The notes beneath the pieces are model-generated. The model worked only from the letters and a program-made list of their open reading frames with translations. It searched no databases and was not told the DNA's origin. This document shows, one piece after another, positions 1 to 64,000 of a stretch of DNA of 64,000 bases; positions within the stretch are counted from its first letter, which is position 1, and the number at the start of each line of letters is the position of its first letter. Made by a program: the position numbers and the translations under genes. This DNA comes from Elusimicrobia bacterium GWA2_61_42 (GTDB lineage: Bacteria > Elusimicrobiota > Elusimicrobia > Elusimicrobiales > UBA9959): the NCBI GenBank assembly GCA_001799615.1, contig MGTU01000027.1, positions 27,451 through 91,450 on the forward strand, written 5' to 3'.

Positions 1-81
1 TGGCTCAATACCCCTTTCGAAGGCGGCAAGTACCAGAAGCGCCTGGACAAGATAATGGCGATAGAACAGCGCTGCTGCTGA
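1..81 (+). CDS. C-terminal fragment of an unidentified gene (5' part lies left of the window)
   Basis: Frame 1 is open from nt 1 to TGA 79-81 (WLNTPFEGGKYQKRLDKIMAIEQRCC*). Third codon positions are G/C-biased like neighbouring genes. Too short to name. Directly upstream of BMC shell genes. Confidence 0.35.
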   Translation, partial: WLNTPFEGGKYQKRLDKIMAIEQRCC

Positions 82-87
82 ACCATA

Positions 88-384
88 ATGAAACAGGCAA
101 AGGTAATAGGACGGGTCTTCTGCTCACGCCAGTGCTGCGGCATGGAAGCGAAGACGCTGCTGCTTATACAGCCTTTGGATTGGGAAACGGATAAGCCGTC
201 AGGCGACCCGCTCGTGGCCGGAGATACCGTCGGCGCCGGCTCGGGCGAAACGGTTTTCTTCGTGGCCTCACGTGAGGCGATACAGGCTTTCGAGGGTTGG
301 GAGGGGGAAACAGCCGTCGGCGCCGCCCCGCCCCCGGTAGACGCCGCCATAGTCGGCATAATCGACGGCAAGAAGTTCAACTAA
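88..384 (+). CDS. bacterial microcompartment vertex protein, BMC-P (EutN/CcmL/PduN family)
   Basis: 98 aa. N-terminus MKQAKVIGRVFCSRQ and the later GDTVGAGSGETVFFV / AIVGIIDG strands fit the BMC-P family pattern. Confidence 0.85.
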   Translation: MKQAKVIGRVFCSRQCCGMEAKTLLLIQPLDWETDKPSGDPLVAGDTVGAGSGETVFFVASREAIQAFEGWEGETAVGAAPPPVDAAIVGIIDGKKFN

Positions 385-387
385 TCT

Positions 388-681
388 ATGTTCATAGCAA
401 AAGTAATCGGCAATGTGTGGGCGACGCGCAAGCATCCGGGCTTGAAAGGCGCCACCATGCTGCTGGTCAAAGCCGTGGACCCGATGGACGGCAATAAACT
501 GGTAGGCGAAGCCACGCTGGCGCTGGACGGCAACCAGGGGGCCGGCATCGGCGACACCGTGCTGATCGTGGACGAGGGCGGCTCGGCCCGGAAAATTTTA
601 AAGAACCCCAAGGCGCCGGTGCGCACCGTAATAGCCGGCATAGTGGATACGGTCCATATTACCGGAAAGGAAAAGATATGA
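388..681 (+). CDS. second BMC-P vertex protein (EutN/CcmL/PduN family)
   Basis: 97 aa. Motifs [43 protein letters not shown]. Paralog of 88-384. 3-nt gap to the previous gene and ATGA overlap with the next. Confidence 0.88.
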
Positions 682-1673
682 ATGACGAAGACATAAAAAA
701 GATAGCGGCCGAAGTGGCCAGGATCCTGAGGGAGAAAGGCCCGGTTTATCCCCGGCAAACTCTCGGTGACTCCGTTACCATCGGGTCCGCCGGCAAGGTT
801 TTTCAGCACCCCCTGGTAAACCAGGCCGGTACGAACAAGCCCGCCGCTCCGGAAAAGAAGGCCTGCTCCGGCCAGGGCGATTGCAGGCTCGAAGAAAACA
901 CCTGCAGTTCCTCCTGCCAGAGCTGCAACCCGCTGACCAATTATACCGCCCAACAGGTCAAAGCCAGCGTGGACCGCGTCACTTTCTGCAACCCCAACGA
1001 GGCCAGTTCTTCCATAGCGGGGATGATAGACCACACCCTGCTCAAGGCCAACGCCACGCAGGAAGAGATAGGCAAGCTTTGCGAGGAAGCCCGCAAATAC
1101 CGCTTCGCCTCCGTCTGCGTGAATCCCGGCTACGTCGCCATGGCGTCCCGCCTGCTGCGCGGCTCCGGCGTGATGGTCTGCACCGTCATAGGTTTCCCGC
1201 TGGGCTCTACCACGCCTACCGTTAAGGCCATAGAAGCCCGCGACGCCATAGCCAACGGCGCCGACGAGATCGACATGGTGATAAACATAGGGGCGCTGAA
1301 GTCGGGCAACGACCAGCTGGTACAGGACGATATCAAGGCGGTGCGCGACGCCACCCGCGGCAAAACGCTCAAGGTGATCCTGGAGACCTCCTACCTTACG
1401 AAAGACGAGAAGATCCGCGCCTGCAAGATGTCCAAAGCCGCGCAGGCCGACTTCGTAAAGACCTCCACGGGCTTCGGCTCGGGCGGGGCCACTCCCGAGG
1501 ATATCGCGCTGATGCGCGAGACCGTGGGCCCCGAGATGGGCGTGAAAGCTTCCGGCGGCATCAAGAACGCCGAGGTGGCCGCGGCCATGATAAAGGCCGG
1601 CGCCACCCGCCTGGGCACCAGCGCCAGCATAGCCATAGTTTCGGGCGGAGAAGCCGCTAAGGGTCAGTACTAA
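678..1673 (+). CDS. deoC: deoxyribose-phosphate aldolase (DERA) with ~110-aa N-terminal extension carrying a putative BMC encapsulation peptide
   Basis: C-terminal ~220 aa carry DeoC motifs: [31 protein letters not shown], Schiff-base lysine context [18 protein letters not shown]-terminal [19 protein letters not shown] is an amphipathic helix followed by a low-complexity linker. Confidence 0.9.
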
Positions 1674-1698
1674 TTTGCGGTAACCAAGGAGAAACGAC

Positions 1699-1992
1699 AT
1701 GTCAGAACCTAAAGAAGCGTTGGGAATGATAGAGACCAAGGGTTTCATAGGCATGATAGAAGCCTCTGACGCCATGAGCAAGGCCGCCAAGGTGCGCCTG
1801 CTGGGCTACGAAAAGATAGGCTCGGGCTACGTCACCACCATGTGCGTGGGCGAAGTAGGCGCCGTGCGCGCGGCCGTGGAAGCCGGCGCCGCCGCCGCCC
1901 AGAAAGCGGGAGAGCTCGTAGGCATGCACGTCATACCGCGCCCCGCCGACGAACTGGACAAATACCTCGCGAAGATCTCGGTAAAAGCGTAA
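1699..1992 (+). CDS. BMC-H hexameric shell protein (PduA/EutM-like)
   Basis: 97 aa. Canonical BMC-domain motifs: [54 protein letters not shown]. Confidence 0.92.
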
Positions 1993-2086
1993 AGGGCCGG
2001 ACGCCGGGTTCCGGGCCGGGTGTTTCGCGCTCAAAGAGTTTTTTTTAACTCTTTCCAAATACCCGTAACCCGCCGCCTATAACCTT

Positions 2087-2326
2087 ATGCTTACAAAAGG
2101 CGCTGTTGAAGACCTCATTATGCAGCACCTCCGGCCCGGGCCGGGGGCGGCGCCTGCCCCCCGCAAAGTGAGGGAATTGGGAAAGAAGGTCTTTATCAGC
2201 GACTGGGAGCTGCGGCGGCTTTACAAGCCGGACTCCAAAACGATCAACGTACCGGCCAACGCCATAGTGAGCCCGCTTTCCGTGGATTGGCTGGATTATA
2301 ATAACGTGACGGTCATACGCGCTTAG
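2087..2326 (+). CDS. small BMC-locus-associated hypothetical protein
   Basis: 79 aa. KVFISDWELRRLYKPDSKTINVPANAIVSPLSVDWLDYNNVTVI resembles (from memory) the short I-[ST]-E-x-[DE]-L-R-x-L-Y ... [ST]-P-x-A-x-D-[FW]-L module at the N-termini of some Eut/Pdu-locus proteins. Last co-directional gene of the locus. Confidence 0.5.
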   Translation: MLTKGAVEDLIMQHLRPGPGAAPAPRKVRELGKKVFISDWELRRLYKPDSKTINVPANAIVSPLSVDWLDYNNVTVIRA

Positions 2327-2452
2327 CGATGGTAATAAATGCTCCGCTTATTCCAGAACGACTCTCCGCTTACCCGGCCCCGCCGGAAGGGGCGGCGGCG
2401 GTTTCGCGCACGGATAAATTAATTTCAGACTATAACACGGGAGATAACGCTC

Positions 2453-3820
2453 ATGAATAGGTTCAAAACGCTGTTCTTAATTTCAGGTCTCGCCGCGGCC
2501 TGCTGCCCGGCCTTGGCCGCGCAGGAAGCCGCCGCCCCCGCCGCCGAGGAGGCCGCCGCCGTACCGGCCGAGGCCCCCGCGGCCGCGGTCGAAGCCCCGC
2601 CGGCGGTCCCGGCGGCCGGGCCCGCCCCCGCTGAAAAAAAGACCGGGCTGATGGACGCTGAATGGGAATTTCTCAAAACCGCGGGCGAGAGCAAGGACGA
2701 AGACGCGCTCGTGATCGTGCTGCCGCAGGCAGCCGACTGGCTGCGGGCCTACCCGGCCGCGCAGTACGCCGGGGACGCGCTGCTGTTAAAAGCGAAACTG
2801 CATCTGAAACTCGGGGATCACAGGTCGGCCCTGGTCGCCCTTCTGCGCCACAGCAGGGAATACCCGCAAAGCGCTTCTTCCGCCGAGGCCGCCAAGCTGT
2901 TCACGGAAACCGCGGAGAAAAAAGCCGACAAGAAAACCCGCCCCCTGCTGGCGGCGCTGTTCAAGGCCCCTTTGACGGGCGACGGCGAGCAGGAACTGGC
3001 CGCCCTGCTGGAAAAGCTTTCGGCGCAGGCCGGGGAAACGTTCTACGAGGCGCTGACCGCGGAGTTCCGGGAGTTCTTCTCCAGGTTCCCGGCTTACGCC
3101 GGCAACGACGGGCTGCGCATGGCGCTGGCGGATTTGCACCTGAAAAAAGAGGAATACCTGCCGGCCAGGCTGGCCTACGAGAAGATGGTGCGGATGCACC
3201 CGGCGAGTTCCATGCTCCCCAGGGTCAAACTGGCCCTGGGCGGGGTGCTGGCGAACAACCTGAAAGAGTATGAAGAAGCTATAAAGGTTTACCAGGATCT
3301 CACGGTTGCCTTTCCCGGCAGCGGCGAGGCCTGGGCCGCCTATGCCCAACTGCCCAAGCTTATGGAGCGGCAGAAGAAATACCAGGCCGCGGCCGAAGTT
3401 TACGAACAGATAATAACCCTCTACCCGGACAAAGAAGCGGCGTACGAGTCCTTTACCTCCCAGGCGCGCGTGCTGCGCGAGGAAATGGCCAAGCCCGGCC
3501 AGGCCGTGACCGTGCTGGGCAGGCTGGCGGACAAATACAAGGGAGAAAAAGCCATCGAAGCCCTGCTGCTGGCCGCCGAAATACACCGCAAAGACCTCAA
3601 GGACAGCGATGGAGAAGTAAAGATGTACGACAGGATAGTCGCGGAATACCCCTCCGATCCGCAGGCCCCCAAGGCCCTGTACGCCGCAGGCGAAGTTTAT
3701 GAAAAGAGCCTGGCCCTGGACAAGGCGGGGGAATACTACTCGAAGATCATCGCGAAATACGCGGACAACTCCATGGCCAAGAAAGCGCAGAAGCGCATAG
3801 ACGCCATGAACGGAAAATAA
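2453..3820 (+). CDS. secreted tetratricopeptide (TPR) repeat protein
   Basis: 455 aa. Signal peptide MNRFKTLFLISGLAAACCPALAAQE, an Ala/Pro/Glu-rich linker, then repeated A-x-Y/A-x-x-L helical-pair TPR-like units to the C-terminus. Confidence 0.7.
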   Translation: MNRFKTLFLISGLAAACCPALAAQEAAAPAAEEAAAVPAEAPAAAVEAPPAVPAAGPAPAEKKTGLMDAEWEFLKTAGESKDEDALVIVLPQAADWLRAYPAAQYAGDALLLKAKLHLKLGDHRSALVALLRHSREYPQSASSAEAAKLFTETAEKKADKKTRPLLAALFKAPLTGDGEQELAALLEKLSAQAGETFYEALTAEFREFFSRFPAYAGNDGLRMALADLHLKKEEYLPARLAYEKMVRMHPASSMLPRVKLALGGVLANNLKEYEEAIKVYQDLTVAFPGSGEAWAAYAQLPKLMERQKKYQAAAEVYEQIITLYPDKEAAYESFTSQARVLREEMAKPGQAVTVLGRLADKYKGEKAIEALLLAAEIHRKDLKDSDGEVKMYDRIVAEYPSDPQAPKALYAAGEVYEKSLALDKAGEYYSKIIAKYADNSMAKKAQKRIDAMNGK

Positions 3821-3838
3821 ACGGCGGGGAGACAAAGG

Positions 3839-4930
3839 ATGAACACTCAACTGGGAGTCATAGAAGGTTTTTACGGCGAACCGTGGAGCTGGGGCGAGCG
3901 GGCGGACTACGCCGGCTTCCTTAAAAAGCACGGCTTTTCGTTCTATATCTACGCGCCGAAGGCTGACGGCTACATGCGCAAGAAATGGCGCGAGCCTTTC
4001 CCTAAAACCCTCGAGGAAAAGCTGACCAAGCTTTCCTCCCAGTGCCATTCGGCCGGCATAGAGTTCGGGGTGGGCTTCAGCCCTTACGAGATCTATCTTT
4101 CCCCTTTCGACCTGGAAGTCAAAAAGCTGCTGCAGAACCGGGTGGACGCTTTCAACCGCATAGGGGTGGACAAGTTCGGCATACTCATGGACGACATGAA
4201 AGGCGACCTGCCCGGGCTGGCGGAGCGCCAGATAGAGGTGGTCAACTGGATAGCGGCCAGGTCGAAGGCCAAACAGTTCGTTTTCTGCCCCACGTATTAC
4301 TCGCTGGACCCCGTGCTTGAGAAACTTTTCGGCAAAATGCCGGAGGGTTATTTCGAACGGCTGGGGACCGAGCTGGATAAAAAGGTCAGCATGTTCTGGA
4401 CCGGCGAGCAGGTCTGCTCCAAAGCCTACAGCGAGGAGCACCTGCGCTCTACGGCCCAGAAACTCGGCCGCAAACCGCTGCTCTGGGACAATTATCCGGT
4501 CAACGACGGGCCCCGCATGTGCAAATTCCTGCACCTGCGCCCCATGACGGGCCGCCCGCCCGAGATCGGCAACTGGCTGGCGGGCCACGCCGTCAACCCG
4601 ATGAACCAGGCTGCGCTTTCCAAGATAGTCCTGCTGACCCTGCGGGCCGGCTACGAGGCCGGCGCGGCCTACAACCCGGACAAGGCTTTCAGAAAGGCGG
4701 CCGGGATGGTGACCTGCCACGAGATGGCGCTGCAGCTGGAGCGGGACCTCCCGGCTTTCATGGACAAGGGCCTGGACGTCCTGACCGGCGAAGAAAAAGA
4801 GTCCTTGAAGGCGGATTACGCCGTATTCCTGGAATCGCGCGAGAACGATACCGGCAAGGCCGCCCGCGAAGTGATAGACTGGCTGTCGGGGCGCTATAAT
4901 GTAACAAAGGACTTGTTCCTGACCCAATAA
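3839..4930 (+). CDS. glycoside hydrolase family 84 (O-GlcNAcase / beta-N-acetylglucosaminidase-like), no signal peptide
   Basis: GVIEGFYGEPWSW, YIYAPKADGY..KWREPF, catalytic Asp pair context FGILMDDM, FCPTYY, FWTGEQV, LWDNYPVND, VNPMNQAALSKI. These are collinear with the GH84 catalytic domain as recalled from BtGH84/NagJ. Confidence 0.85.
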   Translation: MNTQLGVIEGFYGEPWSWGERADYAGFLKKHGFSFYIYAPKADGYMRKKWREPFPKTLEEKLTKLSSQCHSAGIEFGVGFSPYEIYLSPFDLEVKKLLQNRVDAFNRIGVDKFGILMDDMKGDLPGLAERQIEVVNWIAARSKAKQFVFCPTYYSLDPVLEKLFGKMPEGYFERLGTELDKKVSMFWTGEQVCSKAYSEEHLRSTAQKLGRKPLLWDNYPVNDGPRMCKFLHLRPMTGRPPEIGNWLAGHAVNPMNQAALSKIVLLTLRAGYEAGAAYNPDKAFRKAAGMVTCHEMALQLERDLPAFMDKGLDVLTGEEKESLKADYAVFLESRENDTGKAAREVIDWLSGRYNVTKDLFLTQ

Positions 4931-4965
4931 GGCGGGAAGTCCGGACTTCATAACGGAGGGAAGAG

Positions 4966-5667
4966 ATGAAAAAAATTATTTTACTTCTGGTTCTGGCGGC
5001 TGCGGGCGGGTACTGGCTGATCTTGTCCAAACCGGCCCTGTACTACAAGGACGCTCTGGAATATAAGAACTTTACCCTCAGGGGCAGGGGCACCCTGCCG
5101 GCCGAGCCGGCGCCGGCCCTGGCGCTGGACAGGGCGCTGGAGAAGCTCCTGGCTTCGGAGTTATATTCCCCGGACGCTAAATTCGATATTTACCTCGCGG
5201 GCAGCCCGGGGCAGCTGCGCTTTTTCGCGCCTTTCGCGCCCGGGAACTACGCCCGGGTCAGCCCGGTCAGCGGCGGCATTTTTCTGGCCAGCGCCGATTT
5301 CGCGGAAGACAGGGCCAGGACGGCTCCGGAAGCCGTCGAATACCGCGCCCTGAGCAAAGTGATAACCTCCGCCGCGGTCCGGGAGCTGGCAAGGCGCCAG
5401 ATGAAGCCGCTGGCCTACCTGTCCGTGAAGGACTGGAAATTCACGGGCTACGGCGACAGGATCTCCGGCGGCGCCGGCGACTTCACGGTGGCGGACACCT
5501 GCGCTCAAGCGTCGGAGGAAGGGTCGGCTTTGCGCGAGTACGAGTACGGCCTCGCGGTGGACCTGTTCATGCAGGAAGAAAAGGGGACGTTCAGGGACCT
5601 GCTGAACCGCAACTACAGCTACGAAGGCGCCGAAAGACAGCTGAAGAAAAGGCATTGCGGCAAATAA
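4966..5667 (+). CDS. hypothetical membrane-anchored protein
   Basis: 233 aa. N-terminal hydrophobic anchor MKKIILLLVLAAAGGYWLIL. Coding-like G/C third positions. No recognisable domain. Confidence 0.55.
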   Translation: MKKIILLLVLAAAGGYWLILSKPALYYKDALEYKNFTLRGRGTLPAEPAPALALDRALEKLLASELYSPDAKFDIYLAGSPGQLRFFAPFAPGNYARVSPVSGGIFLASADFAEDRARTAPEAVEYRALSKVITSAAVRELARRQMKPLAYLSVKDWKFTGYGDRISGGAGDFTVADTCAQASEEGSALREYEYGLAVDLFMQEEKGTFRDLLNRNYSYEGAERQLKKRHCGK

Positions 5668-5671
5668 TCGT

Positions 5672-6079
5672 TCAATCGCCGTCCGCGCGCCGGTCCTGCT
5701 TTACAGCGGACCGGCGCTTTTTGCTTTCCAGGCGGCGCTGTTTGGAACCGTAAGAGGGTTTGGTGGGGCGCCGGTGCTTGGGCGGGCGGGCGGCCCGGGC
5801 CAGCAGTTCGCCGAGCCGGGCCCGGGCGGCCTGGCGGTTCTGCTCCTGGGTGCGGTATTCGCTGGCGACGATGAGTACGTCGCCTTCGGCGGTGAGCTTG
5901 GAGCCGGCCAGGGCTTTAAGCCGCTCCTGCGCGGCGTAAGGGAGCCCGGACAGGCGCGGAAAAAAACGCAGCTGCACGGTGGTGGCCACCTTGTTCACGT
6001 TCTGGCCGCCGTGGCCGCCGCTCCTTACGAATTTTTCTTCGAAAGAGCCGGGGCGGATGGGAAGATCGGGTTCGGGCAT
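5672..6079 (-). CDS. arfB: peptidyl-tRNA hydrolase ArfB (YaeJ), alternative ribosome-rescue factor
   Basis: 135 aa starting at ATG 6079 (MPEPDLPIRPG...). GGQ motif SGGHGGQNVNKV and a basic C-terminal tail KHRRPTKPSYGSKQRRLESKKRRS. The longer track ORF (to 6577) is an antisense read-through. Confidence 0.85.
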   Translation of the reverse strand: MPEPDLPIRPGSFEEKFVRSGGHGGQNVNKVATTVQLRFFPRLSGLPYAAQERLKALAGSKLTAEGDVLIVASEYRTQEQNRQAARARLGELLARAARPPKHRRPTKPSYGSKQRRLESKKRRSAVKQDRRADGD

Positions 6080-6139
6080 TTGTTTTATATTATCAAAAAA
6101 AGTTGCGGCCTGCGGGTTAAGTTTCCTATAAAAGAGTAT

Positions 6140-6958
6140 ATGGCTAATATCGTTCTTATTACCGGGGCCTCGGCGGGCATAGGATACGCCACGGCCGAAC
6201 TGCTGCTTAAAAACGGGTTCAGGGTCTACGCCGGCGCCCGGCGCGTGGAAAAAATGCGCGGCCTGGAAGCGCTGGGCGCGAAGCTCCTCAGGCTGGACGT
6301 GACGGAGGAGGCTTCCGTTGCGGGCGCGGTGGCGGCCGTGCTGGCGGCCGAAGGCCGGCTGGACGCGCTCGTCAACAACGCCGGCTACGGCGCGCACGGG
6401 GCGGTGGAAGACGTGCCGGTGGAGGAGGCGCGGCGGCAGTTCGAAGTTAACCTGTTCGGCCTCGCCCGGCTTACCCAGCTGGTTCTGCCGCACATGCGGG
6501 CGCAGGGCGGGGGAAGGATCATAAATATTTCCTCTATCGCGGGCAGGATCTCCATGCCTACCGGCGGCTGGTACCACGCCAGCAAATACGCGCTGGAGGC
6601 CTACTCCGACGCGCTGCGCCTGGAGACGGCGCAGTTCGGGATAAAGGTGGCGCTGATCGAGCCCGGCCCGATAAAGACGGAATGGGACGCCACCGCCCTG
6701 GTGAACCTGAACAAATATTCCGGCGCGGGGGTCTACGGGCCCATGGTCCGGCGGCTGACCGAAAAGTTCCGGGCAGGCTACAGGAGCGGGGCGCCGGGGC
6801 CGGAAGTGGTGGCCCGGGTTATCCTTAAGGCTTTAACGTCCTCGCGGCCCGCCGCTCGCTACCCGGTGCCGTTCAAGGCTTCTTTTATCATCTTCCTTAA
6901 ATGGGTGCTGCCGGACCGCGTGCTGGACTGGGCGCTGCGGCGCAGCCTGGAGGGCTGA
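6140..6958 (+). CDS. short-chain dehydrogenase/reductase (SDR)
   Basis: Start moved to ATG 6140 (MANIVLITGASAGIGYATA = TGxxxGIG cofactor motif). NNAG, catalytic YHASK, PGPIKTE. The track ORF start at 5774 overlaps arfB antisense. Confidence 0.88.
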   Translation: MANIVLITGASAGIGYATAELLLKNGFRVYAGARRVEKMRGLEALGAKLLRLDVTEEASVAGAVAAVLAAEGRLDALVNNAGYGAHGAVEDVPVEEARRQFEVNLFGLARLTQLVLPHMRAQGGGRIINISSIAGRISMPTGGWYHASKYALEAYSDALRLETAQFGIKVALIEPGPIKTEWDATALVNLNKYSGAGVYGPMVRRLTEKFRAGYRSGAPGPEVVARVILKALTSSRPAARYPVPFKASFIIFLKWVLPDRVLDWALRRSLEG

Positions 6959-6973
6959 GGCAGCGCGGGAAAT

Positions 6974-7010
6974 AAAAAAGCCCCGGGTTCGCCGGGGCTT
7001 TTTCTTTTTA
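6974..7010. terminator. bidirectional rho-independent terminator between convergent genes
   Basis: AAAAAA-AGCCCCGG(6979-6986)-GTTCG-CCGGGGCT(6992-6999)-TTTTC. A-run and T-run flank a perfect 8-bp GC stem. Confidence 0.8.
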
Positions 7011-7018
7011 CGGGACGA

Positions 7019-7651
7019 TCATTTGGCCGAGCCGTAGACGTAGGGCTCTTTCTTGCCGGAGCGATCCACTATCGCCCAGTAGGGTTTGCCGTCGAGGCGC
7101 AGGAAGAATATCCAGTTCTTTTCCACCGTTTCACCGTACTGGGGCTGGTTCTGCTTGTAGGGCCGCACGATGGAAAGGTGCGAAGCCGGCTCATTGAGCA
7201 GGGCCAGCACTTTCTGGCGGGCCGCTTTAAGGTCCGACTTGGAAGGCGTTGAAAGGACTCCCAACTGGGAGAGGGCGCCGGCCAGGGGGCTGGTGGGCTC
7301 CTTGTAATTCCCCAGCAGGGCGTTGAGCGAGAGGCGCAGGGCGTGCTCGAAGCAGAAAGTGTTGTCGTAGAAGCGGTCCTGGCGCATCACTTCCGTTTCG
7401 GGGATGTCCAGGCTGATGCCGGTTATGGCGAATTCTTTTATCAAAAGCTCTTCGGCGCCGGAATAATTCTGGCCGTCGCGGGGCCCGGCCCTTAAAGGGG
7501 CGGGGGCGGCGGGGACCTCGACGGACGCGAAGGTTTCAATGTTCGCTTCCGGGCTCCAATCGCGGCTGAAGCGCGCCGTTTCGCTCTGTTCCGCCGCAAA
7601 GGCGGAGGACACCGACAATACCGCGGCAATTACGGCTGCTGACAATTTCAT
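7019..7651 (-). CDS. secreted hypothetical protein
   Basis: 210 aa. Signal peptide MKLSAAVIAAVLSVSSAFAAEQ. No recognisable domain. Confidence 0.6.
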   Translation of the reverse strand: MKLSAAVIAAVLSVSSAFAAEQSETARFSRDWSPEANIETFASVEVPAAPAPLRAGPRDGQNYSGAEELLIKEFAITGISLDIPETEVMRQDRFYDNTFCFEHALRLSLNALLGNYKEPTSPLAGALSQLGVLSTPSKSDLKAARQKVLALLNEPASHLSIVRPYKQNQPQYGETVEKNWIFFLRLDGKPYWAIVDRSGKKEPYVYGSAK

Positions 7652-7783
7652 TTTTGCTTATCCTCCCTAACGTTCATGCCCGACAACTATAGTGTATCAC
7701 AACCCGCCCTTTTTCTGCTTTGACGAAGGTCATGCCCGCGCGCCGGGGAGCGGCGGTTTATTTTTAGCAGTCGCGGGGCGGGG

Positions 7784-7812
7784 TTGACAATTATAACCCC
7801 AAGGTGTATAAT
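7784..7812 (+). promoter_or_regulatory. sigma70-type promoter of the hrcA-grpE-dnaK-dnaJ operon
   Basis: TTGACA (7784-7789), exactly 17 nt, TATAAT (7807-7812). 52 nt upstream of the hrcA ATG. Confidence 0.8.
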
Positions 7813-7816
7813 ATTT

Positions 7817-7843
7817 CTGGCAAACAAGTGTTCTGAGTGCTAA
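7817..7843 (+). promoter_or_regulatory. degenerate CIRCE-like HrcA operator
   Basis: CTGGCAAAC-N9-GAGTGCTAA versus consensus TTAGCACTC-N9-GAGTGCTAA. Right half perfect, left half 5/9. Located between the -10 box and the hrcA start. A better left half, TTAGCAGTC, lies at 7764-7772. Confidence 0.55.
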
Positions 7844-7864
7844 TTAAGAAAGCGAGCCAAGACT

Positions 7865-8974
7865 ATGAGAGTTCTTAAACCCGAAGTAGCGCAGGACCGG
7901 AAAGCGAAGATCCTTAACTGGGTGGTCTACAACTACGTCAGCACGGGCCGCCCCGTCAGCTCCGAGCTGATAGCCGAGGAAGGCCGCTTCAGCGTTTCCA
8001 GCGCTACCATAAGGAATATATTAAAGGAGCTGGAAGAAGAAGGCTACCTGTACCAGGCCCATACTTCCGGCGGCCGCATTCCCTCCGACAAAGGCTACCG
8101 CTCCTACGTGGACAATGTGCAGAAACTGCAGCTGATGGCCGCCAGCGAGAAAGACCGCCTGGAAAACGAGTATGACCGCCGCGTGGAACAGCTGGACGGC
8201 TTCCTCAAGCACACCTCCAGGATGCTGGCCGATATGTCCAAGTGGGCCGGCTTCGTAATGAGCGCCGATACCGACCTGGACAGCGTGAAGCGCCTGGACC
8301 TGCTGAGCATGGGGCCCCGGAGCGTGCTGTCCGTGATGTTCGCCCATTCCGGCCTCATAAAGCACTCCGCCTTCACCCTTGAGCACGGCGCCGAAAAGAA
8401 CGCGGTCAAATCCCTTTCCATGCGCCTTAACAGGCGCCTGAAGGACCTGCCCATCTCCGACCTGCCCCAGGTCATCTTCAAGGAATTCCTGGCTAAAGAA
8501 AAGGACAAAGGGCTTGAAGAGCTGCTCAGGAAATTAGTGGAATACTTCCGGGGGTTGTCAAAGAACGAAGACGCGCTTTACCTGGAAGGGTTGAGCCGCA
8601 TCTATTCCAACCTGGAAGCCGGGGATATCGAGGATTTTCGCAACATCGCGCGCCTGCTGGAGGAGAAAGAACGCTTTTCCGGGCTGCTGCGCGAGCGCCT
8701 GCGCGACTGCGCCCTTAAGACGAAAGCGCTGGGGGAGCCCGGCAAGCGCCACATCGTGGACGTGACCATAGGTTCCGAGAACAGCATAAAGGAATTCAAG
8801 AATTTCAGCCTGGTTTCCAGCTCCTACTGCATGAACGACAAGGCCGTGGGGCTGGTGGGCATACTGGGCTATAAGCGCATGGAATACCCCCGCATGATCT
8901 CCCTGGTGGATACCGTCAGCTCCATGATGGAGGATATGCTGGTAGAGTGGGAGAAAGTGGACTTTGAAGACTAA
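7865..8974 (+). CDS. hrcA: heat-inducible transcription repressor HrcA
   Basis: 369 aa. N-terminal winged-helix RKAKILNWVVYNYVSTGRPVSSELIAEE...SSATIRNILKELEEEGYLYQAHTSGGRIPSDKGYRSYVD. Followed by grpE-dnaK-dnaJ. Confidence 0.92.
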   Translation: MRVLKPEVAQDRKAKILNWVVYNYVSTGRPVSSELIAEEGRFSVSSATIRNILKELEEEGYLYQAHTSGGRIPSDKGYRSYVDNVQKLQLMAASEKDRLENEYDRRVEQLDGFLKHTSRMLADMSKWAGFVMSADTDLDSVKRLDLLSMGPRSVLSVMFAHSGLIKHSAFTLEHGAEKNAVKSLSMRLNRRLKDLPISDLPQVIFKEFLAKEKDKGLEELLRKLVEYFRGLSKNEDALYLEGLSRIYSNLEAGDIEDFRNIARLLEEKERFSGLLRERLRDCALKTKALGEPGKRHIVDVTIGSENSIKEFKNFSLVSSSYCMNDKAVGLVGILGYKRMEYPRMISLVDTVSSMMEDMLVEWEKVDFED

Positions 8975-8980
8975 CCCAAT

Positions 8981-9592
8981 ATGAAAGACCATAAGGCCGA
9001 AGATAAAAAGACCAAAGCCAAGGCGGACGCGCCCGACTGCGTGTGCGGCGCCGAAGCGCAGGCCCTGGCCGCCGCCGGGGGGGAACTGGAGAAACAGAAG
9101 AAGCAGACGGACGACTATTATAACCAGCTGCTGCGCCTGCAGGCGGACTTCGAGAACTACCGCAAGCGCGTGGAGAAGGAAAAGCCCGAGCTGATCAAAT
9201 GGGGCAAGGCCGAAATTATTCTGAAGCTGCTGCCGCTTTACGACATGCTGCTGGCGGCCCACGCGCACATCAACACCGCCAGGGAGAACGGCGGCAGCGA
9301 CGAGACCCTGAAAGGGCTCGAGATGATCTTTAAGGAATTTTCCAAGGTTTTCGACGCCGAGGGCCTGCGCGCCATGGAGCCGGTGGGCAAGCCTTACGAC
9401 CCGATGGCCTCGGAAATACTGGGCGTAGTGGAAGGAACGGACGAGAACGACGGCCAGGTGACGGAGGAGCTGCAGAAAGGCTTCTACTACGGCGAAAAGA
9501 TCCTGCGCCCGGCGCGGGTGAAGATAGCCAAGAAGAAAACGGCCGCCCCGCCCCCGGCCCCGGCGGCCGCGGAAGAAGAGAGTTCAAAGTGA
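8981..9592 (+). CDS. grpE: nucleotide exchange factor GrpE
   Basis: 203 aa. YNQLLRLQADFENYRKRVEKE, GLEMIFKEF, FYYGEKILRPARV. Operon position between hrcA and dnaK. Confidence 0.92.
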   Translation: MKDHKAEDKKTKAKADAPDCVCGAEAQALAAAGGELEKQKKQTDDYYNQLLRLQADFENYRKRVEKEKPELIKWGKAEIILKLLPLYDMLLAAHAHINTARENGGSDETLKGLEMIFKEFSKVFDAEGLRAMEPVGKPYDPMASEILGVVEGTDENDGQVTEELQKGFYYGEKILRPARVKIAKKKTAAPPPAPAAAEEESSK

Positions 9593-9625
9593 ATTTCAGG
9601 TAAGTAATTTTTGGAGGACATTAAC

Positions 9626-11488
9626 ATGGCAAAAATAATAGGCATAGACCTTGGAACTTCGAATACGGCAGCGGCGGTGATGGAGGGCGGAAAAGTCACC
9701 ATCATCCCGTCGGCCGAAGGCACCAGCCTGGGCGGGAAGGCTTTCCCGTCTTACGTGGCTTTCGCCAAAGACGGGCAGATGCTGGTGGGCGAGCCCGCCC
9801 GCAGGCAGGCCGTCGCCAACCCGGAAGGCACCGTTTCCGCCTTCAAGCGGAAAATGGGCACCGACCACAAGTACCACATCTCCGGCAAGGAATTCACGCC
9901 GCAGCAGCTGGCGGCTTTCCTGCTTCAGAAGGTGAAGCGCGACGCCGAGGCTTTCCTGGGCGAGAAAGTGGAGAAAGCCGTCATCACCGTGCCGGCCTAC
10001 TTCAACGACAACCAGCGCCAGGCCACCAAGGACGCCGGCACTATCGCCGGCCTCGAGGTCGTGCGCCTGGTCAACGAGCCCACCGCCGCGGCGCTGGCCT
10101 ACGGCATAGACAAGGAAGGCCGCGACCAGAAGATCATGGTGTTCGACCTCGGCGGCGGCACGCTCGACGTCACCATCATGGAGCTCGGCAAGGAAGGCAC
10201 TTTCGACGTCATCTCCACCTCCGGCGACACCCAGCTGGGCGGCACGGACATGGACAAGGCCCTGGTGGATTTCCTCGCCGGCGAGTTCCGCAAGGACACC
10301 GGCATCGACCTTACCAAGGACCCCACTTCCACGCAGCGCATAAAGGAAGCCGCGGAAAAGGCCAAGATCGAGCTCTCCACCACCATGGAGACCGAGATAA
10401 ACCTGCCGTTCATTTCCGCCGACGCCACCGGGCCCAAGCACATGGCGCTCAAGCTCGGCCGCGCCCGCCTGGAATCCCTGGTGGAAGGCATCGTAAAGCG
10501 CTGCCAGAAATCCATAGACACGGCCCTGGCGGACGCCAAGCTCAAGACCTCCGACATCAGCCGCATCATTCTGGTCGGCGGCCCGACGCGCATGCCGATA
10601 GTCCAGAAGTTCATAGAGGACTTCGTGGGCAAAAGGATAGAGCACGGCGTGGACCCGATGGAATGCGTCGCTACCGGCGCGGCCGTGCAGGCCGCGGTGC
10701 TGACCGGCGACGTCAAGGACGTGCTGCTGCTCGACGTTACCCCGCTGTCCCTGGGTATCGAGACCCTGGGCTCCGTGATGACGCGCCTCATTGACAAGAA
10801 CACCACCATCCCGGCCAAGAAATCGCAGGTCTTCTCCACCGCGGCGGACTCCCAGCCCGCCGTTACCATCCACGTGCTGCAGGGCGAGCGCGCGATGGCC
10901 GGCGACAACGTGTCGCTGGGGAAGTTCGACCTGGACGGCATCCCCCCGGCGCCCCGCGGCGTGCCGCAGATCGAGGTCACGTTCGACATCGACGCCAACG
11001 GCATCCTGCAGGTGCACGCCAAGGACCTGGGCACCGGCAAGGCGCAGCATATCACCATCAGCGCTCCCAACAAGCTGTCCAAGGACGATATCGACAAATT
11101 CGTCAAGCAGGCGGAGCAGTTCGCCGACGCCGACAAGAAATACAAGGAAAAGGTGGAGACCAAGAACGAGGCCGACACCGTCCTCTACACCACGGAGAAG
11201 GCCCTGAAAGAGCACGGGGACAAGATCTCCCAGGACGAACGCCTGGCCGTGGACCGCGCCATCAACGAAATGAAGGAAGCCATTAAAGGCGACGACATGG
11301 ACAAGGTGAAGAAGGCCAAGGAGAACCTGATACAGGTCTCCCAGAAGCTGGGGGAAGCCGTGTATAAAGCTTCCCAGGCCAAAGCCGCCCCCGGCGGCGC
11401 CGGTCCCGCGCCCGAAGGCGCCAAAGCGGCCCCGGGCGGCAAGGATGACGTCGTGGACGCGGAAGTCGTGGACGATAACAAAAAATAG
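9626..11488 (+). CDS. dnaK: molecular chaperone DnaK (Hsp70)
   Basis: Start placed at ATG 9626 ([13 protein letters not shown]), preceded by GGAGG at 9613-9617. The track start 9611 is a TTG inside the RBS. Motifs [17 protein letters not shown], and a full substrate-binding and lid region. Confidence 0.95.
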
Positions 11489-11589
11489 CGAAGTTCCCGG
11501 GAGCGTGGGGCGTTAGAGCGTTAAGGCTTAATAAAAGCTAAAATACTCTTACGCTCCGCGCTATTTAGCGCCGGCACACTCAAACCTTT

Positions 11590-12723
11590 ATGGCATCAAA
11601 CGATTATTACCGCACCCTGGGCGTAGCCCGCAACGCCGGCCCCGACGAGATAAAGACCGCCTACAGAAAACTGGCGATGAAGCATCATCCGGACCGCAAC
11701 CCGGGCAACAACGAGTCCGAGTCGGCCTTTAAGGAAATCAACGAGGCTTACGAGGTGCTCTCCACCCCCGAGAAACGCCAGGTCTACGACCAGTACGGCG
11801 CGGAAGGGCTGAAAGCCGGCGCCGGCGGCGGGCGCGGCGGTTTCGGCGGTTTCCAGGGCGGTGCGGACCTGGGCGACATGTTCGGCGATCTTTTCGAGAA
11901 CCTGTTCACGCAGGGGCAGGGCGGCGGCCGCGGCAGGCCCCGCTCCCGGCGCGGCGCCGACCTGAAGTACGAGGCGGAAATTACGCTGGAGGAGGCTTTT
12001 TCCGGGGTCAAGGTTCCGGTGAATTTCGACCGTACCGAAGTCTGCCAGGAGTGCGAAGGGACCGGGGCGCGCGGCAAAACGGGCATTAAAAAATGCCCTA
12101 CCTGCCACGGCGCCGGCCGGGTCCAGTACTCCCAGGGCTTTTTCTCTTTCAGCCAGGCCTGCCCCGACTGCGGCGGCCAGGGCGAGGTGATCTCCAGCCC
12201 GTGCAAGGCCTGCGGCGGCGCGGGCCGCCAGAAGAAGAGCGCCTCCATCAACGTCAAGATCCCGGCGGGCGTGGAAGAAGGCGCGGTGCTGCGCGTTTCG
12301 GGCGGCGGCGACGCCGGCCTGAAGGGCGGGGACTCCGGGGACCTTTACATACAGGTCCGCCTTAAGCACCACGCGCATTTCGAGCGGCAGGGCCGCGACC
12401 TTACTTATGAATGCCCCGTGGCCGTCTGGCAGGCGGCGCTGGGGGGAGAGACCGAAGTGCCGGTAATAGAAGGCGGCCGCGTGAAGATCCGCGTTCCGCA
12501 GGGCACCCAGCACGGCAAGGTGTTCCGCGTGCACGACCAGGGGATGCCCGGCCCCGGCGGGAGGCCCAGGGGCGACCTGCTCGTAAAGATAAAACTGGAG
12601 GTCCCGCACGACCTCACGCCCCGGCAGCGCGAACTGTTCGAGGAACTTTCCCGACTGGCCGGGCATGAAGTCCCCGCCCCGGACGGGAAGGACAAGAGCT
12701 TTTTTAAGAAGATCCTGGGCTAG
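11590..12723 (+). CDS. dnaJ: co-chaperone DnaJ (Hsp40, type I)
   Basis: J domain with HPD (KHHPDRNPG), a G/F-rich region, and four CxxCxGxG zinc motifs ([32 protein letters not shown]). Confidence 0.95.
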
Positions 12724-12731
12724 CCTGACCG

Positions 12732-13442
12732 ATGCCGCAATATTTCATCCCTGCTGAAAACCTGCGCGGCGGCGAATTCTTCGCCGGGCCGGAGGAATCC
12801 GCCCATATCGCGCGCGCGGCCCGCGCCCGCGCGGGGGACGAAATAGAGATCTTCGACGGCAAAGGCAACCGCTACCGCGCCGTCATCAAAACCGTCTCCG
12901 GGGACGCCGTGAGCGGTTCCGTCGGGGAGAAGCTGCCGAGCCCGGCATACAAGACCAGGATCACGCTTTGTTTCGCCGTGGTGGCCAAGCCGGCGCTGGA
13001 AGAGATCCTTGAACACTGCACGGAGGCCGGGGTGGACGTGTTCCAGCCGGTGATGGCGTCCCGGGTGCAGTTCGACCTGTTCAGCGACTGGGAGCGCAGG
13101 GCCGGCCGCCTGAACCAGGTGGTGCTGGCCGCCGCAAAGCAGTGCGGCCGCGGGCTGCTGCCGGCGGTGAGAAAGCCGGAGAAGCTCGACGACCTGCTGC
13201 TGGCGGGCGGGGTTTCGGTCTTTTCCACGGCCGAAGGGCCGGCCCCGGACGAGGCCGTAAAAGGGCTTGAAGGCAAAACGGAACTGAAGCTTTTTGTGGG
13301 GCCGGAGGGCGGCTTTACGAAAGGCGAGCTGGCTTTCGCGCGCGACAAGGGCGCCGTAATGATGAACCTCGGCTTATATACCCTGAGGGCGGAATCGGCC
13401 TGCCTGGCCGCCACTTCCGCCCTGCTTACCCGGCTGGGTTAA
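12732..13442 (+). CDS. rsmE: 16S rRNA (uracil1498-N3)-methyltransferase RsmE
   Basis: 236 aa. MPQYFIP..., PUA-like N-terminal domain, C-terminal SPOUT motif FVGPEGGFTKGE...LGLYTLRAE. Confidence 0.85.
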   Translation: MPQYFIPAENLRGGEFFAGPEESAHIARAARARAGDEIEIFDGKGNRYRAVIKTVSGDAVSGSVGEKLPSPAYKTRITLCFAVVAKPALEEILEHCTEAGVDVFQPVMASRVQFDLFSDWERRAGRLNQVVLAAAKQCGRGLLPAVRKPEKLDDLLLAGGVSVFSTAEGPAPDEAVKGLEGKTELKLFVGPEGGFTKGELAFARDKGAVMMNLGLYTLRAESACLAATSALLTRLG

Positions 13443-13888
13443 GTATTAGGGATCCCCGTAGTTTTATTGGTGCCCGCGAGCCTTTTGAAGGTGGCGCGCA
13501 GCAGCATTTTCTCTTTATCCGCTTTTTCCAATATTTGGGTGACGGCGCGCCTGAGCTCGGCTATCGAGATGGGTTTGTTCAGGAAAAGCTCGGCGCTGGC
13601 GCCGAGGTTGCTCTCTATCCTGGCGTCGTTGGTGGTGTTGCCGGTAAGTATTATTACGGGGGTGGAGCGGGTGCGGGGATTGCCTTTGATGGCCCGGCAG
13701 ACTTCTACGCCGTTTATATCCGGGAGCCCCAGGTCTATGATAGCGAGGTCCAGGCTCACTTCTTTTATCCAGTTCATGGCCGTTTCGCCGGTGTCGGCGG
13801 TTATGACCATATAACCCTGCGATTCCAGCGCTTTTTTCAGGATCTGCAGGACGGAAGTCTCGTCCTCTACCACTAATATCTTATGCAT
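13439..13888 (-). CDS. single-domain response regulator (receiver only)
   Basis: 149 aa. KILVVEDE, phospho-acceptor context LAIIDLGLPDING, PVIILTG, NKP. No output domain. Confidence 0.85.
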   Translation of the reverse strand: MHKILVVEDETSVLQILKKALESQGYMVITADTGETAMNWIKEVSLDLAIIDLGLPDINGVEVCRAIKGNPRTRSTPVIILTGNTTNDARIESNLGASAELFLNKPISIAELRRAVTQILEKADKEKMLLRATFKRLAGTNKTTGIPNT

Positions 13889-14087
13889 AGACGCTCCCCT
13901 AATCTAACCTTGAGGAAAATATACCATAAAAACCGGCTTTCGCGGTTTGATTTTCGTTAAGGTCGCAGAATGCCTCACGGCGGCCGGCGACGCGCGGCTG
14001 CCGGGAAATTTGAGGGAAGTTTGTCTTGCTAAGGGGGCGGGCATTTGGTAGAAGATAGGTAGGGGTTTATAAGGCAGGTACGCGTTT

Positions 14088-14396
14088 ATGATAGATCTGA
14101 AACCTATTTTTCTCAGAAAAGTTAAAAATATCCTGGCCGGCAACGTGCCGGAATACGACGTTATGGTTTACGGCTCGCGCGCGGACGGCACGGCGAAGAA
14201 ATACTCCTATCTCGATATAGCGGTGATGTCGGACAAGCCCCTGGTGGCCACGCGCCTTGAAAAGCTTTCCGCCGAATTTACCGCGGCCGGTTTTCCTTTC
14301 CGGGTCGAGACCATAGACTGGGCCGCCACGGGCGCCAGTTTCCGCAAAGAGATCAAGAAGACCGGCGTCTTCATCCAAAGCACCCCTAAAAAATAA
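14088..14396 (+). CDS. minimal nucleotidyltransferase (MNT / Pol-beta-fold) domain protein, copy 1
   Basis: 102 aa. VMVYGSRADGTAKKYSYLDIAVM fits hG[GS]-x(9-13)-D-h-[DE]-h, except the first acidic residue is Tyr. Confidence 0.7.
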   Translation: MIDLKPIFLRKVKNILAGNVPEYDVMVYGSRADGTAKKYSYLDIAVMSDKPLVATRLEKLSAEFTAAGFPFRVETIDWAATGASFRKEIKKTGVFIQSTPKK

Positions 14397-14403
14397 CGGC
14401 TCT

Positions 14404-14712
14404 ATGATAGACCTGAAACCTATCTTTTTAAAGAAAGTGAAGGGCATCCTCGCGTCCAACGTGCCTGAATTCGACGTGATGGTCTACGGCGCGCGGGCCG
14501 GCGCCTCGGCCAAGAAGTTCTCGTACCTGGATATCGTGGTGATGTCGGACAAGCCGCTTTCGGCGGCCCGGCTCGAAAAACTGGAAGCCGCCTTCAAGGC
14601 CGCCTCCTTCCCTTTCCGCGTGGAATCCATCTGCTGGGCCGCCACCGGCCCCAGCTTCCGCAAAGAAATAAAAAAAACCGGCGTCCTCATCCAGACCGCA
14701 CCTAAAAAATAA
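14404..14712 (+). CDS. minimal nucleotidyltransferase (MNT) domain protein, copy 2 (tandem paralog)
   Basis: 102 aa, collinear with copy 1 and mostly identical residue by residue. GS becomes GA (VMVYGARAGASAKKFSYLDIVVM). Confidence 0.7.
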   Translation: MIDLKPIFLKKVKGILASNVPEFDVMVYGARAGASAKKFSYLDIVVMSDKPLSAARLEKLEAAFKAASFPFRVESICWAATGPSFRKEIKKTGVLIQTAPKK

Positions 14713-14732
14713 TCAGTCCCGTTTTGCGCTTA

Positions 14733-14865
14733 GGGGCGGCGAGGGGGCCGGGTTAGCAAAACCGTCTCGGAGCCCGACGCTTGCGTAAGCGCGGAGGGCG
14801 AGAGCCGGAAGCGCGCGCACGGTGTGCGCGACGCTGTTTTTGCGTTCCGGCCCCCTTGACGCCCC
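14733..14865 (+). repeat. structured intergenic element, copy A (candidate ncRNA or palindromic repeat family)
   Basis: 19-position closing helix 14733-14751 / 14847-14865. Shares conserved blocks CCGGGTTAGCAAAACCG, CGCTTGCGTAAGCGCGG, CACGGTGTG, TTTTGCGTTCCGG with 53121-53274. Confidence 0.75.
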
Positions 14866-14927
14866 GACCGGCGTCTCGTGGTACGTTTGCGCAAAACGAC
14901 GGCCCGCTTAAATTGTAAAATGTAGGG

Positions 14928-16178
14928 GTGAAAGTTTATTTTAAGACCGTGGGATGCCGGGTGAACCAGGTGGAGACGGAGAGTCTCCGCGAGAAGTTCG
15001 CTGAGCTGGGACACAGCTGTGCCGAGACGCCCGAAGAGGCGGACCTCGTCGTGGTGAATACCTGCTCCGTTACCGCCAAGGCGGACCGGGATTGCGTCGC
15101 CTTCCTTAAAAAGACGGCCGCCGCCAACCCCGGGGCCGCTATAGCCGTGACCGGCTGCCTGGCGACGCTCGACCCCGCGAAGATACTGGCCGCCGCCCCC
15201 GGCGCCACGCTGTTCGCCAATAAAGAAAAAGAGAGCATCCCCGCCGTTTTCTGCGGTACCGCCGCCTCCGCGGATTTTTTTTCCGTTACAAAGTCGCACG
15301 GCAAAGCCCGGGCCTTCATAAAAGTGCAGGACGGCTGCAACCTTAAATGCGCCTACTGCCTGGTGAACCTGGCCCGCAGCGAACTTAAATCAAAGCCGCT
15401 GGAGGCCGCCGTCTCCGAAGTGAAAAAGCTCGTGGAGGCCGGCTTCGCCGAAATAGTCCTCTGCGGCACCCGCCTGGGCATCTACCGCTGCAAAGAGACC
15501 GGCGCCAACCTGGCGGAGCTTATGCGGCGCCTCTTCGCGCTGGACGGTAATTTCCGGCTGAGGTTCTCTTCCGTAGAGTCAGAAGAACTTACCCCGGAAC
15601 TCCTTAAAGTGCTGAAAGCCGCCGGCCCCAGGTTCTGCGATTACTTCCACCTGCCCCTGCAGGCCGGGGCCGACCCCGTTCTTAAAGCCATGGGCCGGCT
15701 TTACACCGCGGCGCAGTATAAAGCCAAAGTGGAAGAGCTCCGTTCCATTTTTCCGGGCGTCGGCATCTACGCCGACATCATCGCCGGCTATCCCGCGGAA
15801 ACGGCGGAGGATTTCTCCGCCGCCCTGGCGTTCGTGAAGGGCTGCGGCCTTTCCGGGCTGCACGTCTTCAGCTTTTCCGCCCGGCCCGGCACCGCAGCCG
15901 CCGCGCTCATCCCCCTGCCCCCGAAAACGGTTTCCGCCCGGTCCGCCGCTCTGCGCGCCCTGGACGGGGAACTGCGCGCCGCTTACGCCGCCGCCATGCT
16001 GGGTCGTGAAACGGTGGCCCTCGTCCTCAAGAACAAGGACGGCCGGGCGCTGGCCCTGGCCTCCAATTTCGTCAACCTGGACCTTGCCGGGCCCCTTAAG
16101 ACGGGCGGCCTGCTGCGCTGCCGCGTTACCGCCGCCAGGGCCGGCGCCTGCCTGGCCGAGGTGGTCGGGGCGCCCTGA
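14928..16178 (+). CDS. mtaB: radical-SAM methylthiotransferase, MtaB/MiaB family (tRNA modification)
   Basis: GTG start. N-terminal UPF0004 cysteines (GCRVNQ, NTCSVT, TGC). Radical-SAM CxxxCxxC (GCNLKCAYC). 416 aa. Confidence 0.82.
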   Translation: MKVYFKTVGCRVNQVETESLREKFAELGHSCAETPEEADLVVVNTCSVTAKADRDCVAFLKKTAAANPGAAIAVTGCLATLDPAKILAAAPGATLFANKEKESIPAVFCGTAASADFFSVTKSHGKARAFIKVQDGCNLKCAYCLVNLARSELKSKPLEAAVSEVKKLVEAGFAEIVLCGTRLGIYRCKETGANLAELMRRLFALDGNFRLRFSSVESEELTPELLKVLKAAGPRFCDYFHLPLQAGADPVLKAMGRLYTAAQYKAKVEELRSIFPGVGIYADIIAGYPAETAEDFSAALAFVKGCGLSGLHVFSFSARPGTAAAALIPLPPKTVSARSAALRALDGELRAAYAAAMLGRETVALVLKNKDGRALALASNFVNLDLAGPLKTGGLLRCRVTAARAGACLAEVVGAP

Positions 16179-17116
16179 TGAAACCCTGCCCCGGCTGCGG
16201 CTACGGCAACCCTGACGCCGCGCTCAACTGCGCGGTCTGCGGCCGCGACGTCTCGGTCGTGCCGGTAAGGCCGGAGCGCCAGCCGGAAAAAGAATCCAGA
16301 CTGATGCTGCTCGCCGGCTTGCTGCTGCTGATCTGCGGCGCCGCTTTCATTGTGACGGGGAAATTGGCCGAAAAGCCGCCCCGGTCCGCCTCCGGGGAGA
16401 CCGAGTTCTCCGACGAAGCTTCTTTCAGCTACGAAGGAGTGCTTTTTTCCCTGGACGAAATGAGCAGGCTCCGTTTTCTGCCGCGCGAGGACAAAATGAA
16501 AGTGCTGCCCCTGCTGAACAGCCGCGACGAGCGGGTGGCCTGCGCCGCCGCCAAACTGATAGGAGGCTGGGTCCGCCCGGAAGAGGACCCCGCGGACGCG
16601 AAACTTTGGTTCGACGCGCTGCTCCAGGCGACTTCTGCGGGCGGCGCCGCCGCCCGCAGGCAGGCCGCGCTGGAGCTCGGGCTGGCCGCCGCTTTCGGGT
16701 TCCCGCTCTTTGGCCGCCTGGAAGAGCTGCGCGAAGCCGCCGCGGGCCTGCTGGCCTCCGGCGACGCGGAACTGACGGGCGCGGGTTTCTTCCTGGCATC
16801 GATGTCCGGCATAGAAGATTTCAGCGGGGAGATGCTCAAGACCCTGCAATACGACCCTTCCTCCAGGGCCAGGCTTTACGCCGCCTGTTCGCTGGCCCGT
16901 CTTGGCCGTGAGGAGGGGTATAAACACCTTTTAACCGCGGCAGGAGGCCCCGATCCGGACCTGAAAGCGGAGGCGCTGGACTGCCTGTCCTATTCTTCGG
17001 CGCCCGAAACTCCGGCTTTCCTGGGCAGCGTGGCCGGCGGGGGGGACCCCGACCTGGCGGAGCGGGCAAAAAGGGCGTTAATTTTCCGCAAACAACTTGC
17101 TATAATTAAAAAGTAA
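16178..17116 (+). CDS. zinc-ribbon, single-TM, HEAT-like repeat protein (hypothetical)
   Basis: CPGCGYGNPDAALNCAVCG zinc ribbon, TM helix LMLLAGLLLLICGAAFIV, then repeated R-x-x-A-A-x-x-L-G-type helical repeats. ATGA-type overlap with the mtaB stop. Confidence 0.6.
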   Translation: MKPCPGCGYGNPDAALNCAVCGRDVSVVPVRPERQPEKESRLMLLAGLLLLICGAAFIVTGKLAEKPPRSASGETEFSDEASFSYEGVLFSLDEMSRLRFLPREDKMKVLPLLNSRDERVACAAAKLIGGWVRPEEDPADAKLWFDALLQATSAGGAAARRQAALELGLAAAFGFPLFGRLEELREAAAGLLASGDAELTGAGFFLASMSGIEDFSGEMLKTLQYDPSSRARLYAACSLARLGREEGYKHLLTAAGGPDPDLKAEALDCLSYSSAPETPAFLGSVAGGGDPDLAERAKRALIFRKQLAIIKK

Positions 17117-17155
17117 CACGCGTATATATATTTATAGCGGCACGGGGGCGGTTAT

Positions 17156-19087
17156 ATGGACAGCAAAGACGGAAAAAAGAAAGAATCGATAGACGAAATA
17201 CTTTCGGACCTTAACGGGCTCCTGAACAAGATGCCGTCCATTCTTGACGGCATTAAAATGCCGGAGATAAAACCGGTTGAGTTCGTAAAGCCGGAACCTG
17301 TGCCCGCCCCGGAGCCGGAACCGGTTAAAAAAGACACCCCCGCCTCCCCGGACGCGGATAAAACTATTATTCTCGAAGCTTTTTCCGGCCTGCCCGAAGG
17401 CGCCGCGGCGCCGGAGGAAAAGCCCGTCGAACCCGCGCAGGACGCCGGCGACAAAACGATGATCATAGAAGCTTTTTCCAGGCTGCCCGAGGGCGCCCAG
17501 GCCCCCGAACCTGAAAAACTGGTGCCGCAAAGCCTTGGAGATTTTATGTTCGGTGAAGACGCGCAGGCGCAGAACGCCGAACAGCCCGCCGCGGAACCTG
17601 CCGCAGCGGAGCAGCCCGTTCCCACGATAGCCGAATTCACCCCTGCGGCCGACCAGAAGCCGGAGCCGGGGTTTGCGGAAGACGCGGAGGGTTTCCCCGC
17701 GATCGAGCCGGAAACGCCGGCAGACGCGCAGCCCGAACCGGAGAAGCCGGTGGCCGGCCTGTCCGCCGCTCACGCGTATGAAAGCACCAGGGATTTCGGC
17801 GTTCCCGACATAGACGCCCTGATGCAGCTTTCCGAAGGGGATATCAAGGACCTGACGGGCCCGGAGGCCTCGCTGGAGCCGGCCTCGGATCCCATGTCCC
17901 AGCCTGAACCGGACAAGGCGGAACCGTCCATGAACGAGCTGGCTGATTTTGAAAAACAGCTGAACGCGGCGGCGCCGCAGGGGGAAGCGATGGAGAACAA
18001 GCCGGAAGAACAAAAACCTGAAATTCAGCAGGAGCCGGAAGGCCTCGTACTCGAGCCTGCCTCAAAACCGGAAACCGGCTTCGAGGGCCTTACCATAGAG
18101 CCCGAAACCCAGGCCGCGCCCGAAGCCGCCCAAACTCCCGCCGGGGAGCCGGAAGGCCTGGTGCTCGAGCCCGCCTCAAAACCGGAAACCGGCTTCGAGG
18201 GCCTTACCCTGGAACCCGAAACCCAGGCCGCGCCCGAAGCCGCCCAAACTCCCGCCGGGGAGCCGGAAGGCCTCGTGCTTGAGCCCGCCTCAAAACCGGA
18301 AGCCGGCTTCGAGGGCCTTACCCTGGAGCCCGAAACCCAGGCCGCGCCCGAAGCCGCCGAAACGCTGCAGCTGGAACCGTCCAGCGCGGTCAACGCCGCC
18401 CCCGCCGCCGGCATAGAACTTTCCATCGGCAGCCAGCCTGAAGCGCAGCCTGCGGCCGTACAGCCCGAGCCCCTCCCCGCCGACAAAGCCGAGGAAACCT
18501 TGTCCGTAAGCCCCAGGGAACCCGGCCTGGTGCTGGAACCCGCCAGCGCGGCCATTTCCGGCTCCGCCGCTTCCGGGGACGAGACGCTCGTCATGCCGCC
18601 GCCTGCCGGCGGCTCCGGCGAAGAAGATAAGACCGTTATTTTTGAGGCGGGCGCCGGTCCCGGCGTTACTTCCCGCTCCCAGGCCGGGGACCTGGCCGGG
18701 CTGGCCGAAAGGCCCGTGCCCGAGGGCATTCCCGCGGAGCGGGTGAGATCGGTGTGCTTCTTTTACGCCTCCGAAGACAAAGCTCTGTGCGCCACGGTGC
18801 TGGCCGAGCTGGATTCCATCTGCCTGAAGTCCGCCGCCAAGCCTATGTTCGTAAAGCGCGCTTCCGTGCGCGAATGCGACCCCGAGATGAACGCCAACTA
18901 TATCCTGCAGACCGTTACCGACGCCGGCGGGCAGGGCCTGGTCTGCGTAGGGGCTATCCCGCAGGAGAAACTCTACGAGATCGAAACCGCGTTCAGCGGC
19001 TCGGGCGGATTTTTCCGGCATTATGACTCGGCCGGTTTCAGCCATTCCTCGGCGTTGGACCTGGTAACGGAGCTTATCCTCCGGTAA
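17156..19087 (+). CDS. acidic Pro/Glu-rich repeat protein with a structured ~116-aa C-terminal domain (hypothetical)
   Basis: 643 aa. N-terminal helix ESIDEILSDLNGLLNKMPSIL. Long P/E/A-rich region with DKTxIxEAFSxLPEGA x2 and a 38-aa unit x3. C-terminal region VCFFYASEDKAL...GLVCVG...ALDLVTELILR has alternating hydrophobic strand/helix periodicity. Confidence 0.7.
   Translation: MDSKDGKKKESIDEILSDLNGLLNKMPSILDGIKMPEIKPVEFVKPEPVPAPEPEPVKKDTPASPDADKTIILEAFSGLPEGAAAPEEKPVEPAQDAGDKTMIIEAFSRLPEGAQAPEPEKLVPQSLGDFMFGEDAQAQNAEQPAAEPAAAEQPVPTIAEFTPAADQKPEPGFAEDAEGFPAIEPETPADAQPEPEKPVAGLSAAHAYESTRDFGVPDIDALMQLSEGDIKDLTGPEASLEPASDPMSQPEPDKAEPSMNELADFEKQLNAAAPQGEAMENKPEEQKPEIQQEPEGLVLEPASKPETGFEGLTIEPETQAAPEAAQTPAGEPEGLVLEPASKPETGFEGLTLEPETQAAPEAAQTPAGEPEGLVLEPASKPEAGFEGLTLEPETQAAPEAAETLQLEPSSAVNAAPAAGIELSIGSQPEAQPAAVQPEPLPADKAEETLSVSPREPGLVLEPASAAISGSAASGDETLVMPPPAGGSGEEDKTVIFEAGAGPGVTSRSQAGDLAGLAERPVPEGIPAERVRSVCFFYASEDKALCATVLAELDSICLKSAAKPMFVKRASVRECDPEMNANYILQTVTDAGGQGLVCVGAIPQEKLYEIETAFSGSGGFFRHYDSAGFSHSSALDLVTELILR
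18032..18360 (+). repeat. in-frame tandem repeat, 114-bp period, ~2.9 near-identical copies
   Basis: GAGCCGGAAGGCCT... restarts at 18032, 18146 and 18260. Encodes EPEGLVLEPASKPE[T/A]GFEGLT[I/L]EPETQAAPEAAQTPAG. Confidence 0.95.
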
Positions 19088-19092
19088 CAACT

Positions 19093-20859
19093 ATGATAAA
19101 AAAGTGGGACGTGGCCCCGGCGCCGAGCGAAAATAATCCTGGCCGGCATAAGCTCCTGATCAAGGGGGAGATGAAAGACATCTTTCTCATAGTCAAGAAC
19201 CTGGGCAGCCTTTGTTCCCGCCCCGAAAAAACTACGGGTGAGTTTAACTTCATAATTTACCTGTCCAAACTCGAGATGGACACGATGAAGAAGCTGAAGT
19301 CCGTGGCGGCGGAACTTAGTTCCCCGGCCGCGGCCGAAGCCGATTCTTTCGGCGGAGAGCCGGCGCCTTTCGATACGCCCAAACCCACTCTTAAAGCCGA
19401 GTCCCAGCCCGCGCCCAAGGCGCAGCCGGCGCCCGTGCAGCAGCCTAAGCCGGCGCCCGCGCCGGAAATTAAAGCGGCTCCGGCCCCGGCGCCGCAGCCC
19501 GCCCCGGTACAGCAGCCCGCTCCCGCGCCCCAGGTCACGAGGCCGCCCGGGATGAGCGTCCCCTCTATCGCGGCCAGGGCCAGGAAGGAAGAAGAGGTCC
19601 CCGCCGCCGCCCCCGCTCCCGCGGCGGCCCCGGCCGCGGCCCCGTCCGGAGTTTCGGGCAGGATAAAGGCGAAGTGGTCCATGGAACTGCCGCTTATTCC
19701 GACCTACAGCTTCCAGACGCTGATAGCCGGTTCTCACAACCGCTTCGCGCATGCCGCCGCCATGGCGGTGGTGGAAAATCCCGGGGTGATCTACAACCCG
19801 CTGCTGGTCTTCGGCTCGCCGGGCACCGGCAAGACCCATTTCGTCAATTCCATTTCCTACGGGCTTTCCGCCTCCATCGGGCAGAGCAATATCTTCGTCA
19901 CCGACGGGATAAAGTTCTCAAAGGGCATAGAGCTCGCCCTCAAGGACGGCGGGCTGGGCCGGATCGAGGAGATCCTCTCCAAGGTGAAGGCGCTGATAAT
20001 CGACGACGTGCACCTGCTGATGGTTTCCGAAGCCAACAAGAAATACCTGTCCAAGTGGCTTAACGACTTCGTGGCGCAGAACAAGCAGATAGTAGTGACC
20101 TCCCTTTTTCCGCCGAAGTCGCTGTCCGGGCTGGAGGACGCCGTCGGTTTCCAGTTCACGCAGGGCTGGATGGTGGACCTTAAGATGCCTAACGCTCAGG
20201 CCTACAAATCCATCATAACGCAGCTGCTGCAGGGCCTGGAGGTCAAGCTGGCGGACGAGGAAATAAACGCGGTTTTCGCCAGCGGCATGATGCCTTTCGG
20301 CGACGTGGTGAAGACGCTCGAGGATATGAAAAAGCTCGAGAAGTTCCTGGTGAATTCCATGAACAGCGTCACGCACGCTCAACTGCTCGAAATGCTGCTT
20401 GGCCTCGGGGAAACGCCTATGCCCGGGGGGCTTACCGAAGACGACGCGCGCCAGGCTTCGGCCTGGCAGCCGACTGAAAAAGACACCTGGTTCAAGTGGG
20501 GGATCTTCTACCCCAAGGGGTTGCGCCGGGAGGCGGAGTACGCGCTGTATTCCCTGCACGAGCGCGCCAAGGAACTGGGCCTCAATACCGATTGGAGCCA
20601 GGTTTTCCTGGAAGAATACAACTCCGACGAGCTTTATGGCATACCCTTCAAGATCGGCAATTACGCCAGCGAGCGCAAAGTCAACGGCGCCATAATTCTC
20701 GGGCCGCAGCCTACTTCAGCCCTCGGGGCGCAGCAGGCGGAGTTCCGCCATATAGCCTTCAAGATAATGGACAGTTTCCTGGTAAAAGGGGCCTGGCTGC
20801 CTTTGGAAAAGCTGAAGTCAAAGTCGGCCTACGCCAAAATCCTCATGGACCTGGTCTGA
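19093..20859 (+). CDS. DnaA-derived AAA+ ATPase paralog lacking DnaA domain IV, with a novel C-terminal domain
   Basis: 588 aa. YSFQTLIAGSHNRFAHAAAMAVVENPGVIYNPLLVFGSPGTGKTHF (DnaA domain III entry plus Walker A), ALIIDDVHLL (Walker B), QIVVTS (sensor I). No HTH/basic-loop domain IV. Pro-rich linker between the N-terminal domain and the AAA+ core. Confidence 0.75.
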   Translation: MIKKWDVAPAPSENNPGRHKLLIKGEMKDIFLIVKNLGSLCSRPEKTTGEFNFIIYLSKLEMDTMKKLKSVAAELSSPAAAEADSFGGEPAPFDTPKPTLKAESQPAPKAQPAPVQQPKPAPAPEIKAAPAPAPQPAPVQQPAPAPQVTRPPGMSVPSIAARARKEEEVPAAAPAPAAAPAAAPSGVSGRIKAKWSMELPLIPTYSFQTLIAGSHNRFAHAAAMAVVENPGVIYNPLLVFGSPGTGKTHFVNSISYGLSASIGQSNIFVTDGIKFSKGIELALKDGGLGRIEEILSKVKALIIDDVHLLMVSEANKKYLSKWLNDFVAQNKQIVVTSLFPPKSLSGLEDAVGFQFTQGWMVDLKMPNAQAYKSIITQLLQGLEVKLADEEINAVFASGMMPFGDVVKTLEDMKKLEKFLVNSMNSVTHAQLLEMLLGLGETPMPGGLTEDDARQASAWQPTEKDTWFKWGIFYPKGLRREAEYALYSLHERAKELGLNTDWSQVFLEEYNSDELYGIPFKIGNYASERKVNGAIILGPQPTSALGAQQAEFRHIAFKIMDSFLVKGAWLPLEKLKSKSAYAKILMDLV

Positions 20860-20862
20860 TGA

Positions 20863-22791
20863 ATGGTTAACGAATTAATAGGGGCCGGCGTCCTGGGCGC
20901 GACCGGGGCTTTCGGGGCCTACTGGTACCTTAAGTTCCGGGAAGTGCTGCCCATAGAGAGCCGCCTGCTCTGCGCGCAGAAGGATTTCTCCGATTTCACC
21001 TCCTTTACCCGGGAAACGATGGAGCGCGCTTACGCCCCGGAGCAGCCGGAGCATTACGGCGACATCACCAACTACTACCTGATAAAACTGCACAAGGTTT
21101 TCCCGGACAGCTCCATGCTGCTTTTTGAAAAAGGCCAGGGGCAGTGGAAGCTGGTAAACTACCTCAAGCATTTCAAGGTCGAACCTAAACTGCTGACCGC
21201 CTACAAGTGGAGCGCCTTCGACCGCAGTTCCTCGGAAGGGGAACTGCTGCGCTTCGACGACGTCCGCGCCGGGGATTACCAGGGCGTGGCGGAGCTGTTC
21301 TCGGTTTTCGACATCAAGGCGGCGCTGATGTGCCCTTTCCGGCCGGCCGGCGGAGCGCCGGAGCGCCTGATAGTGTTCGGCGCGCATTCGCCGGCCTCTT
21401 TCGACGCGGCCCAGCCTTACCTGCGTTTCGTTGCGTCCCAGCTTTCCTCCATCTCCAAAGTTTCAGACAAGGTGTTCGCGCTCAAAAAAGAGACCGACAA
21501 CCTTAAGAGCGAAGTCAGCGCGGTGGTCAAGGAGCTGGACGTGGCGGGCTCCCGCCTTATACAGCGGGCCCGCGAGCGCAAGGCGCTTTACGAGGTGGTC
21601 ACGAAGGTGACGGGCCCCGGAGGCGATTCCCAGAACGGCTGTTCGGCCATCCTCAATATCGTGGCCAAGATGGTGGAAGCCGACGTGGTGGCCTGCCTGC
21701 TTTTCGACGAGGCTAAAGGCGAGCTGGTGGTCAGCCCGGGCTCCTACGGCATCCCGGATTCCGAGCGCATGCTCTACAGCATCCCGGTCAGCAACCACGC
21801 CTCGGCCTCGGTGCGCACCTTCCTGGGCCGCAAACCCTTCATTACCGCGGACGCGCAGAACGATCCGGACGTGGTCGCCCGCTACGCCAAGCTTTGGGAG
21901 ATCCATTCTTTGATGATCGTGCCCATCTGCCTGCACGACCGGATCATCGGCGTGATGCGCGTGGGCAGCCGCCGTCCCGATTTCTTCACCCCGGACCAGT
22001 TGGAGTTCCTCACCATAATCGCCGACGAGCTGGCCATCATCATAGAGATGGTCACGCTTTACGAGAACCTTTCGAAGACCGCGCAGGAGCTGGCGCAGCT
22101 AAATAAGCTCAAGGACGAATTCCTCGCCACCGTCAGCCACGAGCTGAAAACCCCGCTGACCACCATAAAGGGCTTCGTGTCGGTGATCCTGAGCGGAGAG
22201 GTCGGCCCCCTCAACGAGCAGCAGCTTAATTTCCTTACCGTCACGGACCAGTCCGTGAACCGCCTTACGCACCTGATCTCCAACCTTTTAGACCTGTCGC
22301 GCCTCAACGGGAAAGTGGAGATGGAATTCCAGAAAGTGGACCTGGTGGAGCTGGTGCGTTCCTCGGTTTCCACCATGCAGCTCAAAGCGCGCGAGCGGAA
22401 AGTGTCGCTGGACGGCGCCGTGGCCAAGGACCTGCCTCATGTGCAGGCCGACGCCCGCTGGATAACCCAGGTCATAGACAACCTGCTGATAAACGCCATC
22501 AAGTACGCCGGCGAAGGGGCGAAGGTCAACATAAGCGGGACGGACAAGGGCGAAGCCGTGGTCATTTGCGTGGAAGACAACGGCCCCGGCATACCGCCGG
22601 AAGAGCAGAAGATGGTCTTCGATAAATTTTACCGCGGGAAGTCCAGCGCGAACCAGGTGCCCGGTACCGGCCTGGGGCTCGCTATCTCGAGGTCTGTGGT
22701 GGAAAAGCACGGCGGCAAGATCTGGGTCGAATCCAAGCCGGGAAAAGGTTCCAGGTTCTGCTTCGCCCTGCCGATATCCAAGAGTAAATAG
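20863..22791 (+). CDS. membrane-anchored GAF-domain sensor histidine kinase
   Basis: 642 aa. N-terminal TM segment and GAF-like regions. HisKA H-box FLATVSHELKTPLTTIKGF. HATPase N, G1 and G2 boxes (DNLLINAIKY, EDNGPGI, GTGLGLAI). Confidence 0.88.
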   Translation: MVNELIGAGVLGATGAFGAYWYLKFREVLPIESRLLCAQKDFSDFTSFTRETMERAYAPEQPEHYGDITNYYLIKLHKVFPDSSMLLFEKGQGQWKLVNYLKHFKVEPKLLTAYKWSAFDRSSSEGELLRFDDVRAGDYQGVAELFSVFDIKAALMCPFRPAGGAPERLIVFGAHSPASFDAAQPYLRFVASQLSSISKVSDKVFALKKETDNLKSEVSAVVKELDVAGSRLIQRARERKALYEVVTKVTGPGGDSQNGCSAILNIVAKMVEADVVACLLFDEAKGELVVSPGSYGIPDSERMLYSIPVSNHASASVRTFLGRKPFITADAQNDPDVVARYAKLWEIHSLMIVPICLHDRIIGVMRVGSRRPDFFTPDQLEFLTIIADELAIIIEMVTLYENLSKTAQELAQLNKLKDEFLATVSHELKTPLTTIKGFVSVILSGEVGPLNEQQLNFLTVTDQSVNRLTHLISNLLDLSRLNGKVEMEFQKVDLVELVRSSVSTMQLKARERKVSLDGAVAKDLPHVQADARWITQVIDNLLINAIKYAGEGAKVNISGTDKGEAVVICVEDNGPGIPPEEQKMVFDKFYRGKSSANQVPGTGLGLAISRSVVEKHGGKIWVESKPGKGSRFCFALPISKSK

Positions 22792-22800
22792 GGGAATTGC

Positions 22801-23931
22801 ATGAAACCTGCCAAGTTCACTGTCTCTGTAGCCGCCGTATTTCTGCTGGGCGCCTGCGCTCACGCGCCGGCCCCGGGTTCCTTCAAGTCCGCGCCCGAAC
22901 TGCTGACGGCGGAGGGCGTTTGCGCGCTCAATTCCCGCGACCTGGCCGCTTCCCGGGCCTGCGCCGTGCTGGACGCCGAGCGCAGCGCGGTCAGCCGCGT
23001 GGCGGCCCTCTACCTTAACGACGAGGCCCGCGTGGAAAAATCCTCGGTCCTGGAAAACAGCCTGCTGAAAACTCCGCAGCCTTACGTGGCCCGGTATGAA
23101 ATAATGTCCGAGGGGCAGGACGGCTCCTACTACCGCGTACGCATGAAGACCTGGATCTACCAGGGAAGGATAGCCTCGGAACTGCGCACGCTTAACCTTT
23201 CCGGGCCCGCCGCGGCCGGGCCGCGCGCGGCCTTTGTGCAGCGCGGCGCCGCCGCCCCCGCTTTCGCCTCCGCTTTCAAAGAGGCTTTTTTAAAGCGCTC
23301 GGCGGTGATCATCGAGGAGTTTCCTTTCGCCGCGGATCCCGCCGTCGCGGCCGGGGGCGAGGCCGCCCTGCTGCAGGCGGCCTCCGCTTCTGGGGCCGAC
23401 CTGCTGCTGGCCGCTTCAGCCGCCGCCTCCGCTTCGGGGGCGGGGATAAATACGGGCTTCTATCCCTCCAAGGCCGAAGCTTTTGTGAAAGTTTACGACG
23501 CCGCTTCGGGCAAACTTTTGCTGGACCTTTCCAGCCAGGCGAACGGCATGGATTCCACCGAGGCCGGCTCTTTCTCAAAAGCGCTGTCCGCGGCCGGCGA
23601 ACTGCTGGCGCAGGAGACGGCCGCCCGCGCCGAGCGCCTGGTCAAGCCTGACGCCGCTATTACGCTGAAATTCTACGGCGTTGAAAGCCTGGAATCCCTT
23701 GAAAAACTGAAAGCCCAACTGCTGAAGCTCGACGCGAAGAGCATGCGGCTGGATAGCTACGCTTCGGGAACGGCGCTGTTCCAGGTGGTGCCGCTCCGCC
23801 CCGACCCGCAGGAGCTCGCCAGTTCCGTGCTGCGCGGCGATTCGCTGGGGCTGGAACTGGAAGGCACCGGCGCGCAGGAAGTCGCTTTCTCCCTGAGGGT
23901 CAAGAGCAGGGAAGTGTTTTTGCAGAATTAA
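22801..23931 (+). CDS. lipoprotein, LPP20/FlgO-like N-terminal region (hypothetical)
   Basis: Lipobox FLLGAC. The segment RACAVLDAERSAVSRVAALYL...YYRVRMKTWIY resembles LPP20-type lipoproteins. First gene of three consecutive lipoprotein genes ending in CsgG. Confidence 0.5.
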   Translation: MKPAKFTVSVAAVFLLGACAHAPAPGSFKSAPELLTAEGVCALNSRDLAASRACAVLDAERSAVSRVAALYLNDEARVEKSSVLENSLLKTPQPYVARYEIMSEGQDGSYYRVRMKTWIYQGRIASELRTLNLSGPAAAGPRAAFVQRGAAAPAFASAFKEAFLKRSAVIIEEFPFAADPAVAAGGEAALLQAASASGADLLLAASAAASASGAGINTGFYPSKAEAFVKVYDAASGKLLLDLSSQANGMDSTEAGSFSKALSAAGELLAQETAARAERLVKPDAAITLKFYGVESLESLEKLKAQLLKLDAKSMRLDSYASGTALFQVVPLRPDPQELASSVLRGDSLGLELEGTGAQEVAFSLRVKSREVFLQN

Positions 23932-23974
23932 CGGGCCGGGCGGCTTAAGCCGCGTTCTTCGGCAGGGGTAATTA

Positions 23975-24586
23975 ATGCGCTTGCGACTTGCCGTATCTGC
24001 GGTTTTACTGGGGATAGCGGCCGCGTGCGCCGGCAAGGCCGCGTACCTGGTCGCCCCCGCGCTGCGCACGGCCGCCGACCCGCGCGTGGCGGTGCTGCCC
24101 TTCGACAACCAGAGCACCGACGTCGGGGCCCCGGACGTGATGCGCAAACTGGCCGCCGAAAATTTCGAGAAGAGGGGTTATCCGGCCCTGCCCGCGGACG
24201 AGGTGGACGCGAAACTCTCCGCGCTGGGCGTTTCCGAGGGGGGGCAGCTGCCCGCGTTCAAGCCGGAGGAGCTGGGGCGGGCGCTGGGCGTCGACCTGCT
24301 CTGCTACGGTGACGTCGAGGATTTTACTTTTCAGAACCTCGGGTTCGTCGTGCGCAAGTCGGTGGCGCTGCGCGTCAAGGTGGTTTCGGCCGCCACGGGG
24401 GAAACCCTGTACGAGGGGTCCGGCTCGGGCAAGGACATAAAGATCTTCTTCGATAAGGACGAGGCGAAGGCCGCGTTCGTGGAGCAGCTGGCGGTGAAAC
24501 TGGTGCAGAATATTCTGAAGACGCCTCTGAAAAAAGAGGCCGACAAGGCGGCCTGGAAAGCCCTGGACAGCCTGCCGCGCAGGTAA
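23975..24586 (+). CDS. DUF799-like lipoprotein (CsgG-cluster partner)
   Basis: Lipobox IAAAC. VAVLPFDNQSTDVGAPDVMRK...GYPALP...LGVDLLCYGDVEDF...ALRVKVVSAATGETLYEG matches the pattern recalled for the DUF799 family found next to CsgG-like genes. Confidence 0.6.
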   Translation: MRLRLAVSAVLLGIAAACAGKAAYLVAPALRTAADPRVAVLPFDNQSTDVGAPDVMRKLAAENFEKRGYPALPADEVDAKLSALGVSEGGQLPAFKPEELGRALGVDLLCYGDVEDFTFQNLGFVVRKSVALRVKVVSAATGETLYEGSGSGKDIKIFFDKDEAKAAFVEQLAVKLVQNILKTPLKKEADKAAWKALDSLPRR

Positions 24587-24618
24587 GATCCGCAGTCTTA
24601 AGAGAACCGGAGGATAAA

Positions 24619-25554
24619 ATGAAAAAACTTAAACTTTTAGCCGCTGCCGCCCTGCTGCTGGGGGCTTGCTCGCCTTCCAAGACCGTGAAGACGCAGCAGG
24701 CGCTGAGCGTGGACAAGACCGAGAAGGTCAAGTCCAAATATACCGGCCCGAAGCGCCGCATCGGCGTGGTGGAATTCGACAATAAATCCGCCTACGGCCA
24801 GGGGCGCCTGGGCGGCGCCGCCTCCGACATCCTTGTCACCGAACTGGTCAAGTCCGGCAAGTTCATAGTGGTGGAACGCGACCGGCTCGGCAAGATCATG
24901 GAAGAACAGAAATTCCAGGCCCAGGGCATGACCGACCCGGCTACCGTCGCCAGGATAGGCCAGGTAATGGGCCTGGAGGCCATAGTGGTCGGCACGGTGT
25001 CCCAGTTCGGCGTTAAGAAAGAGGGCTCCGACTACCTGATCACGCAGTCGAAGCGCCAGGTCGCCGACGTGACCGTGGACATAAGGCTGGTGGACGTGCA
25101 GAGCGGCCAGGTGATACTGGCGGACTCGGGCAAGGGCATGGCCAAGTCCAGCAAGGCGTCTTTCCTGGGCATGGGCACCAAGGGCGGCTATGACGAAACG
25201 CTGGAGGGCGAGGCCCTGCGCGCTTCGCTGGTGCAGTTCGTCACCAACATCGCCAGCCAGCTCAATAAAAAACCCTGGTCGTGCATGGTGGCGGCTTCGG
25301 CCCAGGACCAGCTTTACCTGAACGCCGGCCCGGATTCCGGCGTGAACGAGGGGATGGAGCTCGACTGCTTCAGGCAGGGCTCGGAGATCCGCGACCCGCG
25401 CTCCAACCTGGTGATAGGCCACGTGGAAGAGTACCTGGGCCGCGCCGAGGTTACCGGCCCCTGCGGCGAGTCCGGCGACTGCGCCAAGGCGCAGTTCACG
25501 AAGTCCACCGGCGCGTCGGCCAAGACCGGCGACATCTGCCGCCTGGCCAAATAA
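24619..25554 (+). CDS. CsgG-family outer-membrane lipoprotein (curli-type secretion channel family) with extra ~100-aa C-terminal domain
   Basis: Lipobox LLGAC. RIGVVEFDNKSAYGQGRLGGAASDILVTELVKSGKFIVVERDRLGKIMEEQKFQ, LEAIVVGTVSQFG, VDIRLVDVQSGQVI. Confidence 0.85.
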   Translation: MKKLKLLAAAALLLGACSPSKTVKTQQALSVDKTEKVKSKYTGPKRRIGVVEFDNKSAYGQGRLGGAASDILVTELVKSGKFIVVERDRLGKIMEEQKFQAQGMTDPATVARIGQVMGLEAIVVGTVSQFGVKKEGSDYLITQSKRQVADVTVDIRLVDVQSGQVILADSGKGMAKSSKASFLGMGTKGGYDETLEGEALRASLVQFVTNIASQLNKKPWSCMVAASAQDQLYLNAGPDSGVNEGMELDCFRQGSEIRDPRSNLVIGHVEEYLGRAEVTGPCGESGDCAKAQFTKSTGASAKTGDICRLAK

Positions 25555-25567
25555 CCGGACCAGTTCT

Positions 25568-27103
25568 ATGTTATCGAAGCTGCGCACATTATGCCTTAAG
25601 GGTATAGACGGCAGGGAGGTCAGCGCCGAGGTTTACATAGCCCCGGGCCTGCCCGCCTATACCGTGGTCGGCCTGCCCGACGCCGCCGTAAAAGAGGCGA
25701 AGGACCGCGTAGTGGCCGCCGTGCGCAATTCCGGGTACGAGTTCCCTTCCAAACGGATAACGGTGAACCTCGCGCCGGCCGAAATAAAAAAGGCCGGCAC
25801 CCATTTCGACCTGCCGATAGCGCTGGGCGTGCTGGGGGCTTCGGGCAAGCTCGGCAAGAAACCGCCCGCGCGCCTGGCCGATACTTTCTTTATCGGCGAA
25901 CTGGCGCTGGACGGCGCCATCCGCCCGGTGGCGGGCGTGCTGCCCATGCTGCTGGCGCTCAAGGGGTCGGGCAAAACCGCCATAGTCCCTTTCGGCAATT
26001 CGGCCGAGGCCGCCGTTTCCGGCGTGACCTGCCTGGCCGCCTCCACCCTGAAGGAAGCCGCGGCCTGGCTGACGGGCGAGCTGGAACTTAACCCCTGCCT
26101 GCCGGCCCCGGACCAGAAGCCCGTTTCCGCCTGCGCCCCTGATTTTTCCGAAGTAAAGGGCCAGGCCTTCGCCAAGCGCGCCCTGGAAATAGCCGCGGCA
26201 GGTTTCCATAACGTCATCATGGTCGGCCCGCCCGGCGCCGGCAAGAGCATGCTGGCGCGCCGGTTCGGCGCGCTGCTCCCGCCGATGACTTTCGACGAGT
26301 CCCTGGAAACCACCAAGCTTTACTCCGTCAGCGGCCTGGGCCTGACCGGCCGGCTCGTACGCGAACGCCCTTTCAGGGAGCCGCACCATACTATTTCGGA
26401 CGCCGCCCTGATAGGCGGCGGCTCCAGTCCCCGGCCGGGAGAGGTGTCGCTGGCGCATAACGGGGTACTTTTCCTGGACGAGTTCCCGGAGTTCTCGCGC
26501 CCCGCCATCGAGGCGCTGCGCGAGCCGCTGGAGGCCTGGCGCGTCACCGTTTCCCGGGTGAAGGAGAGCGTGGCTTACCCGGCGCGTTTCCTTATGGTGG
26601 CCGCCATGAACCCCTGCCCCTGCGGCTACCTGGGGCATCCCACGCGCGAATGCGCCTGCACGCCGCTGCAGGTGCACAAGTACCGCGCCAAGGTTTCCGG
26701 GCCCATCCTGGACCGTATCGACCTGCATGTGCAGTTATCGGCCGTTAAATTCGCCGACTGGGAAGCCCTGCCCAAAGGCGAACCGTCGGCGGTGATAGCC
26801 GGCCGCGTGCTGAAGGCCATAGAGATCCAGCGCAAAAGATTCAGCGGGGAAACCCGGGCCAACGCCTTCATGGCGGGCGCCGAACTGCGCAGGCATTGCG
26901 CCCTGCCCGAGGGGGCCTCGGCCGTGCTTGAGACTGCCATGAATAAGCTCGGCTTCTCCGCCCGTTCCCTGGACAAGATCCTTAAGATCTCCAGGACCAT
27001 AGCGGACCTGGAAGGCGCGGCCGCGATAAAGCGGGAGCACGTTATAGAGGCGGTTCAGTACAGGATGTTGGACAAGGCGGCGGAACTGACCGCCGGGATT
27101 TGA
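25568..27103 (+). CDS. comM: Mg-chelatase-like AAA+ protein ComM/YifB
   Basis: 511 aa. Lon-like N-domain (GLPDAAVKEAKDRV, ITVNLAPAEIKKAGTHFDLPIA). Walker A GPPGAGKS. LFLDEFPEF. Conserved CxC...C cluster (PCPCGYLGHPTRECAC). Confidence 0.92.
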   Translation: MLSKLRTLCLKGIDGREVSAEVYIAPGLPAYTVVGLPDAAVKEAKDRVVAAVRNSGYEFPSKRITVNLAPAEIKKAGTHFDLPIALGVLGASGKLGKKPPARLADTFFIGELALDGAIRPVAGVLPMLLALKGSGKTAIVPFGNSAEAAVSGVTCLAASTLKEAAAWLTGELELNPCLPAPDQKPVSACAPDFSEVKGQAFAKRALEIAAAGFHNVIMVGPPGAGKSMLARRFGALLPPMTFDESLETTKLYSVSGLGLTGRLVRERPFREPHHTISDAALIGGGSSPRPGEVSLAHNGVLFLDEFPEFSRPAIEALREPLEAWRVTVSRVKESVAYPARFLMVAAMNPCPCGYLGHPTRECACTPLQVHKYRAKVSGPILDRIDLHVQLSAVKFADWEALPKGEPSAVIAGRVLKAIEIQRKRFSGETRANAFMAGAELRRHCALPEGASAVLETAMNKLGFSARSLDKILKISRTIADLEGAAAIKREHVIEAVQYRMLDKAAELTAGI

Positions 27104-27147
27104 AATTCACGGCCGCTTCGCGGCATAAGCGGGTATTGGAGGCTTAT

Positions 27148-28203
27148 ATGAGGAAGTTTAACTTTGCGGTTATTATACTGGCCCTGGCCGGCTGGGCAGG
27201 AGCGCAGCAGGTCAAACTGCTCGAGGCCGCTCCGGCGCCCGCGCCTGAAAAGGCCGTGTCCGCTCCCGTCAAGGAGGCGGCGCAGATCATATTGCCTTCC
27301 GAGGATAAGCCGGCGCCCGCCGTTAAACCCGCCGCGCCCAAACCGGCGCCCGCCGCCAGGCCCGCGGCCGCCCCGGCAGCAAAGAAAGCCCCGGCGGCAA
27401 AGAAAGCTCCGGCGGTCAAAAAAAAGACGGCCCCGCCCACGCCTGTCCCCGCGCCTGAGCCCGGGCCCGCAGGTGGTTTTGTCGTAACCAAGACCCACAC
27501 GGTCACTAAAGGCGACACGCTGTGGGACCTCTCGGTAAAATATTACCAGGATCCCTTTAAGTGGGGAAGGATCTACAACGCCAACCTGAGCGTGGTGTCC
27601 AATCCCGACCTGATCCTTCCAAAAGAGGAGCTGGTCATCCCGGCTATAATGGAAGAGGTCAGGCCGGAACTGAAAAAAACTTTCGTAATAGGGGAGGGGG
27701 AGACCGTAAAGGACGCGGAATTCTCAAGCACCGAAGTGAGCCAGCCCGCGGGCGGCGACCCGGCGCAGGCCAGGCCGGTCAAGTCCGCCGGCGCGGAACT
27801 GGGAGAGCTGCTCGGGGCTTTCGACCGGAACGATCTCTCCGAAGACATGCCAAAACACCAGAAGGAATGGACCGTGCTGGTGGTGGCCGACAACTGGCGC
27901 GAGGACGGCGTTATCACCGCCAAGGAAAAAGGCGACAACGACAGCATGGACGACAGCCTCTCCGAAAGCGGGGAAATCGTGACCGTCTCCATGGACAGGT
28001 CGGGGCTGGTTAAAGCGGGAGATCACCTGGCCGTTTACCTGATAGGAGCGGACGCCTACGGCAAGGACGGTAAAAAGCTGGGCCGCGAGATCCAGCCCGC
28101 CGGTACGCTGCAGGTGCTGAGCACTGACGGTTCCGACGTCAGGGCCAGGGTCGTAGACTCGGTCACCTCTATTTCCAAAGGTTACGTAGTTAAGAAGCGG
28201 TAG
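27148..28203 (+). CDS. secreted LysM-domain protein
   Basis: Start moved to ATG 27148 (GGAGG at 27138-27142; signal peptide MRKFNFAVIILALAGWAGAQQ). K/A/P-rich linker. LysM motif HTVTKGDTLWDLSVKYYQDPFKWGRIYNAN...LILPKEELVIP. Confidence 0.8.
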   Translation: MRKFNFAVIILALAGWAGAQQVKLLEAAPAPAPEKAVSAPVKEAAQIILPSEDKPAPAVKPAAPKPAPAARPAAAPAAKKAPAAKKAPAVKKKTAPPTPVPAPEPGPAGGFVVTKTHTVTKGDTLWDLSVKYYQDPFKWGRIYNANLSVVSNPDLILPKEELVIPAIMEEVRPELKKTFVIGEGETVKDAEFSSTEVSQPAGGDPAQARPVKSAGAELGELLGAFDRNDLSEDMPKHQKEWTVLVVADNWREDGVITAKEKGDNDSMDDSLSESGEIVTVSMDRSGLVKAGDHLAVYLIGADAYGKDGKKLGREIQPAGTLQVLSTDGSDVRARVVDSVTSISKGYVVKKR

Positions 28204-28215
28204 TCGGGAGGGTCT

Positions 28216-29346
28216 ATGGGGGCAGACGCCGGGGAAGAGAAACTGGCCCGGGTGCGGCTGAATTTTTTCGCCTGTCACAAGAGCGACTGGCTGCTGCGCC
28301 TTATCGAGCTGTACGGGGGCGCGGCCGAGCTTTTAAAAAGACCTCCGGCAGAGCTGGCCGCGGAAGGCGGGGTGATGCTTGATACCGCCCTGCGCCTGGC
28401 CGCGCAGACGGCCGAGGCAAACCCGGAAAAAGAGATGCTGGCCGCGAACAGGGCCGGCATCGCCGTTTTAACGGCCCTCGACGAGGGTTATCCTGAACTC
28501 CTGAAGAAGATCTATGATCCGCCGCTGGTCCTTTATGTCCGCGGCCAGCTGAAGCCGCTGCCTGCCGCCGGTATAGTGGGAACGCGTAAAGCCACCCCCT
28601 ACGGCCTGCGCACGGCCGGGCGCCTGGCGCGCGAGCTGGCGGAGGCCGGGGTGGCCGTAGCCAGCGGGCTGGCGAGAGGCATAGATACCGCTGCGCACCA
28701 GGCGGCCGTGGAGGCGGGCGGCGTGACCTGGGCCGCCCTGGGCGCCGGCCTGAACTGTATCTACCCGGAGGAGAACAAGAAACTGGCCGCGAAGATAACG
28801 GATTCGGGCGGAGCGCTTATTTCAGAGTTCCCGCTGGACAAGGGGCCGCTGCCGGCCAATTTCCCGCGGCGCAACCGCGTAATTTCCGGGCTGTCCCTGG
28901 CCACGGTGGTGGTGGAAGGCGGTTTTGAGTCCGGAGCGCTGATCACCGCGCGCTTCGCGCTGGACCAGGGGCGAGAGGTGCTGGCCGTACCGGGGCAGGT
29001 GGATTGCCCGGTGGGCCGCGGGCCTAATTTTCTCATTAAGAACGGCGCATATCCCGCGGAATGCGGCAACGATATTATTTCCTGCTTTCCGCCGGAGGCG
29101 CTGTTCGGGCTGAAGCTGGCGGCGCCGAAACAGGCGGCGGGGCCCTCGGACGCGGCGCTGAAGGAGCTTTCCCCTGACGCGCTGCTGGCGTATAAAGCCA
29201 TTGCCGGGGACGAGAGGGGACTTAGCGCGGACGAGGTTACGCTGCGGCTGGAGTGGCAGGTGCAGCGGGCCGCGGCGGCGCTGTTCGAACTGGAGACTTC
29301 TTCCCTGGTCCTGTCCCGGGGCGGCCGCTACTGCCGCGCGATTTAA
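28216..29346 (+). CDS. dprA: DNA processing protein DprA (Smf)
   Basis: GIVGTRKATPYG, ASGLARGIDTAAHQAA, YPEENKKLA, ISEFP, PANFPRRNRVISGLS, and a C-terminal winged-helix region. Confidence 0.92.
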   Translation: MGADAGEEKLARVRLNFFACHKSDWLLRLIELYGGAAELLKRPPAELAAEGGVMLDTALRLAAQTAEANPEKEMLAANRAGIAVLTALDEGYPELLKKIYDPPLVLYVRGQLKPLPAAGIVGTRKATPYGLRTAGRLARELAEAGVAVASGLARGIDTAAHQAAVEAGGVTWAALGAGLNCIYPEENKKLAAKITDSGGALISEFPLDKGPLPANFPRRNRVISGLSLATVVVEGGFESGALITARFALDQGREVLAVPGQVDCPVGRGPNFLIKNGAYPAECGNDIISCFPPEALFGLKLAAPKQAAGPSDAALKELSPDALLAYKAIAGDERGLSADEVTLRLEWQVQRAAAALFELETSSLVLSRGGRYCRAI

Positions 29347-29512
29347 AGCGCAACGGCAAGCCGGAGAACCTCCGAAGGCGGCAAAAGAGGGGAGAAGCCC
29401 GTCAGGCTCCCCGGCGGCCCCCGTTCTCACCTGTCCCGGGCGGCTTTTTGGGGTCTTTTTGCCCCGCTTCTTTGCCTTATAAGGATAAAATATAATATTA
29501 TAGATATCTATT

Positions 29513-31726
29513 ATGGCTGAAAAACCCCTTAAAGCTGAAAAGACCCCTAAAGTTATGGCTGAAAAAACACCTAAACCCGCGGTGGAGAAAAAACCCAAGG
29601 CCGCGAAGGCCGGCATGAAGCACCTGGTCATTGTAGAGTCTCCCACCAAAGAGAAGACCATCAGCCGCTTCCTCGACTCCGATTTTGTCGTGCGCAGTTC
29701 CTTCGGCCACGTGCGCGACCTGCCCAAGGACGAACTGGGCGTGGACGTGAAGGATAAGTTCGCCGCCAAGTACGTGCTGGTGGAGCGGGCCAAAAAGATC
29801 ATAGCCGACCTGAATTCCATAGCCAAGAACGCGGACGTGGTCTACCTGGCCACCGACCCTGACCGCGAAGGCGAGGCCATCAGCTGGCATTTGCGGGAAG
29901 TGATAAAGACCGACGCGCCGTTCAAGCGCATCAGCTTCCACGAGATCACCAAGACCGCCATAGAGGAATCCCTGAAGAGCCCGCGGGACCTGGATATGGC
30001 GCTGGTGAACGCGCAGCAGTCCCGCCGCATCATAGACCGCATAGTGGGCTACAAGCTTTCGCCGCTGCTCTGGAGCAAGATCAAGAGCGGCCTGTCGGCG
30101 GGGCGCGTGCAGTCGGTGACGGTGCGCCTGATAGCCGAGCGCGCCAAGGAGATAGCGGCCTTCAAGGAAGAGGACTATTTCACCGTTTATACCAGGCTGG
30201 CCAAGGGCGACTCCAAGGATTTCGACTCCAAGCTGGTGCGCTGGGAAGGCGCCGCGGTGGAGCAGACCATCCTGCTGAAGCTTTTCGCCGAGGATTACCG
30301 CTACAAGACCTCGGTCTTCAAGAAAATAGAGGATACGGTGGAAGCCGGCACGCACCTGCGCGGCTCCAAACTGACGGTTTCCAAGGTGGACGCCAAGGCG
30401 GTGCGCCAGAAACCCAAGCCGCCTTTTATCACCAGCACGCTGCAGCAGGACGCCTATAACAAGCTGGGCTTTTCCTCGGACCGCACCATGAAAGTGGCGC
30501 AGAGCCTCTACGAAGGCGTGGAGCTGGAAGGGGAGCGCTCGGGTCTTATCACCTACATGCGTACCGACTCCTTCAACGTGAGCGCCGACATGCAGAAGGA
30601 AGCGGCCAAGTTCATCGCCGAGATCTACGGCAAGGACTTCTGCCCGGCCAAGCCGCCGACCTACCTTAAGAAGGTAAAGGGCGCGCAGGAAGCCCACGAG
30701 GCCATCCACCCCACCTCGGCCTACAAGCGGCCCGAGGAAGTGGCCAAGTTCCTTAACCCCGACCAGGCCAAGCTTTACGACCTGATCTGGCGCCGCTTCA
30801 TGGCCAGCCAGATGGAAGAAGCCATCTTCGACTCGCTCTCCGTCGAATTCTCCGACGAAAAGAGCCGCGCCGTGCTGCGCACCAGCGGCCGCACCGTGAA
30901 GTTCGAAGGCTACCTGAAGATCTACATGGAGGAGAAGGAAGACGAAGTGGCCGGCGAGGACGAGGAAGGCTCGGCCGCCCTGCCCCCGCTAAAGGAAGGC
31001 GACGTCGTCACGCTCAAGGACGTTTCCACCAAGGCGCACAAAACCAGCCCTCCGCCCAACTACAACGAGGCCAGCATCATCAAGACGCTGGAAAAGCACG
31101 GCATCGGCCGCCCGTCCACTTATGCGGTCATCATCAAGAACGTCATAGACCGCGGCTACATCAACCGCGAGAAAGACCGCAAGCTGCTGATCACCGAGCT
31201 GGGCGCCCTGGTGACCGAGAAGCTCAAGGACTTCTTCAAGGACATCATGGAGATCTCCTACACGGCCTCCATCGAAGACCGGCTGGACGATATCGCCGAC
31301 GGCACCATGGACTGGGTGAAATTCATGCAGGATTTCTACGGCCCGTTCGCCATCGAACTGGCCACGGCGGAAAAGGACATGACCAGGTCCCGTCCGAACG
31401 TGATCAAGACCAACGAGAAGTGCCCGCTCTGCCTGAGCCCCATGGTGCAGCGCGAAAGCCGCTTCGGCAAATACCTGTCCTGCTCGCGCTTTCCCAAGTG
31501 CAAGGGCAAGGTGCCGCTGGACAAGGAAGGCAATAAGCAGGATTACTTCGCGCCGATAAAGACCGAGAAGATCTGCACCAAGTGCAATAAGAACGCCATG
31601 CTGCTCCGCAAGAGCGCGCGCGGCTACTTCCTGGCCTGTTCGGGCTTTCCCAAGTGCCGCAATATCGAGCCGCCTACGCCGGAAGAAGTGGAGAGGCTGA
31701 TAAGTTCCAGGACCAAGCCCGCCTAG
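29513..31726 (+). CDS. topA: DNA topoisomerase I (type IA) with possible Lys-rich N-terminal tail
   Basis: Toprim LVIVESPTKEKTI. Active-site region ITYMRTDS. Two C4 zinc ribbons (CPLC...CSRFPKC, CTKC...CSGFPKC). Start uncertain among in-frame ATGs at 29513, 29555 and 29615. Confidence 0.9.
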   Translation: MAEKPLKAEKTPKVMAEKTPKPAVEKKPKAAKAGMKHLVIVESPTKEKTISRFLDSDFVVRSSFGHVRDLPKDELGVDVKDKFAAKYVLVERAKKIIADLNSIAKNADVVYLATDPDREGEAISWHLREVIKTDAPFKRISFHEITKTAIEESLKSPRDLDMALVNAQQSRRIIDRIVGYKLSPLLWSKIKSGLSAGRVQSVTVRLIAERAKEIAAFKEEDYFTVYTRLAKGDSKDFDSKLVRWEGAAVEQTILLKLFAEDYRYKTSVFKKIEDTVEAGTHLRGSKLTVSKVDAKAVRQKPKPPFITSTLQQDAYNKLGFSSDRTMKVAQSLYEGVELEGERSGLITYMRTDSFNVSADMQKEAAKFIAEIYGKDFCPAKPPTYLKKVKGAQEAHEAIHPTSAYKRPEEVAKFLNPDQAKLYDLIWRRFMASQMEEAIFDSLSVEFSDEKSRAVLRTSGRTVKFEGYLKIYMEEKEDEVAGEDEEGSAALPPLKEGDVVTLKDVSTKAHKTSPPPNYNEASIIKTLEKHGIGRPSTYAVIIKNVIDRGYINREKDRKLLITELGALVTEKLKDFFKDIMEISYTASIEDRLDDIADGTMDWVKFMQDFYGPFAIELATAEKDMTRSRPNVIKTNEKCPLCLSPMVQRESRFGKYLSCSRFPKCKGKVPLDKEGNKQDYFAPIKTEKICTKCNKNAMLLRKSARGYFLACSGFPKCRNIEPPTPEEVERLISSRTKPA

Positions 31727-31740
31727 TTCAAGGGCGGCGC

Positions 31741-31779
31741 AAAAAAAACCCGGGCCGAAAAGCCCGGGTTCTTTTTTTG
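31741..31779. terminator. bidirectional rho-independent terminator (topA / amylase)
   Basis: A8-AACCCGGGC(31747-31755)-CGAAAA-GCCCGGGTT(31762-31770)-CTTTTTTT. Confidence 0.85.
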
Positions 31780-31790
31780 CGGCGTCCGGC

Positions 31791-33236
31791 CTATTTCGAG
31801 GAACGGCTCCACACGGCGTAGCGCTCGCCGCTGGCCTCCAGGGTCCAGCCGTCGCCCGGGTTCCAGCCCCAGTTGCGGCCCAGCTTCATCACCAGCTGGC
31901 GGTTCTTGCCGGCTATGGTGGCCGCGTACAGGCCGTTGCTGGCCGCCAGTATCTGCATGGGGCTGGTGGAGGTTACGCCCGCGCTTTTGCGCACCGCCAG
32001 CAGCTTTGTGATGGCGTCGCGGTAGGCGGGGCCCCAGTCGAAGAAGTGCGGCCAGAACACGCAGGGGATGCCGGGATGGGTCAGGATGTAGGCGTAGCCC
32101 ATCAGGCGCTGCGTTCTGTATTCCTGCGTCGCGTTCTGTATGAAATTCGGGTCGCGGGGGGAAGTGTCGTGGGACTCGACGTAGGTGACGGACTTGGCGG
32201 GCCACCAGCCGATCACGCCGGAGGGGCGGCCGTTGTCGTTGAGGAGTTCGTAGCGCTCGCTTTCCACCGCGCCCACCAGGGCGTAGCGCTGGGTGAAGTC
32301 GAAGGCCGTGGAGGCGTTGGCCTTGCCGGAAGAGGAGTCCGTGCCGTCTATCCAGTCCGTTATCTGCCGGCGGTCGGTGTCGTAGTATTCCCCCACGGTG
32401 AAAACGGGGCTGGAAGCCTTGTTGTAGTCCTCGATATGGGACGGGGCGTAGCCTTTTACCATGTCGTAGCGCCAGCCGTCGAAGCCTACGGTGTGCTTGA
32501 GCCAGCGCAGGAACACGCGGCTGTCCTCCTGCACGGCCGGGTTGCGGTGGTCCAGGTCCCTGCAGCCGAAGTCGCCCTGGCCTTCGTCGCCGTAAAGGGC
32601 GCGCGGCAGGGCGGCGTAGGCCGGCTGGGCCCAGACTTCGTCGTCGTTGACGATAACGTTGGAGGGCCAGTCGGGGGATTTGAAATCCAGCCAGTTGCTG
32701 CTGCCGTTGCGGTGATTCAGGACTATGTCGGCCAGCACTTTTACGCCGGACCTGTGCATGGACTTTACGGCTTCGAGCAGGGCCTCTTTCTTTCCCCACT
32801 GGGAGTCCAGGTTATACCACTCTTTAGGATAATAGCTGCCCAGCGAAACCGGGGGGAACCAGACCAGGTCGAAGCCGGCGGCGGCGACCTCCGGGGCCTT
32901 GCGCGCCAGCACGCCCCACCAGCCGCCCGCGGGATGCTGCCAGTAATCGTCGGCGTACCAGTGAAAGCCCTGCAGCAGCACCAGTTCGCTGCCGGGCACG
33001 TCCAGGCGGCGCTGCGGGGGAGGGGTGAAGACCTTGCTGGAATATTTGCCGGCGGCGGCGCGCCAGTCGGCTTCGGCCGCCGCGAAAGTCCTGGCGGGCT
33101 CGGGGGCGGAAACCGCCGCGGCGCCGGCCGCGGCCTTCAGCTGGTCGCCGGCCGGCTTCAGGGCCTCGGCGTAAACGGGGAAATTAAAAAGGAAAGGCAG
33201 CAGCAGCGCTGAAAAGAGTTTGGTTGCCCGCGTCAT
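31791..33236 (-). CDS. secreted alpha-amylase, GH13 (plant/archaeal-like subfamily)
   Basis: Signal peptide. LLQGFHWY, VWFPPVS, ADIVLNHR, GWRYDMVKGY, EYYD, VESHDT, YILTHPGIPCVFWPHFFDWG. Confidence 0.88.
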   Translation of the reverse strand: MTRATKLFSALLLPFLFNFPVYAEALKPAGDQLKAAAGAAAVSAPEPARTFAAAEADWRAAAGKYSSKVFTPPPQRRLDVPGSELVLLQGFHWYADDYWQHPAGGWWGVLARKAPEVAAAGFDLVWFPPVSLGSYYPKEWYNLDSQWGKKEALLEAVKSMHRSGVKVLADIVLNHRNGSSNWLDFKSPDWPSNVIVNDDEVWAQPAYAALPRALYGDEGQGDFGCRDLDHRNPAVQEDSRVFLRWLKHTVGFDGWRYDMVKGYAPSHIEDYNKASSPVFTVGEYYDTDRRQITDWIDGTDSSSGKANASTAFDFTQRYALVGAVESERYELLNDNGRPSGVIGWWPAKSVTYVESHDTSPRDPNFIQNATQEYRTQRLMGYAYILTHPGIPCVFWPHFFDWGPAYRDAITKLLAVRKSAGVTSTSPMQILAASNGLYAATIAGKNRQLVMKLGRNWGWNPGDGWTLEASGERYAVWSRSSK

Positions 33237-33345
33237 CGTTTGCTCTCCGTGCCCAGGGATCTTGAAAATATTATAACCGATTTAAACAATATGAAAAGGG
33301 CCAAAAGGCCTATAAACCCTTCGCCAACTTGCTAAAATTATAGGG

Positions 33346-34254
33346 ATGAACCTCCTTGTAGAGCGGTTCCTGCTGCACCTTAAGGCGCAGCGCAACTTCG
33401 CGCGCAATACCATAAAGGCCTACCAGTTCGACCTGGGAGAGTTCTTGTCCTATGCCGCGGCCAATAAAGCCGCGGCGCCCGCCGCCCTCGACCGCCTGCT
33501 GATGCGCGGTTATATCTCCGCCATAAACGAACATAAGGTTTCGCGCAACACGCTGCTGCGCAAGATCTCCGCGGTGCGCTCTTTCATCCGTTATCTGCTG
33601 GAAACCGGGCAGCTGGAGACGGACCCTTTCGACCTGATCACCATTCCCAAGAAGGAAAAGCGGCTGCCGCGCTTCCTCACCGAGGGGGAGGTGGGCCGCC
33701 TGCAGGACCATAACAGCCCGGAACAGGTGAACGCCAGGGAAAAGAACTACTACTTCGCGGCGCGGGATTACGCGCTCTTCGAACTTGTTTATTCCAGCGG
33801 CCTGCGCCGCTCCGAGGCCGCCGGGCTCAATATAGGCGACCTCGACCTGTTTTCCGGTTTCGCCCGCGTTATGGGCAAGGGCTCGCGCGAGCGGCTGGTG
33901 CCGGTGGGCGACAAGGCGCTTACGGCTATCCGCGCCTACCTCGAGACCCGGCCCAAGCCGCTGGCCCACGGCCACCCGCTGTTCCTCAACCATAAAGACG
34001 GCCGCCTGAGCGGCGCGGGCATCGCGCTTATCTTTAAGAAAATGGCCAAAAGGGCCAGGTTCGCCAGGCCGATGAACCCGCATTCCGTGCGCCATTCCTT
34101 CGCCACCCACATGCTGGACCACGGCTGCGACCTGAAGTCCGTACAGGAGATCCTGGGGCACAAGAACCTGCAGACCACCGAGATCTACACTCACGTCTCC
34201 CTGGAGCGCCTTAAGGAAGTTTACGACAAGGCGCACCCGAGGTCCAAGAAGTAA
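33346..34254 (+). CDS. tyrosine site-specific recombinase, XerC/XerD family
   Basis: 302 aa. N-terminal SAM-like core-binding domain. Catalytic R..., HSVRHSFATHML, LGHKNLQTTEIYTHV. Confidence 0.88.
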   Translation: MNLLVERFLLHLKAQRNFARNTIKAYQFDLGEFLSYAAANKAAAPAALDRLLMRGYISAINEHKVSRNTLLRKISAVRSFIRYLLETGQLETDPFDLITIPKKEKRLPRFLTEGEVGRLQDHNSPEQVNAREKNYYFAARDYALFELVYSSGLRRSEAAGLNIGDLDLFSGFARVMGKGSRERLVPVGDKALTAIRAYLETRPKPLAHGHPLFLNHKDGRLSGAGIALIFKKMAKRARFARPMNPHSVRHSFATHMLDHGCDLKSVQEILGHKNLQTTEIYTHVSLERLKEVYDKAHPRSKK

Positions 34255-35171
34255 TGTCTTTCGATCCCGCGCTGGACAAAGCTCCCGAACTGCTGGCCCG
34301 CGCCGCGCGCGCCGCGGGCTGCCGCCCCGACCTGACGCAGGGCGGGGGCGGCAATGTTTCCGTGAAACTCGGCGCGGAGCGCATGCTGGTCAAGGCTTCA
34401 GGAGTGCAGCTCAAAGACGTCACGCCCGAAAGCGGTTACGCCCTGGTCAATTACGGCAATATCCGCCGCCGCGTCTCGGCCGGGCCCGGCGGCGAGAGCG
34501 AGTTCTCGGATTTTATCTGCGCGCAGGCGCTGCCGGTGCGCGGCGTCAAGGCCGCCAAACCGTCCATCGAGACCGGCTTCCACGCGCTGCTGAACACGGT
34601 GGTCATCCACACCCATTCCGTCTACGCCAATATCCTCAACATGAGCGTCGAGGGCCACACCCTCGGGCGCGAGCTGTTCCCGACGGCGGAATTCATCGCC
34701 TACAAGTCCCCGGGACCGCAGCTCTGTTCGGCCATCAACGACAGGGCCAGGGCTTCCGGCCCGCAGGTGTTCTTCCTGGCGAACCACGGCCTGGCGGTGG
34801 CGCACGCCGGGGTGGAAGGCGCCCTGGACCTGAACGAAAAGGTGAACGAGACCATCCGCCGCGGGCTTTCCCTGCCCGCTTATCCCTGCGTGAAGCCCTC
34901 GGCGGGGCTTTCAACCCATAACGCCGCCTGCCTGGCCCGTTACGGCAAGGCCTTTATGCTGGAGAACGTGCTGTCGCCCGACCAGGCGCTCTATTGCGGG
35001 GCGGAGGAACTGGAGGGAAAATGCGGCGCGGCGGCCAACGAAGTGCTTACCGCGCTGTTCTATATTCTGACTTGCATCAGGGCTTTGAAATTCACGCCGA
35101 GGTTCCTTACCGCGGCCGACGTCGCTTATTTTGACGCCATGAAAAGCGGCCGCTACAGCAGGAAGGGCTAG
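34254..35171 (+). CDS. class II aldolase/adducin-domain protein
   Basis: QGGGGNVSVKL...MLVKASG, VIHTHSVYAN, FFLANHGLAV. These motifs are typical of class II (metal-dependent) aldolase-fold proteins. Substrate unknown. Confidence 0.6.
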   Translation: MSFDPALDKAPELLARAARAAGCRPDLTQGGGGNVSVKLGAERMLVKASGVQLKDVTPESGYALVNYGNIRRRVSAGPGGESEFSDFICAQALPVRGVKAAKPSIETGFHALLNTVVIHTHSVYANILNMSVEGHTLGRELFPTAEFIAYKSPGPQLCSAINDRARASGPQVFFLANHGLAVAHAGVEGALDLNEKVNETIRRGLSLPAYPCVKPSAGLSTHNAACLARYGKAFMLENVLSPDQALYCGAEELEGKCGAAANEVLTALFYILTCIRALKFTPRFLTAADVAYFDAMKSGRYSRKG

Positions 35172-36085
35172 AATTCAAGATTCGGGCGCAGGATGAGCTG
35201 GAAACTGCTGGGCGTTTTTATTCCGGCCGCTGAAGAAAGCGGGCCGGAATATTTTTTATCGGCCGTCCAGACGAAACCCAGGCCCAGGGTGAAGGCCATC
35301 CTGGACTTTTTCATGGGAAATTTCTTATCCAGTACCAGGTAGTGCCTGAGAGGCTCGAATTTTTTCTGCGAGAAGTCGGAGACGTATTCGAAGCCGCTGT
35401 TGTGCAGCCAGAAGCTGCCGCCCTTTTGCTTGAAGTCCGTCCTGCTGCGCCGGAAACCTATAAAAAAAGAGTCGGCTATATAGCGGCTCTCGTGGAACTT
35501 GGCGCCGCCGCGGAAGCTCCAGCGGAGGCTCCTGTCGGCCAGGATCTGTTCCCCTTTCAGCTTGCCTTCCAGCTGCATCCAGTTGTCCCTGACCAGGGTG
35601 TTGTTCTTTATATGGTGCGTGCCCAGGTCCAGCAGCAGGCCCGAATAGCCGTTGCGTTTGCCCTGAAAAGACTTGTTTATGGTGTCGAACGAGACCACGT
35701 TCCCCAGGAAGAAAGAAAGCGCCCAGGGCTCCTCGAAGCCCGCCGTGGCGGCCTGCACGGCGTTGAAATTGCCGGACCACTGCATGTTTTCGTAAAAGCC
35801 CGGCTGGTGCCTTTTTATAAGCGTGCCGGCGTAGGGCAGGGGGTTCAGGCTGGCCTCCACGATCAAAGTGCGCGGCTGGTAGAATTTGCTGATGAGCTCT
35901 TTGTAGATCTCGGCTTCGGAGTCCACCTCGAGGTGCTGGATCGGCTTGCCGGTGAGGCTGTTGTAGACGCCGAAGGCGGAATAGTAGGGGTCCAGCTCTA
36001 TCTCGACCGTGGTTTTCTTCTCGGGGGCGTCTTGGGCGGCGGCGAAGGAGGAGCACAGGAGCAGAGCGGTGAACAGTAGTCTCAT
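35168..36085 (-). CDS. hypothetical outer-membrane/periplasmic protein
   Basis: 305 aa. Signal peptide MRLLFTALLLCSSFAAAQD. Aromatic-rich alternating pattern and C-terminal ...ILRPNLEF (terminal Phe), suggestive of a beta-barrel. Confidence 0.55.
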   Translation of the reverse strand: MRLLFTALLLCSSFAAAQDAPEKKTTVEIELDPYYSAFGVYNSLTGKPIQHLEVDSEAEIYKELISKFYQPRTLIVEASLNPLPYAGTLIKRHQPGFYENMQWSGNFNAVQAATAGFEEPWALSFFLGNVVSFDTINKSFQGKRNGYSGLLLDLGTHHIKNNTLVRDNWMQLEGKLKGEQILADRSLRWSFRGGAKFHESRYIADSFFIGFRRSRTDFKQKGGSFWLHNSGFEYVSDFSQKKFEPLRHYLVLDKKFPMKKSRMAFTLGLGFVWTADKKYSGPLSSAAGIKTPSSFQLILRPNLEF

Positions 36086-36123
36086 AAGACAGATAATTTA
36101 GCATTTTTGCTATACTTTTCCCT

Positions 36124-37569
36124 ATGAAAACCTGCCTGACCGCCGCTTTGTTGATATTGTTCGCGCGCAGCCTGCACGCTGGGCAGTTCGATAAAGAAAT
36201 AAAGGAAATGGCCTCGGCGTCCGGCATAAAGAACTCCGCCTGGGGGCTGAGCGTGAAGGACGCCGCCACCGGGAAGACCGTGGCCGAGCTGGCGCCCCGG
36301 ATGAACCTGGTGCCGGCCAGCATCCTCAAGGTTTTTGTCACCGCCGCCGCGCTGGACCGGCTGGGCCCGGAACGCCGGCTTACGACGCGCCTTTACTACG
36401 ACGGCAAGATCTCCAACGGCTTCCTTAACGGGAATATCTATATCAAAGGCGGGGGGGATCCTTCCCTCGGCTCCCAGCTGGTTAAAGGCGCCCTCCCGCT
36501 GGACGATATTTTCAAGGCCTGGGCGGAAGCCGTGAAAGCCGCGGGGATAAACGTGCTGAACGGCGCCGTGGCGGGCGACGAGTCCGCTTTCGAAAGCGTG
36601 CAGCCGGGCTCCTGGTCCTGGGAAGATATCGGCAACTACTACGCCGCCCAGCCTTCGGCCCTTACCGTCAATGACGGGCTGTATAAGCTTTATTTCAAAC
36701 CCGCCGATAAAGAGGGCGGGGAAGCGGCCGTGCTGCGCACCGAGCCGTATATCGACGGGTTGAAGTTCGAGAACCACATGAAGACCGGCCCCGCGGGTTC
36801 CGGCGACAACGGCTATATCTTCGCTTTCCCGGGGCAGTACCAGGCGGTGCTGCGCGGTTCTATTCCCCGCAACGGCGCGGAATTCGCCATAAAAGGCGCG
36901 CTGCCGGACCCCGCTTTTTTCGCGGCGCAGAGTTTCAGCTATTACCTGGCGAAGGCCGGCGTAAATTCCAACAAGAAGCCTTTCAAGGGCGCCTTGCCGC
37001 CGGGCCCCGGCGCCGTCCTGCTGACGGAGACCGCCTCGCCGCCGCTTAAGAACGTGGTGCGCGTCACTAATAAGCGCAGTTTCAACCTGTTCGCCGAACT
37101 GCTGCTCAGGCAGCTCGGCCTCGGGCGCGGGGCCGGCACTCCGGACTCGGGCAACGCCGCGGTCAAAGCCTACCTGGCCGAGAACGGGGTGGAAACTTCG
37201 GAACTGGACCTGGAGGACGCCTGCGGGCTTTCCCCGCGGAACAAGGTGAAGGCGGAGAATTTCACCGACCTGCTGAAGGCCGTCTATAAGAAGAAATATT
37301 ATCCCGAATTTTACGAGTCCCTGGTCTACCCGGGCGATCCGGACGCGACCGGCCACGTGCGCAACCTGGGAAAAGGCACGCCGCTGGAAAAGAACCTGCG
37401 GCTGAAGTCCGGCTCGCTCAACGGCGTGCGCTCCTACACCGGCTACCTGAAGACGAAAAAAGGCCGGACCCTGGTCTTTACTTCCATAATAAATAACTAT
37501 TCCGCGCCCGGAGCTTCAATGGATAAGCTGCACGAAGACCTGCTGCTGCGCCTGTATCACGGGAATTGA
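36124..37569 (+). CDS. dacB: D-alanyl-D-alanine carboxypeptidase/endopeptidase, PBP4 family (peptidase S13)
   Basis: Signal peptide. PASILKVFVTAAAL (SxxK). NIYIKGGGDPSLG. SFNLFAE (SxN). LKSGSLNGV (KTG-like). Confidence 0.85.
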   Translation: MKTCLTAALLILFARSLHAGQFDKEIKEMASASGIKNSAWGLSVKDAATGKTVAELAPRMNLVPASILKVFVTAAALDRLGPERRLTTRLYYDGKISNGFLNGNIYIKGGGDPSLGSQLVKGALPLDDIFKAWAEAVKAAGINVLNGAVAGDESAFESVQPGSWSWEDIGNYYAAQPSALTVNDGLYKLYFKPADKEGGEAAVLRTEPYIDGLKFENHMKTGPAGSGDNGYIFAFPGQYQAVLRGSIPRNGAEFAIKGALPDPAFFAAQSFSYYLAKAGVNSNKKPFKGALPPGPGAVLLTETASPPLKNVVRVTNKRSFNLFAELLLRQLGLGRGAGTPDSGNAAVKAYLAENGVETSELDLEDACGLSPRNKVKAENFTDLLKAVYKKKYYPEFYESLVYPGDPDATGHVRNLGKGTPLEKNLRLKSGSLNGVRSYTGYLKTKKGRTLVFTSIINNYSAPGASMDKLHEDLLLRLYHGN

Positions 37570-37581
37570 CCCGGCGGCTTC

Positions 37582-37610
37582 TTGACAATCCGGTGGTTTT
37601 TCAATAACCT
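37582..37610 (+). promoter_or_regulatory. possible promoter for icd
   Basis: TTGACA (37582-37587), 17 nt, TAACCT (37605-37610). 100 nt upstream of the icd ATG. Confidence 0.35.
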
Positions 37611-37673
37611 TAACATAGATTCAGGGTCAGTCGTTCAATCACATACTACAGTTGAGCTGCCGCCCGGGAGTGA

Positions 37674-39965
<2,292 letters not shown>

Positions 39966-39982
39966 CGGCCGCAGGCGCAAAT

Positions 39983-40015
39983 AAAAAGCCCCCGCTGAGA
40001 CGGGGGCTTTTTATT
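39983..40015. terminator. bidirectional rho-independent terminator (icd / macB)
   Basis: AAAAA-GCCCCCG(39988-39994)-CTGAGA-CGGGGGC(40001-40007)-TTTTTATTT. Confidence 0.85.
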
Positions 40016-40033
40016 TGGGCGGGAGCCCAGGGG

Positions 40034-41989
40034 CTATTCGTAGCGCAGGGCCTCGATGGGGTCGAGCATGGCGGCCCGCATGGCCGGCCAGAAACCGAAG
40101 CCTACGCCGATCAGGGTGGAGAAGCCGACCGCGAACGAGATGGTGCCGGCGCCCAGCGTCGGGGTTATCTTTATGAATAAATAGGCCAGCCAGCCAAGGG
40201 CGAACCCCAGGCCCACGCCCAGGACCCCGCCTATAAGGCAGAGCACTACCGCCTCTATCAGGAACTGGCTCAGGATGTCGGAGTTGCGCGCGCCCAGCGC
40301 TTTGCGCAGCCCTATTTCGCGCGTGCGCTCGGTGACGCTGACCAGCATGATGTTCATGATGCCGATCCCGCCCACCAGCAGGGAAATGCCGGCTATGCTG
40401 TAGACGACCATGGACATCTTTCCCATTACGCTCTTGAACGCCTCTATCTGCGCTTCGAAAGTGCTGACTTCGAAATCGTCCTTGGCGTCCTCGCGCAGGG
40501 TATGCGCTTCGCGCAGCGCCATAATTATCTGCCTGCGGGCTTCCTGCGCGTCGCCCGGCGCCGGCGCCATCACCTCGATGCGGTCCAGTTTGGCGGCGCC
40601 GAATACGCGCTTGGCCGCGGTGTTCATCGGGATATAGGCCGTAGCCCAGCCGCCGAAAAGACCTTCGGCTTTCGGATCCTCTGCCACGCCCACTACCGTG
40701 AAATTTATCCCGTTCACCCGGATCTCGCCGTTCACGGCCTCGCCGGTCTCGAACAGCTTTTTCGCCAGGGCCCGGTTGATAACGGTTACCCGTTCCCTGT
40801 TGAGGTTTTCCGCCCGGGTGAAAAACCGCCCGGTGATCCTGCGGTTCTCGAAGAACACGCCGCTGCGCCGCTGCTCGGTGGGGTCGAACCCTTCGTTAGT
40901 GGTGACGCTGGCCTGGACGTGCTTGTCCCCGGCGGAGATCTTCATCGAGCGGGTAAGCAGCGGGGTGACCTTGTCCGCCAGCGGCACGTCCGATTTTATG
41001 GTTTCCACGTCCGCCATGGTCAGGCGCCGCGGCTTCCTGCCGCGCTCGTAATTGGAGGTCACGATTATTTTTTTCGCAGCGTCCTCGCCGTTGTTGCTGA
41101 GTATGTCCTTCATGAAGCCTTCGCTGATGGTCATCAGCGAGATTATCGCGCCGACGCCTATAAGGATCCCCAGGATGGTCAGGGCGCTGCGCATCTTGTG
41201 GCTCCAGATAGCCTTGAACGCCACTTTCACCTGCTCGCCTAGTTCGGCCGCCGAGAAGCTCAGCCGGGCCGCGGGCAGCGCCGCGCCGGCCGTTCGGGCG
41301 GCGGAGGGGGGCCTGCGGGTTTCGTCCGAAACTATCAGGCCGTCCTTCATCCGCACCACGCGGCTCGTCATCGCCGAGATCTCGTCGTCGTGCGTTACTA
41401 TCACTACCGTGAGCCCGCGTTCGTTGAGGCCCTTGATCACCTGCATGACCTCCTGGCGGCTCGCCGCGTCCAGGTTGCCGGTAGGCTCGTCGGCCATAAC
41501 CACCAGCGGGTCGTTGACCAGGGACCTGGCTATGGCCACGCGCTGGCACTGGCCCCCGGAGAGCTCGTTGGACCTGTGCTTTACCCGGTCCGCGAGGCCC
41601 ACCAGGGACAGGCACTCCAGGGCTTTTTTCGGATCGGCGCCGAGCCCGGTGTATACCATGGGCAGCAGCACGTTGTCCCTGGCGGAGGTGCGCTTTAACA
41701 GGTGGAAGGACTGAAAAACGAAGCCTACCATGCGGCTGCGGATCGCGGCCAGGCGGGATTCCCCCAGGCTGGCCGTCGGGTGGCCGGCGAAAAAATACTC
41801 TCCGGCGTCGGGCCGGTCGAGAAAGCCCATGATGTGCAGCAGCGTGGATTTGCCGGAGCCGGACGGGCCGACCAGCGAGACGAACTCGCCGGCGTCTATC
41901 CGTATGGAGACCTCTTTGAGGGCTTCCACCCGGTAGGACCCGATCGTGTAGGTCTTGGAAACCCTGCGTATGTCTATGAGGGGGGGCAT
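40034..41989 (-). CDS. macB: MacB-type ABC efflux transporter (fused ATPase + FtsX-like permease)
   Basis: Walker A GPSGSGKST, signature LSGGQCQR, Walker B VVMADEPTGNLD. Followed by a periplasmic domain and a C-terminal 4-TM FtsX domain. Confidence 0.9.
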   Translation of the reverse strand: MPPLIDIRRVSKTYTIGSYRVEALKEVSIRIDAGEFVSLVGPSGSGKSTLLHIMGFLDRPDAGEYFFAGHPTASLGESRLAAIRSRMVGFVFQSFHLLKRTSARDNVLLPMVYTGLGADPKKALECLSLVGLADRVKHRSNELSGGQCQRVAIARSLVNDPLVVMADEPTGNLDAASRQEVMQVIKGLNERGLTVVIVTHDDEISAMTSRVVRMKDGLIVSDETRRPPSAARTAGAALPAARLSFSAAELGEQVKVAFKAIWSHKMRSALTILGILIGVGAIISLMTISEGFMKDILSNNGEDAAKKIIVTSNYERGRKPRRLTMADVETIKSDVPLADKVTPLLTRSMKISAGDKHVQASVTTNEGFDPTEQRRSGVFFENRRITGRFFTRAENLNRERVTVINRALAKKLFETGEAVNGEIRVNGINFTVVGVAEDPKAEGLFGGWATAYIPMNTAAKRVFGAAKLDRIEVMAPAPGDAQEARRQIIMALREAHTLREDAKDDFEVSTFEAQIEAFKSVMGKMSMVVYSIAGISLLVGGIGIMNIMLVSVTERTREIGLRKALGARNSDILSQFLIEAVVLCLIGGVLGVGLGFALGWLAYLFIKITPTLGAGTISFAVGFSTLIGVGFGFWPAMRAAMLDPIEALRYE

Positions 41990-41990
41990 G

Positions 41991-42953
41991 TTATTCGGCC
42001 GAGACGTTAAAGCCGAAGCGTTCCTTGGCGATGCCGGTGGAATAATAAACGGTGTCCTTTTCCGTCAGGCCGGAAAGCACCTCTATGCTCTTCTCGTCCG
42101 CGGGCCCCGTCTTTATTTTTTTCTCGGTCAGCTTGCCGGCCGGAGAATTCCTGACGGAGACGAGCGCGTCGCCGTCCTTGTATTTAACGGCCCGCTTGGG
42201 GATGGTAAGGGCGTCGGCCTTGGTGCCGGTTATAACCAGCACGTCGGCGGTCATGCCCGAGCGCAGCGCCGCGATGCGGCCGTACGGCAGTATCTTTACC
42301 TCGTAGCCGGTGACGCCTTCCTTCTGCGAGGATTCGTGCGAGATAGCCAGCACGCTGCCCGGGTGTTTGTCCTTGGGAAAAGCGTCCAGGTAGAATTCGG
42401 CTTTCTGGCCTTCTTTTACGGCGCCGATGTCGGTTTCATCCACGAAAGTCTTTACGATAAGGCGGTCGGAGATCACGGCCAGCTCCCTGGCGGAGCTTAC
42501 CGACTGGCCCGGCTCGGCGGCGCGCTTTACCACCATGCCGTCGATCGGCGCCACTACGGGCGTAAGGTTATAAGCCTCCTCCACCATCTTGCGCTCTGCC
42601 GGGGTGCTTTCCGTCATCTTGAGGGAGTCCAGCAGCGCGGTGCGTTCGCTGGAGCTTATCCAGGCCATGATCTGGCCTTTCTTCATGATCTGGCCCTCGG
42701 TGAAAAGGATCTGTTCCGCTCGCCCGCTCACCGAGGGCGTGATCAGCACGCGGTTCTCGGGTTCCACGCTGCCGGTGGCCTGGGTTTTAAGGGTCAGCGC
42801 GCCGCGCACGGGTTTTGCCGGGGTCAGGGCGGCTACCCTTTTGGCCTCGGCCCTGGCCCTTTTTGCCTTGAGGCCCGCGCAGCCGCCGCCCGCCAGCAGC
42901 ACCAGCGCCATGCCGAAGATGAATTTCTTTGTCCTGAAAAAAGGCTTTATCAT
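41991..42953 (-). CDS. macA: efflux periplasmic adaptor (membrane fusion protein, MacA/HlyD family)
   Basis: 320 aa. Lipobox-like LAGGGC. Barrel-sandwich/lipoyl motifs (GSVEPENRVLITPSVSGRAEQILFTEGQ, VVAPIDGMVV). Confidence 0.85.
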   Translation of the reverse strand: MIKPFFRTKKFIFGMALVLLAGGGCAGLKAKRARAEAKRVAALTPAKPVRGALTLKTQATGSVEPENRVLITPSVSGRAEQILFTEGQIMKKGQIMAWISSSERTALLDSLKMTESTPAERKMVEEAYNLTPVVAPIDGMVVKRAAEPGQSVSSARELAVISDRLIVKTFVDETDIGAVKEGQKAEFYLDAFPKDKHPGSVLAISHESSQKEGVTGYEVKILPYGRIAALRSGMTADVLVITGTKADALTIPKRAVKYKDGDALVSVRNSPAGKLTEKKIKTGPADEKSIEVLSGLTEKDTVYYSTGIAKERFGFNVSAE

Positions 42954-44186
42954 TTATTCTCCAAGGGACTGGATAAACGCCGCGTGGCTGGTGCTGAGGC
43001 CGCGGCCCGCCGCCAGGTACTGGTTCTGTTCGCTGATAAGCTGCTCTTCTACGTTGCGCCATTCGAAATAGGAGGCCTGCCCGGCCAGGTACTGCTTGCG
43101 CACCAGCCAGGCGCGCGCCGCCGCCGCGTCCAGGGAGCTTTTGGCCACGTCGAGGTAAGCGCGGGCTTCGCGCCAGGAATAGAACGCGTCCTCCGCGTTC
43201 AGGAAGATCTCGTCGCGGGAGTTCCTGAGCTCGGCTTCCGCGGAGCGCAGGGAGCTTCGGGCCGAGGCCAGGCCGGCCGAGAGCCTGCCTCCCGAAAAAA
43301 GCGGCAGGCTGAGGCTGGCCCCGAGGGACCAGCTGTTGGGGGCGGCCGGCCAGTCGGAGCCGCCCCACTTATAGCTGCCCGAGGCCGCGGCGTCCGGCAG
43401 TATGGAGCTTTGCGCGCCGTCTACGGCGGCTTCCGCCAGCGCGAACCGGGCGCGCGCGGCGCTGAGCGCGTTGTGGCTTTCTACGCGCGGCGTGAAAGAG
43501 TCAAAATCTTCCGGCGGCTCCGGGGGCAGCGGCAGGGAGAGCGCGGGCACGGCGGTCTGGGGCGGGCGGCTTAAAAGTCGGTTGAACTTGCGCTCGAGCA
43601 GGCGCAGGTTTTTCCTGTATTTCTCGTGCTGCCACTGGGCGGTTTTCAGCGCGGCTTCCGTTTCGAGGAGGGCGGCCTTGTTCTCCCGGCCGGCCTGGTA
43701 CTTCAGGCGCAGCAGCTCCAGGTTGTCGGAACGGCGGCGGAGGGTTTCCTGCGATAATTTTATGGTCTCGCGCGCGTTGAGCGTGTCGGCGAAGGCGGCT
43801 TTAAGCTGGTAGCGCAGCGCCGAGGCGATGCGGTCGCGGGCCGCCTGGGAAGACCAGGCCGCCGCCTTGGCGGAGCGCAGCGCGGCGGGCACGGCGGGCG
43901 CGAAGAGCGGCTGGGTACCGGAAAAGCCGTAGTTATAGGCGTCGCCGGCGGGCAGGCCCTGGGAGCCGGAGCGGTAATACGCGGCGTTAGCCGAGAAGCT
44001 GGGGTAGAACCCGGCGCGCGCGGCCGTCACGCGGTCCCGGGCGGCCTGGAGCTCCAGGGAGGCGGACACGGCCTGCGGGTTGGCCGCCAGCATGGCCTTT
44101 TCGGCCTGCTCGAAAGTAAGCGTTTCCTCGGAGTGCAGTAGAAGCGGCAGGGCGGCCAGGAGGGTTAAAGCGTGAAGCAGGCGCAT
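42954..44186 (-). CDS. TolC-family outer-membrane efflux channel
   Basis: 410 aa. Signal peptide. Two tandem OEP repeats with a coiled-coil pattern (LELQAARDRV..., YKWGGSDW...SLGASLSLPLFSGG). Confidence 0.85.
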   Translation of the reverse strand: MRLLHALTLLAALPLLLHSEETLTFEQAEKAMLAANPQAVSASLELQAARDRVTAARAGFYPSFSANAAYYRSGSQGLPAGDAYNYGFSGTQPLFAPAVPAALRSAKAAAWSSQAARDRIASALRYQLKAAFADTLNARETIKLSQETLRRRSDNLELLRLKYQAGRENKAALLETEAALKTAQWQHEKYRKNLRLLERKFNRLLSRPPQTAVPALSLPLPPEPPEDFDSFTPRVESHNALSAARARFALAEAAVDGAQSSILPDAAASGSYKWGGSDWPAAPNSWSLGASLSLPLFSGGRLSAGLASARSSLRSAEAELRNSRDEIFLNAEDAFYSWREARAYLDVAKSSLDAAAARAWLVRKQYLAGQASYFEWRNVEEQLISEQNQYLAAGRGLSTSHAAFIQSLGE

Positions 44187-44251
44187 AATCCAATTTTACT
44201 ATATTCCCCGCGGCCGCTGCGGTACCCGGTCCGCCGCGCCCGTTCTTAAAT

Positions 44252-44283
44252 AAAAAGCCCGCGCTGCCGGGCGCGGGCTTTTC
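44252..44283. terminator. rho-independent terminator downstream of nrfA (minus strand; A/T runs on both sides)
   Basis: AAAAA-GCCCGCGC(44257-44264)-TGCCGG-GCGCGGGC(44271-44278)-TTTTC. Confidence 0.8.
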
Positions 44284-44300
44284 AGGGGCCTGAGGCGATC

Positions 44301-45743
44301 TTAGAAGTTTTCCTGGACCTTAAAGGGATCCTTGACCTCCACGGTGCGGTCGAAGTTCAGTTTCTTCTTGCCGCGGTTTTCCAGGTACTTGCCCAGCTCC
44401 AGGTCCAGCCTGGCCGGGGCGGGCGCGCCCGCCTGCGCCAGCGCCTGCCGCAGCAACCCTTCAGCTTTGCCGGCGAAATACGCCGCGTCGCCCAGCACCC
44501 GCAGCGTTTCCGGCGGGTTGTGGAAGCCCATGGAGTTCTCCGCGCCTATGAAGGTCACGCGGTAGAACGCTTCTTCGTAGTATTCCTTCGCCCGCGCGTA
44601 AAGCGCCTGGTCCACCTTGCGGCCGTCCTTCGAGGCTTTGTTGGCGCGCTCGAAAAGCTTGGCCGCCGCGGCCGTGGCGTAGCCCGCGCGCAGCTGCAGC
44701 GAGGCCGTGCGGTCCTGTATCGCCCTGACCCTTTCCAGCAGCCAGTCCTTGCCCTGTGAATGGCACTGGATGCAGGCCTTCATATCTTTCTTGAGCGGGC
44801 TCATTACGCGGTGGTCCGAGATCTTCTTGGAGCCGGCGCGCGTATAGGGCATGTGGCAGTCGGCGCAGGCCAGCCCCGCCTTCCAGTGCGTGCTCGCGTT
44901 GGAGAACAGCTCGAACTCGGGGTGGCGCAAAAAGCCCAGCTTGAAGCCGGTTACGGCTTGCGTCCATTCCAGGTGCGCCGGGTCGCTCTTTATCTTCCTG
45001 ATAATGGCCTCTATGGAGATGTTGCCGTACTTGGAATTCTGCCAGGGGAAGAAAACCCCGGTGGAATGCATCTGCTTGTCCTTGGGGATGACGTAGGTGA
45101 CGTGGCACTGCGCGCAGACCAGGCTGCGCATCTCCTGGTTGGAGAGCTTGGCCGTGTCCACGCCCATGTCCCTGAGCGCTTTGCCGAGCGTGAAGTCGTT
45201 CTTGAGCTTCAGCGCCATGTCGGCGGGCTCGTGGCAGGTGATGCAGGCCGCGCCCAGTTCCCGGTGGTTCTTGGGAATGAGCGCGTGGATTTCGTCGAAA
45301 GGCTTGGAGAAATAATCCCTGCCGTGTTTCTCCTGCAGCTCCTGGGCGTAGGGGGTCTTGCAGGTAAGGCAGACCCCGCCCGCCTTGCGCCTGGCCGGGT
45401 CCACTTCCAGCACGTCCGTCAGCATGTGCATGTGGCCGCGCGGCTCGTTGTACTCTATGCCGAACCCCCAGCCGGAGAACAGCAGCGGCATGTAGGGGAA
45501 CTCGGAGAGCTTGTCGTAGATCTTGCCGTCCGTGTCCCAGCCTTTCTTGTAAAAACTTTTGCCGGCGGGCGTGGGGTTGGCCGTGGCTTCCCAGCCCTCG
45601 TGCTCCAGCGGGTAATTCTTGGCCCACTCCTTGGGTTCGTATTCTCCCGCTTTTATTTCGGTCACCTTTATCGGTTCGGCTTTTTTGGAGCAGGCCGCCG
45701 CGAAGAGCAGCAGCAGCGGCGCGGTTAAGATCAGCTTTTTCAT
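44301..45743 (-). CDS. nrfA: pentaheme cytochrome c nitrite reductase NrfA
   Basis: Start at ATG 45743 (lipoprotein-like signal MKKLILTAPLLLLFAAACS). Heme motifs CLTCK (diagnostic CxxCK), CITCH, CAQCH, CADCH, CIQCH. The track ORF extension to 45971 lies inside nrfH. Confidence 0.93.
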   Translation of the reverse strand: MKKLILTAPLLLLFAAACSKKAEPIKVTEIKAGEYEPKEWAKNYPLEHEGWEATANPTPAGKSFYKKGWDTDGKIYDKLSEFPYMPLLFSGWGFGIEYNEPRGHMHMLTDVLEVDPARRKAGGVCLTCKTPYAQELQEKHGRDYFSKPFDEIHALIPKNHRELGAACITCHEPADMALKLKNDFTLGKALRDMGVDTAKLSNQEMRSLVCAQCHVTYVIPKDKQMHSTGVFFPWQNSKYGNISIEAIIRKIKSDPAHLEWTQAVTGFKLGFLRHPEFELFSNASTHWKAGLACADCHMPYTRAGSKKISDHRVMSPLKKDMKACIQCHSQGKDWLLERVRAIQDRTASLQLRAGYATAAAAKLFERANKASKDGRKVDQALYARAKEYYEEAFYRVTFIGAENSMGFHNPPETLRVLGDAAYFAGKAEGLLRQALAQAGAPAPARLDLELGKYLENRGKKKLNFDRTVEVKDPFKVQENF

Positions 45744-46261
45744 TGTTTGTCCTCTCTTGCGTTCAGCGTTCCCTGCCGCTTGTGCCCCGCGGCGCGGTGG
45801 CAGTCGATGCAGGCGCGCTTGTTGTCCACGTGGGCCACGAAGTCCTCGTGGCAGCGTATGCAGTTGCTCTGCAGCACCTTGTGCCCGTGCGCCGAGAGCG
45901 CTATCTCGTCGTGCTCGCGCAGGCCCGAAAATTCGTAAAAGACGTCCTTGTTGCCGTCTATGCTTTTCCACAGGTAGTGGTTGGCCGCGTTGTTGTTGGG
46001 CAGGTGGCAGTCTATGCAGCGGGCCTGCCGGTGCGCGGAATGCTCCCAGGCCTCGTGCTGGGGCTTCATGGAGTGGCAGAGCCCGCAGAACTCCGGGGTT
46101 TCGGTCAAACCTATCAGGTGCGGGGGGCCGAACAGGGCGAACAATACGGCGAAACCGGCCGCGCCAAAGATCACGGCCGCTTTCAGCAGTACGGCCCGCC
46201 GTTCTAGGACGAAGGCTTCGGCTTTCTCGAGAATATTTTTAATTAGGTCTCTTCTGCTCAT
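45740..46261 (-). CDS. nrfH: tetraheme cytochrome c quinol dehydrogenase NrfH (NapC/NirT family)
   Basis: 173 aa from ATG 46261. N-terminal TM helix. Four CxxCH motifs (CGLCH, CIDCH, CIRCH, CIDCH). ATGA overlap with nrfA. Confidence 0.9.
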   Translation of the reverse strand: MSRRDLIKNILEKAEAFVLERRAVLLKAAVIFGAAGFAVLFALFGPPHLIGLTETPEFCGLCHSMKPQHEAWEHSAHRQARCIDCHLPNNNAANHYLWKSIDGNKDVFYEFSGLREHDEIALSAHGHKVLQSNCIRCHEDFVAHVDNKRACIDCHRAAGHKRQGTLNAREDKQ

Positions 46262-46263
46262 AC

Positions 46264-47034
46264 TCAGGCGTAGCTGTGCATCCCGCTCAGCAGGAAGTTC
46301 ACTCCAAAATAGGTGAACAGCACCAGCGCGAAGCAGAGCAGGAGCATTACGCTGAATTTGGCACCGAGCGGGCCTTTTTTGCGCAAGTGCAGGGCGGCCG
46401 CGTAGGCCAGCCAGGTAAGCAGGGACCAGGTTTCCTTGGGATCCCAGCTCCACCAGGCGCCCCAGGCCGTATTGGCCCAGACCGAGCCGGTTACGATGCC
46501 CAAAGTCAGGAAGGCGAAGCCGGTCCTGGCCAGGCGCAGCAGGAAGTCCTCGAAGATCTCCGCCCGCCTCTTTACCAGCGCCCAGGCCGCGGCCGCGGCC
46601 GCCAGCGCGAAAGCGGCGTAGGCGGCCATGGAGGAAAGCACGTGCAGTATCAGCCAGTCGGAGCGCAGCGCCGGCATCAGCGGGCGGGCCGTCCTGTCGA
46701 GCAGGGCGGCGGCCCCGAAGAGGGCGGAGGCCGCCAGGGCGGCCGCGGGGACGATCTCGGCTTTGCCGGTCTTGCGGTAAAAGTAGAAGGAAAGCGGGAA
46801 AACGAACCACAGCATGACAAGCAGGGATTCGTACTGGTTGGACAGCGGCGCGCGGCCGAGCTTCACCCAGAGAAAGGCCAGCCCCGCGGTGAGCGCCAGC
46901 CAGGCCAGGCCCAGCGCCGGCAGCGCCGCCCCGCCGAGGCGCGGTCTTTTAAAAGCGTAGGCGGCGGCGTGAACCGCCAGGGCGGCCAGGCAAAGCCCGA
47001 AAGCGGCGTTAAAACAGATTATTTGCGCAGCCAT
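46264..47034 (-). CDS. ccsA: cytochrome c biogenesis protein CcsA (System II heme handling)
   Basis: Start at ATG 47034 (MAAQIICFN...). Polytopic. Trp-rich WWD-type motif WANTAWGAWWSWDPKETWS. Confidence 0.88.
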   Translation of the reverse strand: MAAQIICFNAAFGLCLAALAVHAAAYAFKRPRLGGAALPALGLAWLALTAGLAFLWVKLGRAPLSNQYESLLVMLWFVFPLSFYFYRKTGKAEIVPAAALAASALFGAAALLDRTARPLMPALRSDWLILHVLSSMAAYAAFALAAAAAAWALVKRRAEIFEDFLLRLARTGFAFLTLGIVTGSVWANTAWGAWWSWDPKETWSLLTWLAYAAALHLRKKGPLGAKFSVMLLLCFALVLFTYFGVNFLLSGMHSYA

Positions 47035-47942
47035 AGAAGCACTCCCATAAGAAGCATTGTAAAGCCGGCGTAGACCACCCAGACCCCGCGGTCCCTGGTA
47101 ACGGTCAGCAGGCTGTACCCGGCGTCGGCGGGATCGTAGCTGGTCTGGTACAGGGTATAGCCGCCGGCCTTGAGCGGCTTGTTCACCGCGATCTCGGCGC
47201 AAACCTTTGGGCCCTCGCCGGGGATGAGCGTGACCTTGCTGATGAAGTTCTTGATCTCCGCCTGCTCCAGGGAGTAAAAAATATGGAAGGGCAGCTGGCC
47301 GCGGTGCATGCCGGGGAAATTGCTGAAGAACCAGAGGCGCTGCTTTTTTCCGCCGGCGGTGATCTCCAGCTGCGCGGCGGGGTTGTGCCAGTAGGGGGAT
47401 TTCTCCGTTACTTTATTGCCGGCGGCCAGGCCGAAGTCCCGGACCAGCCGCAGAACTTTGATCTCGGCGCGCGCGGAGGGGACCTTGATCACGGCGCCCT
47501 CTTCGGCGTCGAATTCCCGGCGCCCGGCTTCGTCCAGGACCGCGAGCCTGCCCAGCGGCTCGGCGTAATACTCCAGCCGGAAGTCCTCCAGTTGGACGGA
47601 GAAAGGCAGCTTGTAGGAGGCGCCGCCGGAGTAGGCCAGGTCGGATAAAGTTCCGGCGCGCAGCGGCAGCTCCGCCTCGAAGCGGAAAAAGCGGGTGACG
47701 AAAGCGCCGGCTATTATCACTACCAGCCCGGCGTGCAGCAGCAGGAAATGGGCGGAAGCGGTCCTGGCCCGGCGCAGGGAGCAGGCCGCGATGTTAGCCG
47801 CCGCCAGAACGCCCAGCGCCGCGAACCAGGGGGCGCCGTAGACGGGCGCGCCGCGGTTGAAAAGCGTCTGGTAGACGAAAGCTCCCGCCAGCGCCAGGCA
47901 GACGGCGAAGAACAGGCGCAGGGAGGCGAGGAACTTTAACAT
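47019..47942 (-). CDS. ccsB: cytochrome c biogenesis protein CcsB/ResB-like (short form)
   Basis: 307 aa. N-terminal TM helices, a soluble loop and a C-terminal TM helix. 16-nt overlap with ccsA. Position and topology fit ResB. Confidence 0.7.
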   Translation of the reverse strand: MLKFLASLRLFFAVCLALAGAFVYQTLFNRGAPVYGAPWFAALGVLAAANIAACSLRRARTASAHFLLLHAGLVVIIAGAFVTRFFRFEAELPLRAGTLSDLAYSGGASYKLPFSVQLEDFRLEYYAEPLGRLAVLDEAGRREFDAEEGAVIKVPSARAEIKVLRLVRDFGLAAGNKVTEKSPYWHNPAAQLEITAGGKKQRLWFFSNFPGMHRGQLPFHIFYSLEQAEIKNFISKVTLIPGEGPKVCAEIAVNKPLKAGGYTLYQTSYDPADAGYSLLTVTRDRGVWVVYAGFTMLLMGVLLWLRK

Positions 47943-47948
47943 AGGAAG

Positions 47949-48854
47949 CTAGCCGAGGATATTCTTAAGAAAACCTTTGGCTTTCTTTATGCGGGCGACC
48001 GCGGCCTCTTTCGAAACGCGGAGACGCGCCATAACGATGGCGGTCTTCACGTCGTTGCCGGTGAGGTCCAGCAGGCGGCGCGCTTCTTCCTGGCTGACGC
48101 CGCCCACGGTGGCGGTGATGCGTTCGGCGCGGAGCACGAGTTTTTTAGAAGTGGTCTTCACGTCCACCATCCAGTTGCGGTAGACCTTGCCGGAGATGAT
48201 CATGGAGGCGGTGGAAAGCATGTTGAGGGCGAGCTTTGTGGCGGTGCCGGATTTCATGCGGGTCGAGCCTGAAACCGGTTCCGGGCCGACGTCGAGGGTT
48301 ATGCGGATGTCCGCTTCGCGGGTTTTTTCCCGCGGGTTGCACGTTACCAGCACCGTGGCGGCGCCCGCCGCGCGGCCGGCCGCCAGGCCGCCCTGCACGT
48401 AGGGCGTGATGCCGCTGGCGGCTATGCCGACTACCGCGTCGCCGCGCCGGGCCAGGCGGGAGATCTCCTTCCTGCCGTTCTCAAAAACGTCCTCGGCGCC
48501 CTCTTTGGAATGAAAAACCGCCGACTGCCCGCCGGCCATCAGCGCGGTGAAAACGTTTGTCGCCACGCCGTAGGTGGGGGGGATCTCCGCGGCTTCCAGC
48601 ACGCCCAGGCGGCCGCTGGTGCCGGCCCCGATGAAATAGATCTTGCGGCCGGCCAGGTAAGTTCTTGAGACCGCGCGCGCGGCCTTCTCTATCTGCGGGA
48701 TGGCCTTGGCCACGGCTTTGGGGACCAGCATGTCCTCGTAATTAAGTTTTTGCAGCACGCGCCTCAGCGGCACCCGGTCGAGGTCCCTGGTGCGGGGGTT
48801 GTTCTGCTCCGTGGGAAGTTTCGAGTACCTTTTAAAAATGTCCTGGCTTTTCAT
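47949..48854 (-). CDS. murQ: N-acetylmuramic acid 6-phosphate etherase MurQ
   Basis: EQNNPRTRDLD, SIS domain IYFIGAGTSGRLGVLEAAEIPPTYGV, GIAASG. Confidence 0.92.
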   Translation of the reverse strand: MKSQDIFKRYSKLPTEQNNPRTRDLDRVPLRRVLQKLNYEDMLVPKAVAKAIPQIEKAARAVSRTYLAGRKIYFIGAGTSGRLGVLEAAEIPPTYGVATNVFTALMAGGQSAVFHSKEGAEDVFENGRKEISRLARRGDAVVGIAASGITPYVQGGLAAGRAAGAATVLVTCNPREKTREADIRITLDVGPEPVSGSTRMKSGTATKLALNMLSTASMIISGKVYRNWMVDVKTTSKKLVLRAERITATVGGVSQEEARRLLDLTGNDVKTAIVMARLRVSKEAAVARIKKAKGFLKNILG

Positions 48855-48856
48855 CG

Positions 48857-49729
48857 TTAGTCCTGTAAATATTCCGGCATCTCCGCGCTGTTCTCCGGCC
48901 CGGCCTCGGCCTGGTCCGTGGCTCCCGGCTCCAGCCCCGCGGCGGGCCGGGTGGAGAGTTCCACGATCTCCGGCAGGCGGGGGTTCTTGATCCAGTCCAG
49001 CACGCGCCGCACGTTGTACTTGTTCACCAGCCCCGGGCCGTAGCCTTTCGCTTCCACTATCACCGTAACGTTGCTCTTGCCGCAGGCTATCTGCGCGGTA
49101 TGGTTGAGGATCTGGAATTCGGCGTGCTGGCGGGCCCTGTCCGCTCCGGCCACCAGCAGCAGCGGCCTGCGGCCGTAGGCGCGCAGCGGGTTCACGGACA
49201 GCACCGAATTTACGTTGAGCGCGGGGGAGATCGCTATTACCATGGAGATCTCCGGGCGGATCGCCGCGGTCTTTATGGCGAGGTTGGCGCCGAGCACCGA
49301 CCCCGCCAGCACTATCTGGTCGCCCGTCACCGCCCGGGTGGAAAGGTAAGCGACGGCGGCTTCCACGTCGCGCAGCATTTTGTTGTACTCGTTGTCCTGC
49401 CCCTCAACGCTGAACGTGCGCCAGGTGGTCGTCGTTCCCGCCGGGGTCACGAAACTGTTGCCGTGCCCGCGCAGGTCGAAGGCCAGGTAGCCGAAGCCGT
49501 AGCGTTTCAGTGGTTTCAGAAGCGGTTCCCATTCCGTCAGGTCGCTTTTCTGGGTGTGGATAAGCACCAGCGTGGGGGCCCCGGCCGCGGCTTTCAGGTA
49601 GCGCCCGCCCAGATTCCAGCCGTCCTCGGCGGTCAGGGTGACGCGCTCCTCCTCGCGCTCCGTCTGCGCCGCGGCGGCGCAGGGCCGGAGCAGCAGTATC
49701 GCCAGGCAGAGTACGTGGGCGGTTTTCAT
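48857..49729 (-). CDS. secreted alpha/beta hydrolase
   Basis: Signal peptide MKTAHVLCLAILLLRPCAAAAQ. HG-type oxyanion region FDLRGHGNS. Nucleophile elbow AGSVLGA. Confidence 0.7.
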   Translation of the reverse strand: MKTAHVLCLAILLLRPCAAAAQTEREEERVTLTAEDGWNLGGRYLKAAAGAPTLVLIHTQKSDLTEWEPLLKPLKRYGFGYLAFDLRGHGNSFVTPAGTTTTWRTFSVEGQDNEYNKMLRDVEAAVAYLSTRAVTGDQIVLAGSVLGANLAIKTAAIRPEISMVIAISPALNVNSVLSVNPLRAYGRRPLLLVAGADRARQHAEFQILNHTAQIACGKSNVTVIVEAKGYGPGLVNKYNVRRVLDWIKNPRLPEIVELSTRPAAGLEPGATDQAEAGPENSAEMPEYLQD

Positions 49730-49736
49730 GTGCGGC

Positions 49737-50213
49737 TCAGTCTATTATTTCCCCGGGCTTGAACCAGATGTTTATTTCGCGCGCCGCCTCTTCGAGGTTG
49801 CCCGAGGCATGGACGACGTTCTCGAAATAGCCGTGCTTGCGGCAGATGCGGCCGAAAGCGCCGCGGATCGTGTCGGGAGAGGCGTCTTCGGGGTTGGTCA
49901 CGCCGACGGCGGTGCGGATGCCCTGTACGGCGTTCTCGCCCTGGTAGACGAGGGCCAGCACGCGGTGTTTCGGGTCGCCGTGGTATTCGCCCTTGATGAA
50001 ATTGATCAGGTGCTCGAAGAGCTTCTTGTCCACGAACGGCCCTTTGCCTTCGAGCAGCGCGTAGTGTTCCCGCGCCAGCTTGTCGGTGACGGTGGCGATC
50101 TTGGCGCCGACCAGCTCCAGGTGGGTGTTTTCCAGCCTGTCGATGGACAGCCCGGCCAGGTGCCGCTGCATGCCGTCGGGTTTAATGAGTACCAGCGTTC
50201 TTTCAATAGCCAT
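49737..50213 (-). CDS. ndk: nucleoside diphosphate kinase
   Basis: ERTLVLIKPDG, TIRGAFG, active-site His context NVVHASG. Confidence 0.88.
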   Translation of the reverse strand: MAIERTLVLIKPDGMQRHLAGLSIDRLENTHLELVGAKIATVTDKLAREHYALLEGKGPFVDKKLFEHLINFIKGEYHGDPKHRVLALVYQGENAVQGIRTAVGVTNPEDASPDTIRGAFGRICRKHGYFENVVHASGNLEEAAREINIWFKPGEIID

Positions 50214-50386
50214 AGATCACCTCAAGCAGAAGATAAATTTATTCTACATTTTTGAGGCTCGCACTGAAAGCGCCGCCCGGGCTTAACCGGCGTCAATGCC
50301 GGCTGGCCGGAATTTATGCTATATTCAGGACTTACGGGTTAGACGCAAGTCAGGCATCATGTCACGGACAGGGACCAGGGGGAGAC

Positions 50387-51091
50387 ATGGCCGCCAATGT
50401 GGAAATGGAAGATAATTTTAAAAAACTGATCGAGAGCGGCGAGGCTTTCAGGCAGGATTTCCTGAACGGCTACCGCTACCGCTGGTACCGGTATTCGGCG
50501 CTGAACGCGGATTATTCCCGCTGGAAAAAGGAATGCCTCCAGCTGGTTAAGCGCGCCTGGGGCCCGCAAAGCCGCTATTATACGGAACTGGCCGCCGTGG
50601 AAAGCGATTACGCCTCCCGCGCCCCGGGCTCGGTGTTCTCTTTTTTTCTCAACACCCTGAAAACGGCGTACGGCGATCTGCAGAGCGTCCCCGCCCCGGC
50701 GGCTTCGCGCGCCACCCGGGCCGCCGGCCTGACGGAGGATTTCCTGGTGCGGGCCGAGGGCATGGTGGGCAAGGGGCATTATATCTCGGCCGCCACGCTG
50801 GCCGGCGCCGTGCTGGAGGACGTGCTGCGCAGGCTGGCCGAGGTGCGCGGGGTTTTCTGCCCGGAGAACGCCACGCTGGAAAACGTGAACGACAAGCTCC
50901 TCGAGGCCGGGGTGTACGACGCGGCCTGGCATAAAGAGACGGCGCTGCGCATAAGCCTGCGCAGGACCGCGGAGCTCTGCTATACGGAGAAACTCAACGC
51001 GGCCAACGTCTCCTCCATGATCTCGTGGCTGAGGGGCTTTATCCGCGGGCATTTCTCGGTTTCCGGGGCGGCCGCGGCCGGCCGGTATTGA
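50387..51091 (+). CDS. hypothetical protein
   Basis: Start moved to ATG 50387 (GGGGGAGA just upstream). About 234 aa, helical. No confident family assignment. Confidence 0.5.
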   Translation: MAANVEMEDNFKKLIESGEAFRQDFLNGYRYRWYRYSALNADYSRWKKECLQLVKRAWGPQSRYYTELAAVESDYASRAPGSVFSFFLNTLKTAYGDLQSVPAPAASRATRAAGLTEDFLVRAEGMVGKGHYISAATLAGAVLEDVLRRLAEVRGVFCPENATLENVNDKLLEAGVYDAAWHKETALRISLRRTAELCYTEKLNAANVSSMISWLRGFIRGHFSVSGAAAAGRY

Positions 51092-51210
51092 CCCGTTCTT
51101 TTTACTTCTTGTTTTCTTTGCGCCTTTCTTGTTAAAATAAATATGATTCTATGAAGGGAAAGCGGCCTCGGGCCGCCTTCCCCCTGCGATGGCTCGATTA
51201 CGGGAGACTT

Positions 51211-51594
51211 ATGTCCAAAGTAATGGTGATTGACGACGAAAAAGACGTGGTGTACCTGATAAAGGTGCTCATGGAGCGGGAGAAACTGGAAGTCCTGGAG
51301 GCTTATAACGGCCTGGAGGCTTATAATAAGCTGACTTCCAAAGAGCCCGGCAAGATCATACCGGACGCCATAATACTGGACATAATGATGCCGGAGATGG
51401 ACGGCTACACTTTTCAGTCCAAGCTCCAGGAGATAGAGGAGCTGTGCCATATCCCCATCGTGATATTGACCGCCAAAGGGCAGATGAAAGACCTGTTCGA
51501 GCTTTCCTCCAATATCTTCGCCTTCGTGGAAAAACCTTTCGAGCCCAAGAACCTGGTTAAAATAGTAAAGGACGCGATAGCCTCAAAAAAATGA
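51211..51594 (+). CDS. single-domain response regulator (receiver only)
   Basis: Start at ATG 51211 (GGGAGA RBS). KVMVIDDE, IILDIMMPEMDG, IVILTAKG, EKP. Confidence 0.82.
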   Translation: MSKVMVIDDEKDVVYLIKVLMEREKLEVLEAYNGLEAYNKLTSKEPGKIIPDAIILDIMMPEMDGYTFQSKLQEIEELCHIPIVILTAKGQMKDLFELSSNIFAFVEKPFEPKNLVKIVKDAIASKK

Positions 51595-53087
51595 CTACTA
51601 CTCCCAATTCCGGCATCAATGAAATAGTCGCCAACAACTACGGCAAGATCAAAGCGATAAGGGAAAAGGGCATCGATCCCTTTCCTCACCGCTTCAAGCT
51701 GACCCACAAGATAGGCGAAGCCGTCAAGCTGCCCGCCGATACCCCCGTGATCATCGCCGGGCGCATGATGCTGATGCGCGTAATGGGCAAGGCCACCTTC
51801 GCCCATCTCAAGGACGGCACCGGCAGGATCCAGATCTACGTGAAGAAGGACGCCGTGGGCGAAGAGGCCTACGACCTGTTCAAGAAGCAGATGGCTGTGG
51901 GCGACTTCCTGGGTGTGGAGGGAAAACTCTTCCTCACGCATACCGGGGAGCTCACCGTCAACGCCGAGAAACTCACCGTGCTGTCCAAGGCCGTGCGCCC
52001 GCTGCCCGAGAAGTTCCACGGGCTGACCGACGCCGAAGCCCGCTACCGCGAGCGCTACCTGGACCTGATCTCCAACGAGGACTCCCGCGCCATCTTCGTG
52101 CGCCGCGCCCAGATCGTGGCCGCGATCCGCGACGTGCTGAACGGCCGGGGCTGCCTCGAGGTGGAGACCCCGGTGCTCTGCGCGCAGGCCGGCGGCGCCA
52201 ACGCCCGCCCTTTCATCACCTTTCATAACGCCTACCGGTACGAGCTGTACATGCGCATCGCCACCGAGCTGCCGCTGAAGAAGCTGCTGATCGGCGGCTT
52301 CGACGGCGCCTACGAGATCGGCCGCGTGTTCCGCAACGAGGGCGTGGACACCCGCCACAACCCGGAGTTCACCACCCTCGAGGCCTATATCGCCTACTCC
52401 GACTACAACGGCATGGCCGAATTCGTCGAGAGCGTCTTCGAGCGCTGCATCAAGATCCTGGGCTCCGAGACCATCGAGTACAACGGCAACACCATCAACC
52501 TCAAGCCGCCCTTCAAGCGCCTCAGCCTTCCCGACTCCTGGAAGGAGAAGACCGGCGAAGACATCCATGAGGTGCTCAAAGGCAAGGGCTTCAACCGGGA
52601 GAACCTGCAGAAACTGGCCAAGAAGATGCACGTGGAATGCGCTCCCGACACCACTTCCGCCAAGATCTTCGACCGCATCATGGACGAGAAGATCCTGGGC
52701 GCGCTGGTGCAGCCGACCTTCGTGATGGACTACCCCACGGCTATCACCCCGCTGGCCAAGTGCAAGACCGGCGACGAGAGCCTGGTGGAGCGCTTCGAGT
52801 TCTTCGCCGGCACCGAGGAGATAGCCAACGCCTACTCAGAGCTGAACGACCCGGAAGACCAGAAGAGCCGCCTGGTCGAGCAGCTGCGCCAGCAGCAGGA
52901 AGAGAACAACGGCGAAGCCGACATCCTCGACAAGGATTTCATCGAAGCCATGGAATACGGCATGCCCCCGATGGGCGGCATAGGCATCGGCATCGACCGC
53001 CTGTGCATGCTGATGAACGGCAAGCCCTCCATCCGGGAAGTCATCTTATTCCCGCTGCTGCGCCCCGATACCGATACGCCGAAGTAA
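51591..53087 (+). CDS. lysS: lysine--tRNA ligase, class II
   Basis: 498 aa. OB-fold anticodon-binding N-domain. Class II motifs FRNEGVDTRHNPEFTTLE and GGIGIGIDRLCMLM. Confidence 0.95.
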   Translation: MTTTPNSGINEIVANNYGKIKAIREKGIDPFPHRFKLTHKIGEAVKLPADTPVIIAGRMMLMRVMGKATFAHLKDGTGRIQIYVKKDAVGEEAYDLFKKQMAVGDFLGVEGKLFLTHTGELTVNAEKLTVLSKAVRPLPEKFHGLTDAEARYRERYLDLISNEDSRAIFVRRAQIVAAIRDVLNGRGCLEVETPVLCAQAGGANARPFITFHNAYRYELYMRIATELPLKKLLIGGFDGAYEIGRVFRNEGVDTRHNPEFTTLEAYIAYSDYNGMAEFVESVFERCIKILGSETIEYNGNTINLKPPFKRLSLPDSWKEKTGEDIHEVLKGKGFNRENLQKLAKKMHVECAPDTTSAKIFDRIMDEKILGALVQPTFVMDYPTAITPLAKCKTGDESLVERFEFFAGTEEIANAYSELNDPEDQKSRLVEQLRQQQEENNGEADILDKDFIEAMEYGMPPMGGIGIGIDRLCMLMNGKPSIREVILFPLLRPDTDTPK

Positions 53088-53120
53088 CGCGGCTTTCTCT
53101 CGATCACCAAAGAGGCTACT

Positions 53121-53274
53121 CCAGGCGCAGCGGGGACCGGGTTAGCAAAACCGGGTTGCGTGGAGCGTAGCTCCACTTTCTTGCCCGCCGCTTGCATAAG
53201 CGCGGCGGGCGAATACCGAGTGAGGCCACGGTGTGGCCGAACGCGTTTTGCGTTCCGGTCCCCGCTGCGCCTGG
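53121..53274 (+). repeat. structured intergenic element, copy B (candidate ncRNA or palindromic repeat family)
   Basis: Perfect 20-bp closing helix 53121-53140 / 53255-53274. Same conserved blocks and inner hairpins as 14733-14865, plus an extra GTGGAGC-GTA-GCTCCAC hairpin. Confidence 0.78.
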
Positions 53275-53283
53275 TTTACACAT

Positions 53284-54510
53284 ATGTCCACAGAATTCTT
53301 TATAGCGCGGCGTTACCTGCTTGCCAAACGCAAGGGCCTCTTCGCCATGATCACCACGTTCATCGGCGTGGCCGGCGTGGCGCTGGGCGTGGCCGCGCTG
53401 ATCGTGACGCTGGCCATCATGGACGGCTTCCAGTCCGACATCAAGAAAAAGATCATAGACGCGCAGGCCCACATCACCATATACGGCCGCATGCAGCCGC
53501 GCGACCTGGAAGTGGTCGCCGCCGAGCTCGGCCGCGACGGGCGCGTGGCGGCCCAGTCGCCCTTCGTGCTGGGCCAGGCCATCCTCACTTTCGACACCCG
53601 CTCCAGCGGCGTAGTGGTCAAAGGCCTGGACCCCGCCGGGGAGTTCAGCGTGAACAACCTTAAAAATTCGCTGGTGCGCGGTTCCTGGGAGGCCCTGGCC
53701 AAACCCGCTCCGGGCGCGCCGCAGGCGCTGATCCTCGGAGAAGAGCTCGCGAAGAACCTCGGGCTGTGGGTGGGGGACGAAGCCGTGCTGGTCTCTCCCC
53801 AGGGCACGGCTACCGGGATGGGACTGCTGCCCAGGATGAAAAAATTCAGGATAGCCGGCCTCGTGCGCACCGGCTATTACGAGTTCGACAACACCATGGC
53901 CTACTGCTCGATAGGAGCGGCCGGGGATTTCTTCGGGCTGGGCGGCGGCGCCAACGGCGTCGGCATCCGGCTCAAGAACCTCAAAGAGGCCGCCCCCGCC
54001 GCGGCCGGGCTGCGCAAGGCGCTGGGTTTCGCCTACACGGTAAAGACCTACGCCGACATGAACCAGACGCTGTTCGCCGCGCTGAAACTGGAAAAATTCG
54101 TGATGTCCCTGGTGCTGGCTCTGATCATCCTGGTCGCCACTTTCAATATCGCCTCCAACCTGCTGATGATGAGCGTGGAGAAACTGCGCGACATCGGCAT
54201 CCTGCGGGCCATGGGGGCGGGCCCGGGCTTCATCCGCCGGGTCTTTTTCTGGGAGGGCAACCTGATAGCCGTCACCGGCATAACGCTGGGCGTGCTGCTG
54301 GGCGTGGGCCTGTCCGTCTTCATCTCCGTCTACCCCGTCGTAGAACTGCCTTCGGACATCTACTATATCACCAAGGTGCCGGTCGAACTTAAACTGCGGG
54401 ACATCCTGGCCACCGCCGGGGTGAGCTACCTGCTCTGCATGCTGAGCGCGGTTTACCCCGCGCTGAGGGCCTCCAGGATCAGCCCCGTGGACGCGATACG
54501 CTATGGATAA
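53284..54510 (+). CDS. lolC: lipoprotein-releasing system permease, LolC/LolE family
   Basis: Start moved to ATG 53284 (MSTEFFIARRYLLAKRK, the typical family N-terminus). MacB-like periplasmic domain and FtsX C-terminal TM bundle. The track start 53233 lies inside the structured repeat. Confidence 0.88.
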   Translation: MSTEFFIARRYLLAKRKGLFAMITTFIGVAGVALGVAALIVTLAIMDGFQSDIKKKIIDAQAHITIYGRMQPRDLEVVAAELGRDGRVAAQSPFVLGQAILTFDTRSSGVVVKGLDPAGEFSVNNLKNSLVRGSWEALAKPAPGAPQALILGEELAKNLGLWVGDEAVLVSPQGTATGMGLLPRMKKFRIAGLVRTGYYEFDNTMAYCSIGAAGDFFGLGGGANGVGIRLKNLKEAAPAAAGLRKALGFAYTVKTYADMNQTLFAALKLEKFVMSLVLALIILVATFNIASNLLMMSVEKLRDIGILRAMGAGPGFIRRVFFWEGNLIAVTGITLGVLLGVGLSVFISVYPVVELPSDIYYITKVPVELKLRDILATAGVSYLLCMLSAVYPALRASRISPVDAIRYG

Positions 54511-55180
54511 GACGGAGAAGATCGTTGAAATAACGAACCTGAGCAAGGCCTACACCCAGGGCCATGAACAGATCCTCGTGCTCGAGGAACTGGATTTTTC
54601 CATCTCCAAAGGCGAGTTCATCTCCATCGTCGGGCCGTCGGGTTCGGGTAAATCCACTTTTCTCAATATCGTAGGCCTGCTCGACGACGTGTACAGCGGC
54701 GAGATCCGCCTCTTCGGCAGGCGCCTCGAAGACCTGGGCGAGGCCGAGAAGGCCGTGCTGCGCCTGAAGAACATCGGCTTCGTGTTCCAGTTCGACTCGC
54801 TGCTGCCGGAGTTCACGGTACTGGAGAACATCGAGATGCCGGCCCGCGTGCTGGGCGGCGCCGCGCCGGGGCGCGGCCTGGAACTCCTGAAGCATTTCGA
54901 CCTGGAAGTCATCGCCCACAAGTTCCCCATGGAGATCTCCGGCGGGGAAAAGCAGCGCGCGGCCATGCTGAGGGCGCTGCGCAACGGTCCCGCCCTGCTG
55001 ATAGCCGACGAACCCACGGGCAACCTCGACCGCCACAATTCCGGGGTCATCCTGGACGACCTGCGGCGCGCCGCGGACCTCGGCACCGCGGTGCTGATGG
55101 TCACCCACAACGAGGAAGCCGCCCGCCGCGCCGACCGGTCGCTGCGGATGGCCGGCGGAAGGCTGGAAACGCCCAAATGA
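54503..55180 (+). CDS. lolD: lipoprotein-releasing system ATP-binding protein LolD
   Basis: Walker A GPSGSGKST, ISGGEKQR, LLIADEPTGNLD. 8-nt overlap with lolC. Confidence 0.88.
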   Translation: MDKTEKIVEITNLSKAYTQGHEQILVLEELDFSISKGEFISIVGPSGSGKSTFLNIVGLLDDVYSGEIRLFGRRLEDLGEAEKAVLRLKNIGFVFQFDSLLPEFTVLENIEMPARVLGGAAPGRGLELLKHFDLEVIAHKFPMEISGGEKQRAAMLRALRNGPALLIADEPTGNLDRHNSGVILDDLRRAADLGTAVLMVTHNEEAARRADRSLRMAGGRLETPK

Positions 55181-55695
55181 AGCTTTGCGAAGAGTGCCAC
55201 AAGGCCGCGGCCGCGGTTTTTCTCAAGCTGGCCGTCAACAACAAGGTGACCGAAACCCACCTCTGCCCGGCCTGCGCCGCCAAGAAAGGCATCGGGCTCG
55301 GCCTCGAGACCGGCGCGTTCAACATCTCCGATATAGTCGGCAACATGAGCGGCTATTTCAAGGATTTCCTGCCGCCGGAGCGCAAAACCCTGCGCTGCAA
55401 GGACTGCGGCCTCAAATATTCCGAATTCAAGGAAACCGGCCGCCTGGGCTGCCCCGAGTGCTACGTCATTTTCGAACCGCAGCTGACCGAGCTGATGGCC
55501 CGCATCCACGGCGCCGCGCAGCACGCGGGGCGCGCTTACGCCGGGGGAGCCGCCCTCAAGCTGTCCAGGGCTGAAACCTCCCGCCGCCTGGAAGAACTGC
55601 GCGCGGCCCTCAAAGTGGCCGTGGCCAGGGAGGATTTCGAGGGCGCGGCGCGGCTGCGCGACGCGATGAAGGCGCTGGAGGGGCGGCATGGCTGA
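55177..55695 (+). CDS. mcsA: McsA-like protein (zinc-finger plus UVR domain, activator of protein arginine kinase)
   Basis: CEEC...CPAC and CKDC...CPEC zinc-finger pairs. C-terminal UVR motif LEELRAALKVAVAREDFEGAARLRDAMKALE. Directly precedes mcsB. Confidence 0.8.
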   Translation: MKLCEECHKAAAAVFLKLAVNNKVTETHLCPACAAKKGIGLGLETGAFNISDIVGNMSGYFKDFLPPERKTLRCKDCGLKYSEFKETGRLGCPECYVIFEPQLTELMARIHGAAQHAGRAYAGGAALKLSRAETSRRLEELRAALKVAVAREDFEGAARLRDAMKALEGRHG

Positions 55696-56740
55696 AGTTA
55701 TAAAAAGCTTCCGTTCCCACGTCACCTGGGCCAACGCGCGCGGCGCCTGGCCGGATATGATCTTCTCCACCAGGGTCCGCTTCGCCCGCAACCTGGAGGG
55801 GTTTCCTTTTCCCAACCGCGCCGAGCCGCGCCAGCTGGCGGAGATCCGGCGCCTGGCGCTGGCGGCCGCGAAGGACAGCGGGCTTTTTTCGCGCGGTCAT
55901 TTCCTCAGGACGGAGACGCTGGACCAGCTGGAGAAGCGCTTCCTGGTGGAGCGCCACCATGTTTCCCACGCCCTGGCCGCCTCCGTGCTGCCTTCCGGCG
56001 CCGCGATCTCCAATGATGAAGATCTCTCGGCGATGATAAACGAAGAGGACCACCTGCGCCTGCAGTGCCTGAACTCCGGCTTCGCCATCGAGGACGCTTT
56101 CAAGGCCGCGCTTAAACTGGACGAAGCCCTCGGCCGCCAGCTGCCTTTCGCCTACAGCGGCAAATTCGGCTTTTTGACCGCTTGCCCCACCAACGCCGGC
56201 ACCGGCATGAGGGTTTCCTGCCTGGCGCACCTGCCCGCGCTCTCGCGCCTGGGACGCATGCCGGCGGTGCTCGAGAGCCTTTCGCATTTGAGCGTGACCG
56301 CGCGCGGCATCTACGGCGAGGGCACGTACGTGCTGGGGGATTTTTACCAGATCTCCAACGCCACCTGCCTGGGCCGCGGCGAAGAGGAATTCTGCGAGAA
56401 TATCGACCGCGTCATCCGCAACCTGATCCGCCAGGAGATCGCAGCGCGCGAGGCGCTGCTTAAAGGCCCGCTCAAGCTGAAGACCGAGGACGCGGTGTAC
56501 AGGGCGCTGGGCCTGCTTAAGCACGCCCGGCGGCTTTCCTACGAGGAGTTCATGCAGAACATGTCGCTGGCCCGTATGGGCGCGGCCATGGGCTGGAATC
56601 TCGGCGTGGATTTCAGCACTTTCAACCAGGTGACCCTGCTGATGCAGCCGGCGCATATACAGGCGGCTGCGGGCCGGGCGCTGAACCCGGACGAGCGCGA
56701 CGCTTACCGCGCGGACTATCTGCGCGGCAAACTGGCCTGA
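55688..56740 (+). CDS. mcsB: protein arginine kinase McsB (ATP:guanido phosphotransferase family)
   Basis: 350 aa. VRFARNL, INEEDHLRLQ, phosphagen-kinase signature LTACPTNAGTGMRVS. Confidence 0.88.
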   Translation: MAEVIKSFRSHVTWANARGAWPDMIFSTRVRFARNLEGFPFPNRAEPRQLAEIRRLALAAAKDSGLFSRGHFLRTETLDQLEKRFLVERHHVSHALAASVLPSGAAISNDEDLSAMINEEDHLRLQCLNSGFAIEDAFKAALKLDEALGRQLPFAYSGKFGFLTACPTNAGTGMRVSCLAHLPALSRLGRMPAVLESLSHLSVTARGIYGEGTYVLGDFYQISNATCLGRGEEEFCENIDRVIRNLIRQEIAAREALLKGPLKLKTEDAVYRALGLLKHARRLSYEEFMQNMSLARMGAAMGWNLGVDFSTFNQVTLLMQPAHIQAAAGRALNPDERDAYRADYLRGKLA

Positions 56741-56806
56741 GGCCCGCCTTTCGCGGCCCCTTTGGCCCTTGACAATAATCTTAAATCTGCAAAAATATAG
56801 GCAAGG

Positions 56807-58051
56807 ATGATCAAACGCCTCCTTGCCGTTTTTATTTTAGCCGCGGGCCTGCTGCAAACGCAGAGCCTGGTTCTTTTTGCCGCCGGAAGCGGCGAGACTA
56901 CCGTGATGATGCAGGGGTTTCACTGGACCTCCTGGAAAACAGCCCCGTGGTGGGGGGAGCTGGGCCGCAGGGCCGGCGAACTTTCCGGCGCCGGCATAAA
57001 CCTGGTCTGGCTGCCGCCTTCCTCCGATTCCCTGGCCCCCGAGGGCTACCTGCCGAGGAAACTCAACGTCCAGGATTCTAATTACGGCACGGCCGCCCAG
57101 TTGGGCGCCGCGGTCAGGGCGCTGCACGCCCGCGGCATCAGGGTCATCGCGGATATCGTGGTCAATCACCGCGTCGGCACAAAAGGCTGGGCGGATTTCG
57201 CCGCGCCCGCCTGGGGCCCCGACTCGGTCTGCTCCGACGACGAGTGGGGGCAGGGTGAGGGGGCTCCGGATACCGGCAAGGGTTTTCACGCAGGGCGCGA
57301 TATCGACCACACCAAGGCTTACGTCAGGGATTCGATAAAGGGCTGGCTGAAAGGGCTGCAGGACGGCCCCGGCTACGACGGCTGGCGCTATGACTACGCG
57401 CGCGGGCTGGCCCCTGGCTACCTGCTGGGATACAACCGCGCCACGGCGCCTTCCTTCGCCGTCGCCGAGATCTGGGACGACCTGGACCTGAACAACACGA
57501 ACGCCCACCGCCAGGCGTCCGTGGACTGGATGGATGCCGTGAACGGCGAGATAAAGGTTTTCGATTTTACCACTAAAGGCGTGCTGCAGGCCGCCCTGGG
57601 ATCGGGCGAATACTGGCGCCTCGCTGACGCGAACGGCAGGCCCTCCGGGCTGATAGGCTGGTGGCCGGCCAACGCCGTGACCTTTATAGACAACCACGAC
57701 ACCGGGCCCAGCCCCGGCGGGAAACTGAAGGACAAGGGCTGGCCTTTCCCCTCGGACAAGGTGCAGGCCGGGTACGCTTATATCCTGACGCATCCCGGCG
57801 TGCCGTGCGTGTACTGGCCCCACTTCTTCGACTGGGGGCTCAAGGAGCCCATCACCGCCCTGTTAAAGGTGCGCCGCGCCGCGGGCATAAACTCCGCCAG
57901 CCCCGTCTCCATCCTGAAAGCCGAACAGGGGCTTTACGCGGCCGTCATCGGCGGCAGGGCGGCTCTGAAGCTGGGAGACAGGCCCTGGAACCCCGGGCCG
58001 GGCTGGAGCCTGGCCGCCGAAGGTCCGTTTTACTCGGTCTGGACGAAATGA
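56807..58051 (+). CDS. secreted alpha-amylase, GH13 (plant-type subfamily)
   Basis: Signal peptide. MMQGFHW, LVWLPPSS, ADIVVNHR, GWRYDYARG, AEIWDD, IDNHDT, YILTHPGVPCVYWPHFFDWG. Paralog of 31791-33236. Confidence 0.88.
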   Translation: MIKRLLAVFILAAGLLQTQSLVLFAAGSGETTVMMQGFHWTSWKTAPWWGELGRRAGELSGAGINLVWLPPSSDSLAPEGYLPRKLNVQDSNYGTAAQLGAAVRALHARGIRVIADIVVNHRVGTKGWADFAAPAWGPDSVCSDDEWGQGEGAPDTGKGFHAGRDIDHTKAYVRDSIKGWLKGLQDGPGYDGWRYDYARGLAPGYLLGYNRATAPSFAVAEIWDDLDLNNTNAHRQASVDWMDAVNGEIKVFDFTTKGVLQAALGSGEYWRLADANGRPSGLIGWWPANAVTFIDNHDTGPSPGGKLKDKGWPFPSDKVQAGYAYILTHPGVPCVYWPHFFDWGLKEPITALLKVRRAAGINSASPVSILKAEQGLYAAVIGGRAALKLGDRPWNPGPGWSLAAEGPFYSVWTK

Positions 58052-58086
58052 CGGCGAAGAATAACGAAAGGCGAAGCCGAACCCTG

Positions 58087-58110
58087 AAACCGCGCTGGCG
58101 CGGTTTTTTT
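58087..58110 (+). terminator. rho-independent terminator after the amylase gene
   Basis: AACCGCG(58088-58094)-CTGG-CGCGGTT(58099-58105) running into a T-run through 58110. Confidence 0.75.
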
Positions 58111-58172
58111 ATTCCCGCCGCTTCCCGCTCCTTCTGTTGCTTTCTTTTGCTATATATAATTAAATACTATTC

Positions 58173-58970
58173 ATGTATCAGAAGCACTGGAACCTGAAAA
58201 AGCTCCCATTTGAAAATACCCCCGACACGGAATTTTTCTTCGAGTCCGAGAAGCACGAGGAGGCATATTCCCGGCTTTCCTACGTGGTGGAGGAAAAAAA
58301 GTCCTGCGCGGTGATCACCGGCGCCTACGGCACCGGCAAGACCCTGATCCTCAAGTCGCTGGAACGGCAGTTCAAAAAAAAAGGCTATGTTTTTTCTTTC
58401 GTGCATAACCCCCGCCTGGACGACCTGGGCCTGCTGAAGATCATCCTTCATAATTTTACGGGCTATAACGTGCCCAAGGCCAAGGAGGACGTGCTGATGG
58501 GGATAGAGCGCTTCCTGCGGGACACCCTGCAGGACGGCAAGCACGTGGTGGTGGCCATAGACGAAGCCCAGCTGATCAACGACGAAAGCGTTTTCGAGGA
58601 ACTGCGCCTGCTGCTGAATTTTCAGACCGAGACCCGGTTCCTGCTTACGCTGATCCTGAGCGGCCAGCCTGAACTCAAGGAAAAGCTGGATTCCAACAAG
58701 CAGTTCAGTCAGCGCGTCGCCCTCAGCTACCACCTTAAACCCCTGGATTTCGACGAAACTAAAAAATACCTGGCCCACCGCCTGGAAGTGGCGGGCCTGG
58801 CCGAGAATATCTTCGACGAGCAGGCCATGGAACTGATCTTTGAAAGGTCCGGGGGCATCCCGCGCCAGATCAACAATATGGCCAACATGAGCATGCTGGC
58901 CGCCTTCTCTAAAGGCGAAAAGACCATTACCAGCGCGCTGGTGACCGAGGGCGTGGAGAGCAGCAGGTAA
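58173..58970 (+). CDS. ExeA/GspA/MshM-family AAA ATPase
   Basis: 265 aa. PFENTPDTEFFFESEKHEEAYSRLSYVV, Walker A GAYGTGKT, Walker B VVVAIDEAQ, GQPEL. Confidence 0.8.
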   Translation: MYQKHWNLKKLPFENTPDTEFFFESEKHEEAYSRLSYVVEEKKSCAVITGAYGTGKTLILKSLERQFKKKGYVFSFVHNPRLDDLGLLKIILHNFTGYNVPKAKEDVLMGIERFLRDTLQDGKHVVVAIDEAQLINDESVFEELRLLLNFQTETRFLLTLILSGQPELKEKLDSNKQFSQRVALSYHLKPLDFDETKKYLAHRLEVAGLAENIFDEQAMELIFERSGGIPRQINNMANMSMLAAFSKGEKTITSALVTEGVESSR

Positions 58971-58991
58971 ACGGAGAGGGCGTAATAATTT

Positions 58992-59621
58992 ATGAAAATC
59001 CTGGGAATCGGCGCGCATCCGGACGACCTTGAATTCGGCTGCGGCGGCACTTTTCACAAACTGGCGGCCAAAGGGCACAAGATCCACATGCTCGTCATGA
59101 CGCTGGGTTCCGTGGGCGGCGACCCCAGGGTGCGCCTGGCGGAGCAGGAGCGGTCGGCCGCCCTGCTGAAAGCCAGGCTCTACTGGGGCGGCTTCGAGGA
59201 TACCGGCGTTACCCTTACCAGGGAACTCATCCGCGTGGTGGAGAAGCGCGTGGACGAGGTCAAGCCGGACATGGTCTTTGTCAACCACTCCGCCGATACC
59301 CACCAGGACCACCGCAGCGTGTCGCAGGCTGTGGAGACCGCGGCCCGCTACTCGAAGAACCTGCTGTTCTACGAGGTGCCCACCACGATGAATTTCGACC
59401 CCGGCGTGTTCGTGGACATCGGCCCGGTTATCAGTAAAAAAGTAGGGCTGCTGAAATGCCACCACTCGCAGGTCTACAAAACGCGGGTCAAGAACCTTTC
59501 CATAATCGAAAGCGCCAAGGCCGCCGCGATGTTCCGCGGCTACCAGGACAGGGTGAAGTACGCCGAGGGCTTCGTGTCCCGCCGCCTGCTGCTGGACTAC
59601 CTCCTGGACTGCAAAAAATGA
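58992..59621 (+). CDS. PIG-L/LmbE-family N-acetylglucosaminyl deacetylase
   Basis: ILGIGAHPDDLEFGCGGT and HxDH context DTHQDH. Confidence 0.82.
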   Translation: MKILGIGAHPDDLEFGCGGTFHKLAAKGHKIHMLVMTLGSVGGDPRVRLAEQERSAALLKARLYWGGFEDTGVTLTRELIRVVEKRVDEVKPDMVFVNHSADTHQDHRSVSQAVETAARYSKNLLFYEVPTTMNFDPGVFVDIGPVISKKVGLLKCHHSQVYKTRVKNLSIIESAKAAAMFRGYQDRVKYAEGFVSRRLLLDYLLDCKK

Positions 59622-60763
59622 TGAGACGCCAGGGCGGCTTTTTTTCTTTTACCGTCCTTATCGTGCTGCTCTTTATGCTGCCGACGGGCGGCTTTTCGGC
59701 CTGGACCTGGACCGAGGGGCTGCGCTGGTTCTATCTCTTCCTGATCTCCATGGCCGCGGTATTCGTGCTGGCCCCGGCCAGCGGCTGGCTGGCCGTAAAG
59801 ATCGGCGCCATGGACATGCCCGACGCGCGCAAAGTTCACACGGCGCCGGTGCCGCGCGCCGGCGGCGTCGCCGTCTACCTGGGGTTCATGATCGCGCTGG
59901 CCCGCAACCAGCAGTTCTCCAGGGAGATCTACGGCATCATGATCGGCGGGACGATCATCTTCCTGCTGGGTTTTTTCGACGACCTGAAAGGCCTGTCCGC
60001 CAGAACGCGCCTTTTCTGGCAGGTCGCGGCCGCGCTGGTCGTGACCTTTTTCGGGCTCTACTTCAGCTTCCCGCTTAAGCTGCCTTTCGGCCTCGTCATC
60101 TCCACCGTGCTGTCGGTGATCTGGCTGGTCGGCATCGTCAACGCGTTCAATTTTATGGACGGCATAGACGGCTTGGCCTCCAGCATGGGCGCCGTCTGCG
60201 CGCTGCTTTTCCTCGGCATAGGCTGGAATTCCAGCCAGTACCCGCTCTCCTTCATCTCCGCCGCGCTGGCGGGGGCCTGCGCCGGGTTCCTGCGCATGAA
60301 CTGGCGTCCCGCGCGGCTCTTCCTGGGGGATTCCGGCTCCACCTTTATCGGCTTCATCCTCGGCTGCCTGGCCCTTTACGGCGGGTGGGCCACGGACAAC
60401 CCGGCCGTCGCTTTTTCCACGCCGCTGCTGGTGCTGGGCATCCCGATCTTCGACATTATTTACACCACCGTTTCCCGGGTGCGCAACGGCAGCGTTAAAA
60501 ACATCAGGCAATGGCTGGAGTACACCGGCAAGGACCATTTTCACCACCGGCTCATGAAGCTGGGGCTGGGCGTCGAGCACACCGTGGGCTTCATCGTGCT
60601 GCTCAACGTCTGCCTCGGGCTGGGGGCCTGGACCATACGCCATACGGCTTCCACGCTGGGCACCTGGCTGCTGCTGGCCCAGAGCGTGATGATCTTCATG
60701 GTGGTGGTGGTGCTGATGGTGCTGGGCCGCGAACTTACTCCGGATAAAAAGGCCGTAAAATGA
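59618..60763 (+). CDS. polyprenyl-phosphate N-acetylhexosamine-1-phosphate transferase (GT4, WecA/MraY family)
   Basis: Start at ATG 59618 (ATGA overlap with the previous stop). About 10 TM segments. DDLKGL, NAFNFMDGIDGL, GDSGSTFIG. Confidence 0.82.
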   Translation: MMRRQGGFFSFTVLIVLLFMLPTGGFSAWTWTEGLRWFYLFLISMAAVFVLAPASGWLAVKIGAMDMPDARKVHTAPVPRAGGVAVYLGFMIALARNQQFSREIYGIMIGGTIIFLLGFFDDLKGLSARTRLFWQVAAALVVTFFGLYFSFPLKLPFGLVISTVLSVIWLVGIVNAFNFMDGIDGLASSMGAVCALLFLGIGWNSSQYPLSFISAALAGACAGFLRMNWRPARLFLGDSGSTFIGFILGCLALYGGWATDNPAVAFSTPLLVLGIPIFDIIYTTVSRVRNGSVKNIRQWLEYTGKDHFHHRLMKLGLGVEHTVGFIVLLNVCLGLGAWTIRHTASTLGTWLLLAQSVMIFMVVVVLMVLGRELTPDKKAVK

Positions 60764-61845
60764 AAGATACCATAATTAAAAAATTCTCGGTGCGGGAGCT
60801 GGACGCGGAGCTGTTCACCCCGTTCACTATTTCGAGCGGCAGCCATAAAAGCCTGGAGAACGTCCTTTTCACGCTGGAGGCCGCCGGGGGCCTTAAGGGC
60901 TACGGCGAGGCCGCCATCGCCACGCATATCACCGGCGAGACCCGCGAGCGCACCGTAAAGAGCCTGAAGCGGGCCGGCGAACTGCTGGCCGGCCGCGACG
61001 CGGCCAATTACCTGGGCGCGCTGTGCGCGCTGGAGGAGGCGCTGGACGGCAACCGGGCGGCCCTGGCCGCGGCCCAGATGGCCGTGCTGGACCTGGCGAC
61101 CCGCCTGCAGGGGATCTCCCTCTGGAAATTCTTCGGCGCCCGCGTTCCCGAACTTAAGACCGACGTGACGGTGGTGATAGGCGGGGCCGAGGCGGCCTAC
61201 AGCTTCACTAAAAAAATGCGCGCCGCCGGCTTCCATATTTTCAAGGTCAAGACCGGCTCCGACATGGACGAGGATTTCAGGCGGCTGGAAGCGGTGCGCA
61301 AGGCCGCGCCGGCCTCAGCCATCTACCTGGACGCCAACTGCGCCTACGGCGCCAAGGAAGCCGAAAAGTTCATCAACGCCCTCGCCGCCCGCGGTATACG
61401 GCCCCAGGTGCTGGAGCAGCCCGTGCCGAAGGACGATATCGAGGGGCTCGCCTATCTTACCCGCCGGCTGCCCATGCCCGTCTGCGCCGACGAGTCCGCC
61501 TATTCCCTCGACGACGTGTTCCGGCTTATACGCACCAGGTCCGTAAGCGCGGTCAATATAAAACTCACCAAGCTGGGCTTCCTGCGGGCGCGCGAGGTCT
61601 GGGCGCTGGCCCGCGCCGCCGGCATAAAGCTGATGATGGGGGAAATGCTGGAGAGCGAACTCGCTTCCGCCGCGGCCGCCCATTTCGCCGGCGGGCTGGG
61701 GGGATTCGACTTTATAGACCTGGATACGCCTTTTTTCATAAAGGACAGCGGGATGCGCGGCGCCGGGTTCCTGTCCGGGGACGGGATCTACTCGCTGGAC
61801 GGCGTAAAGGCCGGCATCGGCGTGCAGCCCGCGGGCGGTAAATGA
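60760..61845 (+). CDS. enolase-superfamily dipeptide epimerase / muconate-cycloisomerase-like enzyme
   Basis: FKVKTG, YLDANCAY, LEQPV, CADES. The metal ligands and Lys pattern match the MLE/L-Ala-D/L-Glu epimerase subgroup. Confidence 0.75.
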   Translation: MKDTIIKKFSVRELDAELFTPFTISSGSHKSLENVLFTLEAAGGLKGYGEAAIATHITGETRERTVKSLKRAGELLAGRDAANYLGALCALEEALDGNRAALAAAQMAVLDLATRLQGISLWKFFGARVPELKTDVTVVIGGAEAAYSFTKKMRAAGFHIFKVKTGSDMDEDFRRLEAVRKAAPASAIYLDANCAYGAKEAEKFINALAARGIRPQVLEQPVPKDDIEGLAYLTRRLPMPVCADESAYSLDDVFRLIRTRSVSAVNIKLTKLGFLRAREVWALARAAGIKLMMGEMLESELASAAAAHFAGGLGGFDFIDLDTPFFIKDSGMRGAGFLSGDGIYSLDGVKAGIGVQPAGGK

Positions 61846-62492
61846 TGAGGCTGAGTTTTTTTGCCCTGCTTTTCGCTTTCGCCCCGGCCTGCCCCCTGTT
61901 CGGCCAGGCGGCGCCGGCCCTGCCCGGGCTGGAAGACCTGCCCGAACCCACGCGCTACCTGGCCGGCTACGTTTCGGCGGCGGGCGGCTGGTCCGTTCCC
62001 GCGGGAGGGCATTGGGGCGACTCCGGCAGCGGTTTCAAACCTTCCCGGATCTTCAGCCTGGCCGCCTCCAAGCGGGTGGATGAACTGCTGGGCTATGGGC
62101 TGGAATCCTCCTACTCCCTGCGTCATGACAACCGGGAACTCAAGGACCTGCGCCTGAAGATCTTTTCCCTGTCGCCGTTCGTGAAGGTTTCCTTCCCGGA
62201 AGGGAATACCCTTTATTACGGGATCCTGGGCGCCGGGCTCTACCAGTGGAGTCAGCCGGCCTTTACCGCGGAGGGGACGCGCTACGGGTCCGATTCCGGC
62301 TCCAGCGCCGGGATAAACCTGGGCGCCGGCGTTTCTTATCCGTTCTGGTTCGGGACCAGGATCGGACTGGACCTGCGCTGGCACCACATCTTCAATATGA
62401 AAGGCTCGAATTTCGACCTGGCTTCCGCGGACAACCTCAACGCCCAACTGGTCCTGCACTACGGCGTCTGGAAAGATAAGGCCGCCCCTTGA
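61842..62492 (+). CDS. outer-membrane beta-barrel protein (small OmpA-TM/OmpW-like)
   Basis: Signal peptide MMRLSFFALLFAFAPACPLFGQA. Alternating aromatic/Gly-rich strands. C-terminal ...LVLHYGVW-type end. Confidence 0.65.
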   Translation: MMRLSFFALLFAFAPACPLFGQAAPALPGLEDLPEPTRYLAGYVSAAGGWSVPAGGHWGDSGSGFKPSRIFSLAASKRVDELLGYGLESSYSLRHDNRELKDLRLKIFSLSPFVKVSFPEGNTLYYGILGAGLYQWSQPAFTAEGTRYGSDSGSSAGINLGAGVSYPFWFGTRIGLDLRWHHIFNMKGSNFDLASADNLNAQLVLHYGVWKDKAAP

Positions 62493-62517
62493 CAAGTCAA
62501 GGCCTGCCTGCTATAAT
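62489..62517 (+). promoter_or_regulatory. perfect-consensus sigma70-type promoter overlapping the OMP stop codon
   Basis: TTGACA (62489-62494), exactly 17 nt, TATAAT (62512-62517). Same architecture as the hrcA promoter. Confidence 0.7.
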
Positions 62518-62523
62518 ATAGCT

Positions 62524-62609
62524 GGACGCCGGCAAAGTACGGCCTCCAACTGTGAACTCCCCGAAGGTTGGGGAAGCGATAACCCGCCAAAAGCGGGTTA
62601 TCGCTTTTT
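62524..62609 (+). ncRNA. candidate ~85-nt small RNA or leader, delimited by the consensus promoter and a strong terminator
   Basis: Predicted TSS about 62524. Alternative pairings CUCCAAC / CCCC with GUUGGGG. Ends in the terminator at 62576-62609. No match to any RNA class I can recall. Confidence 0.4.
62576..62609 (+). terminator. strong rho-independent terminator
   Basis: GCGATAACCCGC(62576-62587)-CAAAA-GCGGGTTATCGC(62593-62604)-TTTTT. Perfect 12-bp stem. Confidence 0.88.
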
Positions 62610-62708
62610 CGGCCCGCCGCTTTTCGCGCGGCCTTTCTAATTAGTATAATTAATATATATAACGCCCCTCCGGGTTGAGGGGCGCCCAGGTTCGTTAATG
62701 GAGGATTT

Positions 62709-64000
62709 ATGGGAAAGTTCGTGGAATGCGTGCCTAATTTCAGCGAAGGAAAGGACCTTTCTAAGATAAACGCCATTGTGGACGCCGCCAGGTCAGTGCC
62801 GGGCGTGCTGGTGCTGGACGTGGAAAAAGACGCCGACCACAACCGCACCGTCCTCACTTTTATCGCCCCGGTGGAGACCGCCGCGGACGCCATGTTCGCC
62901 GTTACGAAAAAGGCCTCCCAGCTTATCGACCTCAACCAGCACAAGGGCGAGCATCCCCGCATGGGCGCCACCGACGTGGCCCCCTTTATCCCGATCATGG
63001 ATTCCACCATAGAAGACTGCGTTAAACTGGCGGAGGCCGCCGGCGAGCGCATAGGCCGCGAGCTCAATATCCCGGTCTACCTCTACGACCGCGCCGCGAA
63101 ATTCGAGCACCGCAAGGACCTGGCCAAGGTGCGCAAGGGGCAGTTCGAGGGCCTGAAGGAAGTTATCGGCAAGGACCCGGAGCGCGTGCCGGATTTCGGG
63201 CCCAACCATATCCATCCCACCGCCGGCGCCATGGCCGTGGGCGCCCGCAACCAGATCGTCAATTTCAACGTGAACCTGGCCACCACCGACATGGAGTTCG
63301 CCAAGGGCCTGGCCAAGAAGATCCGCACTTCCGGCGGCGGTTTGCCCGCCCTGCGCGCCAAGGAGATCTTCCTCGAGTCCAAGGGCCAGGTGCAGATGTC
63401 CACCGTGCTGACCGATTACAGGACCACCTCCATAAAGCGCGTGATGGACGAGCTGGCTAAAGAGCTGGCCCCCAGGAACATCGCCATTACCGGCACCGAG
63501 CTCATCGGCCTTACCACCCAGGACGCCATCACCGACTATGCCGTGGAGGCCTTGCAGGTAAAGGATTTCAACAAGGACGCGCAGGTGCTCGAGACCAAGC
63601 TGTTGAAGCTGCTCAGTTCCTGGCAGGCCGGGGCCAACCTGTTCATAGACGCGCTGGCCAATACCGACCCCACGCCCGGCGGCGGGTCGGCCGCTGCGGT
63701 GAACGGGGCCATGGGCTGCGCCCTGGGCGCCATGGCGCTGGGCATCAGCCTCAGGAGCAAGAAGCTCGACGAGGCCAAGAAGCCCGCCCTGCGCTCTTTG
63801 GCCGAGAGCCTGGCCGCCCACAAGGTCTCCCTGCAGAACTGCGTGGCCGAGGACTCCGCCTCTTTCGACGGCTTCATGGAAGCCATGAAGATCCCCAAGG
63901 ACAACCCCGAGCGCAAAGTGAAGATGCAGGCCGCGCTTAAGCACGCGGCTGAAGTGCCGCTGAAAACGGCGCGCCTGTCCGCGGAGGCGCTCGCCGGGCT
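62709..64000 (+). CDS. ftcD: glutamate formiminotransferase fused to formiminotetrahydrofolate cyclodeaminase (FtcD-like), 3' end beyond the window
   Basis: Not in the ORF track because it is open to the window end. ATG 62709 is preceded by GGAGG. MGKFVECVPNFSEGKD, DADHNRTV, HPRMGATDV. The later cyclodeaminase motif TPGGGSAAAVNGAMG is in the same frame. Confidence 0.88.
   Translation, partial: MGKFVECVPNFSEGKDLSKINAIVDAARSVPGVLVLDVEKDADHNRTVLTFIAPVETAADAMFAVTKKASQLIDLNQHKGEHPRMGATDVAPFIPIMDSTIEDCVKLAEAAGERIGRELNIPVYLYDRAAKFEHRKDLAKVRKGQFEGLKEVIGKDPERVPDFGPNHIHPTAGAMAVGARNQIVNFNVNLATTDMEFAKGLAKKIRTSGGGLPALRAKEIFLESKGQVQMSTVLTDYRTTSIKRVMDELAKELAPRNIAITGTELIGLTTQDAITDYAVEALQVKDFNKDAQVLETKLLKLLSSWQAGANLFIDALANTDPTPGGGSAAAVNGAMGCALGAMALGISLRSKKLDEAKKPALRSLAESLAAHKVSLQNCVAEDSASFDGFMEAMKIPKDNPERKVKMQAALKHAAEVPLKTARLSAEALAG

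Follow-up and report, generated by a model that had tools for sequence, protein, structure and literature searches.

Two intergenic elements in a 64-kb window (64,000 nucleotides, the whole stretch of DNA that was analysed, originating from Rifle groundwater metagenomes) are members of a large, uncatalogued family of structured intergenic repeats, 130-165 nt in length. An earlier note on this DNA had described these elements, copies A and B, from the sequence alone. They are not a two-copy structure tied to its neighbouring genes: the family comprises at least 111 loci in Elusimicrobia MAGs. These were found by a pattern scan (GTTAGCAAAAC-N(70-100)-TTTTGCGTTC, one genome per species) in 30 assemblies, all of them Elusimicrobia/Elusimicrobiales MAGs, with several loci per MAG. 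The 113 pattern copies listed had 91-96 nt between the anchors, apart from a class that was about 20 nt longer. The explanation that we tentatively favour is that of a resident selfish repeat of the REP/REPIN/ERIC kind, in which the folded + strand of the core would be recognised and copied, a reading that we consider plausible and somewhat short of probable.

The size of the family was examined with two further searches. An nhmmer sequence profile gave 141 matches in the 111 listed loci plus the window (about 0.92 Mb). A covariance model, built from 29 copies and searched on the window and 99 loci, gave 126 matches, three of which were weak reverse-strand echoes of strong matches. On the + strand of the window (64 kb) the only two model matches were copy A (14728-14871, 151 bits) and copy B (53117-53279, 74.2 bits, with 32.7 bits on the reverse strand). 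The density was about 1 copy per 30 kb, both in the window and as counted from matches beyond each locus-defining one, and extrapolation from this sampled density gives roughly 100 copies per genome. Within what was sampled, the family is confined to GC-rich groundwater Elusimicrobiales. Partial and nested copies exist, other repeat families co-occur with the copies, and assemblies break within copies.

The earlier note had recognised no named family in the element, and this agrees with the database searches. No Rfam 15 family reached its gathering threshold in the 64-kb window (zero matches), and E-value mode around copy A returned chance-level matches only (E = 0.37-8.3). Around 35 copies in 18 loci likewise gave no Rfam match, the sole hit being to an unrelated tRNA. 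Literature on Elusimicrobia repeats and on the 11-mer GTTAGCAAAAC yielded nothing relevant, and viral contigs contained 0 matches to the family.

Architecture of copies A and B and of the family core

The features of the two copies are as follows, in window coordinates.

14720..14729, + strand: copy A, outer complement, left half, CGTTTTGCGC; partner 14889-14898
14733..14751, + strand: copy A, P1 5′ arm (copy-specific closing stem), GGGGCGGCGAGGGGGCCGG; partner 14847-14865
14752..14761, + strand: copy A, neck 5′ side, with loop GTTA at 14752-14755 and P2 GCAAAA at 14756-14761
14762-14768 / 14802-14808, + strand: copy A, P3, enclosing P4; span 14762..14808
14772-14799, + strand: copy A, P4 hairpin, with tandem G·A, UU bulge and GUAA loop
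14810..14835, + strand: copy A, P5 hairpin, with CGCGCAC-GGT-GTGCGCG at 14814-14830 and a bulged A
14838..14865, + strand: copy A, neck 3′ side and P1 3′ arm, with TTTTGC at 14838-14843, loop GTT at 14844-14846 and the arm at 14847-14865
14847-14865, + strand: copy A, P1 3′ arm, CCGGCCCCCTTGACGCCCC
14862..14881, + strand: copy A, 3′ tail module, weak version, CCCCGACCGGCGTCTCGTGG
14889..14898, + strand: copy A, outer complement, right half, GCGCAAAACG
53121..53140, + strand: copy B, P1 5′ arm, 20 Watson-Crick pairs with 53255-53274
53141..53150, + strand: copy B, neck 5′ side, with GTTA loop and GCAAAA
about 53158..53183, + strand: copy B, optional hairpin module, GCGTGGAGC-GTA-GCTCCAC plus TTTCTTG; 24 nt
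53184..53210, + strand: copy B, P4 hairpin, fully Watson-Crick, GC/GC versus GA/GA in copy A
53224..53238, + strand: copy B, P5 hairpin, GGCCAC-GGT-GTGGCC
53246..53274, + strand: copy B, P2 3′ strand, GTT loop and P1 3′ arm

Coordinates and strings reported for both copies in the earlier note were all correct, base for base. The closing helix of copy A contains, as claimed, 17 Watson-Crick pairs, one G-T pair (14741/14857) and one mismatch (G x A, 14739/14859), and the inner helix formed by GCAAAA and TTTTGC was also verified. Alignment of copies A and B recovered the identical blocks as they had been listed. It also bore out the paired changes: five columns of the closing helix switch on both sides, and in the CAC-GGT-GTG hairpin two neighbouring pairs exchange G:C and C:G. 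The perfect 10-bp complement said to bracket copy A is present, but it was seen in copy A only, in no other member, and is not a feature of the family; it may be left over from a P2-like fragment. The window contains exactly two occurrences of the 17-mer CCGGGTTAGCAAAACCG, compared with 0.29 matches in shuffles with three mismatches allowed. Folding energies were −111.3 kcal/mol for copy A (z = −4.7 against shuffled sequence) and −109.5 kcal/mol for copy B (z = −9.1). The 3′ arms did not constitute intrinsic terminators, copy A being without a T run and copy B having only TTT; terminators in these genomes are of the ordinary A-tract/stem/T-tract type and distinct from P1.

Across the family, the conserved core is a three-way junction in which the P4 hairpin lies within P3 and P5 forms a branch of its own, the helix layout of P3/P4 having been fixed on alignment A3. 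The closing stem, P1, has a median length of 19-20 bp and is copy-specific, hypervariable yet paired. It is conserved in its inner GGGR-CCGG / CCGG-YCCC part only, an A·G mismatch (GAC / GGC) is often fixed, and at its variable positions each of the four Watson-Crick pairs is frequent. The neck consists of an internal loop, GUUA / GUU, followed by P2, GCAAAA / UUUUGC, and its 5′ side was invariant in the 113 pattern-selected copies listed, an invariance partly forced by the search pattern. In P4, tandem G·A pairs alternate with Watson-Crick pairs, with a UU bulge and a GUAA or AUA (GNRA-like) loop, while P5 has the tip CAC-GGU-GUG and a bulged A.

Some members carry an optional 24-nt hairpin, CGUGG-N-CCAC-UUUCUUG, at one of at least four different junction positions and always on the element strand. 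It was never found outside elements, and the idea that it is an independent mini-repeat was rejected on the grounds of this confinement. A tail, CCCC-GACTGGGCATCTCGCGG (as RNA, CCCC-GACUGGGCAUCUCGCGG), occupies a fixed position directly after the 3′ arm in about 15 copies and never occurred on the mirrored 5′ side among the 112 pattern copies listed. In relatives designated Type B, the P3-P4-P5 junction is retained and the neck is different.

Covariation and strand specificity of the fold

That the helices are kept by compensatory change had been proposed from the two copies, and the larger alignment bears this out. Across 126 copies in the model alignment, 90.8% of cells were paired, compared with 68.5% in shuffled alignments and about 40% when partners were slid, and double changes were present in 48 of the 54 pairs. 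The covariation score was 0.465, as against 0.116 (shuffled) and 0.02-0.07 (partners slid). P2 was 98.8% paired, P3 and P4 covaried, and P5 (helix 8) was 90.4% paired, with double changes at seven of its pairs.

Non-canonical pairs were distributed asymmetrically between the strands. G·U exceeded A·C by 152 to 74, with one invariant G·U position left out, and G·A exceeded C·U by 410 to 31. For strong copies, the reverse strand scored more than 120 bits lower in the covariance model. The fold is genuine and is specific to the + strand of the element. From the lone G-T pair of copy A, the earlier note had argued that the + strand is to be read as RNA. The + strand is indeed the folding strand, and it may act as RNA or as single-stranded DNA.

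The same asymmetry was examined in P1 relative to the host genes. In antisense contexts G·U outnumbered A·C by 34 to 14, while in sense contexts the counts were 13 and 12. The asymmetry goes with the strand of the element and not with that of the host genes, which argues against selection on host mRNA.

Genomic context and evolution of arms and core

Gene context was taken from a simple codon-usage gene caller that was checked on the window. Copies lie mostly at gene 3′ ends, at a median distance of 14-66 nt from the neighbouring genes, and 28 were in convergent gaps compared with 6 (6/116) in divergent gaps. Between co-directional genes, 34 copies were in the sense and 48 in the antisense orientation, a random distribution that is unlike a gene-linked RNA. 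The specific intergenic RNA that the earlier description implied is unsupported in that form. An apparent tendency of the element 3′ end to favour gene 3′ ends (76 versus 40) was set aside, as it merely restates the preference for convergent over divergent gaps and is not an effect of orientation. No terminator intervened at 110 of the 138 gene 3′ ends facing a copy (about 80%), so that read-through transcription is expected to cross most copies, in one direction or the other. Orientation showed no association with local GC skew; skew at the loci tracks gene strand, so this test says little on replication direction. Recurrent neighbouring protein families comprised only histidine kinases, ABC transporters, epimerases and the like, with no transposase among them, and the 922 kb centred on the copies contained 0 ORFs with the HUH and Y motifs of the Y1/RAYT type.

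Many copies occupy orthologous positions across species, with flanks that are 70-90% identical, and here arms and core behave differently. In 30 orthologous pairs, arms were related where flanks were close (for example 0.92, 0.84 and 0.82), as in copy B, which has related arms (0.79) and a different core subtype from its orthologue. The median core identity in these pairs, 0.74, equalled that of random cross-genome pairs, and in 10 of the 30 the core was inverted relative to the flanks. A core identity of 97% or more was found in 22 of 256 same-genome pairs, compared with 21 of 6182 cross-genome pairs, and the arms of such near-identical cores were at background identity, which is reached within a few bases beyond CCGG. 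A rare insertion-bearing core was common to two closely related MAGs (L060 and L071), on unrelated arms. From sequence comparison, we infer that each stem is passed on with its locus and drifts within the limits set by pairing. The CCGG-to-CCGG core appears to be replaced time and again, at times in flipped orientation, by that of other copies in the same genome, leading to concerted evolution of the core. Such core replacement could occur by gene conversion or by cassette-like exchange.

Species also differ in the presence or absence of copies. Orthologous empty sites were without arms as well as without core, which argues against insertion into pre-existing palindromes; this route was rejected, the solo hairpins in 0.92 Mb being ordinary terminators, none of them P1-like. 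Near-identical strains of the window had the same arrangement and so offered no closely related empty site from which the insertion boundaries could be read. At the P1 boundaries, direct-repeat lengths equalled those of the flank-swapped null (112 copies listed), giving no sign of target duplications. CCGG itself was rejected as a target duplication, since the variants CAGG...CCTG and CTGG...CCAG form inverted, not direct, repeats. Duplication of a whole unit was seen in one MAG, where a 340-375-nt head-to-head dimer occurs at at least five loci with 86-92% identity.

Competing explanations and known repeat families

Under the resident-repeat explanation, selection would act on the core as a folded + strand, the probable reason being that a structure-specific protein recognises this fold in trans and promotes its copying. 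Single-stranded DNA would be favoured over RNA as the copied strand, and a very stable hairpin in any transcript crossing a copy, at the end or in the interior of an operon, would be a by-product. Against this reading, no mobilising enzyme was found near the copies or by motif scan (922 kb). A GNRA-like loop, tandem sheared G·A pairs and a G·U/U·U/U·G neck make up a motif set that is classic for RNA, and the 5′ flank, the head-to-head dimers and the 3′ tail also fit transcription units.

These last features are what an account by independently transcribed, structured small RNAs would draw on, an account that is the chief rival and that we regard as rather unlikely. Each copy would have a promoter 5′ of P1 and yield an RNA of about 130-165 nt, sometimes with a 3′ tail; the three-way junction would be protein-binding or catalytic, and head-to-head dimers would share a bidirectional promoter. 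Apart from the RNA-typical motifs, the strong covariation and a strand-specific fold that tracks the element and not the host genes, it is favoured by the polarity of the copies. All 16 of the 16 neighbouring pairs were inverted, head-to-head around an AT-rich spacer of 17-75 nt (mostly 40-60 nt), the tail module lies on the 3′ side only, and 5′ flanks were somewhat more AT-rich than mirrored 3′ flanks, with a higher sigma-70-like score (3.26 versus 1.96, p = 0.008). However, no promoter motif was found at a fixed distance and the upstream flanks are unrelated between copies, a modest promoter score being reached by 24/111 copies compared with 16/111 mirrored controls. Canonical terminators followed 11/111 copies and 4/111 mirrored controls, a difference that was not significant. 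Inversion and replacement of the core at orthologous sites would be unexpected for genes, and we know of no precedent for about 100 independent small-RNA genes per genome. The polar features thus keep an expressed-RNA reading alive without establishing it. A role in cis on host mRNA, in which an element in a 3′ UTR or intercistronic region would adjust how stable the flanking cistrons are, its long stem either blocking 3′ exonucleases or being cleaved by RNase III, as in the RNA role proposed for REP, ERIC and Correia elements, appears quite improbable. The short distances to genes, the preference for convergent gaps, the scarcity of intervening terminators and the folding of the whole element at about −110 kcal/mol would all suit it, yet orientation is random or slightly antisense, selection within mRNA predicts the opposite of the G·U excess found in antisense copies, and about 20% of copies lie beyond a terminator. 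Moreover, a simple stability hairpin leaves the conserved three-way junction unexplained.

The earlier note had held that many copies in both orientations, with identical terminal inverted repeats and target-site duplications, would indicate a MITE rather than an RNA. Many copies in both orientations were found, but identical terminal inverted repeats and target-site duplications were not, so the family is not a classical MITE. Such a deletion derivative of a DDE-type insertion sequence, with conserved terminal inverted repeats bound by a transposase and with target-site duplications, would fit a short, non-coding, multi-copy intergenic element that is found in both orientations, has partial and nested copies and differs in presence between species. 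It is nonetheless already largely refuted, and we consider it highly improbable: variability is greatest in the terminal 13-20 bp, which are at background identity even where cores are at least 97% identical, the target-site duplication signal is no greater than in the flank-swapped null, the ends of the CCGG variants are inverted repeats, and no transposase family recurs near the copies. The element ends to which an autonomous MITE partner would correspond are CCGGGTTAGCAAAAC...GTTTTGCGTTCCGG. Equally hard to credit is a DNA recombination site, either a folded site like integron attC or an inverton flipped by a site-specific recombinase. The long imperfect inverted repeat with strand-specific unpaired bases, the position of copy A after small MNT-type genes, a kind often present in cassettes, and the cores inverted between their arms at 10/30 orthologous sites would be in keeping with it. 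Set against these, the copies are dispersed among housekeeping genes (lysS-lolC, mtaB) with no cassette array, and there is no inverted R″/R′ core-site pair (RYYYAAC / GTTRRRY), GTTAGCA and GTTCCGG being in the same orientation. The arms vary, unlike inverted repeats bound by a recombinase, the covarying internal hairpins point to a folded single strand, and copies are rare in divergent gaps, which contain promoters.

A bolder possibility, and an unlikely one in our estimation, is that the core is a self-propagating cassette, copied and flipped via the folded single strand, or that it corresponds to some 100 expressed structured RNAs per genome. The cassette may be bounded by CCGG on both sides, pass between locus-specific stems and need neither terminal repeats nor target duplications nor a linked transposase; the RNAs may sometimes form divergent head-to-head pairs and have a catalytic or protein-scaffolding function. 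Should the core move as a cassette or be an expressed RNA, it would represent a novel way for repeats to propagate or a novel class of RNA. Should the resident repeat of the REP-like kind be correct, it would widen the range of what structure-specific mobilisation recognises. In a phylum whose non-coding repertoire is almost undescribed, the family is a large structured element backed by covariation, and it explains many contig breaks in Elusimicrobia MAG assemblies. Its organisation is unusual, with a constant structured core, a locus-specific stem, concerted evolution of the core only, an invertible core and dimers that are always head-to-head.

Returning to the REP-like reading, there are close parallels with REP/BIME elements and with REPINs, which are mobilised by RAYT (Y1 HUH) transposases whose genes are flanked by the repeats. 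As with these, there are an estimated 100 or so intergenic copies per genome, lying in either orientation and chiefly at the 3′ ends of genes, without target duplications and with inverted doublets (here, every neighbouring pair). The single-strand hairpin with strand-specific mismatches, the maintenance of stems by compensatory change and the greater similarity within a genome than between species are also held in common. In REPINs, however, the REP stems are conserved and the loop is variable, whereas here an apical junction of 95-120 nt is conserved and the basal stem is variable. There is also no 20-35-nt REP palindrome as the repeated unit and no GTAG-type head tetranucleotide; no RAYT-like ORF was found in the 922 kb around the copies and recent copying involves the core alone.

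ERIC (IRU) and pneumococcal BOX elements are also imperfect palindromes of about 130 nt, intergenic and in either orientation to transcription, with size variants that arise by internal insertions at defined sites, comparable to the 24-nt hairpin and modular necks described here. They are conserved over their full length, including the ends, whereas the present family has hypervariable ends and a multi-branched covarying core, and no sequence similarity to them. Correia elements of Neisseria (CREE / NEMIS) are likewise multi-copy intergenic hairpins of 100-150 nt, co-transcribed with their neighbours and with a stem long enough for RNase III, but their conserved 26-bp terminal inverted repeats, TA target duplications and IHF site have no counterpart here. 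A covarying multi-helix fold with conserved junction and loop nucleotides and many copies recalls Rfam RNAs such as HEARO/omega RNAs and self-cleaving ribozymes, from which the family differs in having no model match, no linked ORF and a random orientation to genes. The family is one of bacterial interspersed palindromic repeats, with several features that are absent from known families.

Paired copies and their relatives

Adjacent copies of the structured intergenic element were arranged head-to-head in all pairs found in the sampled Elusimicrobia loci (16/16). Between the two copies of such a dimer lay an AT-rich spacer, whose length ranged from 17 to 75 nt and in most cases was 40-60 nt. 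Spacers of different dimers shared partial homology, as in the sequence TAATAAAGTGA immediately before one 5′ arm. "Type B" relatives often formed a dimer with a canonical copy, which carries the GCAAAA/TTTTGC neck (P2). Type B elements retained the P3-P4-P5 three-way junction and differed in the neck, beginning GGGUAUGGGUUCGG or GGGUAUGCCUUC; their closing stem was long and near-perfect. In the metagenome-assembled genome STC_50, a composite unit of 340-375 nt, in which a spacer joins a diverged inverted partner to a canonical copy, was itself repeated with 86-92% identity.

Paired and composite arrangements (L-numbers are sampled loci; coordinates are counted within each locus)
Head-to-head dimers: L008 564-886; L015 2760-3089; L080 9-324; L089 6965-7282; L093 4626-4939; 11 further loci
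Type B elements: L008 748-892; L103 3955-4100; L071 2503-2650; L041 2492-2640
STC_50 composite: L110 5893-6270; L002 5769-6142; L021 3165-3511; L098 2548-2889; L026 3120-3439

Flanking sequences and the setting of copy A

About 15 copies carried a tail motif, CCCC-GACTGGGCATCTCGCGG, immediately after the 3′ arm (window 14862-14881; L076 924-940; L091 6222-6238); one standalone instance occurred without the element (L044 3751-3767). The repeated motif GACCGCGGACTGTACCCCGAATTCTGTCC adjoined copies in L014, L094 and L101. Since these loci are orthologous, it may not be a repeat family of its own but part of a conserved flank.

The outer 10-bp complement of copy A (window 14720-14729 / 14889-14898) resembled the P2 strands GTTTTGCG / GCAAAAC in reversed order and may have been left behind by another copy. 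A 3′ half-copy lay directly behind a full copy in several loci (L003, L029, L045 and L051). Immediately upstream of copy A were two tandem nucleotidyltransferase (MNT / Pol-beta-like) paralogues of 102 aa (window 14088-14396 and 14404-14712). Within the examined stretch, a cognate HEPN-type partner for them was not observed.

Assembly breaks and ordinary terminators

Contigs were found to start or stop inside element copies (L088 4498-4568; L107 7038-7102; L076 3-55; L115, a 597-nt contig that ends in copy A), and the repeat therefore breaks metagenome assemblies. Near position 4410 of L076, a G run and an N gap abutted a copy.

Bidirectional intrinsic terminators, composed of an A tract, a GC stem and a T tract, were common in these genomes (window 39975-40020, 31741-31776 and 44251-44284). 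The closing stem of the element was clearly distinct from these ordinary intrinsic terminators.

Follow-up and report, generated by a model that had tools for sequence, protein, structure and literature searches.

A multi-copy structured repeat with a conserved core and a variable closing helix in Elusimicrobia genomes

The spacer between lysS and lolC in the analyzed window, a 64,000 nt stretch of the Elusimicrobia bacterium GWA2_61_42 genome, contains a 154 nt palindrome (copy B). Our preferred reading, held at about even confidence, is that copy B belongs to a lineage-specific family of non-coding structured repeats, interspersed in many copies in Elusimicrobia genomes of the Elusimicrobiales type, which probably serve as mRNA processing or stability structures. 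It is not a dedicated regulator of lysS or lolC. Selection maintains the fold, on one defined strand. In either orientation, copies are scattered through intergenic spacers, preferentially by gene 3′ ends and rarely between divergent genes, and related genomes differ at the same spacer by presence or absence, inversion and subtype. The element is apparently an undescribed multi-copy structured repeat of Elusimicrobia genomes. The original prediction offered two readings, a structured RNA or an ERIC/Correia-like palindromic repeat, and these were the right ones to consider. Its view that sequence alone cannot separate them stays partly valid: the structure itself is clearly under selection, and the selected molecule may be either RNA or single-stranded DNA.

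Copy B is a second copy of a structured element in the window

Copy B spans 53121–53274 on the plus strand, its bounds being those of the closing helix P1. The score of the covariance model R1, which was built from 30 non-redundant relatives, is 92.5 bits (E 1e-20) on the plus strand and 20.4 bits on the minus strand. The MFE is −108.8 kcal/mol on the plus strand, compared with −67.6 ± 4.2 kcal/mol for shuffled sequences (z = −9.9; 0/200 shuffles as good), and −104.5 on the minus strand. The 5′ arm of P1, CCAGGCGCAGCGGGGACCGG (53121–53140), pairs at 20/20 positions with the 3′ arm (53255–53274), its exact reverse complement, and does not occur a second time in the window even at 3 mismatches (0.08 matches expected by chance). 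Within P1 lie the internal loop (G)UUA and the P2 5′ strand GCAAAAC (53141–53151), both invariant in copies found with the anchor pattern, and on the opposite side the P2 3′ strand GTTTTGC with the loop GTT (53245–53254); in P2, GCAAAA(C) (53145–53151) pairs with (G)TTTTGC (53245–53251). The interior is composed of an optional inserted module, CGTGGAGC-GTA-GCTCCAC-TTTCTT (53159–53182), which comprises a hairpin (53160–53176) and a T-rich tail, the P4 hairpin GCCCGCCGC-UU-GC-AUAA-GC-GCGGCGGGC (53183–53210) with its GC helix (53183–53190/53203–53210), and the P5 hairpin G-U-[GA]-GGCCAC-GGU-GUGGCC-[GA]-A-C (53220–53242), which has a GGU loop and a covarying stem. The hairpin at 53160–53176, the GC helix and the GGT-loop hairpin (53224–53238) all appear in the MFE fold. 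The closing helix, its GCAAAA/TTTTGC continuation and the three inner hairpins are present as originally described.

The R1 search found two family copies in the window, and copy B is a genuine second copy of a repeated structured element. Copy A (14733–14865, plus strand) belongs to the long-core class; it is on the same strand as copy B, scores 139.5 bits on the plus and 16.5 on the minus strand, and has MFEs of −90.8 and −79.8, respectively. As predicted, it lacks the first hairpin, the inserted module, and measures 133 nt versus 154 nt for copy B. Upstream of it, at 20 nt, is a minimal-nucleotidyltransferase gene, and downstream, at 62 nt, a MiaB-like radical-SAM gene. Elsewhere in the window the model matches are weak and fall on simple hairpins (6962–7017 at 18.8 bits; 39970–40026 at 14.5 bits).

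Copy B is flanked upstream by lysS (51591–53087, plus strand; Pfam tRNA_anti-codon and tRNA-synt_2 on the stored gene call), which lies outside the element, and downstream by a lolC/lolE-like permease gene (53284–54510, plus strand; MacB_PCD and FtsX domains). It begins 33 nt past the lysS stop (53087) and ends 10 nt before ATG 53284, in agreement with the spacing given before. The mechanical ORF list does start the downstream frame inside the element, at GTG 53233, which falls within the P5 stem. The anticipated mis-annotation of lolC was not seen, however: the stored gene call of the public record (GCA_001799815.1, MGUE01000040.1) opens lolC at the position equal to 53284 of the window, and similarity at the nucleotide level to the orthologs at L104 and L111 also sets in at 53283–53284. 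The lolC start is ATG 53284. A pattern scan of 52800–53500 around copy B detected no sigma-70-like promoter.

The core fold is conserved on one strand while P1 varies

The family unit of ~135–165 nt consists of P1, the internal loop, a 7 bp P2 and a three-way junction with P3–P4 and P5. All five helices covary, and in the family alignment both sides have changed in 29/42 pairs. Paired cells amount to 89.9%, compared with 73.0% in shuffles (0/500 reach the observed value) and 35–49% with the partners slid. The fold is strand-specific, since R1 gives 92–145 bits on one strand and 16–20 on the opposite one.

A conserved closing helix surrounding variable inner hairpins had been proposed, and the 112 copies listed show the reverse: conservation lies in the core and extends to invariant loops, and variation is greatest in the closing helix. 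P1 is 14–26 bp long and very variable in sequence, yet its pairing is retained, with both-side changes in 16/18 pairs; in sequence it is semi-conserved only over the inner ~9 bp (GGGGRCCGG) and at an A·G mismatch close to position 13. The P1 boundaries taken from folding overshoot and were not used further. P2 covaries in the divergent copies found with the model (GAAAAAC/GUUUUUC, CCAAAAC/GUUUUGG, GGCGGGC/GCCCGCC and GCAGGGC/GCCCUGC), and P3 covaries inside each length class. P4, with double changes in 7/9 pairs across the family, carries a UU bulge, a GUAA, AUAA or AUA loop and, in most copies, a tandem G·A/A·G (GCCC-GA-CGC...GCG-GA-GGGC), in place of which copy B has G-C/C-G. The apex of P5, CAC-GGU-GUG with its GGU triloop, is nearly invariant; its stem covaries (column pair 94–104 is CG in 15 and GC in 15), and so does the pair flanking the tandem GA (CG 9, GC 8, UA 8, AU 3).

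G·U/U·G wobbles outnumber A·C/C·A in P1 by 73 to 41. The excess reaches 26:10 in copies lying antisense to host genes, where it is strongest, and disappears in sense copies (11:12). The inserted module of ~22 nt occurs in ~10% of copies, and related modules were found only within elements. It takes one of three positions: before P4 in copy B and L107, after P4 in L036 and L093, or on the 3′ side of P5 in L058, L067, L069, L084 and L099.

The family is widespread in Elusimicrobia

A genome-collection scan with the exact anchor pattern yielded at least 112 copies. All organism-named titles among the matches listed are Elusimicrobia or Elusimicrobiales MAGs, and six titles read only 'bacterium'; 80 of the matches listed come from at least 27 assemblies, and MAG STB_10 harbors at least 11 copies. 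In the 860 kb of loci fetched around the anchor matches, R1 found 139 matches. Viral contigs scanned with the anchor pattern gave 0 matches.

Rfam 15 gave 0 matches across the whole window at the gathering threshold, and at E≤10 both copies returned only noise of 10–15 bits against unrelated miRNA/sRNA models, whose thresholds are 47–168 bits. Group II intron domain V and the self-cleaving ribozyme classes were rejected, as there was no Rfam signal for either copy. A hammerhead or C/D-box-like reading of CUGAUGA strings was likewise discarded, as these strings occur in few copies only. A small literature search for repeats and structured RNAs of Elusimicrobia brought up no relevant work. Hardly any Elusimicrobia have been cultured, and no non-coding RNA or repeat family is known to have been described from them.

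Copies are dispersed in spacers and turn over between genomes

Among 101 classified copies, 41 are antisense to both neighbors, 28 are sense to both, 28 lie in convergent spacers and 4 in divergent spacers; the background spacers of ≥40 nt comprise 243 co-directional, 66 convergent and 50 divergent ones. Measured to facing gene ends, the medians are 32 nt for 3′ ends and 67 nt for 5′ ends. No more than about one copy in three has a same-strand downstream gene, and the contexts are unrelated.

The comparison of orthologous lysS-lolC spacers, suggested as a check in the original prediction, found both relatives occupied. In L104 the spacer is filled in the same orientation by a copy with a P1 90% alike, which differs from that of copy B by two compensatory double changes (G-C to T-A; A-T to C-G) and retains an A·G mismatch that is typical of the family but replaced by C-G in copy B. 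In L111 the spacer is filled by an inverted copy of a different subtype. Other orthologous spacers are empty: L011/L081 form a clean filled/empty pair, with P1 missing from the empty site, and there are five further empty orthologous sites, the filled-versus-empty frequencies being biased by the manner of locus collection. Since orthologous spacers are partly empty, the presence/absence polymorphism that had been named as arguing for mobility does exist. A target-site duplication is not evident in L011/L081, whose much diverged flanks share only a possible GCTGC.

Many copies occupy orthologous spacers across genomes, some with similar P1 helices, and ~1/3 of the orthologous filled pairs are inverted. 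L016, L091 and L098 carry three unrelated P1 helices in the same spacer, and L011 and L044 of one genome share a 100% identical 98 nt core with unrelated P1. Truncated 3′ fragments abut full copies. Adjacent copies are divergent in 15/15 pairs and are separated by AT-rich spacers of 5–63 nt. Element orientation relative to local GC skew is positive in 57 cases and negative in 55, and a replication-strand bias was rejected on this ground.

Promoter, terminator and mobility searches

No general promoter was found upstream of the copies, where the score was 3.36 versus 3.01 in the mirrored downstream regions (p = 0.28) and did not peak at any position. For antisense-context copies, the upstream −10 score was 4.89 versus 3.92 in a matched control (p = 0.06), and many of the 22 copies of a subfamily starting GGAG(G/C)GG have a TAnnnT box, including exact TATAAT, 0–8 nt upstream. 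The divergent doublets and the −10-like boxes of this subfamily hint at independent transcription. The flanks are AT-rich because the 5′ region of the neighboring gene is there.

A T-run after P1 is absent, the T frequency being 0.07–0.25 in the next 10 nt of 110 copies. Canonical terminators with a hairpin and a T-run are used elsewhere in these genomes, and among the copies only the mini-hairpin of copy B (53160–53176 plus TTTCTT, plus strand) fits this simple pattern. The possibility that P1 is a pre-existing terminator or palindrome invaded by the core was rejected, because the empty site is without P1, no T-run follows P1 and P1 has semi-conserved features.

All-against-all clustering of 811 flanking ORFs (~860 kb) revealed no transposase-, RAYT- or RT-like recurrent protein, and only generic families such as response regulators, ABC ATPases and epimerases were clustered. 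No longer element with the same anchors was found: half-site anchors are nearly always paired within 140 nt, and none of the unpaired anchors in 957 kb, of which 2 are of the 5′ and 3 of the 3′ kind, brackets an ORF. The only Pfam-matching gene bracketed by two inverted copies encodes an 87-aa GIY-YIG protein (L080) and was rejected as a general partner, since it is restricted to a single orthologous locus (L031, L072 and L080). In L107 the bracketed 150-aa ORF matches no Pfam family and is without relatives among the loci.

Comparison with known repeats and structured RNAs

ERIC/IRU sequences of Enterobacteriaceae and Vibrio are imperfect palindromes of ~127 nt, which are conserved over their whole length including the ends. 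The Elusimicrobia element resembles them in its size of 120–160 nt, its intergenic location in transcribed regions in either orientation, its long imperfect palindrome folding as RNA, its length variants produced by insertions at few defined internal positions, its non-coding nature and the lack of a known transposase. In contrast to ERIC, it has a variable terminal helix and a conserved branched three-way-junction core, and its covariation and tandem G·A are not among the described ERIC features. The phylum is another, and sequence homology is very unlikely, as all organism-named matches listed are from Elusimicrobia.

Correia elements of Neisseria (CREE/NEMIS) are bounded by conserved 26 bp terminal repeats, duplicate a TA target and carry an IHF site as well as promoters that point outward. 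RNase III acts on their stem, which alters mRNA stability. Common features are a length of ~100–155 nt, long terminal inverted repeats forming a stem, size classes determined by an internal segment and probable co-transcription between genes, and the RNase III/mRNA-stability mechanism would, by analogy, be the one proposed for copy B. The Elusimicrobia ends are not conserved, however, with no evident target duplication in the one clean case and no general promoter signal. They also differ from MITEs, which have conserved terminal repeats, since the P1 arms differ between copies at most positions and only the inner ~9 bp are semi-conserved.

REPs are 20–40 nt long, conserved in sequence and marked by a 5′ GTAG, and the loops are the variable part of REPINs. 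The Elusimicrobia element shares with them many extragenic copies, mostly after gene 3′ ends and between convergent genes, the hairpins, the inverted doublets and populations that persist vertically within a lineage, but its unit is 4–5 times larger (135–165 nt) with a conserved center and variable arms, and no RAYT-like gene was seen in the fetched flanks. GTAG is found only in the 3′ extension of one subfamily (CGGTAGGCCGCC).

Retron RNAs are single-copy, lie beside a reverse transcriptase gene and have an unpaired branching guanosine in a UAGC context. As in the msr-msd, a variable inverted-repeat stem (a1/a2-like) closes a conserved core in the Elusimicrobia element, whose UUAGC right after the 5′ arm resembles the retron context. 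The element differs in having tens of copies per genome and no RT beside copy A, copy B or the 112 listed loci. GUUAGC follows P1 in all anchor-type copies, but the G is the first P2 pair, and divergent copies show UUC, UUU, AUA or CAG instead. HEARO/IsrB omega-RNAs and other multi-copy RNAs associated with mobile elements exceed it in length, are recognized by Rfam models and come with an IscB/HNH or TnpB ORF. The element is similarly multi-copy, strongly covarying, dispersed and non-coding, of the kind first noticed as an orphan RNA motif, but has no Rfam match and no linked ORF. Integron attC sites can be set aside as well: the outer ends are without conserved R''/R' core sites (RYYYAAC...GTTRRRY), and housekeeping genes rather than cassette arrays flank the copies. 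Nor does the family as a whole conform to intrinsic terminators, with no T-run after P1, or to riboswitches and leaders, with no consistent sense position upstream of a coherent gene set.

Discussion

On the preferred reading, the family would spread or turn over as a non-autonomous element, aided by a trans-acting factor that recognizes the conserved core, and within a transcription unit the element would act simply as a very stable RNA structure. Copy B is probably co-transcribed, because lysS, the element and lolC all point the same way and the intervening sequence contains no promoter-like site. Its perfect 20 bp P1 has the size expected of an RNase III substrate and of a block to 3′ exonucleases, and the inserted hairpin with its U-rich tail resembles a weak terminator. 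The likely effect of copy B would be to uncouple the lysS and lolC mRNA levels, and the P1 3′ arm may occlude the region 10–30 nt upstream of the lolC start codon. Several observations run against this explanation. The conserved non-Watson-Crick motifs and the strand-specific wobble bias exceed the needs of a passive hairpin; selection on read-through mRNA predicts something other than a bias in antisense (26:10) but not sense (11:12) copies; no mobility machinery was found in the flanks of an element whose ends are not conserved; and the always divergent neighboring copies and the −10-like boxes of one subfamily hint at independent transcription.

A rival reading, which we consider somewhat unlikely, is a family of independently transcribed trans-acting sRNAs, probably with a protein that reads the tandem-G·A/three-way-junction core. 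P1 would then be a terminal stem only, defining or protecting the ends, for example via RNase III processing, and copy B would be a paralogous sRNA gene or a processed cassette in the lysS-lolC spacer. Consistent with this, covariation in five helices, conserved loops and non-canonical motifs concern one strand only, the own-strand wobble bias persists even under antisense host transcription, and adjacent pairs always diverge from short AT-rich spacers. The TAnnnT boxes of the GGAG(G/C)GG copies, the slightly elevated −10 score of the antisense-context copies and the many orthologous-spacer copies, some sharing similar P1, point the same way. On the other hand, the general promoter signal is absent, the AT-richness of the flanks is explained by the neighboring gene's 5′ region, P1 is not followed by a T-run, and copy B, 33 nt past the lysS stop, is without a promoter-like site. 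Essential sRNA genes do not usually vary by presence/absence or inversion or occur as truncated fragments, and tens of paralogues per genome are very many for an sRNA family.

Less probable is a DNA-level selfish element, whose single-stranded or cruciform DNA would be recognized by an HUH/Y1-type transposase or some other structure-specific enzyme encoded in trans, as in REP/REPIN-RAYT or IS200/IS605-derived palindromic elements, with the RNA structure as a by-product. The palindromic build, dispersal in both orientations, preference for non-promoter spacers, turnover between genomes and identical cores with unrelated P1 in one genome would all fit, and the always-inverted doublets recall REPIN-like pairs. 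DNA hairpins, too, tolerate G·T better than any other mismatch, so the 73:41 bias suits single-stranded DNA equally. However, ~860 kb of flanks contain no transposase-like gene, the termini are the least conserved part, opposite to REP and MITE ends, orientation shows no bias relative to local GC skew, and viral contigs gave 0 matches; the GNRA-like loops and the several tandem G·A motifs are features found more typically in RNA tertiary structure.

The original prediction also raised a 5′ leader of lolCD-mcsAB and a 3′UTR of lysS. Dedicated cis regulation of either kind, by a riboswitch or attenuator ahead of lolCD-mcsAB or by an element specific to the lysS 3′UTR, is very improbable. Copy B does fill the lysS-lolC spacer up to 10 nt before the lolC ATG, contains a sense terminator-like hairpin and has counterparts in the same spacer of two relatives, but the family occurs in >100 unrelated contexts and both orientations, only 28/101 classified copies are sense to both neighbors, most are nearer a gene 3′ end, L111 holds an inverted copy of another subtype and copy A lies between unrelated genes; these context statistics effectively refute it. 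A chance GC-rich palindrome or ordinary intrinsic terminator, which the GC-rich genome and the weakly scoring simple hairpins of the window (18.8 and 14.5 bits) might suggest, is already refuted, with practically no probability left, by the z of −9.9, the 20-mer arm unique in the window, >100 covarying homologues and the missing T-run after P1 in genomes that use canonical terminators elsewhere.

Returning to the repeat family as a whole, a more far-reaching interpretation is possible, though we hold it only tentatively. The copies may represent a new bacterial structured-RNA class, built on a three-way-junction core with several tandem G·A modules and expressed or excised from tens of loci per genome, in which P1 is a sequence-free processing stem and the core binds a dedicated protein, or an RNA or single-stranded DNA transposition intermediate of a new non-autonomous element that renews its terminal helix at each move. 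If true, this would explain why a conserved core coexists with a fast-evolving, always paired P1, why the own-strand wobble bias is independent of host transcription, why the doublets with −10-like boxes are strictly divergent, and why the 22 nt hairpin module occurs at three positions and in elements only.

For annotation, the lolC start is fixed at 53284, ORFs opened inside the element (53233; antisense ORF 53116–54546) are artefacts, and the element accounts for a class of long intergenic palindromes in Elusimicrobia MAGs. It is abundant, with at least 112 copies across 27 or more assemblies, and its unusually clean covariation in the five helices and several non-canonical motifs make it a good candidate for structure probing, and it allows one to ask how a repeat retains its core while the closing helix changes freely. 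If the element is an RNA that is expressed and has a protein partner, or if it moves by a new mechanism, it would be a new family of some importance; a passive repeat would still be a marker for strain typing and for studies of mRNA processing in the phylum.

Copies A and B belong to one apparently lineage-confined family

All the features originally predicted for copy B (53121-53274) were present, and its 20-nt arms (53121-53140 and 53255-53274), which form the closing helix P1, are exact reverse complements. This 20-mer had no second site in the window with up to 3 mismatches allowed (chance expectation, 0.08 matches). The + strand RNA folds at -108.8 kcal/mol, compared with -67.6 ± 4.2 in dinucleotide shuffles (z = -9.9); the - strand is nearly equal (-104.5 kcal/mol), as expected of a palindrome. 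Copy A (14733-14865, 133 nt, same strand) clearly favours the + strand (-90.8 vs -79.8 kcal/mol). The two copies have the identical blocks CCGGGTTAGCAAAACCG, GCTTGCRTAAGCGCGG, CACGGTGTG and TTTTGCGTTCCGG in common, and the differences in their stems are compensatory changes. A covariance model, R1, built on 30 non-redundant copies found only copies A (139.5 bits) and B (92.5 bits) in the window, their reverse strands scoring 16-20 bits. Directly upstream of copy A lie tandem genes for 102-aa minimal nucleotidyltransferases of the Polbeta/MNT type (14088-14396 and 14404-14712), about 75% identical in DNA.

We scanned a collection of species-representative genomes for the two outer conserved blocks, GGTTAGCAAAACC and TTTTGCGTTCC, separated by a gap of 66-96 nt, and obtained at least 112 matches. 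Among the matches listed, the titles naming an organism were all Elusimicrobia, Elusimicrobiales or Elusimicrobiaceae MAGs, and six read just 'bacterium'. At least 27 assemblies carry the element among the first 80 matches, with genome GC by name of 56-69%, and the MAG STB_10 has at least 11 copies. R1 detected 139 copies, about 25 of them without exact anchors, in 860 kb of loci fetched around the copies (L001-L112). The anchor pattern matched no viral contig, no Rfam 15 family matches the element, and a literature search on Elusimicrobia repeats or RNAs found nothing. The element is a new and abundant family, confined to one lineage as far as organism names show.

The core is conserved and the closing helix varies

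An alignment of 112 sequences analyzed with RNAalifold gave the order P1, an internal loop (G)UUA/GU(U), P2 (GCAAAAC/GUUUUGC) and a three-way junction with arms P3-P4 and P5. Pairing was tested on 30 aligned sequences with a hand-drawn structure for P1, P2, P4 and P5: standard pairs occupied 89.9% of cells versus 73.0% in column shuffles, none of 500 shuffles being as high, and shifting the 3′ partner by 1-3 columns lowered pairing to 35-49% of cells. Both sides had changed in 29 of the 42 pairs. The invariance of P2 among anchor-selected copies arises by construction; P2 covaries in the divergent copies found by R1 (GAAAAAC/GUUUUUC, CCAAAAC/GUUUUGG, GGCGGGC/GCCCGCC and GCAGGGC/GCCCUGC). P3 covaries inside each length class (pair 62-101, for example: GC 23, CG 11, AU 3). 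P4 carries a tandem G·A/A·G, replaced by G-C/C-G in copy B, together with a UU bulge and a GUAA, AUAA or AUA loop, and P5 has a tandem G·A beneath an almost invariant CAC-GGU-GUG apex. In P1, position 13, counted from the core, is an A·G mismatch in 26 of 106 copies, and G·U/U·G wobbles are commoner than A·C/C·A (73 versus 41); the + strand is therefore the one whose fold is preserved. The fold is strand-specific and under selection.

The original prediction described a conserved closing helix with variable inner hairpins, but the reverse holds. Variation is greatest in P1, which is 14-26 bp long and semi-conserved only in its inner GGGGRCCGG, though always paired, while the inner hairpins are conserved. 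Two copies of one MAG (L011 and L044) have 98-nt cores that are 100% identical and unrelated P1 helices, which would imply concerted evolution of the core or renewal of P1 when copies move. A divergent clade (L010 752-888, L100 3954-4098, L063 2455-2598, L021 2181-2326, L073 1204-1373 and L069/L040/L042) has GGGTATGGG/CCCATACCC as P1 and P2 sequences that differ from the rest of the family; in some members (L010, L100) P2 is replaced by non-complementary GAGCGAC strands.

The extra hairpin of copy B (53159-53182) is an optional module of about 22 nt present in roughly 10% of copies (also in L036, L058, L067, L069, L073, L084, L093, L099 and L107). It takes the form CGTGG...CCAC-TTTCTT or GGTGGCC...GGCCAY-TGCAGT, and enters the core at any of three different places, always in the orientation of the element; no instance was found outside elements. 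The TTTCTT or TGCAGT tail is conserved, and the module of copy B fits a simple pattern of a hairpin plus T-run terminator. At L107 5591-6501, two inverted copies, each with the module, bracket a 581-nt segment with a 150-aa ORF; the ORF product is hydrophobic in a C-terminal stretch, matches no Pfam family and has no counterpart in the other loci, and the whole resembles a small composite.

Elsewhere in the window, hairpins resembling canonical bidirectional terminators and carrying A/T runs, AAAAAGCCCCGG...CCGGGGCTTTTT, occur at 6962-7017 and 39970-40026; the genome thus uses ordinary intrinsic terminators, in contrast to P1 of the element. A 114-nt unit is repeated three times head-to-tail at 18031-18372 (87-95% identical). 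Long inverted matches join 32032-32921 and 56948-57837, 24-26 kb apart, in blocks of 68-76 nt that are 73-87% complementary; the latter side is a 414-aa alpha-amylase-family gene (56807-58051), which points to an inverted paralogue at about 32 kb.

Copies turn over in intergenic spacers

To assign gene contexts to 114 copies we used a GC-frame caller, which had been checked on the stored calls for L001. The element lies antisense to both neighbouring genes in 41 cases, sense to both in 28, between convergent genes in 28 and between divergent genes in 4. Among the spacers of 40 nt or more that these loci contain, taken as background, 243 are co-directional, 66 convergent and 50 divergent, so the copies avoid divergent (promoter) spacers and are over-represented in convergent ones. 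A facing gene 3′ end lies at a median of 32 nt and a facing 5′ end at 67 nt, and orientation shows no relation to local GC skew (57:55). The element is intergenic and orientation-free, and favours gene 3′ ends.

Flank comparison showed that many orthologous spacers of different MAGs are filled with copies. These are essentially identical where flanks are 94% identical (L006/L012); where flanks are 75-90% identical, the cores are 76-93% alike and P1 only 55-85%, and about one third of the filled pairs are mutually inverted. One spacer common to L016, L091 and L098 holds three unrelated P1 helices in two orientations. Presence/absence polymorphism, raised in the original prediction, was confirmed by empty orthologous sites, one clean (L011/L081) and five more; P1 is missing at the empty site of L011/L081 and is therefore part of the element. 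Truncated 3′ fragments adjoin full copies. Related genomes differ by gain, loss and inversion of the element. The 811 flanking ORFs include no recurrent gene of transposase, RAYT or RT type, and no element longer than these turned up with the same anchors in the fetched loci. A gene for an 87-aa GIY-YIG nuclease lies between two inverted copies at L080 5847-6395 and adjoins one copy in the orthologous loci L031 and L072, the sole locus of this kind.

At lysS-lolC, the orthologous spacer is occupied in the same orientation in L104 and in the opposite one in L111, there by a copy of another subtype. P1 of the L104 copy is recognisably orthologous, 90% alike that of copy B with two compensatory double changes, and retains the family A·G mismatch, which is C-G in copy B. 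These spacer copies exclude a leader specific to lol or a 3′ element specific to lysS. No sigma-70-like promoter matched in 52800-53500 and the three units are co-directional, so that co-transcription of lysS, copy B and lolC would be the simplest inference. The predicted lolC start (ATG 53284) is supported by a stored gene call beginning at the equivalent position (GCA_001799815.1, MGUE01000040.1), and homology to orthologues starts at 53283-53284; GTG 53233 was rejected, falling within the P5 stem. A 476-aa antisense shadow ORF (53116-54546, - strand) and the GTG-extended lolC ORF (53233, + strand) both open inside copy B; they are high-GC artefacts that could mislead annotation.

Possible readings: transcript structure, sRNA or DNA element

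The best reading, which we hold with middling confidence, is a non-autonomous interspersed repeat that acts as a very stable structure in transcripts. A trans factor would read its conserved core. In copy B, P1, whose 3′ arm stops 10 nt short of the lolC ATG, could serve as an RNase III-type stem and exonuclease block between lysS and lolC, and the inserted module as a weak terminator.

It is possible, though rather improbable, that the copies are an independently transcribed sRNA family. All 15 adjacent pairs are divergent, a - copy then a + copy with 5′ ends facing each other across AT-rich spacers of 5-63 nt (L017 2759-3086, L086 6965-7283, L090 4625-4940, L063 2455-2777, L009 4501-4830 and 10 more), none being tandem or tail-to-tail. 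Where the outer P1 starts with GGAG(G/C)GG (a subfamily of 22), many copies have a TAnnnT box 0-8 nt upstream (55 nt scanned), including exact TATAAT and TATAGT (for example L112, L110, L080, L073, L017, L078, L010 and L100), and some have TAATAAAGTGA upstream in common; these -10-like boxes may be own promoters. For the family as a whole, -10 scores upstream were no better than in a mirrored downstream control (p = 0.28), and a matched test of antisense contexts was marginal (p = 0.06); the AT-rich side of copies tracks the 5′ end of the neighbouring gene. The + strand wobble bias was 26:10 in antisense copies, 22:10 between convergent genes and 11:12 in sense copies, counts that are small and from non-independent copies; this is the opposite of what selection on read-through mRNA predicts. 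Doublets, boxes and wobble bias are signs of more than a passive repeat.

A DNA-level element recognised as ssDNA is unlikely. A dedicated lol or lysS regulator is effectively excluded, the L104 and L111 copies being of two subtypes in opposite orientations, and so, with still less probability, is a chance palindrome.

For the preferred reading of an interspersed repeat, ERIC and Correia elements are closest in working, by size, internal length variants and the co-transcription and stem-dependent effects that we infer here; REP/REPIN populations are alike in distribution and doublets. The element departs from what defines these kinds: it has no conserved ends, no demonstrable target duplication and, among the flanking ORFs, no linked transposase, and its conserved and variable parts are swapped. 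A resemblance to retron RNAs, in having UUAGC after a variable closing repeat, is a lead only; the element departs from them in copy number and the missing RT. That it will prove to be a structured RNA of a new class or to move by a new mechanism is possible, though rather improbable. We rate the element as a structured interspersed repeat, a kind already known, and the family as new.
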